From Halobacteriales archaeon (lineage in GTDB: Archaea; Halobacteriota; Halobacteria; Halobacteriales; SKSH01): DNA of 64,000 nucleotides. This document shows, one piece after another, positions 1 to 64,000 of the stretch (its first letter is position 1; every line of letters starts with the position of its first letter). A model generated the notes under the pieces. It worked only from the letters and a program-made list of their open reading frames with translations. It searched no databases and was not told the origin of the DNA. Both the position numbers and the translations under genes were made by a program. The stretch lies in the NCBI GenBank assembly GCA_046543335.1, contig JBKGZP010000004.1, forward strand, positions 5,620 through 69,619. Direction: 5' to 3'.

Positions 1-655
1 TCGCGAGCGCACCGGCCAGGCGGTCCCGGTCGCGAAGCAGATGGGCACCCGACGTGGCGAAGAAGAGCTTGAACGCGCTGGCGAGGCTGGTGAGCGCACC
101 GCTGGCGAAGCGGAAAGGACGCGACCGCCCGGGGTGTGTCCCAAGCTCTTGGGCGTAGAACGCGAAGCAGAGCACGGCCGCGAGCAGGGTCGCCGTCTGG
201 GCCCACTTGAAGTCGCGAAGCGCCGGCTGGAAGGCGAACAGCGTGGGCAGTGCGAGGAGACGTTCGCCGAGGCTGGGTCGGTAGCCAAGCGCGCGCACGA
301 CGGCATCGAGACCGACCCAAAGGAGCACGAGCGAGGTTGCGCCGAAGAGGGTGGCCCCGGTGTAGAAGTCGAAGGTGGTGAACGGATAGTACGCCAGTAG
401 CGCGACCGGTGGGTAGAGGAAGCTCCCGTGGAAGCCGCCGACGTCGTCGCGCTCGTAGATGACCTCGCCAGCCTCCCACCGGTCGACGGCCTGGACGTAG
501 GCGCCGAAGTCGTTGAAGCCGAACGGTGTCACCAGGTCGTGCTGGCGAAGCCAGAAGTCCACCGGCAGCCAGCAAAGGAGGAGGGCGACCGTCGCCGCGG
601 TCACCAGGGCGAAGCCTGGGTGGCGCCCGACGACGTGGCGGTACCGGGTGACCAT
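1..655 (-). CDS. Glycosyltransferase family 87 (DUF2029)-like membrane protein, 3' end beyond the window edge
   Basis: Manual translation from ATG at 655 (absent from the ORF track): MVTRYRHVVG...FNDFGAYVQAVDRW...GSFLYPPVALL...DFKWAQT...AFKLF. The DF..Y, F-x-YPP and late Lys motifs plus multiple TM segments fit GT87. Confidence 0.7.
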   Translation of the reverse strand, partial: MVTRYRHVVGRHPGFALVTAATVALLLCWLPVDFWLRQHDLVTPFGFNDFGAYVQAVDRWEAGEVIYERDDVGGFHGSFLYPPVALLAYYPFTTFDFYTGATLFGATSLVLLWVGLDAVVRALGYRPSLGERLLALPTLFAFQPALRDFKWAQTATLLAAVLCFAFYAQELGTHPGRSRPFRFASGALTSLASAFKLFFATSGAHLLRDRDRLAGALA

Positions 656-779
656 GTCACGGGCTCACCCCAGGTCGGTAAAGTCGGTATCGAACCGACG
701 CCGCGGCCACCGGTTGCCCCCGCCCGCACGGGCGCGGCTGGTGCCCCCGAGTCCCTCCGGTACGGCTCGCGACCGTCGG

Positions 780-2056
780 TCCTCCACCATGTCGCCGCCG
801 GTGACCCCGAACCGGGCGCCCCGGCGTCGCTGTCGGTGACGCACACCGACCAGCCGTGGGCCTTCGCGATCCGCTCGACGACGCGCAGGCCGAAGCCGGT
901 CCCCGTGGCCGACGTCGAGAAGCCGGCGTCGAAGATGCGGTCACGGTCGTCCGGCTGGACGCCCGGACCGTCGTCGGCGACGCAGAACCCGTCGTCGAGG
1001 TCGGCGACGGTGACCGTCGCGTCGTCGCCGTGCTCGTCGGCATTCCGGACGAGGTTCTCGAGCAGGCGGCGGAGGTGGCCTCGGTCGGCGAGGACCGAGT
1101 GGCTGGTGCGGCTGTCGATGGTCGCCGATCCGGTCCGGACGCGCCGCCAGCACTCGCCGAATAGGTCCGCCAAGTCAACCGGTCGCTCGACTGGACGTCG
1201 TGACCGTATCGAGCCGGGTGCGACAGGTCGTCGATCAGTCGTTCCATCCGGTGTTGGCTCCGCACGGCAGCGTCCAGGTGCGCGCAATCGCCGGTCTCGA
1301 TGGCGAGTCCGGTCCGACCGATACCGACGTTGAGCGGATTCCGGAGGTCGTGCGACACCACGCTGGCGAACACCCCGTTCGCGGTCCTGGCGATGCGGTG
1401 GTCCTCCGTGAAGGTCGATTCGCCGGCGCGTAGCCCGGTGGTCAGACCGTGCCAGTACCCCTCCGCCTCCACGGTGGGCAAGACCTCTCCCTCGATGTGG
1501 GCCTCGTCGTCGCGGTACAGCTCCCGCCACGACGATCCGCGCGACGTCTCCGGATCGATCCGTACCGCTCCGCGTACGTTTCGTTCACGATGGTGAACCT
1601 GCCAGACGGATCGAGCAGGCTGATGCCCTCGATGGCGGTCTCGAGCGCCTCGCGTGGGCGCTGGTTCTGCGCTCGCGTCCGGGTGCTCTCAACCGCCTCG
1701 TGGACGCGGGACCCCAGGCTGCGAAACGGTTCCGATCCGCCGTGCTTGCGGGGCTAATCGGTGACCCTCGCGTGGATCGCGTCGCTCGCGACCTCCTCCG
1801 ATTCCCGCCGGCGAGGGGGATGAACGGCAGGTTCGACTCCACGCCACGTACGGACTCGAGAACTCGACGACGTTCACACCCGGCATCTCGTAGTCCGAGA
1901 CGATGCAGTCGATCGACCTCCCCGGAGGTAGTCGTGCCCCTCGGCGACCGAGGTGGCCGTCTCGACCTCGATCGGGGCGGCGTCGAGGTAGCGCCCGGCG
2001 AGGCCGGCGACGTCCGGGTCGTCGTCGACGTGCACCACCCGGGTCGGGTCAACCAT
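780..2056 (-). pseudogene. Degraded REC-PAS-histidine kinase pseudogene
   Basis: Fragments lie in different frames: MVDPTRVVHVDDDPD (REC), DCIVSDYEMP, VSHDLRNPL (H-box), RLLENLVRNA / DDGPG / GTGFGL (HATPase). There is a TAG at 1756-1754 where paralogs read VTDY, and several frameshifts. Confidence 0.85.
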
Positions 2057-2105
2057 GGGTCAGCCACGGTGGGGGGTTTTAATGTCCTTCAGTTGGGGGG
2101 AGGGG

Positions 2106-4370
2106 TCACCCCTCGACGTCGACGTCCGTGATCTCGAACCTTGCCCCGCCGTCGGCACTCTCCGTCACCTCGATCGTCCAGTTGTGCGCGGAGACGATCT
2201 CCTCGACGATGGCCAGCCCGAAGCCCGAGCCCTTGCTCGCGGCGCCCATGCCCGGGTCGAAGACGGTCTCTCGCTCCTCGGGGGGGATGCCCACGCCGTC
2301 GTCCTCGAGGTAGAAGCCATCGCCATCGATCCGTCCGATGCGGATCGTGACGTTCGCACCGCCGTGCTCGACCGCGTTTCGCAGCATGTTCTCGAAGACC
2401 TGCCGGAGGCGTTCGCGGTCGGCGTGGATGATGAAGCGGTCGACGAGCTCGAGTTCGGCCTCGGCGGTCGAGACGACGTTCCAGCACTGGCTGGCCAGTT
2501 CCTCGATATCGATCGGCTCCGTCTCGGCGACCGTCTTGCCCTGGCGAGCGAGCGTCAGGGTGTCCTCGATGAGCACCTCGATGCGGTCGAGTGCGCCGGC
2601 GACGTGGTCGAGCTCCTCGGTCTCGCACTCGGCTCGGGCCAGCTCGAGGCGGCCTGAGGCCACGTTCAGTGGGTTGCGGACGTCGTGGGAGATGATGCTC
2701 GCGAAGCGATCCAAACGCTCGTTCTGGCGCTCGAGCTCGCGGGTTCGCTCGCGCAGCTCGAGACGCTCCTGCAACTGGGAGAGCTTGACGCTGGCGTGCT
2801 CGACGAGCAACTCGGCGAACTCGCGGTCCTGGTCGCCGAAGGCCCCGACCTCGCTCGCGACGGTCTGGAACGTTCCGAACCGGCCGATCGGGACCGTCAG
2901 CGCGGAGCGGTACTCGGGATCGGCGGGCGTGACGTCCGACGCGGCGAGGTCGTCGACGACGATCGTCTCCTGGCGGTTGTACGCGCGCACGCCGAAGGTG
3001 TCATCGTCGTCGAGGGAGGTCCGCGGGAAGTATCCGGCGTCCTCCTTGTCGAGCTTCCACGCCTCCTGGATGAGGTAGCCGTCTCGTTGGACGTCGACGG
3101 CGACGAGGTCGAAGTCGAGGACGTCCTCTGCGGTGCGCACCAGCGTCTCGAGGACGGTCGCCGCGTCCTCGGCCTCGGCCACGTCGCGGGTGGCGCGCTG
3201 GAGGGCAGTCAGCGTGTTTTCGCGCTCGCGTTGCTCGGTGACGTCGTTGTAGACCGCGAACACGTCGGGGCCCTCCTCGAGGCCGATCGGGATGTTCCTG
3301 AGGTTGAAGACCCGACGGTCGCCTTCGATGCCGCGGACCACCTCGACGTCGATGACCTCCCCGCCGCTTATCTGCCGGTCGATGTCGCGGGCCTGTTCGA
3401 GGTCGGCCTCCGGGACGATCAGCTCGTTCACGGACTCGCCGAGGGCCGTCGAACGATCGATGCCGAAGCGCTCCTCGAAGGCGTCGTTGACCATCTCGAT
3501 GATCGGTTCGCCGTCGACGAAGGTGGCGGCGACGGTCGGCTCGGGGAAGTTCTTGAATAGCGAGGCGAAGCGCGAGCGCTCGTGTTCGAGCTCTCGCTCC
3601 CGGCGTTTCCGCCGCGTGACGTCCCGGGTGACCCCCGCGATGCGCACGACGCCACCGTCGTCGTCGAGGATCGGTTCCGCGCGAGACCACATCCACCCCT
3701 CACCGTCCGGGCCGTCGATGCGGTACTCGAGCTGGGCGGATTCGCCGCTGGTCGTTCGCTCGACCGCCTCGCGAACGCGGTCCCGGTCCGCCGCGTGGAC
3801 CGACTCGATGAACACCCGCGCGTCCTCGAGGAGGCGGTCCGTCGACAGACCCCACAGGTCCTCGAAGGCAGAGTTGACGAACAGGCACGTCTCCCAGTCC
3901 GAGTCGAAGATGTAGAGGACGTCGTCCGTGGCCTCGGCGAGCTCGCGAAGCCGCCGCTGCGTCTCGTCCGCCCGTCGCAGCGACCGGTACTTCGTGACGG
4001 CGTGGTCGATCCGGTTGGCCAGCAGGGCGAACTGCTCTCGGCCACGTCGCTTCTGGAGGTAGTCCGTGACCCCGGCGGAGATGGCCTCGCTGGCGATCTC
4101 CTCCGATCCGGTCCCCGTGAAGAGGATGAACGGCAGGTCATCGTCCGCCTCGCGGACCCACTCGAGCAGGTCGATGCCGTTCTGGTCGGACATCTCGTAG
4201 TCGCAGACGATGCAGTCGACGTCGGCCTCCCTGAGGTGCTCCCTGGCGTCGGCGACGGTCGTCTCGACCTCGACCTCGAAGTGATCGTGCTCCGCCTGTA
4301 GGAAGTCGGTGGTGATCTCGATGAACCCGGGGTCGTCGTCCACGTGCAAGACCCGGATCGGGGAGGTCAT
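2106..4370 (-). CDS. Hybrid sensor histidine kinase (REC-PAS-PAS-GAF-HisKA-HATPase)
   Basis: VLHVDDD...DCIVCDYEM receiver domain; SHDVRNPL H-box; FENMLRNA, EDDGVG and GFGL boxes. Confidence 0.93.
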   Translation of the reverse strand: MTSPIRVLHVDDDPGFIEITTDFLQAEHDHFEVEVETTVADAREHLREADVDCIVCDYEMSDQNGIDLLEWVREADDDLPFILFTGTGSEEIASEAISAGVTDYLQKRRGREQFALLANRIDHAVTKYRSLRRADETQRRLRELAEATDDVLYIFDSDWETCLFVNSAFEDLWGLSTDRLLEDARVFIESVHAADRDRVREAVERTTSGESAQLEYRIDGPDGEGWMWSRAEPILDDDGGVVRIAGVTRDVTRRKRRERELEHERSRFASLFKNFPEPTVAATFVDGEPIIEMVNDAFEERFGIDRSTALGESVNELIVPEADLEQARDIDRQISGGEVIDVEVVRGIEGDRRVFNLRNIPIGLEEGPDVFAVYNDVTEQRERENTLTALQRATRDVAEAEDAATVLETLVRTAEDVLDFDLVAVDVQRDGYLIQEAWKLDKEDAGYFPRTSLDDDDTFGVRAYNRQETIVVDDLAASDVTPADPEYRSALTVPIGRFGTFQTVASEVGAFGDQDREFAELLVEHASVKLSQLQERLELRERTRELERQNERLDRFASIISHDVRNPLNVASGRLELARAECETEELDHVAGALDRIEVLIEDTLTLARQGKTVAETEPIDIEELASQCWNVVSTAEAELELVDRFIIHADRERLRQVFENMLRNAVEHGGANVTIRIGRIDGDGFYLEDDGVGIPPEERETVFDPGMGAASKGSGFGLAIVEEIVSAHNWTIEVTESADGGARFEITDVDVEG

Positions 4371-4444
4371 GCTCGGCCAGAGGAATGCGAGGCCCGGTAA
4401 TGATTGTATGGGAAGGACAAACTCCGCGGTCGACCGGTGTCCGG

Positions 4445-4990
4445 TCAGTCCGGGGTCCGGTGCGACACGTCGACCTCCTCGACGCGATCGCCGTCCGTCA
4501 CGGTCAACTCGGCGCGGTAGGACACGCTACCGACGCATTGCACGCAGGTGGTGCCTGCCTCGCGGTCGGATCGCGACTCGACGGCGACCTCAATGCGACC
4601 GTCCACGACGTCCACGCTGGCCAGCACCGCCTCGTGACAGGGGTTCGGGGCGACGAAGCGGCCGGTGATCATCACGGTGTCATCCTCGACTCGCCAGTCG
4701 GCCCCGGCCCCATCCCCGGCCCCGTCCGCGCAGCTCGCCTCGGTCGTCGTGATGCTGGCCTCGTCGACGAGCGTCCCGGGGCTCGTCGGCGTTTCCGGCT
4801 CGTCATCGTCCGCGGGGTCCCGCGATGGCGTCGGCGATTCCGGCTCGGTGTCGTCCGACGGGTCCGGCGACGGCGTGGGTGTTGGCGTCGGCTCGTCGGG
4901 GGTCGGCCCCTGGCCGCCGATGGCGAGACAGCCAGCAAGCCCGCCTGCGCCGGCGCCTGCCAGTCCCACGAGGAACGCCCGTCGGTGCAT
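4445..4990 (-). CDS. Tat-exported lipoprotein, Pro/Thr/Asp linker plus Cys-containing domain
   Basis: Start moved to ATG 4990: MHRRAFL...GLAGC (twin-Arg + lipobox); PNPC and TCVQCV motifs. Confidence 0.8.
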   Translation of the reverse strand: MHRRAFLVGLAGAGAGGLAGCLAIGGQGPTPDEPTPTPTPSPDPSDDTEPESPTPSRDPADDDEPETPTSPGTLVDEASITTTEASCADGAGDGAGADWRVEDDTVMITGRFVAPNPCHEAVLASVDVVDGRIEVAVESRSDREAGTTCVQCVGSVSYRAELTVTDGDRVEEVDVSHRTPD

Positions 4991-5072
4991 GAGGTCGGCT
5001 ACCACCCGGGGGCGTAATACCCTTGTGTCCGACCAAAGCGTCCTTTCACCGAACGACGCCCTCGAGGTTCGC

Positions 5073-5885
5073 CTAGCGGACGGTGCCGTTGAACAGCTGC
5101 GCCTCGCAGTCCGGGCATTCGATGGCGACGCCAACGATTGTCGACCCGCAACAGGACTCGTGGACGCTCTCGACGTGCTCGAGCTCACTCTCGCATGCGG
5201 GGCACCGGTCGAGGAAGACCCGCAACCCCGCCAGCGACTGGGTCCGAAGCCGGGGGTCGAGGTCGTCCCAGGCGGGAAATCGATCGGCGAGCAGCGGCTC
5301 CAGCGCGAGGTCGGCCAGGAACGCGCCGTCTGAGGGCCACTCGCCGATGGTTTGGTCCTCCGAGCGCAAGACCACCCCGCCCTCGACCGCGTCGAGCTCG
5401 AACTCGTCCCGTTCGAGGTCGAGAATCTCGCCGAGGCGGCGCTCGGCGAGGTCTCGGTCCCCACGTAGGCGTTTGATCGACTGCCACCATGCCCGCTCGA
5501 ACTCCTCGACGAGGCACAGGTCGTCCTCCGACCGGCAAGGTTCGACGACCGACGCCTCGAGGAGAAGCTCGTCCACGTCGCGATCACTCCCCGGTGCGGG
5601 CGATATCTCGACGTCCACGGGTTCCTTGCCGAACAGCTGTAGGAACCATTCAGGGAGGTACGTCCGGGTGAGATGTGGCGTCCCCGGCACGAGGTAGCCA
5701 CGAAGGTAGATCGCACCAGCAAACAGCCCGAGGCTGACAACGCCGACGGGCAACCAGGCCAGGGCGATGATCCCCGCGAGCACGACCGCGATGACACCGT
5801 TGACGACCGTGCAGGGCATGCAGCGGTTCGCTCCGGTGTGTTCGGGCTTGCGCAGCCTGTCCACGGCCACCTCGACCACGCTCAT
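5073..5885 (-). CDS. Uncharacterised membrane-anchored Cys-rich (putative Zn-binding) protein
   Basis: Start at ATG 5885; NRCMPCTVVN, TM segments, YLRGYLVPGTP, C-terminal CPAC..SCC..CPDC; acidic composition. Confidence 0.75.
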   Translation of the reverse strand: MSVVEVAVDRLRKPEHTGANRCMPCTVVNGVIAVVLAGIIALAWLPVGVVSLGLFAGAIYLRGYLVPGTPHLTRTYLPEWFLQLFGKEPVDVEISPAPGSDRDVDELLLEASVVEPCRSEDDLCLVEEFERAWWQSIKRLRGDRDLAERRLGEILDLERDEFELDAVEGGVVLRSEDQTIGEWPSDGAFLADLALEPLLADRFPAWDDLDPRLRTQSLAGLRVFLDRCPACESELEHVESVHESCCGSTIVGVAIECPDCEAQLFNGTVR

Positions 5886-6000
5886 GGACTGCCATGGGCC
5901 TCGATCCGTTATCAATTCGCCGCCCAGAGGCGCATCCTGATACGAACCCGGGAAGTTATTAGGCACCCGGTCCGTTACCGGTGGTAGTAGCGCATAGAGC

Positions 6001-8280
6001 ATGGGAGGGATTGACGGGGGGACCGATCGATCCATCGCCGTTTTGCACGTCGAGCCCGACCACGACTTCGCGTCGATGGCGGCCAACCTCCTCGAGCGCG
6101 AGGGGCGCGCCATCGCCGTGACCCCCGTCGCCTCGGCCGACGAGGCCTTCGACCACCTCGAACGCTCCGAGGTCGACTGCATCGTCAGCGACTACGACAT
6201 GCCGGGAACGGACGGGCTGACGTTCCTCTCCCGCGTCCGTGAGCGCAACCCGGACCTCCCGTTCGTCCTGTTCACCGGTATGGGGTCGGAGGAGATTGCA
6301 GCGGAGGCCATCTCCGCCGGGGTCACAGACTACCTTGAAAAGGGCGGTGGCCCCGACCAGTTCGCAATCCTGGCGAACCAGATTACCAACGCCGTCGAGA
6401 CCTACCGATCCCAGCGGTCGCTGCGGGAGAGTGAGCGCCGGCTGTCGCTGTTCGTGGACCAGTCTCCGCTGGGGGTGATCGAGTGGGACGAGACGTTCGG
6501 ATTCCGGTCGATGAATCCCGCGGCCGAGCGAATCCTCGGCTTCGACGAGGCCACCCTACGGGAGGCCGGTTGGGAGGTCATCGTCCCGCCTGCGGAGCGC
6601 CCCCGCGTTGAATCGGTCGCGGAGCAACTGCTCGCGGACCGTGGTGGCTACCACCTGGTGAACGAGAACGTCACCGCCGACGGCGATCGGATCGTCTGCG
6701 AGTGGCACAACCGGGTGGTAACCGACGGGGACGGGCGAGTGCTGTCGATCTTCTCCCTCTTTCAGGACATCACCGAGCGCGTCGAGCGCGAGCGGACCGT
6801 CGCCCTCGAGCGCGACCGACTGCAGTCGCTCATCGAGACCATCCCGGAGCCCGTCGCCCGGACCCGGTTCGAGGGCGGCGAACCGATCATCGAGGCGATC
6901 AACCCCGCCTATGAACGGGTCTTCGGCGTTGACGCCGACGGAGCCATCGGTCGATCGAACAACGAGATCGTCGTTCCCGCGGATCGACGCGGTGAGGCCG
7001 CTACGATCGACCGGCGGACGCGGGAGGGAGAGGTCGTCATCGAGGAGGTGCAACGTCGAGCGACCGACGGCCTGCGGGACTTCCTGATGCGGGTTGTCCC
7101 GGTCGGCCAGTCGGACGGGCCGATCGAGGAAGCGTTCGTCACGTACGTGGACTTCACCGACCGGAAGCGTCGCGAGCAGGCGCTCGAGGCCATGCACGCC
7201 GTCGCCTCGTCGATCCAGCACGCCGCATCGGTCGAGATGGTGTGCGAGGAGACCGTCCAGGCCGCCGAAGAGATTCTCGACTTGCACATGTGTAGCGTGA
7301 TCCTCCGGGATGGTGACCACCTCGAGCCCGTCGCCCTCTCGTCGAGCGCACCATCGGGTGGCGCGAAGCGCGTCGACCTCGACGAGGGTGTCGTCGGGCG
7401 CACGCTCCGACGCGGGGAGTCTGAGCTCGTCCCGAACATCGAGTCCGACGCCGAAGCGTCCCCCGCAGTCGACACCTACCGCTCCGGTCTCAGCATTCCA
7501 ATCGGTGACCGTGGCGTGTTCCAGGCCGTCAGCACCGAGGCCGAGGGATTCGACGAGAGTGACCTCGGTCTGGCCGAGTTGCTGATCGCCCACACCACCA
7601 CCGCATTGGACCGCCTCGATCGCGAGCGGGAGCTGGAGCGCCAGAACGAGCGCCTCGACCGATTCGCCAGGATCGTCTCACACGACCTCCGAAGCCCCCT
7701 CGCCGTCGCCGACGGCCACCTCGAGCTCCTCTCCGAGCACTGCGAGGACGAACACCTCGACGGCGTCCGACGGGCGCACGACCGGATGGAGGCGCTGCTC
7801 GAGGACACCCTGGCGCTCGCTCGCCAGGGGCGGACGGTGGCCGAAACGGAACCCATCGACCTCGCCGAGATCGTCGAGTCGTGTCGCGACGTCGTCGAGC
7901 AGGGCGACGGGAGCCTCGAGGTCGTGGGGTCGGCCACGATCGAGGCCGACAAACGTCGCCTCCGACAGATCCTCGAGAACCTCCTCTCGAACGCGGTAAC
8001 CCACGCTGGTGAGGGCGTCCGCGTCCGCGTGGGTCCGCTCGAGGAGGGCGGCTTCTTCGTCGTCGACGACGGGCCGGGCATCCCACGATCGATTCGTGAG
8101 CGGCTCTTCGAGCCGGGCGTGACGACGGCCGAGGACTCGACGGGTTTCGGACTGGCGATCGTGGCGGAGATCGCCGAGGCGCTCGGCTGGCGAGTCTCCG
8201 TCGAGGAGGGGTCGGCCGGCGGTGCGCGCTTCGAGTTCACCGACGTCGAGATCGTTCGAGACGGCGACCCCACCGGTTAA
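6001..8280 (+). CDS. Hybrid sensor histidine kinase (REC-PAS-PAS-GAF-HisKA-HATPase)
   Basis: DCIVSDYDMP receiver; PAS with CEWHN; SHDLRSPL; LENLLSNA, DDGPG, GFGL. Confidence 0.93.
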   Translation: MGGIDGGTDRSIAVLHVEPDHDFASMAANLLEREGRAIAVTPVASADEAFDHLERSEVDCIVSDYDMPGTDGLTFLSRVRERNPDLPFVLFTGMGSEEIAAEAISAGVTDYLEKGGGPDQFAILANQITNAVETYRSQRSLRESERRLSLFVDQSPLGVIEWDETFGFRSMNPAAERILGFDEATLREAGWEVIVPPAERPRVESVAEQLLADRGGYHLVNENVTADGDRIVCEWHNRVVTDGDGRVLSIFSLFQDITERVERERTVALERDRLQSLIETIPEPVARTRFEGGEPIIEAINPAYERVFGVDADGAIGRSNNEIVVPADRRGEAATIDRRTREGEVVIEEVQRRATDGLRDFLMRVVPVGQSDGPIEEAFVTYVDFTDRKRREQALEAMHAVASSIQHAASVEMVCEETVQAAEEILDLHMCSVILRDGDHLEPVALSSSAPSGGAKRVDLDEGVVGRTLRRGESELVPNIESDAEASPAVDTYRSGLSIPIGDRGVFQAVSTEAEGFDESDLGLAELLIAHTTTALDRLDRERELERQNERLDRFARIVSHDLRSPLAVADGHLELLSEHCEDEHLDGVRRAHDRMEALLEDTLALARQGRTVAETEPIDLAEIVESCRDVVEQGDGSLEVVGSATIEADKRRLRQILENLLSNAVTHAGEGVRVRVGPLEEGGFFVVDDGPGIPRSIRERLFEPGVTTAEDSTGFGLAIVAEIAEALGWRVSVEEGSAGGARFEFTDVEIVRDGDPTG

Positions 8281-8306
8281 AGCTCGCGGCGGTCCTTCCC
8301 GGTGCC

Positions 8307-9029
8307 ATGGCCGCGATCGAGCTGCGCGACGTCCACAAGCGCTACGGGTCGGTCGTCGCGCTCGACGGGCTCTCCCTGTCTGTCGACGAGGGCGCCCTCT
8401 TCGGCGTCCTCGGTCCAAACGGCGCGGGGAAGACGACCATGCTCGAGGTACTGACCGGCCAGGTCACACCGGAGGCGGGGCGAGCGACCGTCCTGGGTGT
8501 CGATCCCGTGGCCGATCCGGTTGGGGTCCGCACGCGCGTCGGTATCCTTCCAGAGCGGGAGTCGCCACCGAGCTTTCTCACCCCACGGGAGTACTTCGCC
8601 TTCGTCGGTACGGTGCGAGGCCTCTCGATGGCGACCGTCGATGATGCCGTCGAGGCGATGGCCGACCGCTTCGACTTCGCGGGCGTATTGGACACGCTCT
8701 CGACGGACCTATCGCGGGGGCAGCAACAGAAGGTGATGCTCGCGGCGGCCTTCTTGCACGACCCGGCCGCGGTGCTGATCGACGAACCGCTGACCAACCT
8801 CGACCCGCTGGTGCAAGAGCGAGTCAAGGCGCTCTTGCGAGAGCGACACGACGAAGGGACGACGATCGTCCTCTCGACGCACAACGTCGAAGTGGCCGCC
8901 GACCTCTGCTCTCACGTCGCGATCGTCAACGACGGCCGGTTGCTCGCGGAGGTTCGACCGGCCGACCTCGGTGACCGGTCCCTGCTCGAGGTGTACATCG
9001 ACCGCGTATCTGGGGGTCACGGCTCGTGA
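8307..9029 (+). CDS. ABC-2 type transporter ATP-binding protein
   Basis: Walker A GPNGAGKTT, signature LSRGQ, Walker B VLIDEP, H-loop LSTH. Confidence 0.93.
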   Translation: MAAIELRDVHKRYGSVVALDGLSLSVDEGALFGVLGPNGAGKTTMLEVLTGQVTPEAGRATVLGVDPVADPVGVRTRVGILPERESPPSFLTPREYFAFVGTVRGLSMATVDDAVEAMADRFDFAGVLDTLSTDLSRGQQQKVMLAAAFLHDPAAVLIDEPLTNLDPLVQERVKALLRERHDEGTTIVLSTHNVEVAADLCSHVAIVNDGRLLAEVRPADLGDRSLLEVYIDRVSGGHGS

Positions 9030-10480
9030 CCGCGTCCCCGTTGCGAGCGGCGTTCGTCGCCATGGCCCGCGAGGAGTGGCGCCTGCACGGCCGCCTGTTC
9101 GGCGGTCGCCGCTTCGGTGCCTTTCCCGCGTTCGTGTTCGCGACCGTCGCTGGCGGGGTCGCCCTCTTGACGGTGGTGGACGTCCGACTCGAGGAGGTCG
9201 TCGTCGGCGCGCATCTCCTCGTGTTCCTCTTCGGACTCCACACCGGGTCAATCGGTTTCGTCGGGCGCGACGCCCTCCGGAATCTGTTCGGTGATGTTAC
9301 GTTCGTCGTCTTCGCCGCTCGCACCCTGCCGGTTCGCCGGGGTACCCTCCTCCTCGTCTTCCTGGCGAAGGACGTCGCCTACTACGGGGCGTTGTTCCTC
9401 GTCCCGATGGCCGTCGGGATCGCCCCCGCGCTGGTAGCGGCCGAGTACGACCTCGTCGCCGGTGTCTGGTACGTCTGGTGGCTCTGGATTAGCCTCGGGG
9501 CGACGTTCCTCCTCGGCCTCGTCGTGACCCTCGTGGCCATCGGCCTGACCGCCCGGGGGCTCCGACGCCTCGGCGTGGCCGCCATCGTCGCCGTCGTGGC
9601 GGCCGCCGCCTGGTGGCTCGAGCTCGACCCGCTCGCCGTCACCCCGCTCGGAGTCTTCCTCGGCCCCGATCCCGGTCGCCTCGTGGGAACCGCCGTCCTC
9701 ATCATCGGCCTCGCCACCGCGGCGGCTATCACCTTCTCGCCGCTCCAGCGGAGCCGAACGCGCCGGCGCGCGCCGCGCGTGCGTCGATGGATGACCGTGG
9801 TCCGCGACCCGGTGGCCACGCGGACCCTCCTCGAGGTGCATCGCAGCGCAGGTGGCGTCTGGAAGCTCCTCGTCTCGGGGGCGATCCTCTTCGCCGTCGG
9901 CGTCGGGCTCCTCGCCTTTGCGTCGACCGTCACCGGCGTCGAGCCCGCCCGGGGGTCTGCCCTGGGGGCCATCCTCGGCCTCGCCGGATTCACGACCTAC
10001 AACTGGCTGACGCAGGGCGACGACGCGCGCGGCTACCTCGTGCAGCCCCTCTCGCTCGAGGACGTCATCCGGGGCAAGGCACGCGCGTTCGCCCTCGCCG
10101 CCCCGACGGTCGCGATGCCGTTCTATCTCGGCGGGTGGGCCTGGTACGGACTCGATCACGTGGATGGCGTCGTCGGGGTCGCCGTCATGCTCGGGGTGAC
10201 GTGGTACACGTTCGGCCTGACTGTCTTCCTGGCCGGCCTCTGGCCGAACGAGTTCCTGTACGACACGACGCTGTTCGCGGCGTTGTGGCTGGCGTTGGGG
10301 GCGGCGCTGGTCCCGGTCCTGGTGGTGTCGCTGGCGTTGTCACCCCTTCCCACGTGGCTCGCGGGAGCGCTGGTGACGGCGGCGCTCGGGCTCGCCGGCA
10401 TTGGGTCGGTGCTGGCACGAGCCGGGGCCCGCCGGTGGTCGAGGCGGTACCAGGCCACGGGGGCCCCGAGTGGGCGGTGA
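9026..10480 (+). CDS. ABC exporter permease-like polytopic membrane protein
   Basis: Many hydrophobic segments; GTGA overlap with the ATPase stop codon. Confidence 0.75.
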   Translation: MTASPLRAAFVAMAREEWRLHGRLFGGRRFGAFPAFVFATVAGGVALLTVVDVRLEEVVVGAHLLVFLFGLHTGSIGFVGRDALRNLFGDVTFVVFAARTLPVRRGTLLLVFLAKDVAYYGALFLVPMAVGIAPALVAAEYDLVAGVWYVWWLWISLGATFLLGLVVTLVAIGLTARGLRRLGVAAIVAVVAAAAWWLELDPLAVTPLGVFLGPDPGRLVGTAVLIIGLATAAAITFSPLQRSRTRRRAPRVRRWMTVVRDPVATRTLLEVHRSAGGVWKLLVSGAILFAVGVGLLAFASTVTGVEPARGSALGAILGLAGFTTYNWLTQGDDARGYLVQPLSLEDVIRGKARAFALAAPTVAMPFYLGGWAWYGLDHVDGVVGVAVMLGVTWYTFGLTVFLAGLWPNEFLYDTTLFAALWLALGAALVPVLVVSLALSPLPTWLAGALVTAALGLAGIGSVLARAGARRWSRRYQATGAPSGR

Positions 10481-10511
10481 GTCGGTCACCACCGTCCGAT
10501 CGCACCCGCTA

Positions 10512-10805
10512 TCAGTCGCGACGGAAGTGCAGCAGCGACCGTCCGGCGTCGGCCAGCAGCCGGTCGGCGAGGCCGTCCCCGCCGACCGAACCTGCCGGGG
10601 GACGATCGTCGCGCGCGTCCTGCAACAGCGTTTCGTAGTGTTCGATGATTCGATCCAGTTCGGTCTCCCGCCGTTCCAACTCCTCCTCGAGGAACCGGAC
10701 GGCCTCGTCGGGATCCTCTGGGCGCACCGCCTCGGCGTCGGGGCGCGTCCGCCGGTACGTCGGGCGACCATCGGCACGTTGGGCTGAGGAGCGTCGAGTC
10801 GCCAT
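10512..10805 (-). CDS. Small hypothetical coiled-coil protein
   Basis: Acidic helix FLEEELERRETELDRIIEHYETLL; fills the gap between neighbours. Confidence 0.6.
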   Translation of the reverse strand: MATRRSSAQRADGRPTYRRTRPDAEAVRPEDPDEAVRFLEEELERRETELDRIIEHYETLLQDARDDRPPAGSVGGDGLADRLLADAGRSLLHFRRD

Positions 10806-10872
10806 GACCGCACGTCCCCGTGGACGGACGACACCAAAAGGCTATGTCAGACGCAGGAACGACGCCGGAGCC

Positions 10873-11091
10873 TCAGCCGTGCGGTGGCGTCGTCCACCAC
10901 CGCATGCCGAGGTAGGCGGTGACGCTGACCAGCGTGGCCAGGGCGATGACACTCGGGGGAACGCCGACGTCGGCGGCGATCCACGGCAGCCCGACGACGA
11001 GCAGGAGCCAGAACGCGACGATGGCGGCGAGGCTCGCTGCATCGAAGAGGACGTCTCCCGCGTGCGAGCGAAGATCACCGCGTGCTGCCAT
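10873..11091 (-). CDS. Small two-TM hypothetical protein
   Basis: Two hydrophobic helices in 72 aa. Confidence 0.55.
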   Translation of the reverse strand: MAARGDLRSHAGDVLFDAASLAAIVAFWLLLVVGLPWIAADVGVPPSVIALATLVSVTAYLGMRWWTTPPHG

Positions 11092-11164
11092 CGCCCGTTC
11101 GTACTGGTTGCGACGGTAAGAGCTTCCTCCAAGTTCAAAGACGGGTTTTGGTGGTCCGACTCGC

Positions 11165-12001
11165 CTACCCGTATCGCTCGAGCAAGCCGTCGGCGAACGG
11201 TGTCCGCCGCCCGCGACGGTCAGCGACCCGCTCGGCGAGCTCGACGGCCACGTATGCGAGGACGAGCCCGGCCACGACGTCCGTTGCCCAGTGAATCCCG
11301 AGGTACATGGTCGAGACGACGACGCTGGCCGCGATGGCCGCGGAGACCGGGAGCCACCGGGGGTACGTATCTCGGGTGCGCCACGCCAGGAGGACCACCG
11401 TCGCGGCGAGCGACGCGTGGAGCGACGGGAACACGTTGGTGTTGCGGTTCACCTGCCGGGTGAGGTTCTGGTACTCGGGGTAGGTCGAGTACAGGAGCGG
11501 TTCGACGGTATCCGGCAGGAGGTTTCGGGGGCCGTACGCGATGACGACGAGGTAGAAGAGGAGGCCCAGCAGGTAGTTCGAGGCGTACGCGATCACCAGC
11601 GTTCGCAGGGGTCGGTTGTCCTCGAGCGCCATGTAGGCGAGCAAGGGGAATACCAGCAGGAAGGCGTAACCGTAGACGTACATCCTCGAGAAATAGACGG
11701 TCACCGGGGGGCTCGCGAAGGACTGCACCCAGACGATGAAGTCACCCTCGAGCTGATAGATCGGGTCGGTGATCTCGAGGCCGATGATCCACGAGAGGTC
11801 GGGTCCGAACTCCCGGGCCAGAGCGTTCACCAGCAGGACCACCGCGAGGAGACCGATTTCCGGGACGATCGAGAGGGTGCGCGCGAACCAGTCCTCGCGC
11901 AGCTCACGAAGCCGTTCGTACCCCACGATCGTCGCAAGGCCGACGAGCACGAGTGCGCCGACGACGAAGCCCAGTCTGATGAACAGGTCCAGGACCATCA
12001 C
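11165..12001 (-). CDS. PAP2 superfamily (Aur1/inositolphosphorylceramide-synthase-like) membrane phosphoesterase/phosphotransferase
   Basis: GPR, NVFPSLHA and STMYLGIHWATDVVAG motifs. Confidence 0.85.
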   Translation of the reverse strand: MMVLDLFIRLGFVVGALVLVGLATIVGYERLRELREDWFARTLSIVPEIGLLAVVLLVNALAREFGPDLSWIIGLEITDPIYQLEGDFIVWVQSFASPPVTVYFSRMYVYGYAFLLVFPLLAYMALEDNRPLRTLVIAYASNYLLGLLFYLVVIAYGPRNLLPDTVEPLLYSTYPEYQNLTRQVNRNTNVFPSLHASLAATVVLLAWRTRDTYPRWLPVSAAIAASVVVSTMYLGIHWATDVVAGLVLAYVAVELAERVADRRGRRTPFADGLLERYG

Positions 12002-13746
12002 GAACGACGACCGAGGAGGACTCCCTCCTCGTCGTACCGGTACCCCGCTTCGATCAGCGCCTCTCGGGCCCTGGCGGCGCCGAGGACGCCGTCCTCACCG
12101 AAGAATGGGACCTCGGGATCGCCGTCATCCCATCGGAGGTCCTCCGGAACCCAGGCGGGGTCCGCGACCGGGGTCGACGCCACCCTGGCGAACCCCTCGA
12201 AGACGACGTCCGAGAGGTGTTGTTTGTCGACGAGGCGGGAAACGACGCGGCGGAAGTTCGTATTGCTCAACGGTCGGTTGCGGATGTTGTAGGCCACGTG
12301 GTAAAAGGTAGGGGGATCGGCCACGGCGATTTCCCCGAATTCGAGGCTCTCGAGGTCCTCGTCGGGAGCGATCGGATCGAGCGTCAGATCGAACTCGCCC
12401 TCCGAGATGCCCTCGAGGGCGGTGGGGTCGTTGGGGACGGCGTCGAACTGGAGCGTCCCGGCGGGCGTCTCCACCGGGTGGGACAGCTCGAGGCTGTCGA
12501 TGAAGTGATCGTCGACGCGTTCCAGGCGGAGGAACTCTCGGCGCTGGTGATCGACGTACCGGTAGGGACCGGACCCGACCGGGGGCATGTTGCTCGTCAC
12601 GAGCCCTTCGGTGAAGGTGTCACGCCACTCGATACCTGCGAGCTCCGCGGGGTCGGTGCGATCGCGCCAAACGTGCCTCGGCAGGATCGGGATGAGGAGG
12701 GCCCGGTTCGCCACGGTCGGATCGGCGTCGAAGGTGATGTCGAGCGATCGGATCGACGTCACGTCGGTGGTGTCGACGAGCCCGAGGCGACCGCGGTATC
12801 GCGGCGCCGGAATTGCCGTTTCTCGGTCCCCCATCGAGGTGTCCGACAGGTACCGGTAGGTGAAGGCCACGTCCTCCGCCGTGAGCGTCTCGCCGTCGTG
12901 CCATTGCGCCTCGCGGAGGGTTATCGAGGCCGTCGAGCCCGACCAGTCGATGCGGCTGGCGAGCCAGGGGACCACCCCCGACGGGGTGCGGACGGCGAGC
13001 TGGTCGTACAGCAGCCCAGTCACGAGTCCGCGCTGGCGAAACTCGACGGACAGCGGATTCAGGTTCCGCGTGGCCGCGGGGTCTCTGATCGACAGGGTCA
13101 TCCGATCCAACGAGCGGGTGGTCGACAGGTTGTAGAGGTCGAACCCCTTGTCGAAGGCCTTGCCATCGACCTGCCCGACGCGGTCCATCCGGTATGCCCG
13201 TCGATCGAGGGGGAACGCGATCGGGTTGAACGGTTGCTCCTGTGCGGTGCGCTGGAGGATCTCTCCGATCAATGTCCGCCGGTCCTCTCCGGATAGTTGG
13301 CGCTGCTCGAGGAGCGCTTCGTCGAGCTCCAGGTTCGTGAAGCCGTACGGGTTTTGCCACCCGCTCTCGGGTGCGAACCGCGAATGGAGCGTGCTGTACA
13401 GAAAGTCGGGGTCGGTCCCACCCGGATGGCGGGCGATGGCCACGTCGAAGTTGTGGTTGACGAGCACCTCGACGCGAAAGCTGTCCGGGGACAGCAGGTC
13501 GATCGAGGTCTCGATGCCGATGGCCTGCAGGTTCGATCGCAGGCGGTTGGCGATTCGCACGGACACCGGGTCCGCGTCAGCGGGGAGGGCGGCGATGGAC
13601 AGGGAGACCCGCTCCGGGTCGTCTCGGCCGAGGATGTTCCGAACGTTCCCCACGCATCCGGCGGTGGCGGCCGCGACCGCACCGGTGGCTGCGAGGAAAC
13701 CGCGTCGACCGAGGTCGTACCTGCGGTCGGATTCGTTCGGAATCAC
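11998..13746 (-). CDS. ABC substrate-binding protein family 5 (peptide/nickel), Tat lipoprotein
   Basis: GRRGFL..AGC; WHDGETLTAEDVAFTY; PVGSGPY. Confidence 0.88.
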   Translation of the reverse strand: MIPNESDRRYDLGRRGFLAATGAVAAATAGCVGNVRNILGRDDPERVSLSIAALPADADPVSVRIANRLRSNLQAIGIETSIDLLSPDSFRVEVLVNHNFDVAIARHPGGTDPDFLYSTLHSRFAPESGWQNPYGFTNLELDEALLEQRQLSGEDRRTLIGEILQRTAQEQPFNPIAFPLDRRAYRMDRVGQVDGKAFDKGFDLYNLSTTRSLDRMTLSIRDPAATRNLNPLSVEFRQRGLVTGLLYDQLAVRTPSGVVPWLASRIDWSGSTASITLREAQWHDGETLTAEDVAFTYRYLSDTSMGDRETAIPAPRYRGRLGLVDTTDVTSIRSLDITFDADPTVANRALLIPILPRHVWRDRTDPAELAGIEWRDTFTEGLVTSNMPPVGSGPYRYVDHQRREFLRLERVDDHFIDSLELSHPVETPAGTLQFDAVPNDPTALEGISEGEFDLTLDPIAPDEDLESLEFGEIAVADPPTFYHVAYNIRNRPLSNTNFRRVVSRLVDKQHLSDVVFEGFARVASTPVADPAWVPEDLRWDDGDPEVPFFGEDGVLGAARAREALIEAGYRYDEEGVLLGRRS

Positions 13747-13884
13747 CGTGGCCGAATCGTAACGGGCGGGTTATTAATATGGTGTCGTTGCGCCCGAGGC
13801 CGGGCCGCCCTCTCCTGTCCCGACAATGCCGTGCGGGGCCCCGCACGACGACTCGAGGGGTGATCGGTCACGGTGGGGATGCGA

Positions 13885-15483
13885 TCAGGTCTTCGCGGAC
13901 CCTTCCTGGGCGAGGAGCACGAGCATCGACAGTCCAGAGATCCCGATGAGGAGGATCGCCGGTACGGCGGCGTACTGGTAGAAGCCCTGCTCCTGTGCCC
14001 GCCATATCTGCGTGACGATGGTCTCGAACCCCCGGGGGCGCAAGAGGAGCGTGATTGGCAGCTCCTTCATGGTGGTCAGAAAGACGAGGGCGCCACCCGC
14101 GACGACGCCAGGGGCCAGCATCGGCAGCGTCACCCGCCGGAAGACGCGAAGCCGGCTCGCACCGAGGGTGCCGGCCGCCTCGATGAGCCGGGCGTCGACC
14201 TGGACGGCCGAACCACCGAGGGCGCTGACGGCCTGCGGGAGGAACCGAACGACGTACGCGAAGGTCAACAGCCCGAGCGTGGGATACACCACGGGAGCGA
14301 CGTTCGCGCCGAGGTACACGAGCGCGAAGCCGAGGACGATCCCCGGGACCGCGAACCCGAGGTACGTGACCCGCTCGAGGATGTCCGGGAGGAGCCCCCC
14401 GTGTCGACGGGCGAGGTAGGCAACCGGAACGGCCGCCGCCGCCGCGACCAGCGCCGTCACAACCGCGACGAGCACCGAGTTCATCGCGAAACTCCACTCG
14501 AACGCGAGCGAGGAACGCCGAGCCGTGCCCGGATCGACGAGCCAGGCCAGCAGGATCCACAGGGGGATGCCCAACGACACCGTCACGACGGTGAGCGGAG
14601 CGAGGACGGCCGGCCACCGCCACCGTCCCAGCGAGATGGGTCGTCCCGCGGCGCGGCGCACCTGCGAGCCCCGGCCGGCCTCCGGGCGGACCGAGCGCTC
14701 GAGGATCAGCACGAGCACGACGAGGGCGAGGAGCTCGAGCGAGAGGATCGCGGCGTAGTCGTGCCCTAAGGACCGCAGCTCCAGGTAGATCTCCCGGGTG
14801 AACACGGACGCGCGCATGATCGCGGGCGTGCCGAAGTCGGACAAGGCGTACAGGGCCGAGAGCAAGGCACCGGCGGCGACCGCCGGTCGGACCTGCGGTA
14901 TCGCGACCTGCCAGATGGCCCGAGCCTGGCCATGATTGAGGCTGCGAGCCGCGTCGAGGAGGCGTTCGTCGAATGCGATCAAGGCGGCTCGCGTGGTAAG
15001 GAACACGTAGGGATAGGTGTACATCGAGATGATCAGGATCGCTCCCCGGAGGCCATAGATCGAGGGTAGCTCCGTCACGCCGAGGGGTTCCAGGAGGTCG
15101 ACGAATCGCCCGCGGGGGCCGAAGGCAGAGACGACGGCGAAGGCGCCGACGTAGCTGGGGACGACGAGCGGGAGCGCGACGAGGACGGTCCAGAGGCGGC
15201 GGTACGGGAGGTCCGTCAGCGTGGTCAAGACGGCGAGGGGGACCCCCACGATGACGCCAGCGGCCGTGACGCCGAGCATGAGCAGGAGGCTATCGAGGAG
15301 GACCTCTCGGGTGCTGTCGCGGACGAGCAGCTCCCACCCCCGGGCGGGGTCGACCGCGGAGGCGGCCAGGACGAGCCACACCAGCGGCGAGACGACCGCG
15401 ATGGCGATGGCCCCCGTCAGCAGGATGAGCCCGAGCGGGACGTCGCCACCGCGTCCGCCTAGTCGGAGGGCGACCCGCCTCAT
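13885..15483 (-). CDS. Fe(III)-type ABC transporter permease (FbpB/SfuB-like, duplicated domain)
   Basis: Two EAA-like motifs (LLDAARSL, LIEAAGTLGA); PSYVGAF, SDFGTP and MKELPITLLL; start at ATG 15483. Confidence 0.9.
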   Translation of the reverse strand: MRRVALRLGGRGGDVPLGLILLTGAIAIAVVSPLVWLVLAASAVDPARGWELLVRDSTREVLLDSLLLMLGVTAAGVIVGVPLAVLTTLTDLPYRRLWTVLVALPLVVPSYVGAFAVVSAFGPRGRFVDLLEPLGVTELPSIYGLRGAILIISMYTYPYVFLTTRAALIAFDERLLDAARSLNHGQARAIWQVAIPQVRPAVAAGALLSALYALSDFGTPAIMRASVFTREIYLELRSLGHDYAAILSLELLALVVLVLILERSVRPEAGRGSQVRRAAGRPISLGRWRWPAVLAPLTVVTVSLGIPLWILLAWLVDPGTARRSSLAFEWSFAMNSVLVAVVTALVAAAAAVPVAYLARRHGGLLPDILERVTYLGFAVPGIVLGFALVYLGANVAPVVYPTLGLLTFAYVVRFLPQAVSALGGSAVQVDARLIEAAGTLGASRLRVFRRVTLPMLAPGVVAGGALVFLTTMKELPITLLLRPRGFETIVTQIWRAQEQGFYQYAAVPAILLIGISGLSMLVLLAQEGSAKT

Positions 15484-15516
15484 GTGCGAGCCCAGAGCCG
15501 CCGGGGGGTTAAACCG

Positions 15517-15532
15517 TTTAGGTTCGCCTAAA
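15517..15532. promoter_or_regulatory. DtxR/MntR-family operator, box 1 (TTTAGGTTCGCCTAAA)
   Basis: Perfect TTTAGG-N4-CCTAAA inverted repeat next to the TTTAA TATA-like element of the permease. Confidence 0.8.
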
Positions 15533-15542
15533 GTCACCACGT

Positions 15543-15558
15543 TTTAGGCAAACCTAAA
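15543..15558. promoter_or_regulatory. DtxR/MntR-family operator, box 2 (TTTAGGCAAACCTAAA)
   Basis: Same palindrome 26 bp from box 1, upstream of the divergent glycosyltransferase. Confidence 0.8.
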
Positions 15559-15591
15559 CATTCATTGGTCGCCAGCTCGGACCCTCCACGC

Positions 15592-16323
15592 ATGACGGAC
15601 GAACGGGCGCGACACCGCCCATCCCCACCCCCCGACGGGTACGACTTCGACGACGTGGTCGTCGTGATGGGCACGTACAACGAGGCGGCGGCGGTCGGGA
15701 CGGTCCTCCAGGACATCGACCGCGTCACCGACGGTCGAGCCAGCGTCATCTGCGTCGACGGATCCTCGGATCGCACGCCCGAGATCGCCCGCGAGCACGG
15801 CGCCCACGTCATCGAGCAAGAACCCCGGGGGTATGGGGTGGCACTCGAGCGGGGGCTGCGGGCTGCCGACCGACCCGTCGTGGTGACGACCGATTGCGAC
15901 GACACGTACCCGATGACGGCCCTGCCGCGCTTTCTCGAGGCGATCAACGACGGTGCTGATGTCGTCAGCGGCGACCGCATCTCGTCGAATCCCGACGCGA
16001 TGCCCCGGTTCAACCGGTTCGGCAACCGGCTCTTCGCGCTCGTCGCGAGCGGGCTCGTCGGACGACGGCTGCACGATGTGACGACCGGGATGCGGGCCTA
16101 CCGGCACGAGGTGATCGAGTCGATCGAGTGGACGGAGAACACCGGGCTCTCGGCCGAACTCCTGATGCGTCCCGTGATGCGGGGCTACCGCGTCCGCGAG
16201 GTTCCCATCGAGTACGACGATCGCCTGGGCGAGACGAAGCTCGACCCCCTGCGTGGCGGGGCGGAGATAGCCGGATCCATCCTCAAAGTCGGCATTGCCG
16301 AGCGCGCGTCGGGGGTCGCCTGA
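15592..16323 (+). CDS. Dolichyl-phosphate hexose transferase (GT2, resembles Haloferax HVO_1613)
   Basis: VVMGTYNE, CVDGSSDRT, GYG, TTDCDDTYP (DxD), DVTTGMRAY. Confidence 0.85.
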   Translation: MTDERARHRPSPPPDGYDFDDVVVVMGTYNEAAAVGTVLQDIDRVTDGRASVICVDGSSDRTPEIAREHGAHVIEQEPRGYGVALERGLRAADRPVVVTTDCDDTYPMTALPRFLEAINDGADVVSGDRISSNPDAMPRFNRFGNRLFALVASGLVGRRLHDVTTGMRAYRHEVIESIEWTENTGLSAELLMRPVMRGYRVREVPIEYDDRLGETKLDPLRGGAEIAGSILKVGIAERASGVA

Positions 16324-16335
16324 CCCGAGGATCGG

Positions 16336-18453
16336 TCAAGGTCGGTCCTCGTCGAGGGACACCTCGAACGACACCCCCGCGATGTGGACGTCCGGTCGAT
16401 CGGGCAGGTAGGTGCCCTCGGAGCCGCAGCGGTCGACGAGGCGACACACCCGCCGTTCCGGCGGCCAAACGACCTCGACCGTGTCACCGGTCGAGCGGAC
16501 GTTTACCGACTGGTGGTAGGTCAGCGTCGCACCGCCCGGTTCGACGAGCCTGACGAAGAGGTCGACGCGATCGTGGTCCGCCAGCTCTAGGGACCGATTC
16601 GGTCGATCCTCGAGCGCGACCGCCTCCGGGGTAACCGTCCATTCGACGACGGCCTCGTCGCCGGATGGCGCCACCGACTCGACAACGGCGCGCTCACCCG
16701 ACGCCTCGAGGCGCACGGTGTAGTGCTCGACCCGGTCGGGGATGCCGACGGCGGCCCGCCCGCGGAGGCGCTCGCCACGCCCGATGCGAAGGCGCTCGAT
16801 CCTCGCGTCGACGGGTTCGGGGGCGGCGGCGTCCCACGAACCGCGGTACGTCAGCCGGTGCAGGTCGCGGTCGGGGTACGCCGAGCGGAGCTCGAACGTC
16901 CGGGCGGCTCCGCCCGCCTGGGCGAAGACGACCGGTCCATCGAGGCCGGGTTGGTTGCGCAACGACTGGAAGGGATGGTTCAGCCACGGGCCGTAGGGCG
17001 TGGGCAGCTCGACCACGGCCCCCTCGAGGTCGGCCGCCTCGACGGGCTCGTACACCGAGGCGTACCGCTCCGTGTATCCGTCGTGGCGCTCGAGCGGACC
17101 GGCGAGCAGGACCGCGGTGACGCCGCCGGCGAGGACCGCCGCGACGAGGACGACCGCGACGACGGTTCGCCGTCGACGGGGATCGGCCCACACCGGCTCG
17201 GGATCCACCTCGGTTCGGGCGAGCCCCCACTGGATGGTCGCCGCGAGACCGGCGGCCGCGAAGATGGCCAGCGGCCAGAGGACGTCGAGGTGGTAGAACG
17301 GGCCGAAGAGGCTCACGAGGCCGTCGGTCGGGTCCCAGGGGGTCCCCAGGAGGTTGTGGTTGCCCCAGAAGGCCACGTTCCCGAGGATCGTCGTGGCGAC
17401 GACACCGAGGAGCAACCCGCGACCGACCGCCTGGCGATCGAGCCCACGCTGGCGCACCTCGAGGGCGGCAGCGACGACACCGAGGCTCGCTAGGGCGACT
17501 CCGAGAACCCCCAGCGGACCCCATCGGGTGATGAGGTACCAGAGGTTCCACAGCGACGACCGGACGCCCATCGCGGGGGTGTACTCGACGGCGTGTCCCA
17601 GGATCGCCCGGCTGCCGAAGCCCGGGCCGTCGCGAGGCGCGAAGGCTTGGTAGGGAAACACGAGGGGGTCGCCGGTCATCCGCGCATTGTACGCCAGGCT
17701 GAGGGCGACGAATCCGAGGCCGAGGGCGGCGGTGACGGCATTCGTCGTCACCGCACGATCGAGGGGTCGTCGACCGAGCCAGCTCCTCGCGACGCGCCAG
17801 GCGGCGTGTCCAACGAACGGGGCCCCGACGAGGACGGCGGTGTACGGCCGCGCGAAGAAGGCGAGCCCGATCGCCACGCCGGCGATGGCGGCCGGACGGT
17901 ACCGACCGGTCCGGTACGTCCGGAGGTAGCTCCAGGCGAACAGCAGTGCGAGCGTCGTCGTGGGCGCGTACGGGAGGAACGCCGCCGAGGCGAGGATTGT
18001 CATCGGCGCGAGCGAGAACGCGCCCGCGGCGAGGAGGCCGATCCGGCGGTCGAAGGTGCTGGCGCCGAGGCCGTAGACCAGGAGGACGTTCGCGGCGGCC
18101 ACGGCCCCGAGGGCGACGCGTGCCTCGCCGACGGTTGCCATCGCGAGCGCGTACAGCCCGGCCGGGTAGGGCGCGTACTTCGGGTACAGCCGGCCCCCGT
18201 CGGCGACATAGAACCACGGTCGGACCGCATCCGCAAGGGCCCCGGCGGTCAGCTCGAGCTGCCCCGCGAGCAGCAGCTCCGCCTGTTGGAGGTAGACCGC
18301 CTCGTCGTGGTTGGCCGAGAGGTGGGGAATGACCTCGCTACCGGTGAGCACCGTCGCGACACCGACGAGGAGCGCGACCGCGACGGCCGCGACGACCGCC
18401 GACGGCGGTCGTCTCGTGCGCGCGAGCGAGTCAAGCGGCGAGGGCCGTGACAC
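16336..18453 (-). CDS. GT-C fold (ArnT/PMT-like) membrane glycosyltransferase with extracellular C-terminal domain
   Basis: NHDEAVY acidic motif after the first TM, YPKY, FFARPYTA, many TMs; start at GTG 18453. Confidence 0.8.
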   Translation of the reverse strand: MSRPSPLDSLARTRRPPSAVVAAVAVALLVGVATVLTGSEVIPHLSANHDEAVYLQQAELLLAGQLELTAGALADAVRPWFYVADGGRLYPKYAPYPAGLYALAMATVGEARVALGAVAAANVLLVYGLGASTFDRRIGLLAAGAFSLAPMTILASAAFLPYAPTTTLALLFAWSYLRTYRTGRYRPAAIAGVAIGLAFFARPYTAVLVGAPFVGHAAWRVARSWLGRRPLDRAVTTNAVTAALGLGFVALSLAYNARMTGDPLVFPYQAFAPRDGPGFGSRAILGHAVEYTPAMGVRSSLWNLWYLITRWGPLGVLGVALASLGVVAAALEVRQRGLDRQAVGRGLLLGVVATTILGNVAFWGNHNLLGTPWDPTDGLVSLFGPFYHLDVLWPLAIFAAAGLAATIQWGLARTEVDPEPVWADPRRRRTVVAVVLVAAVLAGGVTAVLLAGPLERHDGYTERYASVYEPVEAADLEGAVVELPTPYGPWLNHPFQSLRNQPGLDGPVVFAQAGGAARTFELRSAYPDRDLHRLTYRGSWDAAAPEPVDARIERLRIGRGERLRGRAAVGIPDRVEHYTVRLEASGERAVVESVAPSGDEAVVEWTVTPEAVALEDRPNRSLELADHDRVDLFVRLVEPGGATLTYHQSVNVRSTGDTVEVVWPPERRVCRLVDRCGSEGTYLPDRPDVHIAGVSFEVSLDEDRP

Positions 18454-18482
18454 GGCTGCCTGGGTCGTCGGGCCCGACGCCC

Positions 18483-19595
18483 TTAGAGGTCGACGCCCAC
18501 GTCGCGCATCAGGTCGATCGTGCCCTGGAGGTCGGAGAGCTCGGCGAGGTCGATGTTGGGGACATCGAGCTCCGTGATGCGGGGGAGGTCGCCGACGGGG
18601 TCGACATCGGGCGCCATGGGGTATTCGAAGGTCTCCGTCGCGAAGTAGGCCTGCGCCTCGGCCGAGAGGAGGTGGCGCACGAAGTTCTCCGCCAGCTCGG
18701 GGTCGTCCGTCGCGTCGACGACGCCCGCGCCCGCCACGTTGAACATCGCCCCGGCGTCGCCGTCGGTGAACGCCGTCGCGATCGGGGCGTCCCCGCGGTT
18801 CGCCAGCACGCGCTGGATGTAGTAGTGGTTGGTCAGTCCCGCGTCGATTTCTTCGTTGGCGATGGCCTCGCAGACACGCATCTCGTCGGCGTACGTCTCG
18901 AAGCCCGCATCGATCGCCGACTCGAGCCACGAGCGCGTCGCCTCCTCGCCCTCGAGCGTGCGCATCGCGGTCACGAACGCCTGGCAGGAGCCGTAGCTGG
19001 GCGCCCAGCCGACGGTCCCATCGAGGTCGGTCGGGATCGCCATGACGTCCGCGGGGATGTCGTCCTCGTCGAGCACGTCCGTGTTGTACGGGACGGTCCG
19101 CGCGCGCCCGGAGGTGCCGATCCAGCGCTCGTAGGCGAACTCCTCGCGGACGAGTCCCCGGATCTCGTCCGAAAGCGTGCGAAGGCGCTCCTGGTCGGCC
19201 AGGTTGATCAACGCACCCGCGTTGACCGAGAAGAAGACGTCCGCGTCGGTACCGTCGCCCTCGAGGAGGATCGTGCTGGCGAGGTCGCTCGAGCCGCCGT
19301 AGTTCGGGACCACCTCGAAGTCGTCGTACAGCGATTCGATCGAGTCGATGAGGGAACTGACGAGGAACTCGTGGCGCCCCGAGAAGAGCGTCAACTCACC
19401 CTCGAGGTCGGGCATCGCCGACATCGGCGTGCCGTCGTCGCCGAGGCGTCGGCCGGGTCCGGAGCCGATCCAGTTAAACGGCGTTTCATCGTCTTCGCCG
19501 TCCAGGATGTCGAGGCAGCCGGCGGTACCGGCAACGGTCGCCCCCCCGAGGCTCGCGATGAAGGCCCGGCGACGGAGATGGCGGTCGGTATCCAT
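18483..19595 (-). CDS. Fe(III)-type ABC substrate-binding Tat lipoprotein (FbpA/FutA-like)
   Basis: RRRAF..TAGC; FSGR, ADVFFSVNAG, NHYY (tandem Tyr iron ligands), TFEYP. Confidence 0.9.
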   Translation of the reverse strand: MDTDRHLRRRAFIASLGGATVAGTAGCLDILDGEDDETPFNWIGSGPGRRLGDDGTPMSAMPDLEGELTLFSGRHEFLVSSLIDSIESLYDDFEVVPNYGGSSDLASTILLEGDGTDADVFFSVNAGALINLADQERLRTLSDEIRGLVREEFAYERWIGTSGRARTVPYNTDVLDEDDIPADVMAIPTDLDGTVGWAPSYGSCQAFVTAMRTLEGEEATRSWLESAIDAGFETYADEMRVCEAIANEEIDAGLTNHYYIQRVLANRGDAPIATAFTDGDAGAMFNVAGAGVVDATDDPELAENFVRHLLSAEAQAYFATETFEYPMAPDVDPVGDLPRITELDVPNIDLAELSDLQGTIDLMRDVGVDL

Positions 19596-19597
19596 GG

Positions 19598-19615
19598 TTT
19601 TAGGCACACCTAAAA
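19598..19615. promoter_or_regulatory. DtxR/MntR-family operator, box 3 (TTTTAGGCACACCTAAAA)
   Basis: 7-bp arms, 2 nt upstream of the SBP start codon; overlaps the stop codon of the upstream gene. Confidence 0.82.
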
Positions 19616-20823
19616 TCTCTAAGGTCTTTCGGTACCGATCGCTCCTCGACGTGCTCGAGAAGCGCCAGCCACTCGTGCATGTGTTCGGCCATGTACGCGA
19701 GGAACGCCCCGTTCCTGACGTCGACGTCGACGGCCGCCAGACCGTCGGCCAGGTGGCGGTAGGCTTCGGCGTAGTCGTTTAACGCTTGACGACCACCGTC
19801 GGCCGCCCTCTTCGGTGCCGTTCGGTCGCGGTCGAGCGTCCCGAGGTCGATCCCCCCGACGAAACGCCAGAGGTGCTCGTTGAGCGCGAGGGCTGGCGCC
19901 TCCGACGCCAGGTCGTCGAACGTCGATCGGGGCGCCTTCTCGTGTCGGACGAGGGGTTCTCCCGTGTGGATGACGTCGCCGACGGCGTCGAGGACGCGCT
20001 TGACCAACACGCCGCTCCAGATGTCGTCGAATCGACCGACGCCCCAGGGGTTGTCGTCCATGGGGAGCTGGTAGAACGCCGGGACGACCTCGCGTCGGAA
20101 GGCGACGTTCATCGAGCAGACGGTAAGGTACGACCCCGGGTCGACGACGAAGTCGTCGCCGAAGTCGTCCGGTCGCAGGCGGACATCGGTGCGTCCCTCG
20201 AGGTCCCCCGCCGAGAGGATGCGCACCGCGTCGAGGTCGGGCACCTCGGTCCACAGTCCCTGCGAGATCGCCACGTCGCCGCGGGCGATCTCGCGCGTCG
20301 ACGACTCGATGGACTGCCCCATGGCCCCGTAGGGGTGTCCCCGGGGGTACAGCTCCGGGTCAACGTCGGCGAGGACGTTGACCCAGCCCTCCGCCCCTGC
20401 CAGGGATCGGACGGGACCCTCGCGCTGCAGCGCCCGCAGGTGCCCTCCGAAGAAGTCCCGGTTCGGGAGGGGCCGCGTGTCGTCGTCGAGCATCACGCCA
20501 TAGCGAAACGACGGATCGGCCCACAGGTACGCCAGCCCGAAGCTGGTCTGGGCGTGGCTCCGACGCGGGATCAACTCCTGGAATCGCCCCGCGTCGAGGG
20601 TTTCGAACCACCGCCGTCTGAACGACTCGTCGGCGACCGCACCGGCGACGTCGAGTTCGTCGAGGAGCCCGGCCATGGTCTCCGTGTCACAGTCGTCCTC
20701 GGTCACGAAGAGGACGAAGAGCCGATCGGCGTCGAAGTCGTGGTCCCAGGCGTTGGCGACGTAGTCCCGGACGACCTCGGGACGACGGATGGTCGGCACC
20801 ACGACGCAGACGTCGGGATCCAT
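19600..20823 (-). CDS. Reversibly glycosylated polypeptide (RGP/GT75; alpha-1,4-glucan-protein synthase / UDP-sugar pyranose mutase-like)
   Basis: VVVPTIR, LDDDT, YPRGHPY, SQGLWTEVPDLDA, CSMNVAFRR, GRFDDIWSG are characteristic RGP motifs. Confidence 0.85.
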   Translation of the reverse strand: MDPDVCVVVPTIRRPEVVRDYVANAWDHDFDADRLFVLFVTEDDCDTETMAGLLDELDVAGAVADESFRRRWFETLDAGRFQELIPRRSHAQTSFGLAYLWADPSFRYGVMLDDDTRPLPNRDFFGGHLRALQREGPVRSLAGAEGWVNVLADVDPELYPRGHPYGAMGQSIESSTREIARGDVAISQGLWTEVPDLDAVRILSAGDLEGRTDVRLRPDDFGDDFVVDPGSYLTVCSMNVAFRREVVPAFYQLPMDDNPWGVGRFDDIWSGVLVKRVLDAVGDVIHTGEPLVRHEKAPRSTFDDLASEAPALALNEHLWRFVGGIDLGTLDRDRTAPKRAADGGRQALNDYAEAYRHLADGLAAVDVDVRNGAFLAYMAEHMHEWLALLEHVEERSVPKDLRDFRCA

Positions 20824-20832
20824 GGTCTCCGT

Positions 20833-20854
20833 TGTTTTAGGGCGACCTAAAACA
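20833..20854. promoter_or_regulatory. DtxR/MntR-family operator, box 4 (TGTTTTAGGGCGACCTAAAACA)
   Basis: 9-bp perfect arms, 9 nt upstream of the RGP start codon. Confidence 0.85.
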
Positions 20855-20866
20855 GTTGCGGTTCCG

Positions 20867-21934
20867 TCATCGCGCGCCGTGGCCAGCCCGAAGGACGAAC
20901 GTCGCCTGGGCGTCCATCACGTCCCGCAGCTCGACCCGACCCCGCTCCGCGAGGACCTCGTTGGCGAGGTACAGCCCGAGGCCGGGGGCGGTCCCGATGG
21001 GCTCGAACAGCGCCTCGGCCTCGGCCTCGGTCAGGTTTATCGGCTGGACCGTCACCTCGAGCTCGACGCCGTCGTCGTGGGTACCCCCTTCGACCTCGAT
21101 GCTGGGGTCGCCGTCGGCCAGCACGACCGCGGCGCGAACGAGCAGCTCGAGGGCGTCCGGGAAGGTCGTCGGCACCTCGCGGGTCCCGATGGAGTCGGAC
21201 CGGTCGACGGAGGCGTCGGCCTCGCGCTTGAGGTCAACCGCGATCGCGTCGATCGCCCGGTCGACGTCGACCGCCTCGGCGACGCCACCCCGCGACCGAC
21301 GGTCCGACAGGGGTCGGAAGTGTTCCGCGAGGACCGTCAGCGTGTCCGTCTGCGTCTGGATCACCTCGATCGCGTCCCGATCCGGTGGTGACCCGGTCGC
21401 CCGGAGGCGCTCGGCGTAGCCGTCGACGATGTTCACCCCATTGAGGATGTAATGGCGCATGAGGTCGTTGAGCTCCTCGAGGTGCTGGCGCTCCTCCTCG
21501 AGCAGGTCAGCGCGGGCGCGCTGGCGAGCGGCGCGACTCGATTGCTCCATCGCGACCCCCTCGAGCATCCCGAGCAGGGCACCCGCGACGAGGCCCACGC
21601 TGCTCGCGATGTGGGCGACCTCGGCGAGCTCGCCCGGGGTGACCGACTCGGAACCGACGTACAGGCTCGTGATCGCGAAGCCGACCGCGAACGCCGCCGC
21701 GAGGGTGCACCAGCCAACGACGCGTCGCGCACTGGTGGACTCGAGGTCGTGGCGGGCGTACCACCAGGCCCCGTAGAGGAGGGCGAACCCCCCGCCGACG
21801 AAGACGATGCCGTCGATGACGAGGTGCAACGTGTCGACGCCGGCCGTCGACGTGTACGCGGCGTGGGCGGCGCCGGTGACCAGCACCACCGATCCGAGGA
21901 CGATCAGGGCGACGACCTCGCGGTCTCGGCTCAT
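20867..21934 (-). CDS. Membrane sensor histidine-kinase-like protein with degenerate ATPase domain
   Basis: 4 TM N-terminus; LNDLMRHYILNGVNIVDGY H-box; GLGLYL retained but N and D boxes lost. Confidence 0.7.
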   Translation of the reverse strand: MSRDREVVALIVLGSVVLVTGAAHAAYTSTAGVDTLHLVIDGIVFVGGGFALLYGAWWYARHDLESTSARRVVGWCTLAAAFAVGFAITSLYVGSESVTPGELAEVAHIASSVGLVAGALLGMLEGVAMEQSSRAARQRARADLLEEERQHLEELNDLMRHYILNGVNIVDGYAERLRATGSPPDRDAIEVIQTQTDTLTVLAEHFRPLSDRRSRGGVAEAVDVDRAIDAIAVDLKREADASVDRSDSIGTREVPTTFPDALELLVRAAVVLADGDPSIEVEGGTHDDGVELEVTVQPINLTEAEAEALFEPIGTAPGLGLYLANEVLAERGRVELRDVMDAQATFVLRAGHGAR

Positions 21935-21998
21935 CGGGTTCCACGCGGGGTAGGCAACGTCCCCACACGTAACTTGAGTGTTTCCGTCGTATCGCGCC

Positions 21999-22403
21999 TC
22001 ATTCGCGGTCCTCGCGGAGCCAGCGAGCGCGTCGATAGGCGACGAAGCCACCGACGACCGCGAACACGAAGGCCACGGAGGCGACGTCGATTGGTCGTTC
22101 GAGAAACCGCGCGGCCGCCCGATAGCCAGCCCAGTACAGCATGGTCACGACGGCAACGGCCCCGATCGTCCAGAGCGTCGCCCTCGTCGGGCCGTACCGT
22201 CGCGGCCAGAGCTGGCGGTACGCGCTCGGGACGAGCACCCCCACCAGCACCAGGAGGTAGCCGACGCTCGCCTCGAACAACTCGGCACCGACGATGAACC
22301 CGATGGGGATTGCCAGGGCAACGGCGACGACGAGGACGACGAGCGTCCCGTCGGCGATACCCGCGCGGACCCAATCGCGAGGCGAGCCCCCTGACCGTAC
22401 CAT
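21999..22403 (-). CDS. Small four-TM hypothetical membrane protein
   Basis: Start at ATG 22403; hydrophobic helices; TATA-like TTTATAT about 27 bp upstream. Confidence 0.65.
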   Translation of the reverse strand: MVRSGGSPRDWVRAGIADGTLVVLVVAVALAIPIGFIVGAELFEASVGYLLVLVGVLVPSAYRQLWPRRYGPTRATLWTIGAVAVVTMLYWAGYRAAARFLERPIDVASVAFVFAVVGGFVAYRRARWLREDRE

Positions 22404-22495
22404 GTGTAGCGGTTTGCTCAGATGATGATATAAAGTCGGTCGCTCCCCTCGCGGGTCCAGGGACAGGCCATCCGGTTTTATGGGGACCTGATGCG

Positions 22496-24013
22496 ATGCC
22501 CCGCTCGATGGATCGGTCCCGTGGTCAAACGGTGGATCGGTTGCTTCCCGATCCGCGATCCGCATCGAACGTCATCCACAATCCTGACCGGTCGCGACTC
22601 GTCGACCTGGCCGCCCCTGACGGTGAGCGGACGGAGTTCGGCTCGATCGCCTTTCGCAGCGAGGTCCGCTCGCGGTGCGCGGACCGGACGAAGAACGCCG
22701 TCGACGACCCCTTCGACGAGGACGACGAGGCGCTGCTGCGCGCCGCCTTCGAGGCCGTCGGGGACCGCGAGATGCTGTGCGTCGACCGCCAGCTGGGTCG
22801 CAAGGCTCCCCACGACTACGTCTGTCGATACTTCGTCCCGCGATCGTACGCCCGGATCGCCCTCTCGCTGACGCAGCTGCTCGAGCCGGCGCCGGCCGGG
22901 GCGACGCCGGATTTCGTCACCGTCCAGCTGCCGTCCTTCGATCGGACGGCCATCCGTATCGACCCGGATCGAGGGCTGACGGTCGTCCTCGGCACCGACT
23001 ACACCGGCGAGGCCAAGAAGTCGTTCCTCCGGCTGTTCATGTACCACGTCAAGCGCGCGGGGGGCCTCGGCCTCCACGCGGGCAGCAAGCGCATCCGCCT
23101 GCGCACCGGCGACGGCGACCTCGAGACGGTCACCCAGCTGTTCCTCGGCCTCTCGGCGACGGGCAAGTCGACCCTCACGGCGCACGGGTACTTCCTCGAA
23201 CGCGACGAGCACACCACGCTCGTCCAGGACGACGTCTGCGGGCTGCTCCCCGGCGGTGCCGTGGTCGGGTCGGAGGCGGAGGGGATGTACGTCAAGACCG
23301 CCGGGCTCGACCCCGCGATCCAGCCCTCGTTGTACGAGGCGGTGACCGATGCGTCGACCGTGCTCGAGAACGTCGTCGTCGAGGACGACGGCTCGGTCGA
23401 CCTCGACTCGGATCGCTACACGGCGAACGGCCGCGCGGCCATCCGTCGATCGGTGCTCACCTCGGCCGACCCGGACATCGACATCTACCACGTGGACCAG
23501 CTCTTCTTCATCACCCGCAACCCCGTCATGCCCCCGGTGGCGAAGCTCGACCCCGACGAGGCGGCCGCCGCGTTCATGCTCGGCGAGTCGATCGAGACGA
23601 GCGCCGGTGACCCCGAGCGAGCCGGCGAGGCGGTGCGCGTCGTCGGGACGAACCCGTTCATCATCGGCCCGCCGGGCGAGGAGGGCAACCGCTTTCGCGC
23701 GCTCGTCGAGCGCAACGACATCGATTGCTACATCCTCAACACGGGGGAGCTCGGCGACGCCGGCAGGGACATCCGCGTCGAGGATACCGTGACGCTCCTC
23801 CGCGAGATCGCTCGCGGACGGGTCACCTGGACGGAGTCGCCGTCCGGGCTGGTCGTCCCCGAGTCGGTCCCGGGGTTCGACGTCGAGGCGTTCCGGGTCG
23901 GCGCGTACGTCGACGACCTCGAGGACCGCCTGGACGACCTCCACGAGGAGCGTCGGCGGTACCTCGAGTCGTTCGAGCGCCTCGACCGTCGCATCGTCGA
24001 GGCCGTCTATTGA
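22496..24013 (+). CDS. pckA: Phosphoenolpyruvate carboxykinase (ATP)
   Basis: DYTGEAKK, LHAG, FLGLSATGKST, QDD, SEAEGMYVKT, NGR motifs; start at 22496 or 22508. Confidence 0.9.
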   Translation: MPRSMDRSRGQTVDRLLPDPRSASNVIHNPDRSRLVDLAAPDGERTEFGSIAFRSEVRSRCADRTKNAVDDPFDEDDEALLRAAFEAVGDREMLCVDRQLGRKAPHDYVCRYFVPRSYARIALSLTQLLEPAPAGATPDFVTVQLPSFDRTAIRIDPDRGLTVVLGTDYTGEAKKSFLRLFMYHVKRAGGLGLHAGSKRIRLRTGDGDLETVTQLFLGLSATGKSTLTAHGYFLERDEHTTLVQDDVCGLLPGGAVVGSEAEGMYVKTAGLDPAIQPSLYEAVTDASTVLENVVVEDDGSVDLDSDRYTANGRAAIRRSVLTSADPDIDIYHVDQLFFITRNPVMPPVAKLDPDEAAAAFMLGESIETSAGDPERAGEAVRVVGTNPFIIGPPGEEGNRFRALVERNDIDCYILNTGELGDAGRDIRVEDTVTLLREIARGRVTWTESPSGLVVPESVPGFDVEAFRVGAYVDDLEDRLDDLHEERRRYLESFERLDRRIVEAVY

Positions 24014-24209
24014 CTCGGGGGGCCGTTTCGTGCCGTGTCGCCGATCCCGTCCCGAGCCCGCGGATCTGGGCGGGGGTGCGGTCGGTGTCGCGGCGGCGGT
24101 CGCCATCGGGTCCGTCGGGCGGGGCTCCCAACCTCCTCACCCGCGCGCCTCCGACCCCGTCGGGCCGTGAGCAAAGCCTATCCGATTGCCCGCTCAAGTA
24201 CCCCCCGGC

Positions 24210-24980
24210 ATGTCAATCGACACGAACGACGAGACCCCGGTCGAGGATCCCGAGGATCCGGATCATGGAGGTACCGGCGAGGCGGCCGCGTCAACCCCGG
24301 ACGTCGGAGGCCTCGCCCCCGGCCAGCGGGTCATCCTCGACTGGCTCGTCACCGGGTTCCTCGTCCTCGCGGGACTGATCGTGGTCGCCGCGGGGTACGC
24401 GGCCTTCGACAGCGTCGACCCCGAGTGGTTCACCGACCTCGTCGAGGAGGGGACGATCCGCTCGGACGTCCTCTCCGAGGCCGAGGTGGTGGAGGTCCTC
24501 GCCGAGATGCTGTGGTGGGGCGGACTCGGCGCCGTCATCCTCGGCGTGCTGCTGGTCGTCGTCGGAATCGGTTACATCGCCGTGCGTCGCCGCGACCACA
24601 CGCGCGCCAGGGAGGTCGGCCGGGTCAGCTCGAGCCTCGTCGCGGACGCCGTCGCCGGTGCGGTCGCCACCGTCGCCACCTCGTTCATCCCGCTGTCCGC
24701 GATCATCGGCGGCGGTGTCGCCGGCTACCTCCACGGTGGCTCTCGCCTCGACGGCGCCAAGGCTGGCGCCCTTTCTGGCGTGCTGCTCGCCCTCGCCGGT
24801 GTGTTCCTCGGGGGCATGCTCCTCCTCGGGTTGACCACCGCGGACGTCCGGGCCGACATCAACATCGTCGTGTTCATCGTCGTGCTGAGCCTCCTCGTCT
24901 CCATCGTGTTCAACCTCGTGCTGAGTGCCGTCGGTGGCTACATCGGGGTGTACCTCGCCGAGCGGAGCTCGGGGTCCTGA
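24210..24980 (+). CDS. Membrane protein with C-terminal DUF5518-like domain
   Basis: AVAGAVATVATSFIPLSAIIGGGVAGYL...GGYIGVY. Confidence 0.7.
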   Translation: MSIDTNDETPVEDPEDPDHGGTGEAAASTPDVGGLAPGQRVILDWLVTGFLVLAGLIVVAAGYAAFDSVDPEWFTDLVEEGTIRSDVLSEAEVVEVLAEMLWWGGLGAVILGVLLVVVGIGYIAVRRRDHTRAREVGRVSSSLVADAVAGAVATVATSFIPLSAIIGGGVAGYLHGGSRLDGAKAGALSGVLLALAGVFLGGMLLLGLTTADVRADINIVVFIVVLSLLVSIVFNLVLSAVGGYIGVYLAERSSGS

Positions 24981-24991
24981 GGCGGCTTCGC

Positions 24992-25471
24992 CTACGGGTC
25001 GTCCACCGCGGCATCGCTGGCCTCGAGGGTGGCCCACACGGCGGCCATGCGTTCGCCGGTCGCCTCGACGAGGCGCTCGACGGCCGCCCCCCGGTCGCTC
25101 GGCGCGACGCGGAGGTCGCGGATCGCCTTGGTCGCCGACAGGTGGTGGACGTGGACGTAGTCGTCGTCGGGCGGGTCGTAGACGACCGTCGTGCACGGCA
25201 GCAACGCGGCCACGCGGGGGTCGATCTCGAGGGCGTCGCGCGCCAACTCGGCGTGGCACACCACCAGCATGGCGAGCGGGACGACCTCGTCGTCGAGGAC
25301 CTCGGCGACGAGTCGGTCGACCCGGGTCAGGCTGATCGTCTCGAACCCTGCGAGCTCGTGCTCGAGTTGCACGAACGCGACCGCGTCCTCGAAGGGGGCG
25401 GCCAGGCGGAGGTGCAACGCCTCCATTGCCGTGGGGGAGGCGCCCCCCGTCCACGGCCCGTCCTCGATCAT
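24992..25471 (-). CDS. DUF302 domain protein
   Basis: AGFETIS..VCHAELA..AALLPCTTVVY. Confidence 0.8.
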   Translation of the reverse strand: MIEDGPWTGGASPTAMEALHLRLAAPFEDAVAFVQLEHELAGFETISLTRVDRLVAEVLDDEVVPLAMLVVCHAELARDALEIDPRVAALLPCTTVVYDPPDDDYVHVHHLSATKAIRDLRVAPSDRGAAVERLVEATGERMAAVWATLEASDAAVDDP

Positions 25472-25556
25472 GGCCGTCGCAGGCGCCGGGACGCCAAAAA
25501 CCCCGTCGCTCGCCTGGACCGGGAGGTTCTAAAAGGGGGCCGCAGATACGCCTCGC

Positions 25557-27062
25557 ATGCAGGTGGGGGCGGACAGAACGCTGACGGCGCTGCTCGAGAC
25601 GTTCGACGGCGCCGGCTTCGTCATCGACGAGGACGGCGTCTACCGCGAGGTCCTCGTGGGGCCGAGCGGGGTCGACCTCCTCTATCGCGACCCCGAGGCG
25701 CTGCTCGGCCACGCCGTCGACGAGGTCCTGCCGCCCGCGACGGCTGACCGGTTTCGCGACGTCATCGACGCGGTTCTGTCCGGCGGTGATGCCGCGGTGC
25801 TCGAGTACGATCTCGAGGTCGGCGCCGGTCGGGAGTGGTTCGAGGCGACGGTGACGCCGGTCGAGACCGACACCGACCGCGAGGCCGTGATGTGGCTCGC
25901 CCGACGGATCACCGACCGAAAGGCGCGAGAGCACCGCCAGGCGGTCCACCAGCGCAAGATACGGGCGCTGCTCGAGGTGGCCGCGGAGATGCAAGCGTGC
26001 ACCGAGGAGCAGGCGGTCTACGACCTCCTCATCGAGACCGCCGAGGACGTCCTCGCGTTCGACATCGCCATCGTCGACGCCGTCGAGGACGACGTGCTCG
26101 TGCCCCGATCGATCAGCGAGGAGGTCCCCGAGGGGGGCTACTTCGAGGAGACGCCCCTCGATCCCGAGGAAAACGTGGCCTCTCGGGTCTTCGTCGAGGG
26201 CGAGACCGACGTCGAGGAGGACGTCCACGCGGTCGCCGGCGAGGCGGCGGACCCCTCGTACCGCTCGGTCCTGACGATCCCCATCGGCGACTTCGGCGTC
26301 TTCCAGGCCGCCGGCGAGGCGCCTGGCCTGTTCGACGAGGACGACCGCGAGCTCGGCGAGTTGCTCGTCAGCCACGCGCAGGAGGCGCTCACGCGAATCG
26401 ACCACGAGCAGGCCGTCCGCGAGCGCACGTCCGAACTCGAGCGACAGTACGAGCGCCTCGACGCCTTCGCGAGCATCGTCTCGCACGACCTGCGCAATCC
26501 GCTGGCCGTCGCGCAGGGGTACATGGAGCTCGTCTCCCGCGATTGCGAGAGCGAGGACGTCGACCACGTCATCGACGCGCTGGACCGCCTCGAGACGATC
26601 ATCGACGGGACGCTCGCGCTGGCCAGACAGGGCAAAACCATCGGCGAGACCGAGCCGATCGAGCTGTCCGCGACGGCCCGCTCGAGCTGGGCGACGGTCT
26701 CGAGCGCGACCGCGACCCTCGAGGTGGTCGAGGACGCGACGATCCTGGCCGACGGCGATCGCCTCAAGCAGGTCTTCGAGAACCTCTTCCGGAACGCGGT
26801 CGAGCACGGGGGGCAGGACGCCACCGTCGAGGTCGGCGTCATCGGTGGCGCGGGGTTCTACGTCGAGGACGACGGCCCGGGCATCCCACCGGACGCCCGG
26901 GAGGCCATCTTCGAGCCAGGGTACTCCGGCGACGGCGAGGACACCGGCTTCGGACTGGCGATCGTGCGAGAGATCGTGGAGGCCCACGGCTGGGCGATCG
27001 AGGCGGGTTCGTCTGACCGCGGTGGGGCCCGCTTCGAGGTGACGGGCGTGTCCTTCGCCTGA
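25557..27062 (+). CDS. PAS-GAF sensor histidine kinase
   Basis: SHDLRNPL, FENLFRNA, EDDGPG, GFGL. Confidence 0.92.
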   Translation: MQVGADRTLTALLETFDGAGFVIDEDGVYREVLVGPSGVDLLYRDPEALLGHAVDEVLPPATADRFRDVIDAVLSGGDAAVLEYDLEVGAGREWFEATVTPVETDTDREAVMWLARRITDRKAREHRQAVHQRKIRALLEVAAEMQACTEEQAVYDLLIETAEDVLAFDIAIVDAVEDDVLVPRSISEEVPEGGYFEETPLDPEENVASRVFVEGETDVEEDVHAVAGEAADPSYRSVLTIPIGDFGVFQAAGEAPGLFDEDDRELGELLVSHAQEALTRIDHEQAVRERTSELERQYERLDAFASIVSHDLRNPLAVAQGYMELVSRDCESEDVDHVIDALDRLETIIDGTLALARQGKTIGETEPIELSATARSSWATVSSATATLEVVEDATILADGDRLKQVFENLFRNAVEHGGQDATVEVGVIGGAGFYVEDDGPGIPPDAREAIFEPGYSGDGEDTGFGLAIVREIVEAHGWAIEAGSSDRGGARFEVTGVSFA

Positions 27063-27149
27063 CCACCCCAACCCACCCCGACGACGTCTCCCGCCGGTGA
27101 GGTATCAAATCACCCACGTTTATGGTGGTGCTTTCCCTCTGGATGTCAC

Positions 27150-27806
27150 ATGGAACCCATCGGCGACGCCGTTCAGTACCCAATGAACCGCAGCAACTGG
27201 CTCACGACCGTCATCATCGGGGGGCTCCTCTGGATCTTCTCGTTCCTGCTGATCCCGCTCTTCTTCGTGTACGGGATCGCCATCCGGGCGATGCAGCGCA
27301 CGATGGCCGGCGACGACGAGCCGCCACAGTTCGAGGACTGGGGCGAACTCCTCGTCGACGGGGTGCAGGCCTGGCTCATCGGCCTGATCTACACGATCAT
27401 CCCGCTGGTCCTCATGTGGTTCATCGTCGGGACGGCCCTCGTAGGCGCCATCGTCGGCGGCGAGGGATCCCTCGGTGCGGCCGTTGCCGGGGCGTTGTTC
27501 GGCGTGCTGATCGTCTCGATCATCGCGCTCGTCTTCGGCTACGTCGCCTCGATCGCGGTCGTGAACTTCGCCCGGGAGGGGACCTTCGGCGCCGGGTTCG
27601 ACTTCGACGTGATCGGGCAGGTGGTCACCTCTACCGACTACCTCATCGCGTTCATCGTCGTCGTGGTGCTGTTCTTCGTCGTGGGTATCGTGACGGCCAT
27701 CCCGTTGATCGGGTGGATCATCGCGCCGTTTCTCACCTTCTACCTCAGCCTGGTCGCCGCGCGGATCCTCGCGGGCGGGTTCGAGGACGCCCTCGCCTCG
27801 GCCTGA
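27150..27806 (+). CDS. DUF4013 membrane protein
   Basis: DAVQYP...IIGGLL...PPQFEDWGELLVDG. Confidence 0.82.
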   Translation: MEPIGDAVQYPMNRSNWLTTVIIGGLLWIFSFLLIPLFFVYGIAIRAMQRTMAGDDEPPQFEDWGELLVDGVQAWLIGLIYTIIPLVLMWFIVGTALVGAIVGGEGSLGAAVAGALFGVLIVSIIALVFGYVASIAVVNFAREGTFGAGFDFDVIGQVVTSTDYLIAFIVVVVLFFVVGIVTAIPLIGWIIAPFLTFYLSLVAARILAGGFEDALASA

Positions 27807-27848
27807 GCCACCGAACGGGCCCGGGGTCGAGGCGATCGGTGGTCCTGC

Positions 27849-28271
27849 ATGACTGACCGCGGCCAGGTGCTCGACACCTACGTCGCCGCCATCCAGCACG
27901 ACCTCGTCGACCTCCCGGACGGGGCGCTCGTCCTGGGCGTGGTCCGCCGACCGACGCCGTGGCTGTTCGGCGTCGTCGACGAGAACGAACCCGCCCTCGG
28001 CCCCCCGGATGCGCTGCTCGCGGCGGTGAAGGCGCGCCACGCCGAGCTCGAGGCCGAGGGGATCGACGACGCGACCGCGCACAACCGGGCCATGGACGAC
28101 GTCGACTACGAGGCGCGCTACCGCGAGCACCTCGAGTACGAGCCCGAGGCGTCCGCCGCCCTCGAACGAATCCGCGCGATCCTCGACGGCGGCCGCGACG
28201 TCGTCCTCGTCTGCTTCGAGAACACCGCGGAGAAGCGATGTCACCGGACGGTGCTCGAGGAGTACCTCTGA
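27849..28271 (+). CDS. DUF488 family protein
   Basis: VVRRP...VLVCFE...RCHR. Confidence 0.8.
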   Translation: MTDRGQVLDTYVAAIQHDLVDLPDGALVLGVVRRPTPWLFGVVDENEPALGPPDALLAAVKARHAELEAEGIDDATAHNRAMDDVDYEARYREHLEYEPEASAALERIRAILDGGRDVVLVCFENTAEKRCHRTVLEEYL

Positions 28272-28280
28272 GGCGACCGC

Positions 28281-30062
28281 TCAGTCCATCGGTCGCTCGA
28301 GCGCCGACGCCTCGGCCTCGGCGACGGCGCGGTCGTAGCCGGCGTCTGCGTGGCGGAGGACGCCGAGGCCGGGGTCGGTGGTGAAGACGCGTCGCGCCTT
28401 CGTCGCCGCGAGGTCGGTCCCGTCGAGGACCACGTGGTTGTTGGCGTGCACGGCGTAGCCGATGCCGACGCCGCCGCCGTCGTGCACCGAGACGATGTCG
28501 GCCCCGGCGGCGCAGTTGAGCAGCGCGTTGAGGATCGGCCAGTCGGCGACGGCGTCCGACCCGTCGCGCATCGCCTCGGTCTCGCGGTTCGGCGAGGCGA
28601 CGCTGCCGGCGTCGAGGTGGTCGCGGGTGACGACGACCGGGGCGGCGAGGTCGCCATCGGCGACGAGGTCGTTGATCGCCAGGGCGAACTGTGCCCGTTC
28701 GGACAGCGCCTCGCGGGGCGCGTCGGCGACCGCACCGCCGACGTCGGCGTCGAAGCCGAGCCAGCAGACCCGGCTTGGCAGGCCCTGGAAGGCGACCTCC
28801 TCCTGCGCCAGGTCGATCCACCGGTGGAGGTGGTCCTTCTCGGGGAAGAGCCCCTTGATGACCGCGTCGGTCGTGTGGATGTCCGCGGGGTCCCCGGAGA
28901 GGGCGACCCACCGGAACGGTCCCTTGCCCTGGCAGAACTGCGGGCGGATGTACGCTGGGACGAACCCGGGGAAGTCGAAGGCCGACGCGAGGTCGCGGTG
29001 GTCGTGTACCTGCCCGCGGATGTTGTTGCCGTACTCGAACGCGACCGCGCCGCGGTCCTGATGCTCGAGGATCGCCTCCACGTGGCGTCGCATCGTGTCG
29101 AGCGCCTCCATCGCGTAGCGGTCCGGGTCGCGCTCGCGGAGTCGGTCGGCCTCGTCGACGGCGAACCCGCTCGGGTAGTACTCGAGCTCGTCGTGCGCGC
29201 TGGTCTGGTCCGTCACGACGTCGGGGACGACGCCGCGGTCGATGAGCGCCTCGAGCATGTCGGCGGCGTTCATGTGGACGCCGACGCCGAGGGGTTCGCC
29301 CGCCTCGATCGACCCCTCGACCAGCGACAGCGCCTCGTCGAGGTCGGCGGCCTTCGCGTCGCAGTAGCCCGTCTCGAGGCGACGGTCGATGCGCGCCTCG
29401 TCGACCTCGGCGGCCAGGCACACGCCCTGGTTCATCGTCACCGCCAGCGGTTGGGCACCGCCCATGCCGCCGAGGCCGCCCGTGACGACGAGGCGCCCCT
29501 CGAGCGTACCGTCGAACTCTCGCCGCGCCAGCTCCGCGAGCGTCTCGTAGGTCCCCTGGATGATGCCCTGGGTGCCGATGTACGCCCACGACCCGGCGGT
29601 CATCTGGCCGTACATGATGAGCCCCTTCGCCTCGAGCTCGTGGAAGTGCTCCCAGGTGTCCCACCGACCCACGAGGTTCGAGTTGGCGATGAGCACGCGG
29701 GGGGCCAGCTCGTGCGTGTCGAACCGACCGACGGGTTTGCCGCTTTGGACGAGCAGCGTCTCGTCGTCGCGCAGGTCGATCAGCGCCTCGACGATCGCCT
29801 CGTAGGCGGCCCAGGAGCGTGCGGCTCGTCCGCTGCCACCGTAGACGACGAGGTTCTCTGGGTCCTCGCCCACGTCGGGGTCGAGGTTGTTGTTCAACAG
29901 GCGCAGCGCCGCCTCCTGACGCCACCCTCGACACTCGAGCTCGGGGCCGGTTCTGGCCCCCCGGTAGTGCTCCCGCCAGACCTCGCTCACCGCGTCGACG
30001 TCGTCCGACGTCGCCTCCGCGTCCCTTCGGGCCATGCCGGGCGGTTCGACCGCGGTGGCCAT
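28281..30062 (-). CDS. hutU: Urocanate hydratase
   Basis: [53 protein letters not shown]; start at 30062 or 30035. Confidence 0.96.
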
Positions 30063-30082
30063 AGCCTCTTGGCCGACCTGGC

Positions 30083-31069
30083 CTACGACGCGCGGGCCAG
30101 TGGCTCGTACCAGTCGCGGTTCGCCCGGTACCACTCGATGAAGTCGACGACGCCCTCGCGAATCCCGACGGTTGGCTCGTACCCGAGCAGGGTCGCCGCT
30201 CGCGAGACGTCGGCGTGGGTGTGCTCCGCGTCGCCCGGTGGGCGCTCCTCGAACGCGATTGGCAGGTCGGGGTCGACCGCGTCGCGAACGTGCTCGGCGA
30301 GCTCGAGCACGGTGATGTTGCCCCCGGAGCCGACGTTCACGACCGAACCGTCCGCGGCGTCTTCGGCGAGCAGCGTCCGGTTCACGGCAACGACGTCGTC
30401 GACGTGCGTGAAGTCGCGCGTCTGGGAGCCGTCCCCGTAGACGACGGGCGATTCGCCGTTCACACACCGCGAGACGAAGTTGGAGATGGCCATGTTGGGC
30501 CGCATTCGGGGCCCGTAGACCGTGAAGTACCGGAGCGAGACGACGGGCAGGCCGAACGTCTCGTGGTAGCTGCGGCCGTAGTGCTCGCTCGCGAGCTTCG
30601 ACGCGCCGTACGGGTTTACCGGGCGCGTCGGGTGGTCCTCGTCGTACGGGAGGTACGCCGTCTGGCCGTAGACGGACGAACTGCTCGCGAGGACCACCCG
30701 CTCGACACCAGCCGTCCGGGCGGCCTCGAGGACGTTCAGCGTGCCCAGCACGTTGACCTCCATGGGCTTGTGCGGGTCCTCGAGGCTTGCACGCACGCCC
30801 GCCTGGGCGGCCTCGTGGAAGACGACGTCCGCCTCCGCCACCGACCGCTCGACGAGGTCCCGGTCGCGCACGTCGCCCTCGACGAAGGCGTACGTCCCCT
30901 CGGCATCGGTCGCGGCCGCATGGGCGACCTCGAGGGTACGCTCCTTGATGCGGACGTCGTAGAAGGGATCCAGGTTGTCGAGGACGGTGACCTGGTGGCC
31001 CGCGTCGACGAACGCCTCGGCGAGGTGGCCACCGATGAAGCCAGCGCCGCCGGTCACCAGCACGCGCAT
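30083..31069 (-). CDS. NAD-dependent nucleotide-sugar epimerase/dehydratase (GalE-like)
   Basis: [29 protein letters not shown]. Confidence 0.9.
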
Positions 31070-31121
31070 GGCTCCGATGCCGTGGGTCGAGTGCAAAAAT
31101 CCGCCGGAAGCTGTCGGCGGC

Positions 31122-31823
31122 TCAGGCGTCGACGAGGCGGTCGGCCCGGGTGAGATCGGCGGGCGTGTTGACGTTCACCCGCTCGCCGTCGAACGGAACG
31201 GCGCGGATGCGGTACCCGGCGCGAACGAGCAGGTCGACGGCGTCGGCGAGCTCGCACTCGCCACGGTCGGAGGGGGTGACCAGGTGACACGCGTGCACGG
31301 CCTCGGCGGGGAGCGCGTAGACGCCGGTCGTCACCAGGGTCGTAGACGGCTCCTCGGGCCGTTCACCGGCGCGCACCACGTGGTCGCCCCCGACCTCGAC
31401 GACGCCCGTTCTCCTGGCGGTTTTGCGGTCGGCCACCTCGACGAGGAGCGCACCGTCGTCGTCGAAGAGTTCGCGTCGACCGTCGTCGAGGCCTTCGCCG
31501 AAGACGTTGTCGCCGTTGACGAGCAGGAAGTCCCCCTCGAGGGCGGTGCCCGCCTTGGCGACCGCGTCGGCCAACCCGCGGCGCTCGGGCTGTTCGACGT
31601 ATCGAATCGGCCGTCCGGCGTGGGTGGCGCCGAGACGCGCTCGAAGCTCGTCGCCCCGGTAGCCCGTCACGACGACCAACCGGTCCGCGCCGAGGCGTAC
31701 GGCGGCAGCCATGGCGTACTCGATTAGTGGTCGACCCGCGACGGGGACGAGCCCCTTCGGTCGTGTCGACGTCAGTGCGCCCATCCGCGAGCCCCGACCG
31801 GCGGCGGGGATGACCGCCTGCAT
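31122..31823 (-). CDS. Sugar-phosphate nucleotidyltransferase (AglF paralog)
   Basis: MQAVIPAAGRGSRM..PKGLV, NGDN, ACHLVTPSDRGE. Confidence 0.88.
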   Translation of the reverse strand: MQAVIPAAGRGSRMGALTSTRPKGLVPVAGRPLIEYAMAAAVRLGADRLVVVTGYRGDELRARLGATHAGRPIRYVEQPERRGLADAVAKAGTALEGDFLLVNGDNVFGEGLDDGRRELFDDDGALLVEVADRKTARRTGVVEVGGDHVVRAGERPEEPSTTLVTTGVYALPAEAVHACHLVTPSDRGECELADAVDLLVRAGYRIRAVPFDGERVNVNTPADLTRADRLVDA

Positions 31824-31915
31824 GGCCGCTCCTCCCGGTAGGGGAAGTTCAAGGTATCGACCGTGGGCGTTTCTGGCCGATATCAATAATGATAACGTTA
31901 GGCCAACGCTTATAT

Positions 31916-32140
31916 GTCGGTGTCGGTGATGATCGAATGCTGAGGTCCCGCCAGGGATCCTCGGTATCCGAGGCACACCGGTTCCCCCCCCACCCGGTGT
32001 TCGACCGACAGGGGCCACCGTCTGGTGGTCTACCAAACGTCACGCCACGCACTGATCGACGCCGGCGGTACCCCTTTTGGTACCGCCAACCCCCCTTCGA
32101 CCAAGCCTCCGAGCGGTCGCGCCGTCCCCATTGCGACCAA
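31916..32140 (+). ncRNA. Candidate structured small RNA (tandem hairpins; C/D-box-like words)
   Basis: Six consecutive hairpins downstream of a CTTATATG TATA box (31909-31916); the ORFs here lack the acidic haloarchaeal composition. Confidence 0.4.
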
Positions 32141-32221
32141 CCACCGGTCGGGCCATCGACGGACTCGTCCCGGGATGCGAAATGGCAGCCTTGATGGTCA
32201 CGCCCATTCGACGGTCGACGG

Positions 32222-32704
32222 ATGGCGCGCGCGCCACATCGGTCCCACCTCCAACTGCTCGCCGGCGCCCTGGTCATGGTGGTCGCGCTGTTGCACCTCC
32301 TCCATGAGCGTGCCGGCTTCCCCCGCCTCGTGGTCCTCGTCTCGGTCGGCCAGCCGCTACTTGACCCGAGACCGCTCGCGTTCACCCTGCTGGGCACGGC
32401 GTTGATCGTTGGGGTGCTCGCCACGTGGAACGGCTACCTCGACCGGCGAGGGGCCTACCTGGCGGGCATCGTCGCCATGGGTGTCCTGCTCATCGGTTAC
32501 GTCCTCTGGCACCTGACCGGCCACGGCGCCTTCTGGCCCTACCATCCGGGTGAGGCCGAGTTGCACCCCGGTAACCCCGTGGTCGTGATCCTCGACCACC
32601 TCCGGATCAACCCCTGGGAGCTCGCCTCGAAGCTGAGCGAGCTGACGGCACTCGCCCTCCTCGGTTACCTCCACGCGACCGACGACCGTCGGGGTCGAGG
32701 GTGA
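32222..32704 (+). CDS. Hypothetical membrane protein
   Basis: About 4 TMs, several His residues, LDPRP, SKLSE. Confidence 0.7.
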   Translation: MARAPHRSHLQLLAGALVMVVALLHLLHERAGFPRLVVLVSVGQPLLDPRPLAFTLLGTALIVGVLATWNGYLDRRGAYLAGIVAMGVLLIGYVLWHLTGHGAFWPYHPGEAELHPGNPVVVILDHLRINPWELASKLSELTALALLGYLHATDDRRGRG

Positions 32705-32757
32705 CGGGCATCGCGGATTATTTGTAGGTCCGTCTGCTTTCGTCGGGTGTTCAACGC

Positions 32758-34152
32758 GTGTCCAACCCCGCCGTCCGCGCCACCGGGCTCGACCGCTTCA
32801 TGACGCCCGCCCTCGCGGTGACGGTCGTCGCCGTCTACGGGCTCATCCTCACCGGAGCGACGGCCTCGCTCGTCGACGCCGGCGGCGCGTGTTCGACCTG
32901 GCCCGCCTGCACCGGGGCCGACCCCTTCGCCTCGACGACCGTCCTCGTCGCCATGGGCCACCGCGTGGCGACGCTGCTCGTCGGCCTCGCGGTGCTGGCC
33001 CTGACCGTCGCCGTGTGGGCCGAGTCCGTCCCCGGGGGTGTCCGGTGGTCGGTCACGCTTGCCGCCGGGCTCTTTCCCGTCCAGGTCGCGATGGGGGCGG
33101 TGACCGCCGTCACCGGCGGTTCGGACGCCCTCGCCCTCGCCCACCTGACCGTCGCGATGGCGATCTTTGCCGCCGTGCTGGCCGCACTCGTCCGCTGGCT
33201 CGAGTGGGAGACGCGCGACGTCGACGCCAGCTACGATTCGCCAACGGTGGGTTCCGATCCCGCGCCGGCATCTCCCGATTCGCGCGGGACCCTCCGGGCG
33301 TACCTCGAGCTGACCAAGCCCCGGCTCATGTGGCTGCTTTGCGCCGTCGCGCTCGCGGGTGTCGGCCTCGCCGTTGGATCGACCGCGGCGGACGTCTCCG
33401 CGTGGACGGTGCTCGGGACGCTGCTCGGGGGCGTGCTCGCGATCGGCGCCAGCGGCACCTTCAACCACGTCCTCGAGCGCGACGTCGACCGGCGGATGGC
33501 GCGCACCGCCGATCGACCCGTCGCCACCGACCTCGTCGGGACCCGTCGCGCGCTCGCCTTCGGGGTCGCCCTCGCCGCCGCGTCGCTGGGGGTGTTCCTC
33601 TGGCTCGTCAACCCGCTCAGCGCGGCCCTCGGGCTCGTCGCGATCGCCTTCTACAGCGTCGTCTACACGGTCGTGCTGAAGCCTCACACCACCCAGAACA
33701 TCGTGCTCGGTGGCGCCGTCGGCGCCTTCCCCGCGCTGATCGGCTGGGCAGCGGTCACGGGTTCCATCGGCCTGCCCGCGCTCGTCCTCGGGGCGATCAT
33801 CTTCCTGTGGACGCCCGCGCACTTTTACAACCTGGCGCTGGCGTATCGCCGCGACTACGCCCGAGGTGGGTTCCCGATGCTGCCGGTCGTCCGCGGCGCG
33901 TGGACGACGCAGCGACACATCGCCGCCTACCTCGGGGCGACCCTGGTCGCGGTCGCCGTCCTCGGTGCGGTCTCGTCGCTCGGCTGGCTGTACGTGGCGA
34001 CCGGCGTCATCTTCGCGGCGGCGTTCCTGTGGGCGGTGGTCGACCTGTACCGGCACCGAACCCATGCCGCCGCGATGCGAGCGTTCGTCGCCTCGAACGC
34101 CTTCCTCGGGGCGCTGATGCTCGTCATCGTCGTCGAGACGCTCCTCCTCTGA
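32758..34152 (+). CDS. ctaB: Protoheme IX farnesyltransferase (heme O synthase) with N-terminal CtaA/COX15-like domain
   Basis: GACSTWPAC + HR N-terminal domain; LTKPR, NHVLERDVDRRMARTADRP, WTPAHF, DYARGGFPMLP. Confidence 0.93.
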   Translation: MSNPAVRATGLDRFMTPALAVTVVAVYGLILTGATASLVDAGGACSTWPACTGADPFASTTVLVAMGHRVATLLVGLAVLALTVAVWAESVPGGVRWSVTLAAGLFPVQVAMGAVTAVTGGSDALALAHLTVAMAIFAAVLAALVRWLEWETRDVDASYDSPTVGSDPAPASPDSRGTLRAYLELTKPRLMWLLCAVALAGVGLAVGSTAADVSAWTVLGTLLGGVLAIGASGTFNHVLERDVDRRMARTADRPVATDLVGTRRALAFGVALAAASLGVFLWLVNPLSAALGLVAIAFYSVVYTVVLKPHTTQNIVLGGAVGAFPALIGWAAVTGSIGLPALVLGAIIFLWTPAHFYNLALAYRRDYARGGFPMLPVVRGAWTTQRHIAAYLGATLVAVAVLGAVSSLGWLYVATGVIFAAAFLWAVVDLYRHRTHAAAMRAFVASNAFLGALMLVIVVETLLL

Positions 34153-34154
34153 CG

Positions 34155-34874
34155 GTGACGCCCGACCAGCCCGTCTCCGTGGACGCGCTGCGCTCGCGGC
34201 TGGCGGACCCCCGGCTGCGGTGGTGGCTCGTCTTCTGGGCCACGGTCGCCTTCGTCGAGTTCGCCCTCGTGGCGCTGTACCTGCGGTTCGGCCGCGCCGA
34301 GCTCGAGTCGCTTCGGTACCACGTCTACCCGTTCGTCTGGATCAACGTCGCGCTGTTCGCCGTCTTGCGGTCCCGACCGGTTCGCGCGTCCGGGCGGGCG
34401 CGGGTGCTCGCCGCCGGCGTCGCCTTGGCGTACTTCGGCCTGCTGCTGTGGCTGCCCGGCAACCTCTCGTACGACCCCGCCGGCGCGCTGGGGACGGGCG
34501 TCGAGTGGCGCATGACCGTCCCCGGCTGGGGGCCCGTCCTGTCGTTCGAGGGCGCGGCCGTGCGGTTGCGCCTGGTGCCCTTCGAGACCATCGGCTACGC
34601 CGGTCTCGCGTACCTGGTCTACCTCAACGTGCTGCTCGTCTCGCGGACGTCGCTGGCCGCGCTGGCGGCCGTCGGCACCTGCGTCGGGTGCACCGTGCCG
34701 GTGCTCGTGCCCCTCCTCGGGGTGCTCGGCGGGGCGGGGTCGTCGCTGGCGTCGACGGCGTACGCGTGGTCCTACGACGTGGGCACCGTGCTGTTCGTCG
34801 TCGTGGCGGCCGTGTTGCTGTGGAGCCAGCTCTCCGGCCGCCCCGGCGCGCCGACGGCCGCCGGCCAAGGCTGA
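34155..34874 (+). CDS. Uncharacterised membrane protein with CxxC motif
   Basis: GTG 2 nt after the ctaB stop; YPFVWINV, PGWGP, TCVGCTVP. Confidence 0.75.
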   Translation: MTPDQPVSVDALRSRLADPRLRWWLVFWATVAFVEFALVALYLRFGRAELESLRYHVYPFVWINVALFAVLRSRPVRASGRARVLAAGVALAYFGLLLWLPGNLSYDPAGALGTGVEWRMTVPGWGPVLSFEGAAVRLRLVPFETIGYAGLAYLVYLNVLLVSRTSLAALAAVGTCVGCTVPVLVPLLGVLGGAGSSLASTAYAWSYDVGTVLFVVVAAVLLWSQLSGRPGAPTAAGQG

Positions 34875-34901
34875 AATACGCCGCCCGCCGAGACCCCGTC
34901 A

Positions 34902-35492
34902 ATGGCCGCCGCCGTCGCCGACGGCCTCATCGTCGCCATGCAGCTGTCCGTGCTCGACGCGGCCTTCTACGTGTTCGTGATCGGCTTGCTGCTCATGATG
35001 ACGGGTGCCTTCGGCGAGGCAAACCTCGCCCTCGTCGGCATCGCCGTCTCGCTCGTCGGGCTCGCGGGGATGGCCCTCGGGCCGTACTCCACGCCCCTCG
35101 TGCTCGGTGCGCTCGTGCCCATCGTCGGCTTCGTGCTGATCTACCTCTACCGTTACGTGGAGTTCCCTCGCACGACGTCGCCCAAGCAGACCACCGCCGT
35201 CGAGCACCTCCGTGGCCGCGTGGGGCGCGTCACGGAGACGGCGACCCCCCACGGCGGGACCATCCACCTCCGCGGGGGTGGCTTCGACCCCAATTTCCGG
35301 TGTCGCACCCGTGCGGGGACGATCCCGGCGGGCGAGCGCGCCGTGGTGGTCGACCCGGGCGGGGGGAACGTCCTCACGGTCGCGCCGGAGGGGAGCGTCG
35401 ATCCCGCCACGCTCGAGTCGGCCGACGGTGAGGTCGGCTGGGCTGCCATCCACCGCCTGCGCAAGGCGGTGCACCGACGCCTGCGCGGGTGA
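34902..35492 (+). CDS. NfeD family membrane protein
   Basis: N-terminal TMs plus OB-fold GRVGRVTE...VVDPGGGNVLTV. Confidence 0.82.
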   Translation: MAAAVADGLIVAMQLSVLDAAFYVFVIGLLLMMTGAFGEANLALVGIAVSLVGLAGMALGPYSTPLVLGALVPIVGFVLIYLYRYVEFPRTTSPKQTTAVEHLRGRVGRVTETATPHGGTIHLRGGGFDPNFRCRTRAGTIPAGERAVVVDPGGGNVLTVAPEGSVDPATLESADGEVGWAAIHRLRKAVHRRLRG

Positions 35493-35540
35493 CCTGGCGA
35501 ACCGAACCCTTCAGGTACCCGGGTCGCGCCCACTCGGGTC

Positions 35541-36521
35541 GTGAAGCGACGGACGGGGACGGGACGGACCCCCAGCGACGATCCCGGCCACACTTCGCAC
35601 GAGGTTATCCACCGGGCGGGCCCGACGGCACTTCGTCGCTACGCGCCGACGACGTCGTCCGACGCGGTGCCGCTGCTCGTCGTCTACGCGATATTCAACC
35701 GGCCGTGGATCCTCGACCTCGGCCCCGATCGGAGCGTGGTGGAGACGTTCGTCGCGTCGGGTCGGCCGACGTTCGTGCTCGACTGGGGCCGCCCGACGGC
35801 CCTCGACGGCCACCTCGGCCTGGCTGACTACGTCGGTCGGTACCTTCGCGAAGCCGTCGACGCGGTCGCCCGGTCCACGGGCCACGAGGTGGTCGACCTC
35901 CTCGGCTACTCCACGGGCGGGACGCTCGCTGCGTGTCTCGCCGGTGCCCGACCGGGGCGGGTGCGCTCGCTCGCCCTCGTCGCGAGCCCGATCGGCTTCG
36001 ACGTCGACGACCACCGCCTGGCGGACCTTCGCGACGGGGCGGTCCCCGACGGTCTCGTGCGTCGAGGCCGGATGGCTCCCGGCCCGCTCGTCGCGGGTGC
36101 GCTCGCCTCCGTCGATCCCGTGCACTTCCTCCTCGGGCGGTACCTCGAACTGGCCGCCGCGCCGACGCCCACGCGGTTGGCGCGACTCGCCTGGAGCGCC
36201 GACCCCGTCGACGTCCCGGGGACCCTCCAGGCGGACCTCCTGGAGCTGGCGCGAGACGACGCCCTCATCGGGGGCGAGGCGACCCTCGGCGGTGACCGGG
36301 TCGACCTCGAGCGCCTCGAGGCGCCCGTCGCGACCGCCGTCGGCGCGCGCGACCGCCTCGTGCCCGCCGCGTCGACCGAGGCGGTCCACCACGCGGCCGG
36401 GGGCCCGGGGCACCGCTTCGTCGCCCCGACGGACCACCTCGGCCTGGTCAGCGAGCCCGTCGCCTTCGAGACGCTGTGGCCCCAGTTTGCCTCGTGGTAC
36501 GACCGACTCGGTGCCGCCTGA
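35541..36521 (+). CDS. PhaC (class III PHA synthase)-like alpha/beta hydrolase with Ser nucleophile
   Basis: PLLVVYAIFNRPWILDL..RSVV..LDWG; GYSTGG; GARDRLVP; DHLGL. Confidence 0.8.
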   Translation: MKRRTGTGRTPSDDPGHTSHEVIHRAGPTALRRYAPTTSSDAVPLLVVYAIFNRPWILDLGPDRSVVETFVASGRPTFVLDWGRPTALDGHLGLADYVGRYLREAVDAVARSTGHEVVDLLGYSTGGTLAACLAGARPGRVRSLALVASPIGFDVDDHRLADLRDGAVPDGLVRRGRMAPGPLVAGALASVDPVHFLLGRYLELAAAPTPTRLARLAWSADPVDVPGTLQADLLELARDDALIGGEATLGGDRVDLERLEAPVATAVGARDRLVPAASTEAVHHAAGGPGHRFVAPTDHLGLVSEPVAFETLWPQFASWYDRLGAA

Positions 36522-36559
36522 GCCGGAACGCGCAAGGGCCCCGTCGGCGAGACCACACC

Positions 36560-36946
36560 ATGGCCACGATCCCGGAGGCGTATCACGACCTCTTCGACCG
36601 CGAGACGATCGCCCACGTCGCCACGCTGACGCCCGCCGGTGCGCCCCACGTGACGCCCGTCTGGATCGACTACGATCCGGACGGGAACCGGCTGTCGGTC
36701 AACACGGAGGTCGGCCGGCGCAAGGAGCGAAACGTCCGCCGGAACCCAACCGTCGGCCTCAGCATGGTCGACCCCGACGACCCGTACCGGTCGCTGTCGG
36801 TCATCGGCACCGTTACCGAGATGACGACCGAGGGTGCCACCGCGCACATCGACGCCATGTCCGAGCGCTACCTCGGCGAGCCGTATCCGAACGCGATCGA
36901 GACCGAGCGGGTCGTCCTCTGCATCCGCCCGGACGAGGTCTTCTGA
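36560..36946 (+). CDS. PPOX-class F420/FMN-dependent split-barrel oxidoreductase
   Basis: AHVATL..GAPHVTPVW..RRKERNVRRNP. Confidence 0.88.
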   Translation: MATIPEAYHDLFDRETIAHVATLTPAGAPHVTPVWIDYDPDGNRLSVNTEVGRRKERNVRRNPTVGLSMVDPDDPYRSLSVIGTVTEMTTEGATAHIDAMSERYLGEPYPNAIETERVVLCIRPDEVF

Positions 36947-37004
36947 GGCGACGAATCGAACCGACCTTGTGAGTCGACACCGGAGTACTCCCTGACGCCG
37001 AGCC

Positions 37005-38546
37005 ATGGGATTCGAGCCCGTTCACGTCCACCACGATCGCCCCTACGAGTGGGTCGGCGCCTGGAGCGAGCGCCGGGCCGCCATCGCCCCGGACGCCCCC
37101 GCGCTGACGGACCTGTCGCGCGGCGAGACCTGGAGCTACGCCGAGCTCGACGACCGGGCGAACCGGACCGCCCGTATGCTCGCCAGTAACGGCGTCGGCG
37201 CCGGCGACCGCATCGCCGTCCTCTCGCGCAATCGGGTCGAGGTCCTCGACCTCTTCCTGGCGACGGCCAAGCTCGGGGCGGTCCTCGCCCCGCTGAGCCA
37301 CCGGCTGGCTCCACCCACGATCGAGCAACTGGTCGGGCTGGTCGACCCCGACGTCCTGGTCGCCGAGGGCCGCTTCGTCGAGCTCGCCTCCCGACCCGAC
37401 GGCCTCGAGGTGCTTTGCCTCGAGGACGGGACCGAGGCGCCGGGGGCATCGTACGCGGAGACGCTGCCGGCCGACGACGCGCCCGTCGACGCCACCGCGA
37501 CCGCCCTCGCCGACGTCCACCTCCTGTTGCACACGGGCGGCTCGACGGGGACGCCGAAGGAGACCGCCATCACGCACGGGTCGATCCTCTGGAACTCGAT
37601 CAACACCATCGCCGGGTGGGGGCTTCGCGACGACGACGTCACGCCGATGGTCTTCCCGTTCTTCCACACCGGTGGCTGGAACGTCCTGACGGTGCCGTTT
37701 TTCCACATGGGCGGGCACCTCCTCATCGATCGCTCGGTCGACCCGGGGGCGGTGCTCGAGGCGATCGACGCCAACGGTGCGACCGTGCTCGTCGCCGTGC
37801 CGACCGTGCTCCGGGCGATGGCCGAGCACGACCGCTGGACAGAGACGGACCTCTCGAGCCTCCGGTTCGTCAAGAGTGGCGGGGGGCCGTGTCGCGAGGC
37901 GGTCATCCGCGCCTGGCGCGCGCGCGGCGTCGACCTCTCGCAGGGCTACGGGCTCACCGAGTGCGGGCCGAACAACTTCGCGATGCCGACCGAGCTGGCG
38001 GCGGACCACCCCGACAGCATCGGCCGACCGGCACCGCACGTCTCCGCCCGGGTGGTGGACGCCTCGGACGAGGTGGTCCCCGACGGCGAGATCGGCGAGC
38101 TCGAGCTGGCCGGGCCCCACGCCGCGGATCGCTACTGGAAGAACTCCGACGAGACGGCGGCGACCTTCGGCGACGGGTGGGTCTCCACCGGCGACCTCGC
38201 CCGCATGGACGACCGTGGCCTGTTCTACATCGAGGGGCGCAAGAAGCACATGTTCGTCAGCGGCGGCGAGAACGTCTACCCGGCCGAGGTCGAGGCGGCC
38301 ATCGCCGAGCACCCCGACGTCGACGAGGTGGTCGTCCTCGGGGTGCCGGACGAGCGGTGGGGCGAGGTCGGCCTCGCCGTCGTCGAGTCCGCCGAGCGAT
38401 TCGATCTCGAGGTGCTGCGGTCGTTCCTCGACGACCGTCTGGCGCGGTACATGCACCCCAGACACCTCGCGTTCGTCGACGAGATGCCCACCAGCGGCCC
38501 GAGCAAGATCGACCGCGAGGCGCTTCGCGAGCGATTCGCCCCGTAG
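37005..38546 (+). CDS. Acyl-CoA synthetase (AMP-binding enzyme)
   Basis: HTGGSTGTPK, QGYGLTECGP, TGDL, GRKK..SGGENVYPAEVE, SKIDR. Confidence 0.93.
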   Translation: MGFEPVHVHHDRPYEWVGAWSERRAAIAPDAPALTDLSRGETWSYAELDDRANRTARMLASNGVGAGDRIAVLSRNRVEVLDLFLATAKLGAVLAPLSHRLAPPTIEQLVGLVDPDVLVAEGRFVELASRPDGLEVLCLEDGTEAPGASYAETLPADDAPVDATATALADVHLLLHTGGSTGTPKETAITHGSILWNSINTIAGWGLRDDDVTPMVFPFFHTGGWNVLTVPFFHMGGHLLIDRSVDPGAVLEAIDANGATVLVAVPTVLRAMAEHDRWTETDLSSLRFVKSGGGPCREAVIRAWRARGVDLSQGYGLTECGPNNFAMPTELAADHPDSIGRPAPHVSARVVDASDEVVPDGEIGELELAGPHAADRYWKNSDETAATFGDGWVSTGDLARMDDRGLFYIEGRKKHMFVSGGENVYPAEVEAAIAEHPDVDEVVVLGVPDERWGEVGLAVVESAERFDLEVLRSFLDDRLARYMHPRHLAFVDEMPTSGPSKIDREALRERFAP

Positions 38547-39863
38547 CTACCAGGCAAGGCCCTCGTACGTGACGAACGACGGCGGGTCGACGATGCGACG
38601 GCCGTCCACGACCACCGGCTCGGCCATCGACGCGAACGCGTCGTCGAGGTCGGCGAACTCGGGCCAGTCAGTCGCCACGCAGGCTCCGACGGCCCCCTCG
38701 AGGGCGGCCGCGGCAGAGGTGGCGTACTCGAGGTCTGGAAAGCGCTCGCGCATCGCGCGTCGCGCCCCCTCGGTCGGGTCGTACGCCACCACGTCGGCAC
38801 CGCGCGCCAGCAGCCCCTCGATGACGGGGATGGCGCGCGACTCGCGGACGTCGTCCGTGCCGGGTTTGAACGCGAGCCCGAGGACCGCCACCCGTCGGTC
38901 GGCGACGTCGACGTGCCGGTCGAGCAGATCGAGGAGGTACGCCGGCTGCCCGTCGTTGACGGCGATGGCGGCCTCGACGACCGCCAGGGGCCGATCGCGG
39001 GTTCGACCGGCGTGCGCCAGGGCGGCGGTGTCCTTCGGCAGGCAGCTGCCACCCCACCCCAGCCCCGCGCGGAGGTAGTCGGGGGCGATCCGGTGGTCGA
39101 GGCCGAGCGCCTCGGCCACCTCGTAGGTGTCCACCGCGTACGTCTTGCAGAGGTTGCCGAGGTCGTTGATGAAGCTCAGCTTCGTCGCGAGGAAGGCGTT
39201 GCTCGCGTACTTGATCGTCGCCGCCTCGCGCCGACCCGTCTCGATGACGGGCGCGCCCGACTGGTCGACGAGGGGGGCGTACACCGCCCGGAGGCGCTCG
39301 ATCGCCTCGGGGTCGTCGTCCGCCCCGAGGACGACCCGATCCGGCTGGAGCAGGTCCGCCACGGCGGTCCCCTCCCGCTGGAACTCCGGGTTCACGGCGA
39401 GGCCGAGGTCCTCGCCGACGACGCCGTCGGCGGCGGCCTCGAGCGTCGGGACGACCGCATCCTCGATGACGTCCGGCAGCACCGTCGACTTGACGACGAC
39501 GACGGGGTAGCCCTCGACGTCGGCGAGCGCCGCCCCAACGTCCTCGGTCGCGGCGAGGAGCGCGGTCGGATCGATCGCCCCCTCCTCGTCGGCGGGGGTC
39601 TCGACCGCGATGAACGTCGCGTCGGCCGCGGCCGCGGCGGCGTGGTCGGTGGTTGCCTCGAGTCGACTGCCGGCGTGGCGGCGGATGAGCTCCTCGAGGC
39701 CGGGCTCGTGGATCGGCGCGCGGCCCCCGTTGATGGCCTCGACGATGCTCGGGTCGATGTCGACGGCCGCGACCCGGTGGCCGAGATCTGCCAGACACGC
39801 GGCGAGGGTCGTTCCCACGTAGCCGCTGCCGACGACGGCGACGTCGAGCGACGGGTGGTCCAT
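38547..39863 (-). CDS. aglM: UDP-glucose 6-dehydrogenase
   Basis: VGSGYVG, KSTV, NPEF, GWGGSCLPKD, GLAFKPGTDDVRES. Confidence 0.9.
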   Translation of the reverse strand: MDHPSLDVAVVGSGYVGTTLAACLADLGHRVAAVDIDPSIVEAINGGRAPIHEPGLEELIRRHAGSRLEATTDHAAAAAADATFIAVETPADEEGAIDPTALLAATEDVGAALADVEGYPVVVVKSTVLPDVIEDAVVPTLEAAADGVVGEDLGLAVNPEFQREGTAVADLLQPDRVVLGADDDPEAIERLRAVYAPLVDQSGAPVIETGRREAATIKYASNAFLATKLSFINDLGNLCKTYAVDTYEVAEALGLDHRIAPDYLRAGLGWGGSCLPKDTAALAHAGRTRDRPLAVVEAAIAVNDGQPAYLLDLLDRHVDVADRRVAVLGLAFKPGTDDVRESRAIPVIEGLLARGADVVAYDPTEGARRAMRERFPDLEYATSAAAALEGAVGACVATDWPEFADLDDAFASMAEPVVVDGRRIVDPPSFVTYEGLAW

Positions 39864-39976
39864 GGTGGGGACGGGACCAGGGTCGCCCTTAAGTTGTCGT
39901 TCCGACGTCTCTCGCCCGCCAGCCCCCCGGACGGGCAGCCGAAAGCCTTTGGTGCGTTATGGCCCTCGATGCACGT

Positions 39977-40705
39977 ATGAAAGCCGTCGTGCTGGCTGCG
40001 GGCGAGGGAACCCGGCTGCGACCCCTGACCGAGGACACCCCGAAGGGGCTGGTCGAGGTCGCCGGCAAGCCCATCCTGACGCACTGCTTCGAGGCGCTCG
40101 TCGACCTCGGCGCCGAGGCGTTGTACGTCGTCGTCGGCTACGAGAAGGAGCAGATCATCGAGCACTACGGCGACAGCTTCGGGGACGTGCCGATCACGTA
40201 CACGCACCAGCGAGAACAGCGGGGCCTCGCGCACGCGCTGTTGACCGTCGAGGAGCACGTCGACGATGACTTCATGCTGATGCTCGGCGACAACATCTTC
40301 CGAGCGAACCTGGCCGACGTCCTCAACAGACAGCGCGAGGACCGCGCCGACGCGGCCTTCCTCGTCGAGGAGGTGCCCCACGAGGAGGCCTCCCGGTACG
40401 GCGTCTGCGACACCAACGACTACGGCGAGATCGTCGAGGTCGTCGAGAAGCCCGAGGACCCGCCGACGAACCTCGTGATGACCGGGTTTTACACCTTCAC
40501 GCCGGCGATCTTCCACGCCTGCCACCTCGTGCAGCCGTCGAACCGCGGCGAGTACGAGATCTCCGAGGCGATCGACCTCCTCATCCACTCGGGGCGGACG
40601 ATCGATGCCATCCGCATGGAGGGCTGGCGCATCGACGTGGGCTACCCCGAGGACCGCGAGGAGGCCGAGCGCCGGCTGCAGGCCGAGGTCGAGGCGAGCG
40701 ACTAG
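39977..40705 (+). CDS. aglF: UTP-glucose-1-phosphate uridylyltransferase
   Basis: MKAVVLAAGEGTRLRPLT..PKGLVEV; GLAHALLT; HACHLVQPSNRGEYE. Confidence 0.88.
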   Translation: MKAVVLAAGEGTRLRPLTEDTPKGLVEVAGKPILTHCFEALVDLGAEALYVVVGYEKEQIIEHYGDSFGDVPITYTHQREQRGLAHALLTVEEHVDDDFMLMLGDNIFRANLADVLNRQREDRADAAFLVEEVPHEEASRYGVCDTNDYGEIVEVVEKPEDPPTNLVMTGFYTFTPAIFHACHLVQPSNRGEYEISEAIDLLIHSGRTIDAIRMEGWRIDVGYPEDREEAERRLQAEVEASD

Positions 40706-40745
40706 CGCCACCGGGAGCTAAGGCGACCGCCACCGACGTCCCGGC

Positions 40746-41594
40746 ATGGCCCCCGCCGTCGAGCCACCCCGCGTCACCGCCGAGGCAATCCACCGCATCG
40801 ACGACGACCGCTTCACCCCGGAGACCGTGGCGATCGTGACCGGCGCCGCCTCGGGTATCGGCGAGGCGACGGCGATCGCCGTCGCCGGCAACGGCATGAC
40901 CGCCCTCGCGACCGACGTCGACGCCGATGGCCTCGCGAGTACGGTCGCCCAGGCCGAGGCGCTCGGGCTCACGGGGCGCGTCGAGACGCTGGTGGCGGAC
41001 CTGACCGTCGACGAGGACCTCGAGGCGATCGTCGCGACGGCAGACGACGTCGGGACGGTGCGCTTCCTGGCCAACATCGCGGGCCTGCAACAGGTGGCCT
41101 CGCTCGAGTCGTTCCCGATGGACGTCTACGACGAGCTCCAGGCCGTCATGGTCCGGGCACCCGTGTACCTCGCACGCGAGGCGCTCCCGCGCATGCGCGA
41201 GGCCGGCGGCGGCTGCGTGGGGAACATGGCCTCCGTCCACGGCCACTACGTCACCCGCGACAAGGTCGCCTACAACGTCGCCAAGTTCGCCATCCGCGGG
41301 CTCACCCAGTCGATCGCCGCCGAGGGCGACGGCGACGTCCGGTCGTTCTCGGTGAGCACGGGGTACGTCGCGACCCCGCTCGTGACCGGTCAGCTCGAGG
41401 ACACGGCCGAGCAGCGCGGGCTCACCGTCGACGAGGTCATCGAGGAGGTCATGCTCGGCCAGTCGCGCGTCAAGGAGATGATGGCCCCGATGGACGTGGC
41501 AAACCTGTTCGTGTTCGGCTTTTCGGACCTTTCGTCCCACCTCAACGGCGGCGACTTGCTGTTCGACGGGGGCATGACGCTGACGTACGAGTGA
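40746..41594 (+). CDS. SDR oxidoreductase, D-3-hydroxybutyrate dehydrogenase-like
   Basis: TGAASGIG, NIAGLQ, MASVHG, KVAYNVAK, GYVATPLV. Confidence 0.85.
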   Translation: MAPAVEPPRVTAEAIHRIDDDRFTPETVAIVTGAASGIGEATAIAVAGNGMTALATDVDADGLASTVAQAEALGLTGRVETLVADLTVDEDLEAIVATADDVGTVRFLANIAGLQQVASLESFPMDVYDELQAVMVRAPVYLAREALPRMREAGGGCVGNMASVHGHYVTRDKVAYNVAKFAIRGLTQSIAAEGDGDVRSFSVSTGYVATPLVTGQLEDTAEQRGLTVDEVIEEVMLGQSRVKEMMAPMDVANLFVFGFSDLSSHLNGGDLLFDGGMTLTYE

Positions 41595-41648
41595 CGTCGG
41601 TGGGGTGAGTCGGTGTACTTTTGGTAGGGCCGAGAGTGGATGGCCCAC

Positions 41649-42998
41649 ATGGCGCTCGACACCAGCCGCCGACGCTTCCTCAAAGGGATCACCGCGACCG
41701 GTGCAACGGCCGGTATCGCCGGTTTGGCCGGCTGTCTCGGCGACGACGGGGTTTCGGGGGAGACGATCACGGTGGGGATCCTGCAGCCCACCTCGGGGGA
41801 CCTCGCGTACTACGGCGAGCACAGCCTGATGGGCTTTTTCTCCGGGCTGGCGTACAAGTACGACCTCGATCCACCGACGTCGCTCACGCCGGGAACCCAG
41901 ACGTTGGAGCCGGACGACGGCCCCGAGTTCGAGCTCATCGTCGAGGACACCGAGGCGTCCGCGGACAACGCGCAGTCGATCGCCGAGAACATGGTCCTCG
42001 ACGACGAGGTCGACGTCCTCGTCGGGGCGACGTCCTCCTCCTCGGCGCGTCAGGTGGTACAACAGGTCGTCGATGCCGAAAACGTCCCGTTCCTCATCGG
42101 ACCGGCCGCCGACGAGAACATCACCGTCAGCGACGAGTTCTGTCATCCGTACGCCTTCCGCGCGAGCGAGCACACCGGGATGGACGCCCGCGCCGGTGGC
42201 GTCTACGCCGCCCAGGAGACGGACGTCGAGCAGGTGGCCATCTTCTACGCCGACTACGCCTTCGGGCAGAGCGTCCGCGACAACTATCAAGCGGTCCTCG
42301 AGGCCGAGGGGATCACGGTCTCGCCGGTACGGGGCGTCCCCCAGGGCCACTCCGAGTTCGACGGCCTGTTCGACGAGGCGATCGACGACGGCGCCCAGGC
42401 GGTCGTCGGCGGGTTCACCGTCGCCACGTTGCCGGCGTTCATCAGCACGGCGTTCGCCTACGACGTCCAGATATTCGGCGCGTTCGCGACCCTGTTCACC
42501 GCCCAGGTGATGGGCGACCTCCTCGAGGGCGCCCTCGGCGAGGGGTGGACCCAGGCCGACGCCCAGGAGGCCGGGGTCGGTCCGCTCACGTCGCGGTACC
42601 ACTGGAACCAGTACACGAACGACATCAACGACGCGTTCATCGACATGCACATCGACGCCTACGAGCAGGTCCCCGACCTGTTCAGTTCCGGCACCTTCAC
42701 CGCGGGATCCGCCCTGGTCCAGGCGATCGAGCAGGCCGACTCCGTCGATTCGGACGATATCGTCGACGAGCTCACCGGCATGACCGTCACGGACACGCCC
42801 AAGGGCGAGGACGGGTACGTCTTCCAGGAGCACAACAATCAGGCCGCATCAGAGATGACGGTCCTCTGGCCCACGCCGACGAGCGACGAGTGGGCCGACG
42901 CCTGGCCGGCGAGCGTGATGCCCTCCGAACCGGCGAGCACGATCCCGGCCGAGGACGTCATGACCCCAGCATCCGAGGCCTCGTGCGACCTCTCGTAG
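41649..42998 (+). CDS. Liv/HAAT-family ABC substrate-binding Tat lipoprotein
   Basis: SRRRFL..LAGC; ADYAFG; first gene of the liv-type operon. Confidence 0.9.
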   Translation: MALDTSRRRFLKGITATGATAGIAGLAGCLGDDGVSGETITVGILQPTSGDLAYYGEHSLMGFFSGLAYKYDLDPPTSLTPGTQTLEPDDGPEFELIVEDTEASADNAQSIAENMVLDDEVDVLVGATSSSSARQVVQQVVDAENVPFLIGPAADENITVSDEFCHPYAFRASEHTGMDARAGGVYAAQETDVEQVAIFYADYAFGQSVRDNYQAVLEAEGITVSPVRGVPQGHSEFDGLFDEAIDDGAQAVVGGFTVATLPAFISTAFAYDVQIFGAFATLFTAQVMGDLLEGALGEGWTQADAQEAGVGPLTSRYHWNQYTNDINDAFIDMHIDAYEQVPDLFSSGTFTAGSALVQAIEQADSVDSDDIVDELTGMTVTDTPKGEDGYVFQEHNNQAASEMTVLWPTPTSDEWADAWPASVMPSEPASTIPAEDVMTPASEASCDLS

Positions 42999-42999
42999 G

Positions 43000-43782
43000 A
43001 TGCAACTGGAGACGGCGGGGCTGACCAAGTCCTTCGGTGGTGTGACGGCGGTCGACGGCGTCGACTTCGAGCTGCCCGAGGGGCAGCTGTGCTCGCTGAT
43101 CGGGCCCAACGGCGCCGGCAAGACCACCTTCTTCAACCTGCTCACGGGGGTGATGGCGCCCACCGCGGGGCGGATTCGGTTCGCGGTCGATGGCGACCTG
43201 CGCGACGTGACGACCGCCAGCCCCGACGAGATGGCCAGGATGGGGTTGCACCGATCCTACCAGGTCACCAATATCTTCCCCAACATCTCCGTCTTGGAGA
43301 ACGTCCGCATCGCCGTGCAGGCCCACCGCGGTCGGGACGGCTGGCACTTCTGGCGCAACGTCGGCCGGTTCAAGGACCACTTCGCCGAGGCGGCGGCCAT
43401 CCTCGACCGCGTCGGGCTCTCGGCCGTGGCCGACCGACCGGCGGCGACCCTCAGCCACGGCGAGAAGCGGAACCTCGAGGTGGCCATCGCGCTGGCCGGC
43501 GACCCAGCGGTCCTCCTCCTCGACGAGCCGACCTCCGGGGTCTCGAGCGAGGACGTCGACGACGTCGTCGAGCTCATCGAGGACGTGGCCGGGGATTACA
43601 CGCTCCTCCTGATCGAGCACAACATGGACGTCGTGATGGACATCAGCGACCGGGTCGTGGTGCTCCATCGGGGGACGCTGATCGCGGACGGACCGCCGTC
43701 GGACATCCAGGACAGCGCGGCTGTCCGCCGAGCGTACCTCGGCGAGGCCGACGAGACGGAGGCACCGGAGGCCACCGGTTGA
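43000..43782 (+). CDS. livG: Liv-type ABC ATP-binding protein
   Basis: GPNGAGKTT, LSHGEKR, LLLDEP, RAYLG. Confidence 0.88.
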   Translation: MQLETAGLTKSFGGVTAVDGVDFELPEGQLCSLIGPNGAGKTTFFNLLTGVMAPTAGRIRFAVDGDLRDVTTASPDEMARMGLHRSYQVTNIFPNISVLENVRIAVQAHRGRDGWHFWRNVGRFKDHFAEAAAILDRVGLSAVADRPAATLSHGEKRNLEVAIALAGDPAVLLLDEPTSGVSSEDVDDVVELIEDVAGDYTLLLIEHNMDVVMDISDRVVVLHRGTLIADGPPSDIQDSAAVRRAYLGEADETEAPEATG

Positions 43783-43784
43783 TT

Positions 43785-44480
43785 ATGTTGTTGCAAGTCG
43801 AGGACATCCACACCTATTACGGCCAGAGCCACGTCCTGCAGGGCGTCTCGCTCGAGGTGGCCGACGGCGAGATCGTCGCGCTCCTTGGGCGAAACGGCGT
43901 CGGGAAGACCACGACGCTGCGGTCCATCCTCCAGCTCACGCCACCGCGATCCGGTACGGTACGGTTCAAGGGCGAGGACGTGACCGGCCGACCCACCCAC
44001 CAGGTGGCCGGGATGGGGATCGGTTGGGTGCCGGAGGACCGTCGGATGTTCGATCACCTGACCGTCGCCGAGAACCTCCGGGTTGCGGTCCCGGAGCGGG
44101 CAGACCCGACATCGGCGATGGCGACGGCCTACGAGCTCTTCCCCGACCTCGATCGGTTCCGGTCGAAGGAAGCCGGCAACCTCAGCGGGGGGCAACAACA
44201 GATGCTCGCACTCGCCCGGGGCATCATCGGCGACAACGAGCTGCTGCTCGTGGACGAGCCGAGCGAGGGGTTGGCTCCGCTGATCGTGAGGGACGTGGTC
44301 GACGCCCTCGAGCGCATCTCGGACGAGACCACGATGATTCTGGTCGAGCAGAACTTCTCGCTCGCGATGTCGCTGGCGGACCGGTTCTACCTCCTGGATC
44401 AGGGCCGCGTCGTCGAATCCGATGACACCGCCGGCGTCACCGCCGAGGACGAACGCATCCGGAGGTACCTCGCCGCATGA
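43785..44480 (+). CDS. livF: Liv-type ABC ATP-binding protein
   Basis: GRNGVGKTT, LSGGQQQML, DEPSEGLAP, VEQN. Confidence 0.88.
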   Translation: MLLQVEDIHTYYGQSHVLQGVSLEVADGEIVALLGRNGVGKTTTLRSILQLTPPRSGTVRFKGEDVTGRPTHQVAGMGIGWVPEDRRMFDHLTVAENLRVAVPERADPTSAMATAYELFPDLDRFRSKEAGNLSGGQQQMLALARGIIGDNELLLVDEPSEGLAPLIVRDVVDALERISDETTMILVEQNFSLAMSLADRFYLLDQGRVVESDDTAGVTAEDERIRRYLAA

Positions 44481-45499
44481 TCGACGCGTCCGCCGACGGG
44501 ATCGTCCTCCTCGTCGACGTCCTCGACCGACTCAGCGATCCCGGCACGCTCGCCCGGATCGCGATCGAGGGGCTCGGCAAGGCCTCGGTCTACCTGATCA
44601 TCTCCGTGGGGCTGACGCTCATTTTCGGCCTCATGGGCGTGCTCAACTTCGCCCACGGCGCGATGGCGATGCTCGGGGCGTACCTCGGCGGCATCTTCAT
44701 GCTGTGGACCGTCTCCGGATCGATGGGTGCGGTAACGGTCGTCGCGCTGTTCTTCGTCGCGATGGCGGTCGTCGGTGCCGCCATCGCCGGGTTCGGCACC
44801 GCCATCGAGGTCAAGCTCGTCCGTCGAATCTACGATCGGACACCGATGTACCAGATCCTCCTGACCTTCGGAGTCGCGTTGATCCTCGAGGAGATGACCC
44901 GAATCCTCGCCACCTACTACGGCGTCCTGCCCGAGTCGCAGTGGTCCGAGGCGATGGGGACGATTCCCGCCGTCCTCGACGATCGACACGGGGTCTTCGG
45001 CGCGCAGATCCGGGGGCTCTACGCGTTCGAGATCATCCTCGGTATCGTCGCGGCCATCGGCGTCTACCTCTTCCTGACGCGGACGCTGTACGGCCTGTAC
45101 ATCCGGGCGGGCAGCGAGGACGCCGAGATGGCCCAGGCGCTCGGAATCGACGTCCGACGCGCCTTCACGGTCGTCTTCGGGCTGGGCACCGGCCTGGCGG
45201 CCGTCGGCGGCGTGTTGCTCATGTGGGACCCGCTGTGGGGGCCGACCGTCCACCTCAACATCGACGTGTTGCTGTATGCGTTCGTCGTCGTGATCATCGG
45301 GGGTCTCGGCAGCTACAAGGGCACCGTCGCCGCCGCACTCATCGTCGGGCTCGCCGACTCCCTGACGACCTGGGTCTTCGATGCCGGCATCGTCGACCAT
45401 CCGGGCCTGCCGGCCGTGACGATCTTCTTGCTGCTCGTGGTGATGCTCATGTTGCGTCCGCAGGGCCTGTTCGGCATCGAGGAGGTGGGGGGCCATTAG
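44477..45499 (+). CDS. livH: Liv-type ABC permease
   Basis: GLTLIFGLMGVLNFAHG, IIGGLGS, RPQGLFG. Confidence 0.88.
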   Translation: MIDASADGIVLLVDVLDRLSDPGTLARIAIEGLGKASVYLIISVGLTLIFGLMGVLNFAHGAMAMLGAYLGGIFMLWTVSGSMGAVTVVALFFVAMAVVGAAIAGFGTAIEVKLVRRIYDRTPMYQILLTFGVALILEEMTRILATYYGVLPESQWSEAMGTIPAVLDDRHGVFGAQIRGLYAFEIILGIVAAIGVYLFLTRTLYGLYIRAGSEDAEMAQALGIDVRRAFTVVFGLGTGLAAVGGVLLMWDPLWGPTVHLNIDVLLYAFVVVIIGGLGSYKGTVAAALIVGLADSLTTWVFDAGIVDHPGLPAVTIFLLLVVMLMLRPQGLFGIEEVGGH

Positions 45500-46769
45500 C
45501 GACGACGCGAGCGTCGCGGGTCGGTATCGGTCGATCGTTCGCGACCACCGGGTCCACCTGTGGGTGGTCGTCGCGCTGGCCGTGTACCCGCTGGTCTACG
45601 AGGTGCTCGATGCGTACGTCGTCGAGCAGGTCCCGGTCGTCGGCTCGTTCGTCGGCGCGTTCGTCCCCAGCTTGACGTTCATGGTCGTCGTCATCTACAT
45701 GGGCCTGTTCACGATGAGCTTCGACTTCATCAGCGGCTACACCGGCTACCTCTCATTCGGCCACGCCGCGTTCTTCGGGACGGGCGCCTACCTCGTCCTG
45801 CTCGTCACGAACGGGAAGATCCCGTTCCTCCCCGCCGACACGCCGTTCATGCTGACGTTGCTCCTCGGGGCCATCGCCGCGGGCGTGCTGGCGCTGGCGA
45901 TCGGGGCGGTCTCGTTCCGCCTCACGGGCGTGTACTTCGCGATGATCACGCTCGGCTTCGCGCAGGTGCTGTACGAGGCCATCCGCCACCTGGGCTGGGT
46001 CAGTTCGAACCCGACCGACGGCCTCAGCGCCGGGATCGACGAGGCGTTGCGCATCGGGGTCCCCTTCGTCGACCAGCTCAGCGTCGGCATCAGCCGGTTG
46101 CGGGGCACCAGCTTCGGCGACATCCCGGGCCTCGGCGTCGAGTTCGGCGGTACGCTGGTCTCCTACTACGCCCTTGGCGCCGTGGCCCTGGTGTGCTATT
46201 TCGCGATGCAGCGCATCATCCACTCGCCGTTCGGTCGCGTGATGATCGCGATTCGGGAGAACGAGGAGCGCGCCCGCGCGATCGGGTACAACGTCTTCTG
46301 GTACAAGATGGGGGCGTTCGCCATGAGCGCGTTCTTCGGGGGCGTCGCCGGCGGGCTCTTCGCGGGGTATCGTCGGACCGTCTCCCCGGAGAACACGTAC
46401 TTCTTCCTCGTCACGGCGGACGCGCTCATCACGGCCATCATCGGCGGCATCGGGACGCTCGCCGGCGCGCTGTACGGGAACCTGTTCCACCAGACCCTCG
46501 AAGACATCCTCTCCTCGCGCAACGACGGCATCTCGACGCTCCTGCGCGATGTCGTCCCCGAGGGGATCTACGAGGCCGACGTGGTGGGCCTGAGCCTCGA
46601 GGTGTTCGTCGACAGCGCGGTGGACGGGCGGGCGCCACTGTACCTCGGGATCGTGTTCGTCCTGTTCGTCCTGTACGTGCCGAACGGGATACTGGGCACG
46701 GTCCGGGATCGCCTCGGCGGGACGGCCGCCGAGATGCTACCGGCTGCCCTCGGGCGGTATCGTCGATGA
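45495..46769 (+). CDS. livM: Liv-type ABC permease (probable ATT start; first GTG at 45564)
   Basis: GYTGYLSFGHAAFFG, YFAMITL, SPFGR..IRENE; GGAGGTG SD upstream of an in-frame ATT. Confidence 0.85.
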   Translation: MSDDASVAGRYRSIVRDHRVHLWVVVALAVYPLVYEVLDAYVVEQVPVVGSFVGAFVPSLTFMVVVIYMGLFTMSFDFISGYTGYLSFGHAAFFGTGAYLVLLVTNGKIPFLPADTPFMLTLLLGAIAAGVLALAIGAVSFRLTGVYFAMITLGFAQVLYEAIRHLGWVSSNPTDGLSAGIDEALRIGVPFVDQLSVGISRLRGTSFGDIPGLGVEFGGTLVSYYALGAVALVCYFAMQRIIHSPFGRVMIAIRENEERARAIGYNVFWYKMGAFAMSAFFGGVAGGLFAGYRRTVSPENTYFFLVTADALITAIIGGIGTLAGALYGNLFHQTLEDILSSRNDGISTLLRDVVPEGIYEADVVGLSLEVFVDSAVDGRAPLYLGIVFVLFVLYVPNGILGTVRDRLGGTAAEMLPAALGRYRR

Positions 46770-46812
46770 CCGGGGCGATCGATCGCTGCGACGGTCGGGA
46801 GGCTGGTCGAGG

Positions 46813-47835
46813 ATGACACGGGTCGGCATCACTGGGTTCGGGACGTACACGCCGCCCGGTAGAATCACCGGCCCCGAGATCGCCGAGCGATCTGGCATCC
46901 CGGAGGCGGTCGTCGTCGAGAAGATGGGCGTCGTCGAGAAGCCCGTCTGCCCGCCCGACGACGACCACATCTCGGACATGTGCGTCGCCGCCGCGACCGA
47001 CGCGCTCGGCATGGCCGGCCTCGAGCCGACCGACATCGATCTCGTCCTCTACCACGGCAGCGAATACAAGGACTACGTCGTCTGGTCGGTCGCCGCCGAG
47101 GTGGCCCACCGCCTCGGGGCGACGAACGCCTACGCCACCGAGAGCCACACGCTCTGCGCGAGCACGCCCATCGCGGTGCGCGGCACCCGCGCACTGTTGC
47201 GAAGCGACGACGTCGATCGCGCCCTGCACGTCACCGCCAGCCGCGAGGAGGACCTCATCGACTACACGAACCAGGACAGCTCGTTCATGTTCAACTTCGG
47301 CTCCGGGGCGGCGGCGTACGTCCTGGAGGCCGACCCGGGCGAGCGCACCCGGGCGACGGTCCACGAGAGCGCGGCCCTCACGGACGGCTCGTTCTCGCGG
47401 GACGTTGTCATGCCCGCCGGGGGCAGCCGCCGACCGCCGAGTCCCGAGTCGGTCGCCGAGGGGGCGCACACCCTGGACGTGCCCGATCCCGATGGGATGA
47501 AGGAGCGTCTCGGCCCGGTCTCGCTGCCGAACTTCGTCGAGGTCACCGAGCGTGCCCTTGACCGCTCCGGCCTCGGGATCGACGATCTATCGTTCGTGGC
47601 GTTGACGCACATGAAGCGCTCCTTCCACCACGACCTCCTCGAGGCGCTCGGCCTGTCACCGTCGACGGACGGGGTCTACCTCGATCACTATGGGCACGTC
47701 CAAAGTGCCGACCAATTCATCGCCCTCGAGGAGGCCCTCGAGCGAAACCTGCTCGTACCCGGCGATATCGTCGGCTTCGTCGCCGCCGGCACGGGCTACA
47801 CCTGGGCGGCGACGGCCCTGACCTGGCGGGGCTGA
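46813..47835 (+). CDS. 3-oxoacyl-ACP synthase III (FabH)-like thiolase-fold enzyme, Cys-His-His variant
   Basis: TLCAS, FGSGAAA, LTHMK, YGHVQSAD, AGTGYTW. Confidence 0.85.
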   Translation: MTRVGITGFGTYTPPGRITGPEIAERSGIPEAVVVEKMGVVEKPVCPPDDDHISDMCVAAATDALGMAGLEPTDIDLVLYHGSEYKDYVVWSVAAEVAHRLGATNAYATESHTLCASTPIAVRGTRALLRSDDVDRALHVTASREEDLIDYTNQDSSFMFNFGSGAAAYVLEADPGERTRATVHESAALTDGSFSRDVVMPAGGSRRPPSPESVAEGAHTLDVPDPDGMKERLGPVSLPNFVEVTERALDRSGLGIDDLSFVALTHMKRSFHHDLLEALGLSPSTDGVYLDHYGHVQSADQFIALEEALERNLLVPGDIVGFVAAGTGYTWAATALTWRG

Positions 47836-47882
47836 GCTCGCCCGAGGACATTTTGTGCCTCGCGGTCGAACCGCCGCCAGCC

Positions 47883-48200
47883 ATGGGGTACACGAAGCGA
47901 CAGTACGGGGACGTCGAGCCGCTCGCACCGGGGATGCACTTCCTCCGCCAGGCCCTCGATTGCGACAACCTCGGGGTGACCGTCGTCGAGGCCGACCATG
48001 GCTGGCACGGCAAGACTCACGATCACGTCGACTCGGGGCAGGAAGAGGTCTACCTCCTCCTCGAGGGGACCGCGCGACTCGAGGTCGGGGACGACGCCGT
48101 GTCGCTCGACCCGGGGGACGCGGTTCGGGTCGACCCGGCGACGACCCGGCGGTTGCACTTCCCCGACGGTGGTCGGATGGTCATCGCGGGGGCACCTTGA
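47883..48200 (+). CDS. Cupin domain protein
   Basis: HDH...QEEVYLLLEG...LDPGDAVRV. Confidence 0.85.
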   Translation: MGYTKRQYGDVEPLAPGMHFLRQALDCDNLGVTVVEADHGWHGKTHDHVDSGQEEVYLLLEGTARLEVGDDAVSLDPGDAVRVDPATTRRLHFPDGGRMVIAGAP

Positions 48201-48239
48201 GCCACCGGGGTTTTGTCCCCCCGCGACCTCGATCGCGTC

Positions 48240-48650
48240 ATGCCCGTCGAGTCGGACGAGGAGCTGGTCGAGGTCCTTCGGGGTGAGCGAATCGCGGTCG
48301 TGGGGGCATCGCGCCATCCCTCGAAGGATGCCCACCGCATCCCCCGGTACCTCCACGAGCGGGGGTACACCGTTCTCCCCGTGAATCCGAACGCGGAGAC
48401 CCTGTTCGGGCGTCCCGCGGTCGACCACCTGGACGACCTCCAGGGGCCAATCGACGTGGTGGACGTGTTCCGTCCCAGCGGGGAGGTCGCCGACATTGTC
48501 GACGCGGCGATCGAACGCGGCGACGTCGGGACGGTCTGGCTCCAACTCGGCATCCACGACGCCGAGGCCGTCGACCGCGCGGAGGCGGCGGGACTCCGCG
48601 TCGTGCAAGACCGCTGCATGATGGTCGAACACCGCCGACTGCTGGGGTGA
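48240..48650 (+). CDS. CoA-binding protein (YccU-like)
   Basis: IAVVGAS, PVNP, DVVDVFRP, VWLQLGI, DRCM. Confidence 0.9.
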   Translation: MPVESDEELVEVLRGERIAVVGASRHPSKDAHRIPRYLHERGYTVLPVNPNAETLFGRPAVDHLDDLQGPIDVVDVFRPSGEVADIVDAAIERGDVGTVWLQLGIHDAEAVDRAEAAGLRVVQDRCMMVEHRRLLG

Positions 48651-48656
48651 GCTCGA

Positions 48657-49712
48657 TCAGCCGTCGTCAGCGTCGCGGCGATCCTCGATCGCGACGGCGT
48701 TGCTCGCCTCGTGGAAGGACAGCTCGCGCTGTGGGAATGGAATCTCGATGGATTCATCCCTGAAGACCGCGTCGACGGCTTGGACGAGCTCGTGATGGGC
48801 GCGCGCCTCGCTCGCCGGGTCGGCGATGAAACAGCGCAACATCGCGACGATTCCCGAGTCACCGAACTGACGGTAGTGGACCTGCGGGGGTGGCGACTCG
48901 ATGACCGCGTCCGCGATGTCCGCGGCCTCGAGGAGGACCGATTCGACGGCCTCGAGGTCGGAGCCGTAGGGTACGGTGACCTCGAGGCTCACCCGGCGGT
49001 GGCGCTGTGGGGCGGACTCGTTCGTCACCTGCTGGCGGTTGAACTCCGAGTTCGGGATCGTCACCGTCACGTTGTCGCGCGTCAGGATGGTCGTCGATCG
49101 GATCGAGATGTCGATGACGGTACCCCGCTCGCCGGACGACAGCGCGATCATGTCGCCCACGGCGAAGGTGCGGTCGACGTACAGCGACACGCCGGAGACG
49201 AAGTTGTTGATCGTGTCGCGGGCGGCAAAGCCGACGACGACGCCGATGATTCCCGCGGAGGCGAGCAGCGGTGTGACGTCGATCCGCCAGATCTTGAGGA
49301 GGATGAACAGGGCCGCGATGAGGGTGAAGAAGGTGAGGACGTTCGTCAGGACGGGGGCGAACTTGAGCGTCTCCTGGTCCCGGTGCTCGAGCATCGTCCG
49401 GCCGGTGGCGATGACGCCGTGCGTCCACACCACGAGGAGCACCGACAGGGCGAGGGCGCCGAGGTAGAACTGCACGTCGGTCGACTGGACGAACCTCCGG
49501 CTGGCGTAGACCGAGAGCGTGACGGCGGTGAACATCATCGGTCGGCGGAGTCCCTCGAGGAGTGTCCAGCGAAGTGGGCCGTCGACGAGCCGCGACGCAA
49601 ACCGGAAGAGTCGGTCGATCGCGATCCCGAGCGCAAGCCCGAGGCCGACGACGATGCCGGCGTGGGCGACCGGGGGGAGGCCGGCCACCCACTCGACGGA
49701 GCGCTCGATCAT
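48657..49712 (-). CDS. Small-conductance mechanosensitive channel (MscS family)
   Basis: LLASAGIIGVVVGFAARD..NFVSG; GTVIDISIRST; IPNS; EIPFPQR. Confidence 0.92.
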   Translation of the reverse strand: MIERSVEWVAGLPPVAHAGIVVGLGLALGIAIDRLFRFASRLVDGPLRWTLLEGLRRPMMFTAVTLSVYASRRFVQSTDVQFYLGALALSVLLVVWTHGVIATGRTMLEHRDQETLKFAPVLTNVLTFFTLIAALFILLKIWRIDVTPLLASAGIIGVVVGFAARDTINNFVSGVSLYVDRTFAVGDMIALSSGERGTVIDISIRSTTILTRDNVTVTIPNSEFNRQQVTNESAPQRHRRVSLEVTVPYGSDLEAVESVLLEAADIADAVIESPPPQVHYRQFGDSGIVAMLRCFIADPASEARAHHELVQAVDAVFRDESIEIPFPQRELSFHEASNAVAIEDRRDADDG

Positions 49713-49762
49713 GGACGGTCAGGGGACCGCAAGGGCGATAAAGGCCGTGAAACGCGAGGCCG

Positions 49763-50254
49763 TCAGTCGCCGCGCGCATTGGCGGCCTCGAGGGCGGCCA
49801 GGCCGACGTCGCTAACGGTGTAGACCTTCTGGCGACGGTCCTCCTCGTAGGCTCGCTTCTTGACGAGCCCACGGTTGGCCAGGTTCCACAACCGGGAGGC
49901 CACCTCGTTCTGCGAGAGCTCACCGTCGATGGCCTCGGCGATCTCCTCCGTGCGCATGGGCTCGTCGCGTTCGACGAGGAGCTCGATGATTCGGAAGGGA
50001 ACGCTTTCGCGCTGCAGGCGGGCACCGGCCGGGACGGTGGCACCGTCGCCGGCGGAGCCAGCCTCGAGGCGGCCCCCACCGGGCAGAGAGAGACCGACGT
50101 TACCGTCGAGTTCGAACTCCAACTCCACGCGTGCCACGGTTACGTCCGTCTCGAGCTGGTCGAGCATATAGCGGACGTCGTCCAGGGATCGCGACCCGGA
50201 GAACCCGAGCACGATGCGCTCATTCGTCACGCCATCAGACGATTCCGATGTCAT
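49763..50254 (-). CDS. Winged helix-turn-helix protein (C-terminal wHTH)
   Basis: PMRTEEIAEAI..SQNEVASRLWNLANRGLVKKR..DRRQKVYTVS. Confidence 0.75.
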   Translation of the reverse strand: MTSESSDGVTNERIVLGFSGSRSLDDVRYMLDQLETDVTVARVELEFELDGNVGLSLPGGGRLEAGSAGDGATVPAGARLQRESVPFRIIELLVERDEPMRTEEIAEAIDGELSQNEVASRLWNLANRGLVKKRAYEEDRRQKVYTVSDVGLAALEAANARGD

Positions 50255-50351
50255 GGAATTGTTCGATAATCACGGTTAGGTTGCCAATAACCTTCCGATA
50301 TGGGAAAGATTTCGGAGATCGTTCCGTTAACGCTTGGCCCCCACGATCCCG

Positions 50352-51746
50352 TCAGCGGCCACCCAGCGCCGCCCGGACGAGTTCGGCACCACGGCCGACC
50401 AGGGCGTCCGCTCGTTCGGCTGAGGGGGCTTCCGCGTACACCCGCATGACCGGCTCTGTCCCGCTGGGACGAACGAGCACCCAGGACCCACCGGCGAGCA
50501 GGAACTTTACCCCGTCGGTCTGATTCGTCTCCGCGACCGTCTCGTCCAGGAGTCGGTCGGGATGGATCGCTGCGACATTCGCGAGCGTGGTCGGCTTGAG
50601 GTCGTCCTCGCATGGGACGCTGACCGACCGGTGGAACACCTCCCCGTACCGTTCCTCGATCTCGGCCAGACGGTCGGTCATCGGTTTCGATCGGTCGGCA
50701 TCGGCGGCGAGCGCTGCTGCCAGGGGACCGTCCTTCTCCCGGACGTGCCCACGGACGGTGAAGCCGCCGCTGTCCTCACCGCCGATGAGCGCGTCGACCT
50801 CGGCCATCGTTTCGGCTACCCACTTGAACCCCACCGGGGTCTCGTGGACGATCTCGCCGTGGGCCTCGGCAATGCGATCGATGAGGAACGTCGTCGAGAC
50901 GGTGCGGACGGCCGGACCCGAGTCTCGCTCGAGGAGGTCCGCGTACAGCACGGCGAACAGGTGGTTGGCGTCGACGTACCCCGACGGTTCGACGACGGCG
51001 ACTCGGTCGGCGTCACCGTCGTTGGCCACCCCCAGGTCGTACGGGCCGTCGGCGAGGCGTCCGACGAGCTCCGTCAGGTTGGCGGGTGTCGGCTCCGGTG
51101 CGCTCCCCCCGAAGTCGGGTGTCCGGGTCGACCGTATCCGGTCCACCGTCGCACCGGCACGCTCCAGGATCTCGTCGGTGACCCCCCGACCGCTCCCGTG
51201 CATGGCGTCGTAGAGGATCCGCTGCCCAGCGAGGTCGGGCGCGACGCGTTCGAGCACCGTCTCGATGTGGTGATCGACGTAGTCGACGGAATCGACGTGA
51301 CCGCGTGCGCCCCGGACGACCGGGGTCGGTGGGGTCAGGTTCGCCTCGACGGTGTCGGTCACCGATGGTAACGCCGGTGCCCCCCCGGCCGGGATGAGCT
51401 TGATGCCGTTGTACGCCGGCGGGTTGTGCGACGCGGTGACCATCACCCCGCCGGCCAGGTCACAGCGATCGACGACCGTCGCGACCGCCGGGGTCGGGCA
51501 GTCGCGATCGGCCAGCCAGACGTCGTACCCCCCGTCGGTGAACGTTCCGGCCATCATCTCCGCGATGTCATCCGCCCCCACCCGGGCGTCGAAGCCGACC
51601 GCGATCGTGTCGCCTCCTGGAACCGCCTCCGCGAGGTACCGCATGAACCCGTTGGCCACCGCGGCGACGCGATCGTCCGTGAATGCCGATCGGTGGGCAC
51701 GCCATCCATCGGTCCCGAACGAGATCGCATCGAGGTCGGACGGCAT
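50352..51746 (-). CDS. Phosphoglucomutase/phosphomannomutase family protein
   Basis: FGTDGWR, TASHNP, DGDADR, PVGFK, GGEDSGG, VRPSGTEP. Confidence 0.93.
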   Translation of the reverse strand: MPSDLDAISFGTDGWRAHRSAFTDDRVAAVANGFMRYLAEAVPGGDTIAVGFDARVGADDIAEMMAGTFTDGGYDVWLADRDCPTPAVATVVDRCDLAGGVMVTASHNPPAYNGIKLIPAGGAPALPSVTDTVEANLTPPTPVVRGARGHVDSVDYVDHHIETVLERVAPDLAGQRILYDAMHGSGRGVTDEILERAGATVDRIRSTRTPDFGGSAPEPTPANLTELVGRLADGPYDLGVANDGDADRVAVVEPSGYVDANHLFAVLYADLLERDSGPAVRTVSTTFLIDRIAEAHGEIVHETPVGFKWVAETMAEVDALIGGEDSGGFTVRGHVREKDGPLAAALAADADRSKPMTDRLAEIEERYGEVFHRSVSVPCEDDLKPTTLANVAAIHPDRLLDETVAETNQTDGVKFLLAGGSWVLVRPSGTEPVMRVYAEAPSAERADALVGRGAELVRAALGGR

Positions 51747-51833
51747 TCGTGGCGTCCCTACGGCCGGTGCCGGGATGAATCGCCCGGTGTCTGCCGGTAC
51801 ACGTTGATTGGTAATGGCGGCACAACCGCGGTC

Positions 51834-52751
51834 ATGCACCGACGACCGACTCGGCGCGCGGCCCGCCGGCCCACGGGCCGGACGGTCGCTGCCACCGGCG
51901 CGGTCGCCGTCGCCGTCCTCCTGTTGACGACCGGTGGCAGTCCGGTTCCGACCGGGGTGGTCGCCTCCGACAGCATGGAACCCGCCCTCTCGGAGGGGGA
52001 CGTCTTCGTCGCGATCCCACCGGCGCTCACGGGTGGAGCGGCAGTCGGCGACATCGCCGTCTACCGCGGACCCGACGGCTGGACGGTGCACCGCCTCGTT
52101 GGACGGACCGACGCGGGATTCCTCACTGCCGGTGATGCGAACCCCTTCGTCGACCAGGACACCGGGGATCCACCGCTACTTCCGTCGTCGATTGCGGGTG
52201 TCGTGCCGACCGTCGGCGCGCGACCCCTGGCGGTCTCGGTCCCCCGGGTCCCCCGGTCATCGACCGTCGGCATCACCGGCGTGGTCGCGGTCGCGTTTCT
52301 GCTGGCGGCCAATCACAGGGCGCCGCCACCGAGGCCAGTCACCGTTGGCACCCTCGTCGGGCTGTTACTCTGCGCTGGCTGGGTGCTCGCGGCGAGTGCG
52401 GTCGAGTCGTCCGCCATCGAGACCGTCACGAACCGGGGATGGCTGCCGGTGACTGTCCTGGAGACGGGGGCCACTGAGGTCCGGGCTCGCTCCCTGGCAC
52501 CCGGCGAGTCGGTGGTACCGCGGGCGGGGTCAACGGTCGTGATCGGCCCTGGATGGGCACCCCAATTTGCCCTCGACGTGGCCGCGCGCGGGGGCCTCGT
52601 CGGTGTCGCGGTGGGCACGTCTCTGGTCGTGGCCGGTGGTGTCTGGCTCGTGGCTCGATCGATCTGGTCGCTCGGTCGCCCCGATCCGGACGGCCGGACG
52701 ACGTCTCGAGACCGGCGACGGTCCAGGAACCCCCCGCGCGACTTCAAGTAA
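51834..52751 (+). CDS. Signal peptidase I (S26, Sec11/SipW-type) with C-terminal membrane extension
   Basis: VASDSMEP..GD, VHR, TAGDANPFVDQ; start codon uncertain. Confidence 0.78.
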   Translation: MHRRPTRRAARRPTGRTVAATGAVAVAVLLLTTGGSPVPTGVVASDSMEPALSEGDVFVAIPPALTGGAAVGDIAVYRGPDGWTVHRLVGRTDAGFLTAGDANPFVDQDTGDPPLLPSSIAGVVPTVGARPLAVSVPRVPRSSTVGITGVVAVAFLLAANHRAPPPRPVTVGTLVGLLLCAGWVLAASAVESSAIETVTNRGWLPVTVLETGATEVRARSLAPGESVVPRAGSTVVIGPGWAPQFALDVAARGGLVGVAVGTSLVVAGGVWLVARSIWSLGRPDPDGRTTSRDRRRSRNPPRDFK

Positions 52752-52778
52752 GAGCGGGCACAGAGGGGGCGGTCCACC

Positions 52779-53297
52779 ATGCTGGTATCACGTCGCCAGG
52801 CACTGACCATCGTCAGCGGCATCGTTCTGGGTATCACCACCGCCGGGTCCAGCGGGGCGTTCGACCGCGTCGAGCTAGACCGCGCCATGACGGTCGAGGT
52901 CGACGGCGACGCCGGCGCGTACCTCTCGATCGAGGTCCATCCCGATCGGGAGGGGGCGGAGGGGGGCCCCGACGTGGGGACCGACGAGGAGGGTCGCATC
53001 TACCTCGATTTCTCCGAGCCGCACCTGAACGACCTCGGCCTCACTCGGTTCCACGACCTCCTGCTGATCGAGAACAACGGCTCGAAGGATATCTCGATCG
53101 ACGTCTACGCGGTCGATGCGGCGGGTGACCGGGTGTCCGGGATCGAGGCCTTCCTGGACAAGGATCCGTCGATACGGATGCCCCACAACATGACCGTCGA
53201 CACCGATGTCGTTTTCGGCCTCGAATTCGACACGACGGAGGACGACATCGAGTCGGCCACCCATCTCCGGTTCGAGGCGACGTCGGACCCGTCGTGA
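52779..53297 (+). CDS. DUF1102-like secreted protein (possible SipW-type substrate)
   Basis: Signal region ending SSGAF, followed by DRVELDRAMTVEVDGDAGAYL; IENNG. Confidence 0.7.
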   Translation: MLVSRRQALTIVSGIVLGITTAGSSGAFDRVELDRAMTVEVDGDAGAYLSIEVHPDREGAEGGPDVGTDEEGRIYLDFSEPHLNDLGLTRFHDLLLIENNGSKDISIDVYAVDAAGDRVSGIEAFLDKDPSIRMPHNMTVDTDVVFGLEFDTTEDDIESATHLRFEATSDPS

Positions 53298-53340
53298 GGG
53301 GACCGATTCACCCGACCCGGGGTGGACCGGACCGGTCCCG

Positions 53341-55170
53341 TCAGTAGTGGCGTTCCTTCGGCTCGTACCGACCGCCCTCGCCCTCGAGGATGACGGGTTT
53401 GAACCAAAGGCTGGGTGCGCCGTCGTCCCAAGAGACGAAGGTGTGGCGGAGCCACTCGTCGTCACGACGCTCCTGGTGGTCCGCACGCCAGTGCGCGCCG
53501 CGGAACTCCGTCCGGGCGATCGCCCCCATCACGATCGTCTCCGCGATGTCGATCAGGTTGCGGGTCTCGATCGCCTGGAGGAGGTCGGTGTTGAAGGTCC
53601 GCCCGGCGTCCTCGACGACGACGTTGGCGTACGCCTCTCGAGCGGCGCGGACGTCCTCGAGGGCGCGCTCGAGGCCGTCGGGCTCCCGGAAGACGTTGAC
53701 GTGCCCGGTCATCGTCCGCTGTACCTGCGCGCGCACCTCGGGGTGGCGCACGCCACCGTCGCGCGATTTGAGGTCGTCGATGCGCGCCCGCTCGGCCTCG
53801 ATGGCCCCTTCGATGACGTCCTCGGGGTGGGACCCACCGTCGGCAACGGCCCGGTCGCCGTCGACCCGGCCGGGGCTGACGTGGAACTCGCCGCCCCAGT
53901 CGTCCGACTCGTCGGTGCGCCCGGTCGTCAGCGCGGCCTCGCCCAGGTCCTCGCCGGCGGCGTGGCGCCCCGCCCGGGCACCGAAGACGATGAGCTCCGG
54001 GAGGGCGTTGCCTCCGAGGCGGTTGGCGCCGTGGACGCTGACGCACGCGCACTCGCCGGCGGCGTACAGGCCGTCGATGACCGTCCGTCCGTGCTCATCG
54101 GTCTCGATGCCGCCCATCACGTAGTGCTGACCCGGCTTGACGGGCATCGGCTCGACCAGGCCGTCGACCCCCTCGAAGTCCTCCGCCAGGTGGAGGATGT
54201 TCTCGAGGCGGTCGAGGATGCGATCCTCCCCGAGGTGGCGCATGTCGAGGTAGACGTACTCGTCCTCGAAGCCGCGACCGGCGGCTACCTCGGTGAGGAT
54301 GGCACGGCTCACGACGTCGCGGCTGGCCAGCTCGCCCGAGGTGGTCGCGTACCCCCGCTCGAACATGAACCGTTCGCCGGCGGCGTTGTAGAGCATGCCA
54401 CCTTCGCCGCGGACGCCCTCGGAGATGAGCACGCCCGTCGATGGGAGCGTCGTGGGGTGAAACTGGACGAACTCCATGTCCTCGAGGGGGACACCGGCGC
54501 GGTAGGCCATCGCCTGGCCGTCGCCGGTGCACGTCACGGCGTTGGTGGTGTGGTCGTAGACCTGGCCGGGCCCGCCCGTCGCGAGGATCACGCCGCGTCT
54601 GGCTCGAAAGCCCCAGAGGTCGCCGCGCTGGACGTCGATCGCGACGACGCCGTGGCACCGCCGATCCGCGGGATCCGCCTCGTCGGTCACGGCGAGGCGG
54701 GTCACGAAGAACTCGTCGTAGACCTCGATGCCGCGTTTGACCACCTGCTCGTACATCGTGTGCAGCATGTGGTGACCGGTCTCGGCGCCGGCGTACGTCG
54801 TCCGGGGGAACGACAGTCCCCCGAACGGGCGCTGGGAGACGCGACCGTCCTCGTCGCGAGAGAACGGCATCCCCCAGTGCTCGAGCTGGATGACGTTCTC
54901 GGGGGCGTCCCTCGCGAGCGTCTCGACGGCGGGGGCGTCGGCGAGGTAGTCCGCGCCCTTCATCGTGTCCTTGGCGTGCAGTTCCCAGGAGTCGCCCCCG
55001 CGCAAGGCGGCGTTGATGCCGCCCTCCGCGGCGCCGGTGTGGCTGCGCACCGGGTGCAGCTTCGTGACGATGGCGGTGTCGGCACCCGCCTCGTGGGCGG
55101 CGATCGCGGCGCGCAGGCCCGCGCCGCCTCCGCCGACGACGACCACGTCGTGGGTGGCGATGGTGGACAC
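53341..55170 (-). CDS. sdhA: Succinate dehydrogenase flavoprotein subunit
   Basis: GGGGAG, RSHTGAAEGG, QFHPT, SEGVRGEG, ELASRD, HYVMGG, HGANRLG. Confidence 0.96.
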   Translation of the reverse strand: MSTIATHDVVVVGGGGAGLRAAIAAHEAGADTAIVTKLHPVRSHTGAAEGGINAALRGGDSWELHAKDTMKGADYLADAPAVETLARDAPENVIQLEHWGMPFSRDEDGRVSQRPFGGLSFPRTTYAGAETGHHMLHTMYEQVVKRGIEVYDEFFVTRLAVTDEADPADRRCHGVVAIDVQRGDLWGFRARRGVILATGGPGQVYDHTTNAVTCTGDGQAMAYRAGVPLEDMEFVQFHPTTLPSTGVLISEGVRGEGGMLYNAAGERFMFERGYATTSGELASRDVVSRAILTEVAAGRGFEDEYVYLDMRHLGEDRILDRLENILHLAEDFEGVDGLVEPMPVKPGQHYVMGGIETDEHGRTVIDGLYAAGECACVSVHGANRLGGNALPELIVFGARAGRHAAGEDLGEAALTTGRTDESDDWGGEFHVSPGRVDGDRAVADGGSHPEDVIEGAIEAERARIDDLKSRDGGVRHPEVRAQVQRTMTGHVNVFREPDGLERALEDVRAAREAYANVVVEDAGRTFNTDLLQAIETRNLIDIAETIVMGAIARTEFRGAHWRADHQERRDDEWLRHTFVSWDDGAPSLWFKPVILEGEGGRYEPKERHY

Positions 55171-55175
55171 GGCGA

Positions 55176-55952
55176 TCACCAAAGCGAGAGGTCCCGCTTG
55201 GCCGTCTCGCGCTTGAGGTCCTGGATGTTCTCCGTGATGGGGATGTCCTTGGGACAGACCTCGGTGCATGAGAACTGGGTCTGACAGCGCCAGACGGCGT
55301 GGTCGTCGGCCATCATCTCGAGGCGTTCCTCGCGGCGCGCCTCGCCCTCGCGCTCGTCGAAGACGAAGCGGTGCGCCTTCGTCAACGCGGCCGGACCGAG
55401 GTACTGGTTGTCCCCGGCCGCGATGTTGCACGATGACATGCACGCGCCGCACCAGATGCACCGGGTGTCGAGCTTGATGCGCTCGCGGTTCGCCGGCGAC
55501 TGTCGCTGCTCCTCGAGGTCACCACTCGGCAGCTCGTCGGGGTCGAAGAACGGCTCCACCGCGCGCATCTGCTCGTAGAAGTGATCCATGTCGACGACGA
55601 GGTCCTTGAGGACGCCCTGGTGTGGCAGCGGGTCGATCTGGATCGGCTCGGCGAGGTCGGCGACCTGGGTCGTGCAGCACAGGCGCTGGCGTCCGTTGAC
55701 GAACATGGCGTCGCTGCCGCAGACGCCCTGGCGACAGGAGTGGCGGAACGTGAGGGTGCCGTCGAAGCGGTCGCGCGCGTGGATGAGGGCGTCGAGGACG
55801 GTCATGCCCTCCGTCCGCGGCACCTCGAACGTCTCGTAGTACGGTTCGTCGTGCTCGTCGGGCTGGTAGCGAAACACCCGGAGGGTGACGGGGTCCTCGA
55901 CCTCCGCCCCCTCGGCGGCTGCCTCGCCTGGCTGGCGTGGTTCGGTGCTCAT
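55176..55952 (-). CDS. sdhB: Succinate dehydrogenase Fe-S subunit
   Basis: SCRQGVCGSD, CIWCGACMSSC, CQTQFSCTEVCP. Confidence 0.95.
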   Translation of the reverse strand: MSTEPRQPGEAAAEGAEVEDPVTLRVFRYQPDEHDEPYYETFEVPRTEGMTVLDALIHARDRFDGTLTFRHSCRQGVCGSDAMFVNGRQRLCCTTQVADLAEPIQIDPLPHQGVLKDLVVDMDHFYEQMRAVEPFFDPDELPSGDLEEQRQSPANRERIKLDTRCIWCGACMSSCNIAAGDNQYLGPAALTKAHRFVFDEREGEARREERLEMMADDHAVWRCQTQFSCTEVCPKDIPITENIQDLKRETAKRDLSLW

Positions 55953-56326
55953 GGGCTGGTGAACCCGGCCATGACGAGCGCGACCCGGATGCCCTGGAGG
56001 ACCAGGACCGCGCTCGCGATGACGAGCACCCACTTGAGTACCCGTCGGGGCTGGCCGGAGAGCCCCTGGTTGACGAGGGCGTTGTAGACGCCGTTGACGC
56101 CGTGGATCGTCGCGGTGAGCAGGAACAGCACCATCGTCGTGAAGTACGTGATGGAGCTCATGCGCGCCTGGGTGCCGGCGAAGTCGATCTCCCAGGCGTG
56201 CTCGACGAAGTGCAGCTGGAAGAAGTGGAAGGCGAGGACGACGATGAGGAACGCCGCGGTCACCCGCTGGACGACCCACATGGTGGAGCTGGGCGCGAAC
56301 GACGAGCGATACGGCTCGGTCGACAT
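55949..56326 (-). CDS. sdhD: Succinate dehydrogenase membrane anchor
   Basis: QRVTA, HGVNGV; position in the operon. Confidence 0.9.
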   Translation of the reverse strand: MSTEPYRSSFAPSSTMWVVQRVTAAFLIVVLAFHFFQLHFVEHAWEIDFAGTQARMSSITYFTTMVLFLLTATIHGVNGVYNALVNQGLSGQPRRVLKWVLVIASAVLVLQGIRVALVMAGFTSP

Positions 56327-56721
56327 CAGACGCCCACCTCCCCGAGGAACGTCGGAATCGACGCGAGCACGATCAACGCCGTGACGACCAACGACACGTA
56401 GAAGCTGGCGCGCTGGCGGTCGAGCCCGAGCCCGAGGTCGATCATGAGTAGGCGGATGCCGTTGAGGATGTGGAACACGGCGGCCGCCAGGAGACCGACC
56501 TCGAGCACGCGCACGACGACGAGCGACTCGAGGCCCTGGAGGGTCTCGGTGTAGACGGCACCGCCGTCGAGCGCCGTCGAGAGGACGGCGATGTGCGTGA
56601 ACAGGTACCCGACGAGGATCCATCCGGTGAACTTGTGCAAGAGCCACGCCCACATCCCGGGGGCGAACTCCCACCACCGGCCGTAGTCCTCGACGATCCC
56701 CCGGTCGTACGGCTCGCTCAT
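56326..56721 (-). CDS. sdhC: Succinate dehydrogenase cytochrome b556 subunit
   Basis: [14 protein letters not shown]. Confidence 0.92.
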
Positions 56722-56775
56722 GGCCTAGGCGAGCGCTCGAAGCGGCGGCGTATAGGCGTTTCTAGACCGACACCG

Positions 56776-57378
56776 TCAGCCCTCCTCGGCCCAGAGGTAC
56801 AGCGTCGCCGTCGTGCGGTGTGGCCTCCACCGGTTGGCGTGCTCTGCGAGGTCATCCCGAGCGAGGTCATCCCCGAACAACGACCGAAGGCCGCGGCGCA
56901 CCCCGAGGTCGCCGAGGGGGAGGACGTCCGAGCGGTCGAACGTGAAGATCAGTTGCATGTCCGCGGTCCAGGGGCCGACGCCGTGGATGTCCGTCAATCG
57001 CGTGCGTATCTCCGAGTTCGAACGGTCGGACAGGGCCGCCTTCGAGAGGCCGTCGTTCGCGAACCGGTCGGCGACGTGGCGGATGGTGTCGGCCTTGCGG
57101 GCGGAGAGACCCAACCCCCGCATCACCTCGGGGTCGGTCGCGAGGACCGACGACGGTTCGACGCCGACGCGCGACTTGAGCCGGTCGTAGATCGCGTCGG
57201 CGACGGGCATCGAGACCTGCTGCCGACAGATCGAGCGGACGAGCCGGGCGAAGAGGTCCTCGGCGGGCTCGACCCGCAGCGGACCGTGGCGGTCGACGAG
57301 GGTTCCCAGGTGCGGGTCGTCGGCGAGGGCGCGGACCGCGGGCGTGGGTGAATCGGCGCGGACGGTTCGACCGGCCAT
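56776..57378 (-). CDS. alkA: DNA-3-methyladenine glycosylase (HhH-GPD family)
   Basis: ICRQQVS, GLSARKA, HGVGPWTA, LPLGDLGVR, WRPHR. Confidence 0.88.
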   Translation of the reverse strand: MAGRTVRADSPTPAVRALADDPHLGTLVDRHGPLRVEPAEDLFARLVRSICRQQVSMPVADAIYDRLKSRVGVEPSSVLATDPEVMRGLGLSARKADTIRHVADRFANDGLSKAALSDRSNSEIRTRLTDIHGVGPWTADMQLIFTFDRSDVLPLGDLGVRRGLRSLFGDDLARDDLAEHANRWRPHRTTATLYLWAEEG

Positions 57379-57612
57379 CGCTTCGGAATCGGACCGGACC
57401 GGCCGTGAACGTGTCGCCGTAGAATCGACGCGCGAATCGAACGGGGAGTCGATCACCACCCCTGGACGCCACTCAGCACGGATGCCGCCCGTGGCCCGCA
57501 GCGGTGCCTCGAACGCTGGCGCGTCGGCGTACCTCGAGGCGATCGGTCGCGGCATCAGCCACAGCTTCCCGTTTCGTCGACGCCCGGTGCCTCGCGGGCG
57601 GTCACACGTGGA

Positions 57613-58767
57613 TTACCAGCCCTTGCCGAGCATCTCGCGGGCGATGATGTTCTTCTGGATCTGCGAGGTACCCTCGTAGATCTCCGTGATCTTCGCGTCG
57701 CGGTACAGCCGCTCGACGTCGAAGTCGTTGACGTAGCCGGCACCGCCGTGGATCTGGACGGCGTCGTCGGCGTTCTCGACGGCGATCCGGGAGGCGAAGG
57801 CCTTGGCCATCGAGGCGAGCGCCGTGAGGTCGTCGGCGTCGTTCGCGACCCCCCAGGCCGCCTTGTAGGTGAGCTGGCGGGCGGCCTCGGTCCGCGTGCG
57901 CATGTCAGCGAGCATGTGCTGGATGGCCTGGAACTCGCTGATGGGGCGGCCGAACTGCTCGCGCTCCTTCGCGTACGCCAGCGCCCGGTCGGTCGCCCCC
58001 TTGGCGATGCCGACGCCCTGGGCGGCGACCATCGTCCGTGTGTCGTCGAAGAACTGCATCATCTGGAGGAAGCCGGCCCCGCGCGTGCCGATGAGGTTCC
58101 CCTCGGGGACGCGGACGTCGTCGAAGATGAGTTCGGCGGTGTCGCTGGCGCGGATGCCGAGCTTGCCCGTGATCTTCTCCGCACTGAACCCGTCTCGGTC
58201 GGCCTCGACGAGGATCTGCGAGAAGCCGGCGTAGCGGTCCTCCGCCTCGGGGTCGGTCCGGCACATGACCACGAAGAAGTCGCCGACGCTGCCGTTGGTG
58301 ATCCACATCTTGGTGCCGTTGATGACCCACTCGTCGCCGTCGAGTTCGGCGTTCGTCGAGACCGAGGAGACGTCCGAGCCGACGTCGGGCTCGGAGACGG
58401 CCGTCCCCATGACGGCCTCGCCCTCGGCGATCGGCCGGAGGTACGCCTCCTTCTGCTCCTCCGTTCCGAAGGCCATGATCGCGTCGGCGCCGAAGGCCGT
58501 GCTCGAGATGCTCAGACCGATGCCCGGGTCGATCGCGAACAGCTCCTCGATGATGATCGCCACGTCGAGCACGGAGAAGCCGGCGCCACCGTACTCGACG
58601 GGGATGTGCGCCCCCGTCAGGCCCATCTGGGCGGCCTTCTCGACGATGTCGCGGGGGTACTTCTCCTCGACGTCGTACTCCGACGCCACCGGGGCGATCT
58701 CGTTCTCGCCGAAGCGTCGCACCTCGTCTCGCAGGGCGACCTGCTCCTCTGACAGCGCGAAGTCCAT
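57613..58767 (-). CDS. Acyl-CoA dehydrogenase
   Basis: SEPDVGSD, GTKMWITNG, REQFGRPI, QIHGG, IYEGT. Confidence 0.95.
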   Translation of the reverse strand: MDFALSEEQVALRDEVRRFGENEIAPVASEYDVEEKYPRDIVEKAAQMGLTGAHIPVEYGGAGFSVLDVAIIIEELFAIDPGIGLSISSTAFGADAIMAFGTEEQKEAYLRPIAEGEAVMGTAVSEPDVGSDVSSVSTNAELDGDEWVINGTKMWITNGSVGDFFVVMCRTDPEAEDRYAGFSQILVEADRDGFSAEKITGKLGIRASDTAELIFDDVRVPEGNLIGTRGAGFLQMMQFFDDTRTMVAAQGVGIAKGATDRALAYAKEREQFGRPISEFQAIQHMLADMRTRTEAARQLTYKAAWGVANDADDLTALASMAKAFASRIAVENADDAVQIHGGAGYVNDFDVERLYRDAKITEIYEGTSQIQKNIIAREMLGKGW

Positions 58768-58947
58768 ACGCCAGACTTCCAGGCGGCGGCCTTAGGTCTT
58801 GTCGGACCGCCCCACGCCTCGGGAACCGGGTGCCCCCTCGTCGCTTTTCACGGGGCGATGGCGCGATCGACGTCCCAACGAGGGGTCGTTGAAACCGTCG
58901 TTTCACCGAACCGGAAGCGTATGCTGGCCCGACCGCATTGCTCCCCC

Positions 58948-59523
58948 ATGCCCTCCAGACGTCGCCTGCTCGCCGCGATCGGCACCGCCCCGCTGGTCGG
59001 CGTCGCCGGGTGCCTCGGCTTGGCACCGCGGGCGGACGCCGACGACCCGCGTGATACGCCCGAGTTCGACTACCCCGACGACCCCGATCGGTATCCGGCC
59101 TTCGACGACGACCACCCGGTCGACGTCCAGATCGATCGGGACGACGCGGACGACACGGTGGAGATCGGCAGCCGCGAGGGCGTCCCCGACCGTCACCGAC
59201 CGCATCACCTCCAGATCGCCGACGATGTCGGCGGCTCGACCGTCGAGATAGGCATCTATGACGCCCTGGCTGACGAACCCGTCCACGGGGCCAGCCACGA
59301 TCTCCCCGAGGATGGCGTCCGTCGCTTCTCCCTCCTCGAACCGTCAAAGTACGTCCTCGTGCTCCGGGTCCCCGACCTCGAGGCGGAGCGGACCCTCCGG
59401 GTCCCGTGTTCGTTCTTCGACTGCAACCTCTCCCAGACGGACGTCCTCATCCGGGAGGACGGGACCATCCACGCATCAGTGGTGTCGACCTTGGTGGCGT
59501 GCAGTGATCCCTTCGAGTGCTGA
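58948..59523 (+). CDS. Tat lipoprotein, hypothetical
   Basis: MPSRRRLL..VAGC; four further Cys in the C-terminal part. Confidence 0.78.
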   Translation: MPSRRRLLAAIGTAPLVGVAGCLGLAPRADADDPRDTPEFDYPDDPDRYPAFDDDHPVDVQIDRDDADDTVEIGSREGVPDRHRPHHLQIADDVGGSTVEIGIYDALADEPVHGASHDLPEDGVRRFSLLEPSKYVLVLRVPDLEAERTLRVPCSFFDCNLSQTDVLIREDGTIHASVVSTLVACSDPFEC

Positions 59524-59613
59524 GATGGACCATCGGACGCGATTCCCCCCGTCCGCCTCGATTCGCCCCTGGAGATAGTCACGGTTAACCGCCCGCCCCG
59601 GTGACTCGGGGCC

Positions 59614-60690
59614 ATGGACCCACGTGTCTACGACCACGCCGACGTGCTCGTCGACCACTCGACCGAGGTCACCGCCGCCGACGAGGTCATCCTCACGGGC
59701 CACCCGGTCGCCGAGGACTTGCTCGTCGCCGTCGCCGAGCGATGCGGCGAACGCGGCGCGAACGTCTCCATCCACGCATCGAGCCCGCGCATCCGGCGGG
59801 CGTATCTCCGGGCGATCGACGAGGCGGACCTCAGCGAGTCGAAGGTCGCCCTCGCGAGCGTCGAGGCCGCCGACGTCTACATCGCGATTCGCGCGGCGAC
59901 GAACACGAACGAGACCAGCGACGTCGCCCCAGAGACGAACAGCCGCTTCGCCGCGGTCAACAAGGCGGTGCTCGACACGCGACTCGACACCCGCTGGGTG
60001 GGCACCCAGTATCCCGCCCCCGCGAACGCCCAGGACGCCGAGATGAGCACCGCGGCCTACGAGGACTTCGTCTGGAACGCGATCGACAAGGACTGGTCGG
60101 CCGTGCGGGAGTACCAGCAACAGCTCGTGGACGTCCTCGACCCCGCCGAGGAGGTGCGCATCGTCTCGGGCGACTCGACGGACGTCACGATGTCCATCGC
60201 CGGCAACCCGGCGATCAACGACTTCGGCAAGCACAACATGCCCGGCGGGGAGGTCTTCACCGCACCGCTGCCCGACAGCGTCGACGGCGAGGTGCTGTTC
60301 GACAAGCCGGTCATGGCCCAGGGTCGCGAGGTCGAGGACGTCCGGCTCGTCTTCGAGGACGGCGCGGTCGTCGAGCACGAAGCCGCGAAGAACGAGGACG
60401 TGCTCGCGGCGGTCTTGGCGACCGACGACGGCGCCCGACGCCTCGGCGAACTCGGCCTCGGGCTCAACCGAGACATCGACACGTTCACCTACAACATGCT
60501 GTTCGACGAGAAGATGGGCGACACGGTACACATGGCCCTCGGCCGGGCGTACGAGGACACCGTCGGCGAGGGTAACGAGCGAAACGACTCCGCCGTGCAC
60601 ATGGACATGATCGTCGACATGAGCGAGGACTCGTCCATCGAGGTCGACGGCGAGGTCATCCAGCGAAACGGTCGGTTCGCCTTCGAGTGA
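59614..60690 (+). CDS. Aminopeptidase, M29 family
   Basis: NMPGGEVFTAP, LGELGLG, FDEKMGDTVHMALG, SAVHMDM. Confidence 0.94.
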   Translation: MDPRVYDHADVLVDHSTEVTAADEVILTGHPVAEDLLVAVAERCGERGANVSIHASSPRIRRAYLRAIDEADLSESKVALASVEAADVYIAIRAATNTNETSDVAPETNSRFAAVNKAVLDTRLDTRWVGTQYPAPANAQDAEMSTAAYEDFVWNAIDKDWSAVREYQQQLVDVLDPAEEVRIVSGDSTDVTMSIAGNPAINDFGKHNMPGGEVFTAPLPDSVDGEVLFDKPVMAQGREVEDVRLVFEDGAVVEHEAAKNEDVLAAVLATDDGARRLGELGLGLNRDIDTFTYNMLFDEKMGDTVHMALGRAYEDTVGEGNERNDSAVHMDMIVDMSEDSSIEVDGEVIQRNGRFAFE

Positions 60691-60708
60691 GGTGGCCCCT
60701 GGACCGGT

Positions 60709-61092
60709 TCAGTTCGGCGGGCCCTGGTACTTGGCGTCGCCGAAGCCGAGGAGGGGCCAGAAGATGAACCCGAGGAAGATGAGCCCCAGCGTGAATCCGA
60801 CCCCCTTGCCGAAGGCCCTGGCCAACTCGTAGGTCACCAGCAGGCCGACGAGGAAGCCCACGACGGGGATCAGGAACAGCACCAGCCACCACGCCGGACG
60901 GCCGATGATCTGGAGGAGGATATACAGGTTGTAGATGGGGATGATCGCCGCCCAACCGGGCTGGTCGGCCTTCTCGAACGTCATCCACATACCCGCGATG
61001 ACCAGGACGAAAAACGCCAATGGGACCAGGAAGATCGCCGTCTCTTCGACTTGCAGTACGTGATACGGAACATCGGTGGGTATCGAAACCAT
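60709..61092 (-). CDS. DUF5684-like membrane protein
   Basis: FEKADQPGWAAIIPIYN..LARAFGKGVGF. Confidence 0.82.
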   Translation of the reverse strand: MVSIPTDVPYHVLQVEETAIFLVPLAFFVLVIAGMWMTFEKADQPGWAAIIPIYNLYILLQIIGRPAWWLVLFLIPVVGFLVGLLVTYELARAFGKGVGFTLGLIFLGFIFWPLLGFGDAKYQGPPN

Positions 61093-61195
61093 GTGCGTAC
61101 GTGACGGACACTCCCCATATACATTTGGACCGGTCGTCGGGGGTCCCACCGCGGGAATAACAACGTTCAAAGCCGTGCTCCGAGCACTCTCACAC

Positions 61196-63175
61196 ATGGA
61201 CTTCGACGACATCGAGACGATAGCCGTGCTTGGCGCGGGGACGATGGGCCACGGCATCGCCGAGCTGGCGGCGATCGCCGGCTACGACGTCGTACTGCGC
61301 GACATCGAGGAGGAGTTCGTCCGGGAGGGCCACGACCAGATCGAGTGGAGCCTCGGCAAGCTCGTCGAGCAGGACCAGCTCGCCGAGGACGAGGCCGACG
61401 CCGCCCTCGCGCGCGTCGAGCCGATGGTCGACCTCGCGGCCGCCGTCGCCGACGCCGACGTCGTCGTCGAGGCCGTCCCGGAGCGCTTCGACATCAAGCA
61501 GGAGGTCTTCGAGGCGGTGGACGACGCCGCCCCGTCGGGGGCGATCATCGCGACGAACACCTCGAGCATCTCCATCACGGACCTCTCGGAGACGACCGAT
61601 CGCCCCGAGCAGTTCTGCGGGATGCACTTCTTCAACCCGCCGATCCGGATGCCGCTGGTCGAGGTCATCGCCGGCGCCCACACCGACGAGGCCGTCCTCG
61701 ACGCGATCGAGGCGCTCGCCGAGGCGATGGGCAAGTCACCCGTGCGCGTCAAGAAGGACAGCCCTGGCTTCATCGTCAACCGCGTGCTCGTCCCCCTGCT
61801 GAACGAGGCCGCGTGGTTGGTCCACGAGGGCGAGGCGGACGTCGCCACCGTCGACGCCACGGCGAAGTTCGACATGGGCCTGCCGATGGGTACCTTCGAG
61901 CTCACCGACCGCGTCGGCCTCGACGTCTCCCTCGACGTGCTCCAGTACATCCACGGCGTGCTCGGCGAGGCCTACGAGCCCTGCCCGCTGCTCGTCGAGA
62001 AGGTCGACGCCGGCGAGCTCGGGACGAAGGCGGACGTCGGCTTCTACGACTACGACGACGGTGGCGTCGACATCCCGCCCGACGCCGGTGACGAGGGGGT
62101 CCAGGAGACGCTCCTCGCGGTCATGGCGAACGAGGTCGCGAAGCTACTCGCGGACGACGTGGCCGCGTTGAGCGACATCGACGACGCGATGATGCTCGGG
62201 GCGGCGTTCCCAGACGGGCCGAGCCGGCTCGCGGGGGCCCACGGCCTCGACGCGCTGGTCGAGCGCCTCGAGGCACGCCACGAGGCGACCGGCCACGTCC
62301 GCTACGAACCGAGCGAGCGCCTCCGGGCGGCCGCCGAGGCCGGCGGGTTCGACGTCGAGGCCGCCCCCGACGAGCCCGCCGGGCCCGACTACGACACCCT
62401 GGTGCTCGACGGGCCCGACGACGACGGCGTCACGCGCGTCACGATCGACCGCGAGCAGCGGCTTAACTCCATCAGCACGACCGTGCTCGACGAGCTCGAC
62501 GACGCCATCGACCGCCTCGACGGGGACCCCGACACCCGGGCGATCGTCCTCGAGGGGGCGGGTGACCGTGCCTTCTCCGCCGGTGCGGACGTCCAGAGCA
62601 TGGCGGGCGGTGGGGCCGACCCGCTCGCGGCGGTCGAGCTCTCCCGGTTGGGCCAGCGCGTCTTCGGTCGGCTCGAGACCTGCGACACGCCGACGATCGC
62701 CGCCATCGACGGCTACTGTCTCGGCGGCGGCATGGAGCTCGCGACGGGGGCGGACTTCCGCATCGCCAGCGAGCGATCGACGTTCGGCCAGCCCGAGCAC
62801 GACCTCGGCCTGCTGCCCGGCTGGGGTGGCACGCAGCGCCTGCAACACCTCGTCGGGCTCGGTCGGGCGAAGGAGATCATCTTCACCGCCGACCATTACG
62901 ACGCGGAGACGATGCGGACGTACGGGTTCCTCGTCGACGTCGTGTCGACCGCGGAGTTCGACGAGCGGGTCCGGGAGTTCGCCGCCGACATCGCCGCGGG
63001 CCCACCCATCGCCCAGCGGTACACGAAGCGGGCGATGCACCTCGGGCGCGACGACGTCGATGCCGGCCTCGAGTACGAGGCGCAGGCCTTCGGCCAGCTG
63101 TTCACCACGGACGACCTCATGACGGGCATCACGGCCTTCATGAGCGACGAGAATCCCGAGTTCGAGGGGTCGTAG
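61196..63175 (+). CDS. 3-hydroxyacyl-CoA dehydrogenase / enoyl-CoA hydratase fusion
   Basis: GAGTMGHG, TNTSS, GMHFFNP, PGFIVNR; C-terminal crotonase AFSAGAD, GGGMEL, PEH..PGWGG. Confidence 0.95.
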   Translation: MDFDDIETIAVLGAGTMGHGIAELAAIAGYDVVLRDIEEEFVREGHDQIEWSLGKLVEQDQLAEDEADAALARVEPMVDLAAAVADADVVVEAVPERFDIKQEVFEAVDDAAPSGAIIATNTSSISITDLSETTDRPEQFCGMHFFNPPIRMPLVEVIAGAHTDEAVLDAIEALAEAMGKSPVRVKKDSPGFIVNRVLVPLLNEAAWLVHEGEADVATVDATAKFDMGLPMGTFELTDRVGLDVSLDVLQYIHGVLGEAYEPCPLLVEKVDAGELGTKADVGFYDYDDGGVDIPPDAGDEGVQETLLAVMANEVAKLLADDVAALSDIDDAMMLGAAFPDGPSRLAGAHGLDALVERLEARHEATGHVRYEPSERLRAAAEAGGFDVEAAPDEPAGPDYDTLVLDGPDDDGVTRVTIDREQRLNSISTTVLDELDDAIDRLDGDPDTRAIVLEGAGDRAFSAGADVQSMAGGGADPLAAVELSRLGQRVFGRLETCDTPTIAAIDGYCLGGGMELATGADFRIASERSTFGQPEHDLGLLPGWGGTQRLQHLVGLGRAKEIIFTADHYDAETMRTYGFLVDVVSTAEFDERVREFAADIAAGPPIAQRYTKRAMHLGRDDVDAGLEYEAQAFGQLFTTDDLMTGITAFMSDENPEFEGS

Positions 63176-63287
63176 GGGCGCCCCCCACGCGACGGGCGCC
63201 CGTCGGGCTCGCCGCTCGGCGACGGGGCCGATTTGGGAACAAATTCGGAAAACCGAGAAGTGCCCCGGCGGCGACCTCGCCACCGCC

Positions 63288-63791
63288 ATGCCGTTGACTC
63301 GACGACGGTTCGTCCAGGCGGCGGGGATCGCTGGCGTCACCATCGGTGGCGCCGGGAGCGCGACCGCGCGGGGGTCGGGCCGACGCTTCACGGCCCACCT
63401 CGCGGGTCGAAACGAGGTGCCGCCGGTCGCGACGAACGCCCGCGGCCAGGCGACGTTTCGGCTGGACCGTGACGGTGCCGAGCTGTCGTACCGGCTGATC
63501 GTGGCCAACATCGAGGACGTGCTGATGGCGCACATCCACCTCGGCGGGACGGACGAGAACGGCCCCGTGGTCGCGTGGCTCTACCCGGAGGGCGGACCGC
63601 CCCCATCGCTCATCGAGGGGCGCTTCTCCGGGGTGCTGGCGACCGGGACGGTCACCGCCGACGCGCTGGTCGGCGCGCTGGACGGCGAACCGCTCGGTGC
63701 GCTCGTCGACGAGATTCGGGCCGGGAACGCGTACGTCAACGTCCACACGTCGGCCAACCCGGCCGGAGAGGTCCGCGGTCAGATCGGCTGA
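63288..63791 (+). CDS. Tat-exported CHRD domain protein
   Basis: TRRRFVQ; LAGRNEVPPV, AHIH..NGPVV, YVNVHT..PAGEVRGQI. Confidence 0.9.
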   Translation: MPLTRRRFVQAAGIAGVTIGGAGSATARGSGRRFTAHLAGRNEVPPVATNARGQATFRLDRDGAELSYRLIVANIEDVLMAHIHLGGTDENGPVVAWLYPEGGPPPSLIEGRFSGVLATGTVTADALVGALDGEPLGALVDEIRAGNAYVNVHTSANPAGEVRGQIG

Positions 63792-63798
63792 TACGCGG

Positions 63799-64000
63799 TC
63801 ACCGAACGAGGTCGGCGGTCATCGCTCGCTCGTGGGCCCCGGGGTCGACCACCTCGACCTCGGTGACCTCGAAGCGGGCGCCACCCGCGTCGCCTCGTCG
63901 CAGTTCGAGGTCCCACCCGTGCGCCTCGACGATCTCGCGCACGATCGCCAGCCCGAAGCCCGTGCCGTCGTCGGCCGTCGAGTACCCCGCCTTGAACACC
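63799..64000 (-). CDS. Sensor histidine kinase C-terminus (5' end beyond the window edge)
   Basis: GYSTADDGTGFGLAIVREIVEAHGW..GARFE. Confidence 0.88.
   Translation of the reverse strand, partial: VFKAGYSTADDGTGFGLAIVREIVEAHGWDLELRRGDAGGARFEVTEVEVVDPGAHERAMTADLVR

Follow-up and report, generated by a model that had tools for sequence, protein, structure and literature searches.

The window, a 64-kb stretch of DNA, contains between positions 13885 and 20854 a compact group of five genes. On the minus strand, a GT75/RGP-like gene (19600..20823, 407 aa) is followed by the gene of an FbpA-type ferric-iron binding lipoprotein (SBP; 18483..19595, 370 aa) and by that of a predicted GT-C fold glycosyltransferase (16336..18453, 705 aa). 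The gene of a putative GT2 dolichyl-phosphate hexose transferase of the HVO_1613 type (15592..16323, 243 aa) lies on the plus strand, divergent from that of a fused FbpB/ThiP-type ABC permease (13885..15483, 532 aa), which is again on the minus strand. The GT2 stop codon is 12 nt from that of the GT-C gene, and these two genes are therefore convergent. The GT-C gene starts 29 nt past the SBP stop codon and has no palindromic box of its own, and is therefore presumably co-transcribed with the SBP gene. This order and these orientations had been proposed in the initial annotation, and Pfam, NCBIfam and the translations agree with them. The locus is real and conserved, and no described counterpart of it was found.

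The best match of the SBP is the ferric-binding protein of PDB entry 7w3w (E 1.9e-50, residues 67-368), with further matches to 27 other iron-binding SBPs, including HitA, TtFbpA, YfuA, SfuA and FbpA; in Pfam it belongs to SBP_bac_8/1/11/6. A Tat motif (RRRAF) and a lipobox Cys27 are present in the SBP, and its FbpA fold is preceded by an N-terminal extension that is conserved. The stretch N256-H257-Y258-Y259 is invariant in 28 orthologues, and Y258-Y259 are taken here to be the FbpA-type Tyr-Tyr iron ligands. The matches to solved ferric-binding proteins thus favor the earlier suggestion that the SBP binds iron, and point to an FbpA-type protein. The permease contains two BPD_transp_1 domains (PF00528, two stretches), and its matches to NCBIfam fused-permease families are all below their cut-offs. 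The importer ATPase (ABC_tran+TOBE_2) is unlinked to the locus in the source genome. It is absent from the window and its gene sits on another contig, directly preceded by a fifth exact copy of the palindrome found at the locus, and it shares 55-63% identity with the ATPases encoded in the clusters of other genera. As an iron ABC uptake locus, this segment thus contains the ferric SBP and the permease, and the transporter is incomplete within the window. The end-to-end alignment of the SBP and the Tyr-Tyr pair are shared with FbpABC, HitABC and SfuABC, and the double-domain fused permease and the TOBE_2-bearing ATPase are also of the FbpABC type. The locus departs from these systems in that its SBP is a Tat lipoprotein and carries an additional conserved segment at the N-terminus, in that glycosylation genes are interspersed among those of the operon, and in that the ATPase is encoded elsewhere.

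The palindrome TTAGG-N4-CCTAA occurs four times in the window, versus 0.08 expected, and four copies were reached in 0/100 shuffles. The copies start at 15518 and 15544, in the divergent region between the permease and GT2 genes, at 19600, where the RGP gene stops and the SBP gene starts, and at 20837, upstream of the RGP gene; at all four promoter sites the full 16-bp form is TTTAGG-N4-CCTAAA. The box TTTAGGGCGACCTAAA (20836..20851) lies at -13 to -28 from the GT75 ATG at 20823, and, in the case of a leaderless transcript, a TATA box would coincide with its distal half. The box TTTAGGCACACCTAAA (19599..19614) overlaps the GT75 stop codon, and 11.5 nt separate its centre from the SBP ATG (19595) downstream. 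In the divergent region, TTTAGGCAAACCTAAA (15543..15558) and TTTAGGTTCGCCTAAA (15517..15532) each have their centre 41.5 nt upstream of an ATG, that of GT2 (15592) and that of the permease (15483), respectively, and a TTTAA element is found between TTTAGGTTCGCCTAAA and the permease ATG. Every promoter had been said to carry the palindrome, which is the case for permease/GT2, SBP and RGP, and not for GT-C. The 1.76 Mb of the source genome contain seven exact boxes and one with a single mismatch, four of the seven exact ones being at the locus, while 40 related loci (789 kb) contain 123 boxes versus 0.2 expected.

In Haloferax volcanii, ChIP-seq, RNA-seq and the mutagenesis of reporters established TTTAGGC-NNN-CCTAAAANAN as the motif of the iron repressor TroR (PMC10783522, main text). 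The palindrome of the locus equals the motif of this DtxR-family protein, which gives the previously postulated metal regulation an experimentally defined counterpart, and iron-dependent regulation of the locus is predicted from this motif identity. The source genome has one DtxR-family gene, whose 222-aa product contains the domains Fe_dep_repress, Fe_dep_repr_C and FeoA. As presented in the main text of PMC10783522, the TroR regulon resembles the locus in its semi-palindromic operator (TTTAGGC-NNN-CCTAAA), in having several boxes per promoter, ~26-30 bp apart, and in having iron-uptake ABC transporters as targets, whereas the TroR motif lies ~100 nt upstream of start codons and the box centres of the locus 11.5-41.5 nt. 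That main text covers siderophore genes, idr and dpsA, and the GT75/GT2/GT-C module is absent from it; 'glycosyl' occurs there in one reference title only, and neither RGP nor GT-C nor the ferric SBP is named in the main-text table that lists changes of >10-fold upon iron starvation in Hfx. volcanii. Operators of DtxR-family regulators for different metals resemble one another, which would also fit a regulator that senses Mn or Zn and a transporter that imports that metal. Given that the motif equals the iron-responsive one of TroR and that the closest solved relatives of the SBP are all ferric-binding proteins, this explanation is considered extremely improbable.

The GT75 protein scores 46.5 bits with PF03214 (cut-off 23.8), with only profile positions 155-296 of 342 covered, and matches MtdL with an E of 1.4e-23 at ~24-25% identity. 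D113-D115, R161, D196, S237, R264, D267 and H294 are invariant in this protein and in 30/30 haloarchaeal homologues, and are the equivalents of the DDD motif (D109-D111), R159, D195, S228, R257, D260 and H287 of MtdL, meaning that 7/8 compared residues or motifs are kept. According to PMC9937993, MtdL D109-D111 is the DDD (DXD) motif and H287 the Mn2+-coordinating His, R159 is the self-glycosylated nucleophilic Arg of GT75 (R158 in OsUAM1), and Gln229 is a ligand for sugar and beta-phosphate, the Q229A mutant being almost without mutase activity. The position of Gln229 is occupied by M238 in the GT75 protein and the Met is invariant across the haloarchaeal clade; the substrate or the activity may therefore differ from that of MtdL. 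In the AF2 model (pLDDT 79.9, pTM 0.86), the GT75 fold, with a GT-A domain and the GT75-specific core and helix domains, is present: Foldseek ranks 1-6 are MtdL (TM 0.71-0.73 / 0.78-0.80) and rank 7 is rice UAM2 (0.57/0.66), while generic GT-A folds score <=0.40/0.44. The Pfam score, the conserved residues and the fold all place RGP in GT75, as had been proposed.

With the bacterial MtdL and Hyg20 and the plant RGP/UAM proteins (PMC9937993), the locus protein has in common the DDD motif, the nucleophilic Arg, the Mn-binding His and the fold; it differs from MtdL in the Met at Q229 and in a His at D87. The setting also differs, being a predicted iron regulon here and an antibiotic pathway or the plant cell wall in MtdL and plant RGP. 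No characterised archaeal GT75 member was found in the literature searched. An FAD-type UDP-galactopyranose mutase (PF03275) was found neither in the source genome nor in the Hfx. volcanii control, which leaves GT75 as the sole recognisable ring mutase. Two activities occur among GT75 members (PMC9937993), and one or the other is predicted for this protein: that of a Mn2+-dependent NDP-sugar pyranose-furanose mutase, or that of an enzyme which glycosylates itself on an arginine. The second of these would make it an arginine glycosyltransferase acting on itself or on a cytoplasmic partner rather than a mutase feeding GT2, with GT2 and GT-C using an ordinary pyranose Dol-P-hexose, in line with the loss of Q229 and with the scoring of GT2 as a plain Dol-P-hexose transferase. 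Nonetheless, the rest of the mutase catalytic set is invariant and GT75 co-occurs with GT-C, which makes this a very unlikely explanation.

GT2 reaches 387.5 bits with NF041391, the equivalog of haloarchaeal dolichyl-phosphate hexose transferases (cut-off 375, full profile 1-213), and 81.8 bits with PF00535. On reading the sequence, no TM segment is evident. This score above the NCBI equivalog cut-off supports the earlier prediction of a Dol-P-sugar enzyme, here a putative dolichyl-phosphate hexose transferase. The GT-C protein scores 140.6 bits with PF25230 (DUF7846) and has ~12 predicted TM helices and a beta-rich C-terminal DUF7846 domain. D50-E51, invariant in 32 GT-C sequences, come after TM1 (helix 18-40 of the model) and presumably form the acidic motif of the first extracytoplasmic loop. 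No match to solved GT-C enzymes was obtained at the sequence level in the PDB search. With the AF2 model (pLDDT 78.6, pTM 0.80), Foldseek gave 30 PDB matches at E<=1e-3, all to GT-C enzymes (ALG9, AglB, PglB, STT3, AftA, ArnT and Emb, and also Pmt4, EmbB, EmbC and AftD), with TM values of 0.30-0.42 when normalised to the query and reaching 0.57 when normalised to the target. The model thus supports the earlier view of this large membrane protein as a GT-C enzyme. With regard to membership in GT39 or GT83, the fold matches spread across many GT-C families and the PMT_2 (PF13231) score is 29.1 bits versus a cut-off of 26.1.

ArnC/ArnT, Ppm1/Pmt and AglD/AglS are pairs of a GT2 polyprenyl-phosphate sugar synthase and a GT-C transferase, and follow the same logic as the predicted route of the locus, in which a cytoplasmic GT2 loads the polyprenyl phosphate and a GT-C enzyme acts outside. 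ArnC, together with PfDPMS (5mlz, E 4.4e-13), is the closest solved relative of GT2, and the fold matches of GT-C include ArnT and Pmt4. These pairs are not known to have a ring mutase, a DUF7846 domain or a metal importer operon, whereas the locus has all three, the ring mutase as a prediction. Actinobacterial Pmt glycosylates substrate-binding lipoproteins. In mycobacteria, decaprenyl-phosphate arabinofuranose (DPA) is used by the Emb/Aft GT-C arabinofuranosyltransferases, of which AftA, EmbB, EmbC and AftD are matched by the GT-C model. The mycobacterial furanose donor derives from the epimerisation of lipid-linked ribose, whereas at the locus a furanose donor, if there is one, would come from an NDP-sugar mutase and GT2.

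Conservation was evaluated in 40 loci, one per genus, within a +-9.4-kb neighbourhood. The SBP is found in 39/40, GT-C in 38/40, the permease in 35/40 and GT2 in 29/40, being absent from the neighbourhood in the other 11/40. RGP and SBP are adjacent in 28/29 loci of a first pass and in 39/40 of the full sample, and in 38/40 GT-C is part of the transporter operon, where it frequently sits between the genes of the permease and the ATPase or follows them; the genes are arranged in two layouts. RGP is preceded by a box in 38/40 loci, the box centre lying at a median distance of 24.5 nt from the start; 32/39 loci have a box between -5 and 210 nt from where the SBP gene starts, 17/29 have one upstream of GT2 and 12/35 upstream of the permease. 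The linkage of the glycosyl genes to the iron transporter, which had been expected to be conserved, is thus kept across ~40 genera. GT-C was found in 0/10 RGP-negative genomes (98-99% complete) versus 5/5 RGP-positive controls. In 9/10 of the RGP-negative genomes there are FbpA-permease(-ATPase) operons with the same boxes and without any glycosylation gene, which means that the module is not needed for FbpA-type uptake generally.

That FbpABC paralogues work without the module, and that GT2 is so often outside the neighbourhood, would be expected if the genes were co-regulated and functionally separate, with the glycosylation genes remodelling the envelope (S-layer, lipids, other glycoproteins) in general starvation or stress and standing beside the importer only as shared TroR targets. 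HVO_1613, the Hfx. volcanii orthologue of GT2, is reported to be up-regulated in a 'universal stress proteome' and to be without a part in N-glycosylation; this rise could mean a general stress role that is not specific to iron. However, the adjacency of RGP and SBP and the position of GT-C in the transporter operon across ~40 genera and two layouts, together with the strict co-occurrence of GT-C and RGP in the 15 genomes examined, show a persistence that is unusual for unrelated functions, and a separation of functions is considered unlikely.

In 25/40 loci, two boxes of the cluster flank a gene for a Gluconate_2-dh3 small subunit, either alone or together with one for a GMC oxidoreductase; the GMC pair was not found in the source genome, which is 78.8% complete. 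The SBPs linked to the cluster make up a separate subfamily, with 44-67% identity to the SBP of the locus versus 34-46% for paralogues. Both observations would suit a sugar-based extracellular iron ligand, in which a furanose- or keto-sugar lipid or glycan chelates Fe3+ and passes it to the FbpA protein, and in which the exported GMC flavoprotein of many genera oxidises the sugar. The missing GMC pair in the source genome speaks against this, as does the SBP, in which the FbpA di-tyrosine signature is retained and whose alignment with binders of naked Fe3+ runs end to end. No such chemistry is known, and this proposal is quite unlikely.

The explanation regarded as probable, with fair confidence, is that of an iron-repressed island in which an FbpABC-type importer is coupled to a three-enzyme route of lipid-linked extracytoplasmic glycosylation. 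When iron is sufficient, the single DtxR-family repressor of the genome would bind the boxes, which overlap or abut the putative TATA/BRE regions, and would silence RGP-SBP-GT-C and GT2 as well as the permease and the remote ATPase gene; upon iron starvation, all of these would be derepressed. GT75 would then convert an NDP-pyranose to an NDP-furanose, or activate a sugar in another way via an Arg161 adduct, and GT2, having no evident TM segment, would transfer a hexose to dolichyl phosphate. The Dol-P-sugar would be flipped, and its sugar would be handed by GT-C to an acceptor at the membrane's outer face. Iron-dependent expression, the sugar's identity and its ring form, the use of the mutase product by GT2 and the nature of the acceptor are all presumptive parts of this scheme. 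The acceptor favored, tentatively, is the cluster's own membrane-tethered FbpA lipoprotein, at its conserved N-terminal extension; otherwise, a glycan or lipid of the envelope may be the acceptor and help to capture Fe3+.

A more specific form of this scheme, which is rather doubtful, is that the GT75 NDP-sugar mutase and the Dol-P-hexose GT2 make a Dol-P-hexofuranose under iron starvation, and that the DUF7846 GT-C uses it to decorate the ferric-binding lipoprotein or the adjacent envelope, the glycan being needed at high salt to capture Fe3+ with high affinity. If true, this would be the first case of a metal importer that brings along glycosylation enzymes, and the mycobacterial DPA/Emb logic would have an equivalent in archaea, with a lipid-linked furanose route that has no known parallel elsewhere.

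The locus suggests a link between iron starvation and cell-surface glycosylation that is undescribed so far. In agreement with the initial annotation, which knew of no characterised pathway of this kind, no paper on such a link was found in the literature searches, whose coverage did not extend to Leyn & Rodionov 2015 and the TroR supplementary tables. Glycosylation wired into the regulon of an iron repressor would tie metal homeostasis to archaeal cell-surface chemistry, and the locus could reveal a new lipid-linked furanose donor. Fe3+ is nearly insoluble in brines, and the way haloarchaea acquire iron from them becomes testable, as do the role of archaeal GT75 proteins and the purpose of the 'orphan' Dol-P-hexose transferases of the HVO_1613 family and of the DUF7846 GT-C family, in the genetically tractable Haloferax volcanii, where both PF03214 and PF25230 genes are present.

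The G+C content of the window, approximately 70%, gives rise to many long spurious open reading frames, and the real genes were fixed by Pfam, NCBIfam and inspection of the start codons. The RGP gene, encoding a GT75 protein (PF03214), occupies positions 19600-20823 of the minus strand. It is followed on the same strand by the gene of an extracellular solute-binding protein, SBP (18483-19595; Pfam), and by that of a membrane glycosyltransferase, GT-C (16336-18453; PMT_2 and DUF7846 by Pfam). A longer reading frame for GT-C (16336-18930) was dropped since it overlaps the SBP gene, and the GTG at 18453 was taken as the start. The GT2 gene (15592-16323, plus strand; Pfam and NCBIfam) converges on GT-C, with the two stop codons 12 nt apart, and is divergent from the gene of an ABC permease whose two domains are fused (13885-15483, minus strand). 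This is the arrangement described in the initial annotation, which is correct by Pfam, NCBIfam and start codons alike. The ABC ATPase of the iron transporter is absent from the window.

The N-terminus of the SBP, MDTDRHLRRRAF..AGC, combines a Tat signal with a lipobox, and residues 67-368 of the protein align with solved ferric-binding proteins, foremost 7w3w (E 1.9e-50), followed by HitA, Thermus FbpA, YfuA, SfuA and the FbpA of Neisseria and Haemophilus. The N-H-Y-Y set, whose two tyrosines we take to be iron ligands, is kept and is invariant among 28 orthologues. RGP, named 'alpha-1 4-glucan-protein synthase' in databases, is closest among solved proteins to MtdL, a bacterial mutase of family GT75 (E 1.4e-23), with plant UAM reaching only E 0.016. 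The functional residues of MtdL were taken from its structure paper (PMC9937993), and those considered, D109-D111, R159, D195, S228, R257, D260 and H287, align with D113-D115, R161, D196, S237, R264, D267 and H294 of RGP, all invariant in 30 haloarchaeal homologues. The exceptions are Q229 of MtdL, replaced by an invariant methionine (M238), and D87, replaced by a histidine. The AF2 model of RGP (pLDDT 79.9) is consistent with this assignment, its predicted fold giving TM scores of 0.73/0.80 to MtdL and 0.57/0.66 to rice UAM2, with a wide gap between the GT75 matches and generic GT-A folds. An FAD-type UDP-galactopyranose mutase (PF03275) was found neither in the source genome nor in the Hfx. 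volcanii control.

GT2 scores above the NCBI equivalog cut-off for the haloarchaeal dolichyl-phosphate hexose transferase (387.5 versus 375), and its nearest solved relatives are the Dol-P-Man synthase of Pyrococcus and ArnC. The type member of its NCBIfam family is presumably HVO_1613. This Dol-P glycosyltransferase of Hfx. volcanii is described as not involved in N-glycosylation. GT-C, carried in databases as an 'ArnT family / GT39 / DUF7846 protein', has no match in the PDB at the sequence level. Every fold match of its model (pLDDT 78.6, pTM 0.80) at E<=1e-3 is to a GT-C enzyme, including ALG9, AglB, PglB, STT3, AftA, ArnT and Emb proteins, and the D50-E51 pair after its first transmembrane helix is invariant.

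The palindrome TTAGG-N4-CCTAA occurs four times in the 64-kb window against 0.08 expected, and none of 100 shuffles reaches four. Two of these boxes lie 26 bp apart in the divergent region between permease and GT2, each centred 41.5 nt from the facing ATG, the third overlaps the RGP stop codon and lies 11.5 nt before the SBP ATG, and the fourth spans -13 to -28 relative to the RGP ATG. The claim of the initial annotation that every promoter carries the palindrome holds for RGP, SBP, GT2 and the permease, but GT-C lacks one. The region 15483-15592 has the appearance of a mirror-symmetric double promoter, with a TTTAA element separating the permease ATG from the box that it faces.

All four sites fit the motif published for TroR, the DtxR-family iron repressor of Haloferax volcanii, which is a semi-palindrome, TTTAGGC-NNN-CCTAAAANAN. 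The motif is present in each of the 32 intergenic ChIP-seq peaks, out of 36 peaks in all, that served as input for motif discovery, is often multicopy at iron-transport promoters and, according to reporter mutagenesis, is required for iron-dependent repression (PMC10783522). The source genome (GCA_046543335.1, an assembly of 1.76 Mb that is 78.8% complete) encodes one DtxR-family regulator with Fe_dep_repress, Fe_dep_repr_C and FeoA domains, and contains only seven exact boxes and one with a single mismatch, against 0.28 expected from base composition. Four of them belong to the present locus. The fifth stands outside the window, directly before an ABC_tran and TOBE_2 ATPase gene on contig C62 (14728-15921, plus strand; 4729-5922 of the extracted stretch L033), whose product is 55-63% identical to the in-cluster ATPases of other genera. 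The box before the gene is exact. The transporter is thus complete but split, with both parts boxed, and this protein is the unlinked ATPase of the ferric importer. Of the remaining boxes, also outside the window, one lies by an ORF without family, another (exact, contig C8:98104; L031:6105) abuts an HTH_10 regulator gene at its start, and the one-mismatch box (contig C46:5881; L034:4881) falls between genes for MgtC/DUF4010 and cation efflux (CDF). The HTH_10 and MgtC/DUF4010-CDF sites are possible further members of a metal regulon. The predicted regulation resembles the published TroR regulon of Hfx. volcanii.

An RGP homologue is found in 316/401 sampled genomes of Halobacteria (68/91 genera) and, in a phylum-wide sample, in 15/18 genomes of the same order and 0/132 of other families. 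An initial survey of 1.5-kb flanks found RGP and SBP adjacent in 28/29 loci. Gene neighbourhoods were then compared over 40 loci of ±9.4 kb, each representing a different genus and drawn from the 150 RGP matches with the highest scores, a selection that leaves out further genomes of the same genera and genera without a match among those 150. The linkage to the iron transporter is borne out across Halobacteria, with SBP present in 39/40 loci, GT-C in 38/40, the permease in 35/40, GT2 in 29/40 and an ATPase of at least 50% identity in 20/40, matches below 50% being discarded as paralogues. Twelve loci have the layout of the window, with RGP, SBP and GT-C converging on GT2 and the permease beyond; in 17 others the order is RGP, SBP, permease, ATPase and GT-C, with or without GT2. 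Over their 789 kb, these loci contain 123 boxes versus 0.2 expected, with the consensus T-TTAGG-C/T-N-N-G/A-CCTAA-A. A box precedes RGP in 38/40 loci (median 24.5 nt from its centre to the projected start), SBP in 32/39, GT2 in 17/29, the permease in 12/35 and GT-C in none.

Three neighbouring genes were rejected as parts of the system, having no homologue in any of the 40 related loci (E<=1e-8, >=40% coverage). Downstream of the permease by 139 nt, the genes of a 582-aa SBP_bac_5 protein and a PAP2 phosphatase (together 11165-13746, minus strand) overlap by 4 nt, and the first ~250 residues of the former have no family match. Upstream of RGP, an ORF that matches HATPase_c weakly (20867-22051, minus strand; 18.8 bits, below cut-off) ends 15 nt from the box.

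Related loci carry accessory genes. A Tat-type Gluconate_2-dh3 small subunit is found in the cluster of 25/40 loci, 20 of which also encode a GMC flavoprotein, usually in the interval from the box of the permease to that of GT2, as in the related locus L036 (2967-5140, plus strand), where two TroR-type boxes flank the small subunit and the GMC FAD oxidoreductase. The pair would appear to be a sugar dehydrogenase that is exported and shares its regulation with the iron importer. It was not found in the source genome as assembled (78.8% complete), and this absence explains why the two boxes of the window stand back to back, 26 bp apart. Immediately before RGP, and in its orientation, 15/40 loci have an LPG_synthase_TM (UPF0104) membrane protein and 14/40 an NAD-dependent sugar epimerase/dehydratase (both at L036:10601-13009, minus strand), which are candidates for a lipid-sugar flippase and an NDP-sugar tailoring enzyme, respectively.

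GT-C co-occurs with RGP. It is matched in 5/5 RGP-positive genomes and in 0/10 RGP-negative ones, which are 98-99% complete and represent ten genera. Nine of these ten encode an FbpA-like SBP, only 34-46% identical, in simple operons of SBP and permease genes, with or without an ATPase gene, that carry boxes. Within 6 kb of them no glycosylation gene was found. This indicates that the glycosylation module is tied to one FbpA subfamily and not to ferric uptake generally. In the cluster-linked SBPs, the lipobox is separated from the FbpA fold by a conserved segment, (F)GQIGSGRxGRxxPGGTPMxELPDL (within residues 28-66 of the SBP encoded in the window), which bacterial FbpAs lack and in place of which most paralogues of RGP-negative genomes show ...DSTAVSWDDLGDLEG. 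The 'GSG' motif of this segment was rejected as a marker of the module, given that the paralogue of one RGP-negative genome has a similar motif.

From the observed gene families, boxes, synteny and co-occurrence of the cluster, a mechanism may be proposed in which the iron-loaded DtxR-family repressor would bind boxes overlapping or abutting TATA/BRE, and iron starvation would relieve the repression of the importer and of all three glycosylation enzymes at once. An unusual NDP-sugar, probably a furanose, would come from the GT75 enzyme, GT2 would load a hexose onto dolichyl phosphate, and GT-C would transfer the sugar outside the membrane. The acceptor may be the SBP lipoprotein of the cluster itself, which is tentatively favoured because its anchor holds it on the side of the membrane on which GT-C enzymes work and because the cluster-linked orthologues have the extra N-terminal segment. 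The existence of plain FbpABC operons without the module, and the fact that GT2 is unlinked in 11/40 loci, argue against an obligatory role of the module. The report of HVO_1613 in a general stress proteome likewise counts against such a role. We infer, in support of the initial annotation, that glycosylation is linked to iron supply in this locus.

The cluster is real, deeply conserved and uncharacterised, and is built from known kinds of components. ArnC/ArnT, Ppm1/Pmt, AglD/AglS and DPA/Emb are known pairings; the logic of GT2 and GT-C resembles the first three and, if a furanose is involved, that of the cluster resembles the mycobacterial DPA/Emb system. In the literature searched, nothing was found on archaeal RGP, DUF7846 or a link between iron and glycosylation. 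There, 'glucan-protein synthase' with archaea returned plant work only, the Idr1/Idr2 iron papers on Halobacterium salinarum do not mention 'glycosyl', and nothing relevant was found for HVO_1610 to HVO_1616. That literature describes no counterpart for three features, namely the addition of a GT75 mutase, the GT-C with its DUF7846 domain and the location inside an operon for a ferric importer. The genes may already be listed elsewhere as DtxR regulon members. Among 14 control genomes, PF03214 and PF25230 are carried by Hfx. volcanii only, which makes the hypothesis directly testable in a model organism.
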